A stretch of DNA of 5,001 nucleotides, from NCBI GenBank assembly GCA_028693335.1, contig JAQUVR010000054.1:1-5001 (forward strand), in the 5' to 3' direction. Positions 1 to 5,001 of this stretch are shown in pieces (position 1 is the first letter of the stretch; every line of letters begins with the position of its first letter). Under the pieces are notes generated by a model that made no database searches, had not been told where the DNA came from, and worked only from the letters and a program-made list of their open reading frames with translations. Origin of the DNA: Candidatus Iainarchaeum sp. GTDB taxonomy: Archaea; Iainarchaeota; Iainarchaeia; Iainarchaeales; CSSED10-239. The translations under genes were made by a program, and so were the position numbers.

Positions 1-12
1 CTCTTCCGATCT
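1..12. other. Illumina adapter 3' tail (CTCTTCCGATCT); technical artefact marking a contig or read end
   Basis: The window opens with ctcttccgatct. This is identical to the last 12 nt of the TruSeq-type adapters (...GCTCTTCCGATCT). Confidence 0.75.
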
Positions 13-13
13 A

Positions 14-694
14 ACAGTAATTGATCCGTTGTTTTTAATATTAATACCTTTTATTGCAGGATTAGTATTTTTCTTTTCATTATTAGCATTTTCATATTTG
101 GGGCCAATGCAAAAAGCTAAACAAAGAGGTATTCAAATAGATACTGAGCTCCCTTATGCGCTTAGACATTTAGCAACAGAACTTCAAGCAGGTATTGGTC
201 TTTATAAAACATTACAATCAATTGCAAAGAATGATTATGGTTTATTATCAGATGAATTGAGTAGAACTATTATTGAAATAGAAAATGGAACTGACACAAA
301 AACTGCTCTAAGACACACAGCTCTAAGAAGCCAATCTAAGAATTTTAATGTTGCATTGTTTCATATTATTAGAACATTAAATACAGGTGGTAATTTAGCA
401 CAAAGTATTGATAGTGTTGCAGAAACAGTTTCATTTGATTTAATGGAGTCTGCTAAACAATTTGGAGAAAAAATGAATTTTTTTGGAATTATCTTTATCT
501 TCATAGCAATTGTTCTACCAGTATTTTTAGCAGTATTATCTGCAATTGCAAATGCCCCAATTGGTCAAAATGGTGATCTGTTTTTACCAGGCGTTTTGGG
601 ACCACAATTACTAGCCATTATTTATTTGGTTGTTTTACCAATAATATTAGGCTTTATATCATTTTACATAAAAATTATTGAACCAAAAACATAG
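14..694 (+). CDS. Type IV filament membrane platform protein with a single T2SSF domain (TadB/TadC/FlaJ-like), 5'-partial
   Basis: The frame is open from the window edge (codons at 2, 5, 8...) to TAG at 692-694. The track start (TTG 29) is only the first start-like codon. The core LPYALRHLATELQAGIGLYKTLQSIA...LSDELSRTIIEIENGTDTKTALRH...IIRTLNTGGNLAQSIDSVAETV matches the T2SSF (PF00482) pattern lPdaL..la..l.aG.sl..AL......l..E......l..G.....AL.........Gg.la..l..la. It is flanked by one N-terminal and two C-terminal hydrophobic helices. The downstream paralog has two TM helices before the domain, so the N-terminus here is probably lost at the contig edge. Confidence 0.85.
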   Translation, partial: TVIDPLFLILIPFIAGLVFFFSLLAFSYLGPMQKAKQRGIQIDTELPYALRHLATELQAGIGLYKTLQSIAKNDYGLLSDELSRTIIEIENGTDTKTALRHTALRSQSKNFNVALFHIIRTLNTGGNLAQSIDSVAETVSFDLMESAKQFGEKMNFFGIIFIFIAIVLPVFLAVLSAIANAPIGQNGDLFLPGVLGPQLLAIIYLVVLPIILGFISFYIKIIEPKT

Positions 695-696
695 GT

Positions 697-1605
697 GTGA
701 TTAAATTGAATCTTTTAGACAAATATCAAATATATCTTTATTCCATAAAAATTAAGGTGCCTGCATTTTATTGGATTGCAACATTCTTTTTATTATCTGT
801 AATTGCCGGTGCATTAGTTTATTTAGTTTCATCTAGTGCTAAATTTGCAATTTTGTTTTTTACTGTTGTTTTAGATCTTGGTCTTGGTATTCCAATGTTT
901 TTATACAATAAACATATTGAAGATATTGAACATTTTTGGCCAGATGCATTAAGATTAATTGCAGACACTATGAAAGCAGGAACATCTTTTGATTATGCAT
1001 TAAGAGAAGTTGCATCTGCAGATTTTGGTCCATTATCTTTTGAATTTAACGAGGTTGTTAGAAGATTAGAGATGGGTGACACCACAAATGAAGCTCTTGG
1101 TCATCTTTCTATTAGAGTAGAATCTAAAATTGTTAAAAGAACAGTTACAATTATTCAAGAATGTTTAAGAACTGGTGCTCAGTTAGCAGATGTTTTGGAT
1201 GAAATTGCTAATGATACAAAATATATGTATAGAATAAAAGTTGAAAGACAAACAAAAACTATGCTTCAAACAATATTTATTTTTGCTGCTGGTGGTATAA
1301 TTGCTCCATTTATTTTTGGATTGACTAGTATAATTACTCAGTTTTTAACTACGGTTGCAACAGAATCTGGTGTTGCAAATCCTGCATCTATGGCAATTGC
1401 TGCAACATCTCAGGCAACAATTATGTTGCTTTTAGATATTTATGTTATGATTGAGGTTGCAGCCGCATCTATTATGATAAGTTTAATGAGAAGTGGAAAA
1501 ATAAGTGGTGCTTTTATTTATTTTCCAGTTATGTTGACTGTTGCATATTTAGTGTATACCTTATCTCAGTTTGTTTTAAAACAAATGTTAATAACTATGG
1601 TGTAA
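697..1605 (+). CDS. Type IV filament membrane platform protein with a single T2SSF domain (TadB/TadC/FlaJ-like), second copy
   Basis: 302-aa ORF. The core WPDALRLIADTMKAGTSFDYALREVAS..FGPLSFEFNEVVRRLEMGDTTNEALGHL...IIQECLRTGAQLADVLDEIANDT is a second T2SSF-type domain. There are two predicted TM helices before it and about three after it. The start is GTG 697 (2 nt after the upstream stop, overlapping AGGTG at 693-697) or TTG 706. The stop is TAA at 1603-1605. Confidence 0.88.
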   Translation: MIKLNLLDKYQIYLYSIKIKVPAFYWIATFFLLSVIAGALVYLVSSSAKFAILFFTVVLDLGLGIPMFLYNKHIEDIEHFWPDALRLIADTMKAGTSFDYALREVASADFGPLSFEFNEVVRRLEMGDTTNEALGHLSIRVESKIVKRTVTIIQECLRTGAQLADVLDEIANDTKYMYRIKVERQTKTMLQTIFIFAAGGIIAPFIFGLTSIITQFLTTVATESGVANPASMAIAATSQATIMLLLDIYVMIEVAAASIMISLMRSGKISGAFIYFPVMLTVAYLVYTLSQFVLKQMLITMV

Positions 1606-1618
1606 AAGAGGAAATAAA

Positions 1619-1798
1619 ATGAAATTAAGTTCAATTATTAAAGATGACAAAGCACAAGTATCTTTGGAATTTTTATTAATTTTAGGAGTTGTAGTTTTAG
1701 TAGCATTAATTGTTGGTTTTTATTTAAAGCAAACATCTGCAAATCAAGCAAACAAAGTTACAGAATATCAACAAAAAAGTACACAAGGAAACAACTAA
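1619..1798 (+). CDS. 59-aa mini-prepilin with a class III signal peptide (Flp-like, no globular head)
   Basis: Not in the ORF track. ATG 1619 is preceded by GAGG (1608-1611, 7-nt spacer). Translation: MKLSSIIKDDKA|QVSLEFLLILGVVVLVALIVGFYLKQTSANQANKVTEYQQKSTQGNN, ending at TAA 1796-1798. It carries the QxSxEFxxL motif of the archaeal class III signal peptide family (PF04021), followed by a helix of about 22 hydrophobic residues and a short polar tail. Confidence 0.85.
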   Translation: MKLSSIIKDDKAQVSLEFLLILGVVVLVALIVGFYLKQTSANQANKVTEYQQKSTQGNN

Positions 1799-1821
1799 TC
1801 ATCAGATTTAAGCAGATGATT
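1797..1821 (+). terminator. Weak hairpin overlapping the stop codon of the mini-pilin gene
   Basis: aatcatc (1797-1803) pairs with gatgatt (1815-1821) across an 11-nt loop, followed by ttaattt. The stem is short and AT-rich, so function is uncertain. Confidence 0.3.
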
Positions 1822-1839
1822 TAATTTGAAAAACAAAAT

Positions 1840-1934
1840 AGAAAACTATATAAATGTATTAGATATATATTAATATATTTAAAAAATAATTTTTAATAAA
1901 AAAATAAAATTTAAATAAATTGGAGGAAAATAAC
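1840..1934 (+). promoter_or_regulatory. AT-rich promoter/leader region of the first large pilin gene (TATA-like boxes plus GGAGG ribosome-binding site)
   Basis: This lies in a 136-nt non-coding gap, the largest in the window. TATA-like elements are tatataaa (1847-1854), ttttaataaa (1891-1900) and tttaaata (1910-1917). GGAGG at 1922-1926 sits 8 nt before ATG 1935. In DNA this AT-rich, the active TATA box cannot be chosen from sequence alone. Confidence 0.45.
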
Positions 1935-2441
1935 ATGTTTAGTAAAAAGAAAGGACAAGGTGCACTTGAATACCTATTATTGATCGGTGGTGCAGTATTA
2001 ATCGCTGTTATTGTTATTGCATTATTAGTTGGAATGGGTGGTCAAAGTAGAGACACCGCAAAAGAACAAGCTGATAGAGTACAACAAGCAACAGATGTTC
2101 CACAACCTGCACAGATCGTTTCCGTTGCGGCTGCATATGCAAACTGTAACACAACTACAGGGGTAGCACAAATAGATGTTTTCTGGAGACCATTAGGTGA
2201 AGGCGGAAGTCATGAATTAAAAGTTTTAGATTCTAGAAACATAGAACAACAAATTAAAATAGGTACTAATGCTTATGGAGATTCAATGACATTAAATCCT
2301 AATGAATTGGATATACTAAATATTGATGTAAATATTACAACAGCAGGAAAATGTGGAGATTCTTACTACGTACAAATCATAACTGAAAAGAATAACCAAA
2401 CAGTTCCATCATCAAGATACAAATTTAGTTGGTCTAACTAA
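1935..2441 (+). CDS. Prepilin with class III signal peptide and C-terminal beta-sandwich (FN3/Ig-like) domain; candidate major pilin
   Basis: ATG 1935 is preferred over the track's TTG 1920, because that TTG overlaps the GGAGG RBS. N-terminus: MFSKKKG|QGALEYLLLIGGAVLIAVIVIALLVGMGG (basic leader, Q+1, E+5, Y+6, long hydrophobic helix). The C-terminal ~110 aa shows alternating beta-strand patterns: PAQIVSV..., IDVFWRP, HELKVLD, YYVQIITE, RYKFSW. It has 2 Cys and 3 N-x-S/T sequons (NTT, NIT, NQT). The stop is TAA at 2439-2441. Confidence 0.9.
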   Translation: MFSKKKGQGALEYLLLIGGAVLIAVIVIALLVGMGGQSRDTAKEQADRVQQATDVPQPAQIVSVAAAYANCNTTTGVAQIDVFWRPLGEGGSHELKVLDSRNIEQQIKIGTNAYGDSMTLNPNELDILNIDVNITTAGKCGDSYYVQIITEKNNQTVPSSRYKFSWSN

Positions 2442-2444
2442 AGG

Positions 2445-2480
2445 AATATAGATTAATTTCTATATTTTTTTTATTTTTTT
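2445..2480 (+). terminator. Hairpin plus oligo-T transcription terminator downstream of the first large pilin gene
   Basis: A perfect 8-bp stem, aatataga (2445-2452) with tctatatt (2459-2466), has a 6-nt loop ttaatt. It runs directly into T8 (2465-2472), then A, then T7 (2474-2480). Oligo-T tracts are the established archaeal termination signal. Confidence 0.55.
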
Positions 2481-2531
2481 ATATTTATAGTTTTAAATCT
2501 AAGTTAAAAATATATTTTATCTTTTAAAAAA
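2481..2531 (+). promoter_or_regulatory. Putative promoter region of the second large pilin gene
   Basis: This AT-rich gap follows the terminator. aaaaatatatttt (2506-2518) resembles a purine-rich BRE plus TATA box and lies about 20-30 nt upstream of the GTG 2532 / TTG 2541 candidate starts. No clear Shine-Dalgarno site is present, so the mRNA may have a short leader or none. Confidence 0.3.
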
Positions 2532-3020
2532 GTGATCTATTTGAAAATACAAAAACTTCTTTCTAAAAAAGGACAAAGCGCCTTAGAATATTTATTGATT
2601 ATTGGTGGTGTTTTAGTAATTGCTGTTGTTGTAATTACATTAATTATGACTACTGGTAGATCTAATACTGAAAAATTAAATGAATCAGAGCAACAACATT
2701 CACAGTTGATTGATAGCACAATAATTCCACCTATGATTCTTAATGTTAATTGTTTTGAAGCAACAAATCAAATAATAATAACTTATAATAAATCTAGTAC
2801 TACTGGAATTGAAAACTATTGTTTGGTATTTAATGATACTATCAAAAATAGTCTTTGTTTACCACCAGTTGATGGGGTTAGTGAATTAACATTTACTGAT
2901 GCTGTAAAAAATCACTATGATTTAGTATCTGGTGAAAGATATAAGATTTCATTAGTTGCAAAAAGAGGAGAATATACTTCTCAACCAGCATTACCAAGTC
3001 CAACTTGTGTTGCTAACTAA
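2532..3020 (+). CDS. Prepilin with class III signal peptide and C-terminal beta-sandwich (FN3/Ig-like) domain; paralog of 1935..2441
   Basis: N-terminus: (MIYL)KIQKLLSKKG|QSALEYLLIIGGVLVIAVVVITLIMTTG, nearly identical in pattern to the upstream pilin. There is no in-frame ATG; the start is GTG 2532 or TTG 2541 (an in-frame stop lies at 2505-2507). The C-terminal domain is diverged (PPMILNVNCFE, QIIITYNKS, NYCLVFND, ELTFTD, GERYKISLVAKRG), with 4 Cys and 3 sequons (NES, NKS, NDT). The stop is TAA at 3018-3020. Confidence 0.88.
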   Translation: MIYLKIQKLLSKKGQSALEYLLIIGGVLVIAVVVITLIMTTGRSNTEKLNESEQQHSQLIDSTIIPPMILNVNCFEATNQIIITYNKSSTTGIENYCLVFNDTIKNSLCLPPVDGVSELTFTDAVKNHYDLVSGERYKISLVAKRGEYTSQPALPSPTCVAN

Positions 3021-3043
3021 ATTTAATTAAAATTGTAAAGATT

Positions 3044-3223
3044 ATGAATAAAATTATCTCAGATCAAAGAGCTCAAATATCTGTTGAATATTTAATTTTG
3101 ATTGTCTTTGGTATGATGCTTGTAATTACAACAGGAATAATTGTAATAAATATTAATACATTAATTGCTGTTGCAAAGTCAAAGATATTAGCATATAGAG
3201 ATAATATTATTTCTAGTTTATAG
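3044..3223 (+). CDS. 59-aa mini-prepilin with a class III signal peptide (Flp-like, no globular head), second copy
   Basis: Not in the ORF track. ATG 3044 to TAG 3221-3223. Translation: MNKIISDQRA|QISVEYLILIVFGMMLVITTGIIVININTLIAVAKSKILAYRDNIISSL. It has the QxSxEYxxL motif, a hydrophobic helix and a short amphipathic tail. It is the same length as the mini-pilin at 1619..1798. Confidence 0.82.
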   Translation: MNKIISDQRAQISVEYLILIVFGMMLVITTGIIVININTLIAVAKSKILAYRDNIISSL

Positions 3224-3232
3224 TAGAAAAAC

Positions 3233-4360
3233 ATGCTTAGTTATTTTAATATTATAATATTTTTTGTTTTGCTTATTTTTTTATTGTTAGCTACTTATTT
3301 TGATCTAAAAAAAAGAATAATACCAAACAAATTAATTTTAATTTTTTTAATGGTGTCTGTACTTTTGTTGGTTATTAGGTTTTGTCTGTCATTTTCATAT
3401 TCTTTTTTGTTTAACAATTTACTTTCAATTTTAATAACTTTTTTAATCTGTTTTTTATTGTGGGAATTTGGGGTTATTGCTGGTGGAGATCTCAAATTAT
3501 TTTTTGTAGTTTCTATTTTGTTACCATATAATTTATCCTTATTTTCAAATCTATCTAATTTTTCTCTTAATTATTCTTTTTTAAAATATCCAATTTTTGC
3601 AGTTATTTTATTATTAGCTAGTTTTTTTATGTTATTACCATATATATTATCTTATTCGTTATTAAATTTATTTTATAAAAAAAATCTCTTATTTTTAAAG
3701 AAAGAATTTTTTAATAGGATTAACCTTAATAACATATTCTATTGTGCAGTATCATTATACTTAATTTCTTCGATTTTAAATTTATTTAATGCCAGCATAA
3801 ATTTTTTTATTTTGTTCTTTTGTTCTTTTGTGTTTTATTATTTGATTTTATTATTAAAAAAAAAGCGGTTATCATATTTTTTTGGTTTTTTAACTGTGGG
3901 TTACGTGTTTTTATTAATTGCAACATTTATTACAAAAAAACAGTTATTTTCATTTATTGATCTTTTGATTATTTTGTGTGTAACTTTTGGTGTGTCTTTG
4001 TTTCTGTTTTTATTAAAATTAATAAAAACTAATGTTTTGACAACAGAAACGGAATTAAGTAAATTAACTGAAGGTGCAGTATTATCTAATAACTATTATT
4101 ATGATTCTAAGAAAAATACATTGCTTGTAGAAAAAATTAATTTTTTTAATCATTTAAAAAGATTAGTTATGGGGACCTATTACACTAATTTAAAAATTGA
4201 TTCTAACAAGGCCGGTGGTTTAACTTCTCAAGACATCGCTTTTTTAAATACTATGTATAAAAATAATTTAATAAGCAGTAAAATATATATAAAAAAAACA
4301 CTGCCATTTATGCCAGTTGTTTTAATAACATTTATAATTTTGAATTTTATAACATTTTAA
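3233..4360 (+). CDS. Archaeal prepilin/preflagellin peptidase (MEROPS A24, GxGD aspartyl protease; FlaK/PibD/EppA-like) with a long C-terminal extension
   Basis: 375-aa polytopic membrane ORF. The first catalytic Asp context is ATYFD24LKKRIIPNKL (gat 3302-3304). The second is IAGGD86LKLFF (gat 3488-3490), i.e. the GxGD motif, with 62-aa spacing typical of FlaK/PibD-type enzymes. The terminal helix begins LPFMPVV, resembling the conserved (I/L)PFxP of A24 peptidases. An uninterrupted 1.1-kb ORF in DNA this AT-rich is itself strong coding evidence. Confidence 0.88.
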   Translation: MLSYFNIIIFFVLLIFLLLATYFDLKKRIIPNKLILIFLMVSVLLLVIRFCLSFSYSFLFNNLLSILITFLICFLLWEFGVIAGGDLKLFFVVSILLPYNLSLFSNLSNFSLNYSFLKYPIFAVILLLASFFMLLPYILSYSLLNLFYKKNLLFLKKEFFNRINLNNIFYCAVSLYLISSILNLFNASINFFILFFCSFVFYYLILLLKKKRLSYFFGFLTVGYVFLLIATFITKKQLFSFIDLLIILCVTFGVSLFLFLLKLIKTNVLTTETELSKLTEGAVLSNNYYYDSKKNTLLVEKINFFNHLKRLVMGTYYTNLKIDSNKAGGLTSQDIAFLNTMYKNNLISSKIYIKKTLPFMPVVLITFIILNFITF

Positions 4361-4371
4361 AACGTGTAAAT

Positions 4372-4842
4372 ATGAATAAAAAAATTAAAGGTCAAATCTC
4401 TGTAGAATTTATTGTTTTATTAGCTATATTTATGTTGTTTTTTCAAGCAACAATTTTACCTACAATAGAATTCTCTGAAAATATTATTAAAGATACTTAT
4501 AATTTAAGTAAAACTAGTGATAGCGTATCAAGATTAGCAACCCACATAGAAAATTTTTCAAATAGTTCTGGTTTTGGAAGAAGAAGCATATTTTTTTATT
4601 TACCAGATACTGCAATAATTTCTGCGTGTGATTATGATTCCGGAAACCCCGTTATAAAATACAATGTGACAATATCTAAGCAAAGACCAATACCATTAAC
4701 TTGTAATGATCAAGGGGTTTGTAATTTTGTAAAAAAAATAGAATCAGATACCCCAATATCTTGTGAAGTAATTGGTCCAGGGTTTTCTGGTGCAATTATC
4801 TTAGAAAAATCAGAAACTGGTCAAATAATTATAAAAAAATAG
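4372..4842 (+). CDS. Class III signal peptide protein (minor pilin-like, Cys-containing globular domain)
   Basis: N-terminus: MNKKIKG|QISVEFIVLLAIFMLFFQATILP, with the QxSxEFxxL motif. The C-terminal ~125 aa has 4 Cys (SACDY, LTCNDQGVCNF, ISCEV) and 4 sequons (NLS, NFS, NSS, NVT). The gene runs from ATG 4372 to TAG 4840-4842 and starts 11 nt after the peptidase stop. Confidence 0.85.
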   Translation: MNKKIKGQISVEFIVLLAIFMLFFQATILPTIEFSENIIKDTYNLSKTSDSVSRLATHIENFSNSSGFGRRSIFFYLPDTAIISACDYDSGNPVIKYNVTISKQRPIPLTCNDQGVCNFVKKIESDTPISCEVIGPGFSGAIILEKSETGQIIIKK

Positions 4843-4849
4843 ATTTATT

Positions 4850-5001
4850 ATGAATAAGCGAGGACAAATAACAATAGAATTTATTATTATTCTTGGTTTT
4901 ATATTGTTATTTGTTTTTTTTGTATTAACTAGTATCCATAAAGAGCTTAGTCAAGATCGTGCATTGTTATCAATAAAATCAAGAACTGTTGATTTAATTA
5001 A
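4850..5001 (+). CDS. Class III signal peptide protein (pilin-like), 3'-partial
   Basis: Not in the ORF track. ATG 4850 lies 7 nt after the upstream stop. Translation: MNKRG|QITIEFIIILGFILLFVFFVLTSIHKELSQDRALLSIKSRTVDLI..., 50 codons open to the window end. It has the Q+1/E+5/F+6 motif followed by a hydrophobic helix. Confidence 0.75.
   Translation, partial: MNKRGQITIEFIIILGFILLFVFFVLTSIHKELSQDRALLSIKSRTVDLI

Follow-up and report, generated by a model that had tools for sequence, protein, structure and literature searches.

Archaeal pilins consisting of a helix only have been established since 2011-2013. The major pilin of Methanococcus maripaludis, EpdE, is a protein of 74 amino acids, of which 62 remain in the mature form (PMC3875500) after loss of a 12-residue leader (PMC4390842). 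The pilins EpdD, MMP0528 and MMP0903 have mature forms of 54-63 residues (PMC3875500), and the sizes of these small pilins were compared by the authors who described them with those of the Flp pilins (PMC3875500, PMC4390842). Pilins of M. maripaludis that are processed by the peptidase EppA possess a charged residue at position -2, glycine or alanine at -1, an obligatory glutamine at +1 and a glutamate at +5, with the cleavage sites of EpdA to EpdE reading RAQI, KGQV, KGQV, KGQL and KGQI, respectively (PMC4371748).

Two platform genes with a single T2SSF domain each, together with short major pilins, are common to Epd-like and Tad systems, and Tad has been inferred to descend from an Epd-like archaeal system (PMC6668835). 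A census from 2026 reported a ‘system 1’ in methanogens, Thermococcales and Nanobdellati (DPANN), which is characterized by two platform genes and a primary pilin without a globular domain (arCOG06620), and headless Epd pilins were described in system 1 loci of DPANN archaea (PMC13705601). Pilins of the arCOG06620 type were found by Makarova et al. to be approximately 70 amino acids in length and to be usually encoded by stand-alone genes (PMC4858521). The Flp pilin of Caulobacter has a mature form of 45 residues and forms a helix-only filament with archaeal-like packing, while PilA-N of Geobacter sulfurreducens is a T4a pilin with Phe1 and Pro22 whose partner head, PilA-C, is encoded separately and has no helix of its own (PMC10710030).

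The stretch of DNA analysed here (the window; 5,001 nt, G000:C90:1-5001) belongs to an assembly that is 85% complete and, at 646 kb, of a size usual among DPANN archaea; its source is probably a member of Iainarchaeota. The window is AT-rich, with every gene located on one strand (Table 1), and it encodes a prepilin of 59 amino acids, referred to below as the mini-pilin, with the complete sequence MKLSSIIKDDKAQVSLEFLLILGVVVLVALIVGFYLKQTSANQANKVTEYQQKSTQGNN.

Table 1. Features identified on the window, with the evidence for each.
Feature	Position	Strand	Evidence or remark
First platform gene, TadB/EpdJ-like, one T2SSF domain	2..694	+	PF00482, 61.9 bits; cut at contig start
Second platform gene, TadC/EpdK-like, one T2SSF domain, 302 aa	697..1605	+	PF00482, 60.7 bits
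Shine-Dalgarno-like GAGG	1608..1611	+	7 nt ahead of the ATG; read from the sequence
Mini-pilin gene, 59-aa prepilin	1619..1798 (including stop codon)	+	ORF list, PF04021, family-wide match
Leader peptide, 12 aa (MKLSSIIKDDKA), basic, ending K(-2) A(-1)	1619..1654	+	[KR][GA]/Q site; predicted cleavage
Mature N-terminal hydrophobic helix, 24 aa (QVSLEFLLILGVVVLVALIVGFYL)	1655..1726	+	Kyte-Doolittle up to 3.9
Polar C-terminal tail, 23 aa (KQTSANQANKVTEYQQKSTQGNN)	1727..1795	+	GRAVY -1.93
168-aa pilin with head domain (KKG/QGALEYLLLIGG)	1935..2441	+	PF04021, 33.4 bits; 136-nt spacer ahead
162-aa paralogous pilin	2532..3020	+	PF04021, 27.9 bits
Second 59-aa headless class III ORF (RA/QISVEY...)	3044..3223	+	PF04021, only 14.1 bits
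A24 prepilin peptidase, 375 aa, EppA-like	3233..4360	+	PF01478, 45 bits; PF06819, 30 bits
Two class III proteins (156 aa; the other cut at window end)	4372..5001	+	PF04021, 20.8 and 23.8 bits

The mini-pilin ORF runs from an ATG at 1619 to a stop codon at 1796-1798, with no alternative in-frame start being present upstream of 1619 in the open frame. As the upstream T2SSF gene stops at 1605, a gap of 13 nt separates the two genes. A first-pass annotation, made from the letters of the window, had given the same GAGG with its 7-nt spacer, the same 13-nt gap and the same length of 59 amino acids, all of which agree with the sequence. Its suggestion that the product be searched with the Pfam class III signal peptide family PF04021 (Class_IIIsignal, formerly UPF0333) was borne out, as residues 11-36 matched with 33.4 bits (E = 4e-8), the gathering score being 23.7 bits. 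No Rfam family was found to overlap the gene in a search of positions 1400-2000, and a scan of 1400-2600 that covered promoters and terminators of the bacterial type returned nothing above shuffled sequences.

The mature mini-pilin would consist of 47 residues (5.2 kDa), of which 24 form a hydrophobic half and 23 a polar half. Prepilins were regarded as EppA-type when a charged residue at -2, Gly or Ala at -1, Gln at +1 and Glu at +5 were followed by a hydrophobic stretch (PMC4371748, PMC3875500), and the mini-pilin of the window reads K-A/Q-V-S-L-E at the predicted cleavage site (marked by the slash). Its mature helix carries Q+1, S+3, E+5 and F+6 and is closed by the motif G-x-Y-L-K, while the tail of the window copy contains no Cys, no Pro and no N-glycosylation sequon. 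AlphaFold2, run with an alignment of nine sequences, predicted a single continuous helix over residues 3-56 (mean pLDDT 78, with 86-97 over residues 11-40), in which the polar tail appears as an extension of the N-terminal helix. Headless pilins were defined as having a mature form of approximately 40-60 residues, without a globular domain and predicted as a single continuous helix; the mini-pilin, with 47 mature residues, one predicted helix and neither Pro nor Cys, falls within this definition. Its sequence and predicted fold place it among the EppA-type pilins that consist of a helix only, and the pilus to which it would belong is Epd/Tad-like (system 1). The first-pass annotation had likewise described a class III prepilin with a bare helix and polar tail, an architecture like that of Flp, within a pilus locus, and this description is supported. 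Its further statement that such an architecture is rare in archaea is contradicted by EpdE, EpdD, MMP0528 and MMP0903 (PMC3875500) and by the system 1 loci of DPANN archaea (PMC13705601).

Comparison of the mini-pilin with EpdE (MMP1685, arCOG06620) showed that both have a class III signal, a 12-residue leader, a charged residue at -2, Gly or Ala at -1, Gln+1 and Glu+5 (PMC3875500, PMC4371748, PMC4390842). Both also lack a globular domain and share the PF04021/UPF0333 label, which JGI applies to the family of the mini-pilin. The Epd system resembles that of the window in its two single-T2SSF platforms (EpdJ and EpdK), in its ATPase EpdL and in EppA, a dedicated peptidase of large size (PMC6668835). 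Dissimilarities identified were the length of the mature form (47 against 62 residues), the location of the gene, which lies inside the operon directly behind the platform genes whereas epdE stands alone at a distant locus, and the lack of a conserved N-glycosylation sequon, while EpdE bears about three glycans. An aromatic residue at +6 (Phe here and Tyr in the other families of the order) is absent from the pilins of M. maripaludis.

With the Flp/Tad pilin of Caulobacter crescentus (PilA, 8U1K), the mini-pilin shares a mature single helix of 40-60 residues with a hydrophobic N-terminal half and a polar C-terminal half, the absence of Pro22, the presence of Glu5 and a split platform resembling TadB/TadC (PMC10710030, PMC6668835). 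It differs in that Tyr6-Gly7 is missing from the genus of the window, that Gln occupies +1 instead of a small residue, and that the host is an archaeon without a secretin and with an archaeal-type peptidase bearing an Arc_PepC domain. The Flp family PF04964 gave no match to the mini-pilin at E <= 1, the protein having E5-F6-L7 instead of E-Y-G. The PilA-N of G. sulfurreducens is similar in being a short pilin (65 aa) without a globular domain; a split pilin of the Geobacter type was nevertheless rejected, as the mini-pilin has Gln1 and no Pro, and the products of 1935-2441 and 2532-3020 carry a class III signal and helix of their own.

The best match among PDB sequences was 6W8U, a type IV pilin of Pyrobaculum arsenaticum (E = 2.8e-4), whose N-terminal helix aligns by SLE...VGWYLY to SLEFLLI...VGFYLK; this is a 142-aa pilin with a globular domain, and the similarity covers 23 helix residues only. 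The Caulobacter pilin 8U1K was absent from the PDB sequence matches at E <= 10. Foldseek found no match in the PDB for the AlphaFold2 model, which is to be expected as the model is a lone helix. The best NCBIfam match was to TIGR04205 (classIII_w_PIP), a short class III protein (~67 aa) linked to archaeosortase D and PIP-CTERM. This assignment was rejected, given that its 35.1 bits lie below the 65-bit cut-off and the match is limited to the N-terminal 35 positions; no archaeosortase context was seen in the mini-pilin locus.

In a search with a profile built from close homologs, 21 of the family's 22 genomes, covering five genera, gave a strong match over the full length, and the remaining genome (G001, 86% complete) only a weak one. 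Related loci were read individually in 20 cases, and the frame was intact in all of them, as was the motif [KR][GA]/Q[VIL]S[LV]E; the leaders have 10-28 residues and the mature products 44-47. Alignment of the family orthologs showed Q13, S15, E17, G33, K37 and Q38 to be invariant. Pro and Cys are found in none of the orthologs, and N-glycosylation sequons are missing from 10 of 19. Position +6, which is F in the window copy, is occupied by V, A, L or T in orthologs. The full-length ortholog group (at least 76 bits) was limited to the window's own family in a phylum-wide search. Among 1.84 billion representative proteins, 45 matches were obtained at E <= 1e-3, of which 42 are 41-73 aa in length, so that the similarity marks a family of short proteins and not merely a generic pilin N-terminus. 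A precomputed PF04021 match was present on nearly all of 102 relatives.

The first-pass annotation had regarded the ORF as unannotated and dropped by gene callers. This does not hold, as gene calls for the exact protein exist on 21 public contigs, which derive from several samples (the identical protein is encoded, for example, in those behind SRR24962751, SRR11845628 and ERZ27252299). NCBI lists orthologs as ‘class III signal peptide-containing protein’ and JGI as ‘UPF0333 family’, the NCBI sources being labelled as metagenome-assembled genomes of Candidatus Iainarchaeum or Diapherotrites.

Selection on the gene was examined using Nei-Gojobori counts without distance correction (pN/pS). Pairs between genera are saturated (median pS 0.61), and therefore only within-genus pairs were used. 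For the 12 such pairs pN/pS was 0.23 overall, with 0.13 for the helix, 0.28 for the tail and 0.35 for the leader; as these pairs are related to each other, the summed value is descriptive and not a test statistic. The value for the tail indicates that this polar part is also constrained. Corrected dN/dS for the closest pairs ranged from 0.06 to 0.31. On four strain-level contigs all five variable sites of the ORF were synonymous third positions, with no nonsynonymous change, and base differences amounted to 0.6-1.7% in the ORF against 4.4-5.8% in the 136-nt spacer behind it. The ORF at 1619-1798 is thus a real, conserved and syntenic gene under purifying selection with a class III motif. Both the frame conservation across orthologous loci and the purifying selection on which the first-pass annotation had made its reading depend were found, the former in 20/20 loci and the latter in the within-genus ratio of 0.23 and the exclusively synonymous strain changes.

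The gene order of the complete operon was obtained from locus L001, in which a T2SSE ATPase (610 aa), the first platform gene at its full length of 383 aa and the second of 302 aa precede the mini-pilin. These are followed by the pilins of 168 and 162 aa, the second 59-aa ORF and the A24 peptidase of 375 aa, and the 3' part encodes proteins of 156, 115 and 194 aa, an OB-fold protein and a TctA-like transporter. Using the definition of a system 1 locus from PMC6668835 and PMC13705601, two single-T2SSF platform genes, a T2SSE ATPase and an A24 peptidase with Arc_PepC were all found to be present. The best NCBIfam model for the peptidase was EppA, with 47.8 bits, far below the cut-off of 450. The class III proteins at the end of the window have N-termini that are weakly TadE/TadF-like, these being weak matches.

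Within the family, the mini-pilin lies directly behind the second platform gene in all 20 loci. In 17 of these, no more than 22 nt lie between the platform stop and the mini-pilin ATG, the distance often being 1-3 nt and the two genes overlapping in one case, and the next pilin usually begins 112-233 nt beyond the mini-pilin. Twelve loci of other families were sampled from the phylum-wide search, and the order ATPase, platform, platform, mini-pilin, QGALEY pilin, mini-pilin 2 and A24 peptidase was shared by 11 of them, one of the 11 being without the QGALEY pilin and one stopping at a contig end. In these other-family loci the first class III ORF encodes 47-62 aa and the QGALEY-type pilin 65-116 aa. 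The first mini-pilin there carries QTSLEYLLILGG...G-x-Y-L-K and has a mature form of approximately 35-43 aa. The agreement among 11 of the 12 loci indicates that both the position and the G-x-Y-L-K motif of the mini-pilin have been conserved across the order. In the other families the operons are compact, so that the spacer ahead of the large pilin is peculiar to the family of the window. At locus L035 (3837-4170) the interval from platform to peptidase holds two headless pilins only.

In some sister families the QGALEY-type pilin was observed to be itself headless (65-69 aa), as at L028 (3894-4091) and L036 (3957-4166). Judging from these sequences, this pilin seems to have gained or lost a head domain during the divergence of the order.

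In the mechanism proposed for the mini-pilin, the 59-aa precursor would be translated jointly with the two half-size platform genes and the ATPase gene, and its hydrophobic segment would insert it into the membrane. The large EppA-like A24 peptidase of the operon would then cut after Lys-Ala (Ala12), removing the 12-residue leader while leaving Gln+1 and Glu+5, and the ATPase and platform would raise the 47-residue product from the membrane into a filament. In such a filament the N-terminal 24 residues would lie in the hydrophobic core, with the polar C-terminal half of the helix facing outward, and the variable 168- and 162-aa pilins would make up most of the exposed surface. Cleavage of the precursor and its incorporation into a filament are steps that we infer from the sequence.

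Under the reading preferred here, to which we assign a probability of roughly 0.55, the mini-pilin would be a core or minor subunit that is conserved, varies little and is produced in step with the machinery. A chance ORF, or the remnant of a longer pilin gene that has been broken, could be argued from the small size of the gene and its absence from the ORF track given to the first-pass annotation, and from nothing else. The E-value of 4e-8 for PF04021, the retention of stop position and length in 20 loci of five genera, the exclusively synonymous differences between strains, the spacer of 112-233 nt with no continuing frame behind the ORF in most loci and the gene call on 21 public contigs all speak against it, and the conservation data rule it out for practical purposes. 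It is improbable, too, that the mini-pilin is an accessory of the platform or peptidase that is retained in the membrane and never polymerised, serving as an assembly regulator or as a decoy substrate of the peptidase. Translational coupling to the second platform gene across the order, the very short length (only 35-47 mature residues in the order) and the invariance between strains would suit such an accessory, but a mere membrane anchor has no need of a complete, conserved EppA-type motif with Glu+5, and the constraint on the polar tail (pN/pS 0.28) also argues against it. No such role is known among the class III proteins of either the Epd or the Tad systems.

More difficult to separate from a core or minor role is that of a major subunit, either of the filament or of one of two alternative filaments, in which case the larger pilins would be minor, adhesive or tip subunits in the manner of EpdA-C and TadE/F. 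Headless pilins are the major subunits of both characterised relatives with a split platform, Epd (EpdE) and Tad (Flp) (PMC6668835, PMC3875500, PMC10710030), which argues against a minor role for the mini-pilin. The larger pilins encoded within the M. maripaludis locus (130-156 aa) are minor, and those of the window are similar to them in size; the tail has the strong polarity that the surface of a filament needs; and the mini-pilin is the constant pilin behind the platform order-wide, in contrast to the QGALEY pilin, which ranges from 65 to 170 aa in length and does not occur in L035. The genome of the latter locus (G044), however, has larger class III proteins at other places. Between strains the 168-aa pilin is hypervariable, as would be expected for an abundant, exposed subunit, whereas the mini-pilin shows no amino acid variation, and this favours a minor or core role for it. 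The same role is favoured by the single copy of the gene and by its tight coupling to low-copy machinery genes, with two other headless candidates existing in the genome (3044-3223, and one at L026 on C63). In the ups operons of Sulfolobus the major pilin genes likewise follow the platform gene, and for this reason the operon position would suit a major as well as a minor subunit. On balance, a major subunit is a possible but somewhat unlikely reading, and that of a core or minor subunit is retained.

A broader proposal is that an archaeal filament consisting of helices only is built mainly from the 47-residue peptide (35-43 residues in sister families). Such a filament would correspond in archaea to the bacterial Flp/Tad pilus and, in a living organism, closely model the ancestor of that pilus. 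A genome-reduced DPANN archaeon would employ it, jointly with the OB-fold and TctA genes that close the operon, for DNA capture and import or for host attachment. Taken as a whole this is speculative, and we regard it as rather unlikely. The pilus may serve DNA uptake; host attachment and DNA scavenging are both plausible, and it is on this role of pili in DPANN archaea that the locus has a bearing. At the operon end of L001 (12169-13691), the gene of the OB-fold protein (PF01336, 115 aa) was seen to overlap that of the TctA-like transporter (PF01970, 392 aa), and TctA was also observed near the operon in L027, L031, L035 and L037.

The mini-pilin does not add a new kind of system, and is a well-supported addition, conserved order-wide, to a small set of headless archaeal pilins. 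Three of its features are modestly new, namely a place directly behind the platform genes that is fixed order-wide, a size like that of Flp, and an E-Y/F pair at positions +5/+6. With 44-47 mature residues in the family and approximately 35-43 in sister families, these pilins are as short as bacterial Flp and shorter than EpdE, and the sister-family orthologs carry the Glu5-Tyr6 pair typical of Flp. On account of this size and residue pair, the pilus operons of Iainarchaeota are a useful comparison for the proposed archaeal origin of Tad. With regard to annotation practice, genes of 50-60 codons of this kind are worth keeping when these genomes are annotated.

The first-pass annotation had labelled the mini-pilin ‘copy 1’. 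The label is misleading, as the product of the second 59-aa ORF (3044-3223) is only 21% identical to the mini-pilin and has the N-terminal motif alone in common with it. In relatives the 3044-3223 product is 57-71% identical and its gene occupies the same place ahead of the peptidase, with ‘RAQVSFEYL...’ found across the order, and its tail is hydrophobic or amphipathic, in contrast to the polar tail of the 1619-1798 product. These sequence comparisons place it in a conserved family of its own.

A third headless class III ORF was identified on G000:C63 (L026, 2208-2396), reading MILNKILKDQRA/QISAEM... and encoding 62 aa from an internal ATG. It lies outside the pilus operon, adjoins a Rad50-like gene of divergent orientation and has a 132-aa class III-like ORF behind it, and ORFs resembling it were seen in relatives, for example at L038. 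The genome was also found to contain a second, smaller A24 peptidase (G000:C89:3933-4238, within an open frame of 284 aa) and two to three T2SSE ATPase genes (G000:C33, C97 and C64), of which that on C97 (a 610-aa frame) probably belongs upstream of the window. The second peptidase together with several T2SSE genes suggests the existence of two type IV filament systems, comparable to FlaK/EppA in Methanococcus.

Among the genes of the locus, the 168-aa pilin (1935-2441) was the most variable between strains, with 89-97.6% nucleotide identity and indels, while neither of the two mini-pilins showed any amino acid change between near-identical strains. The number of large-pilin paralogs was also found to vary, with two in the window and three in L006 and L022. 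At strain level, no gene of the locus exceeded the A24 peptidase in pN/pS, its values being 0.18-0.32 and those of most others 0.02-0.14. Lastly, positions 1-12 of the window read CTCTTCCGATCT, corresponding to the 3' end of an Illumina adapter, where a homologous public contig reads GTTTGTTTTGTT; because of this difference, these first 12 bases are taken to be an adapter remnant inside the first platform gene and not part of the genome.
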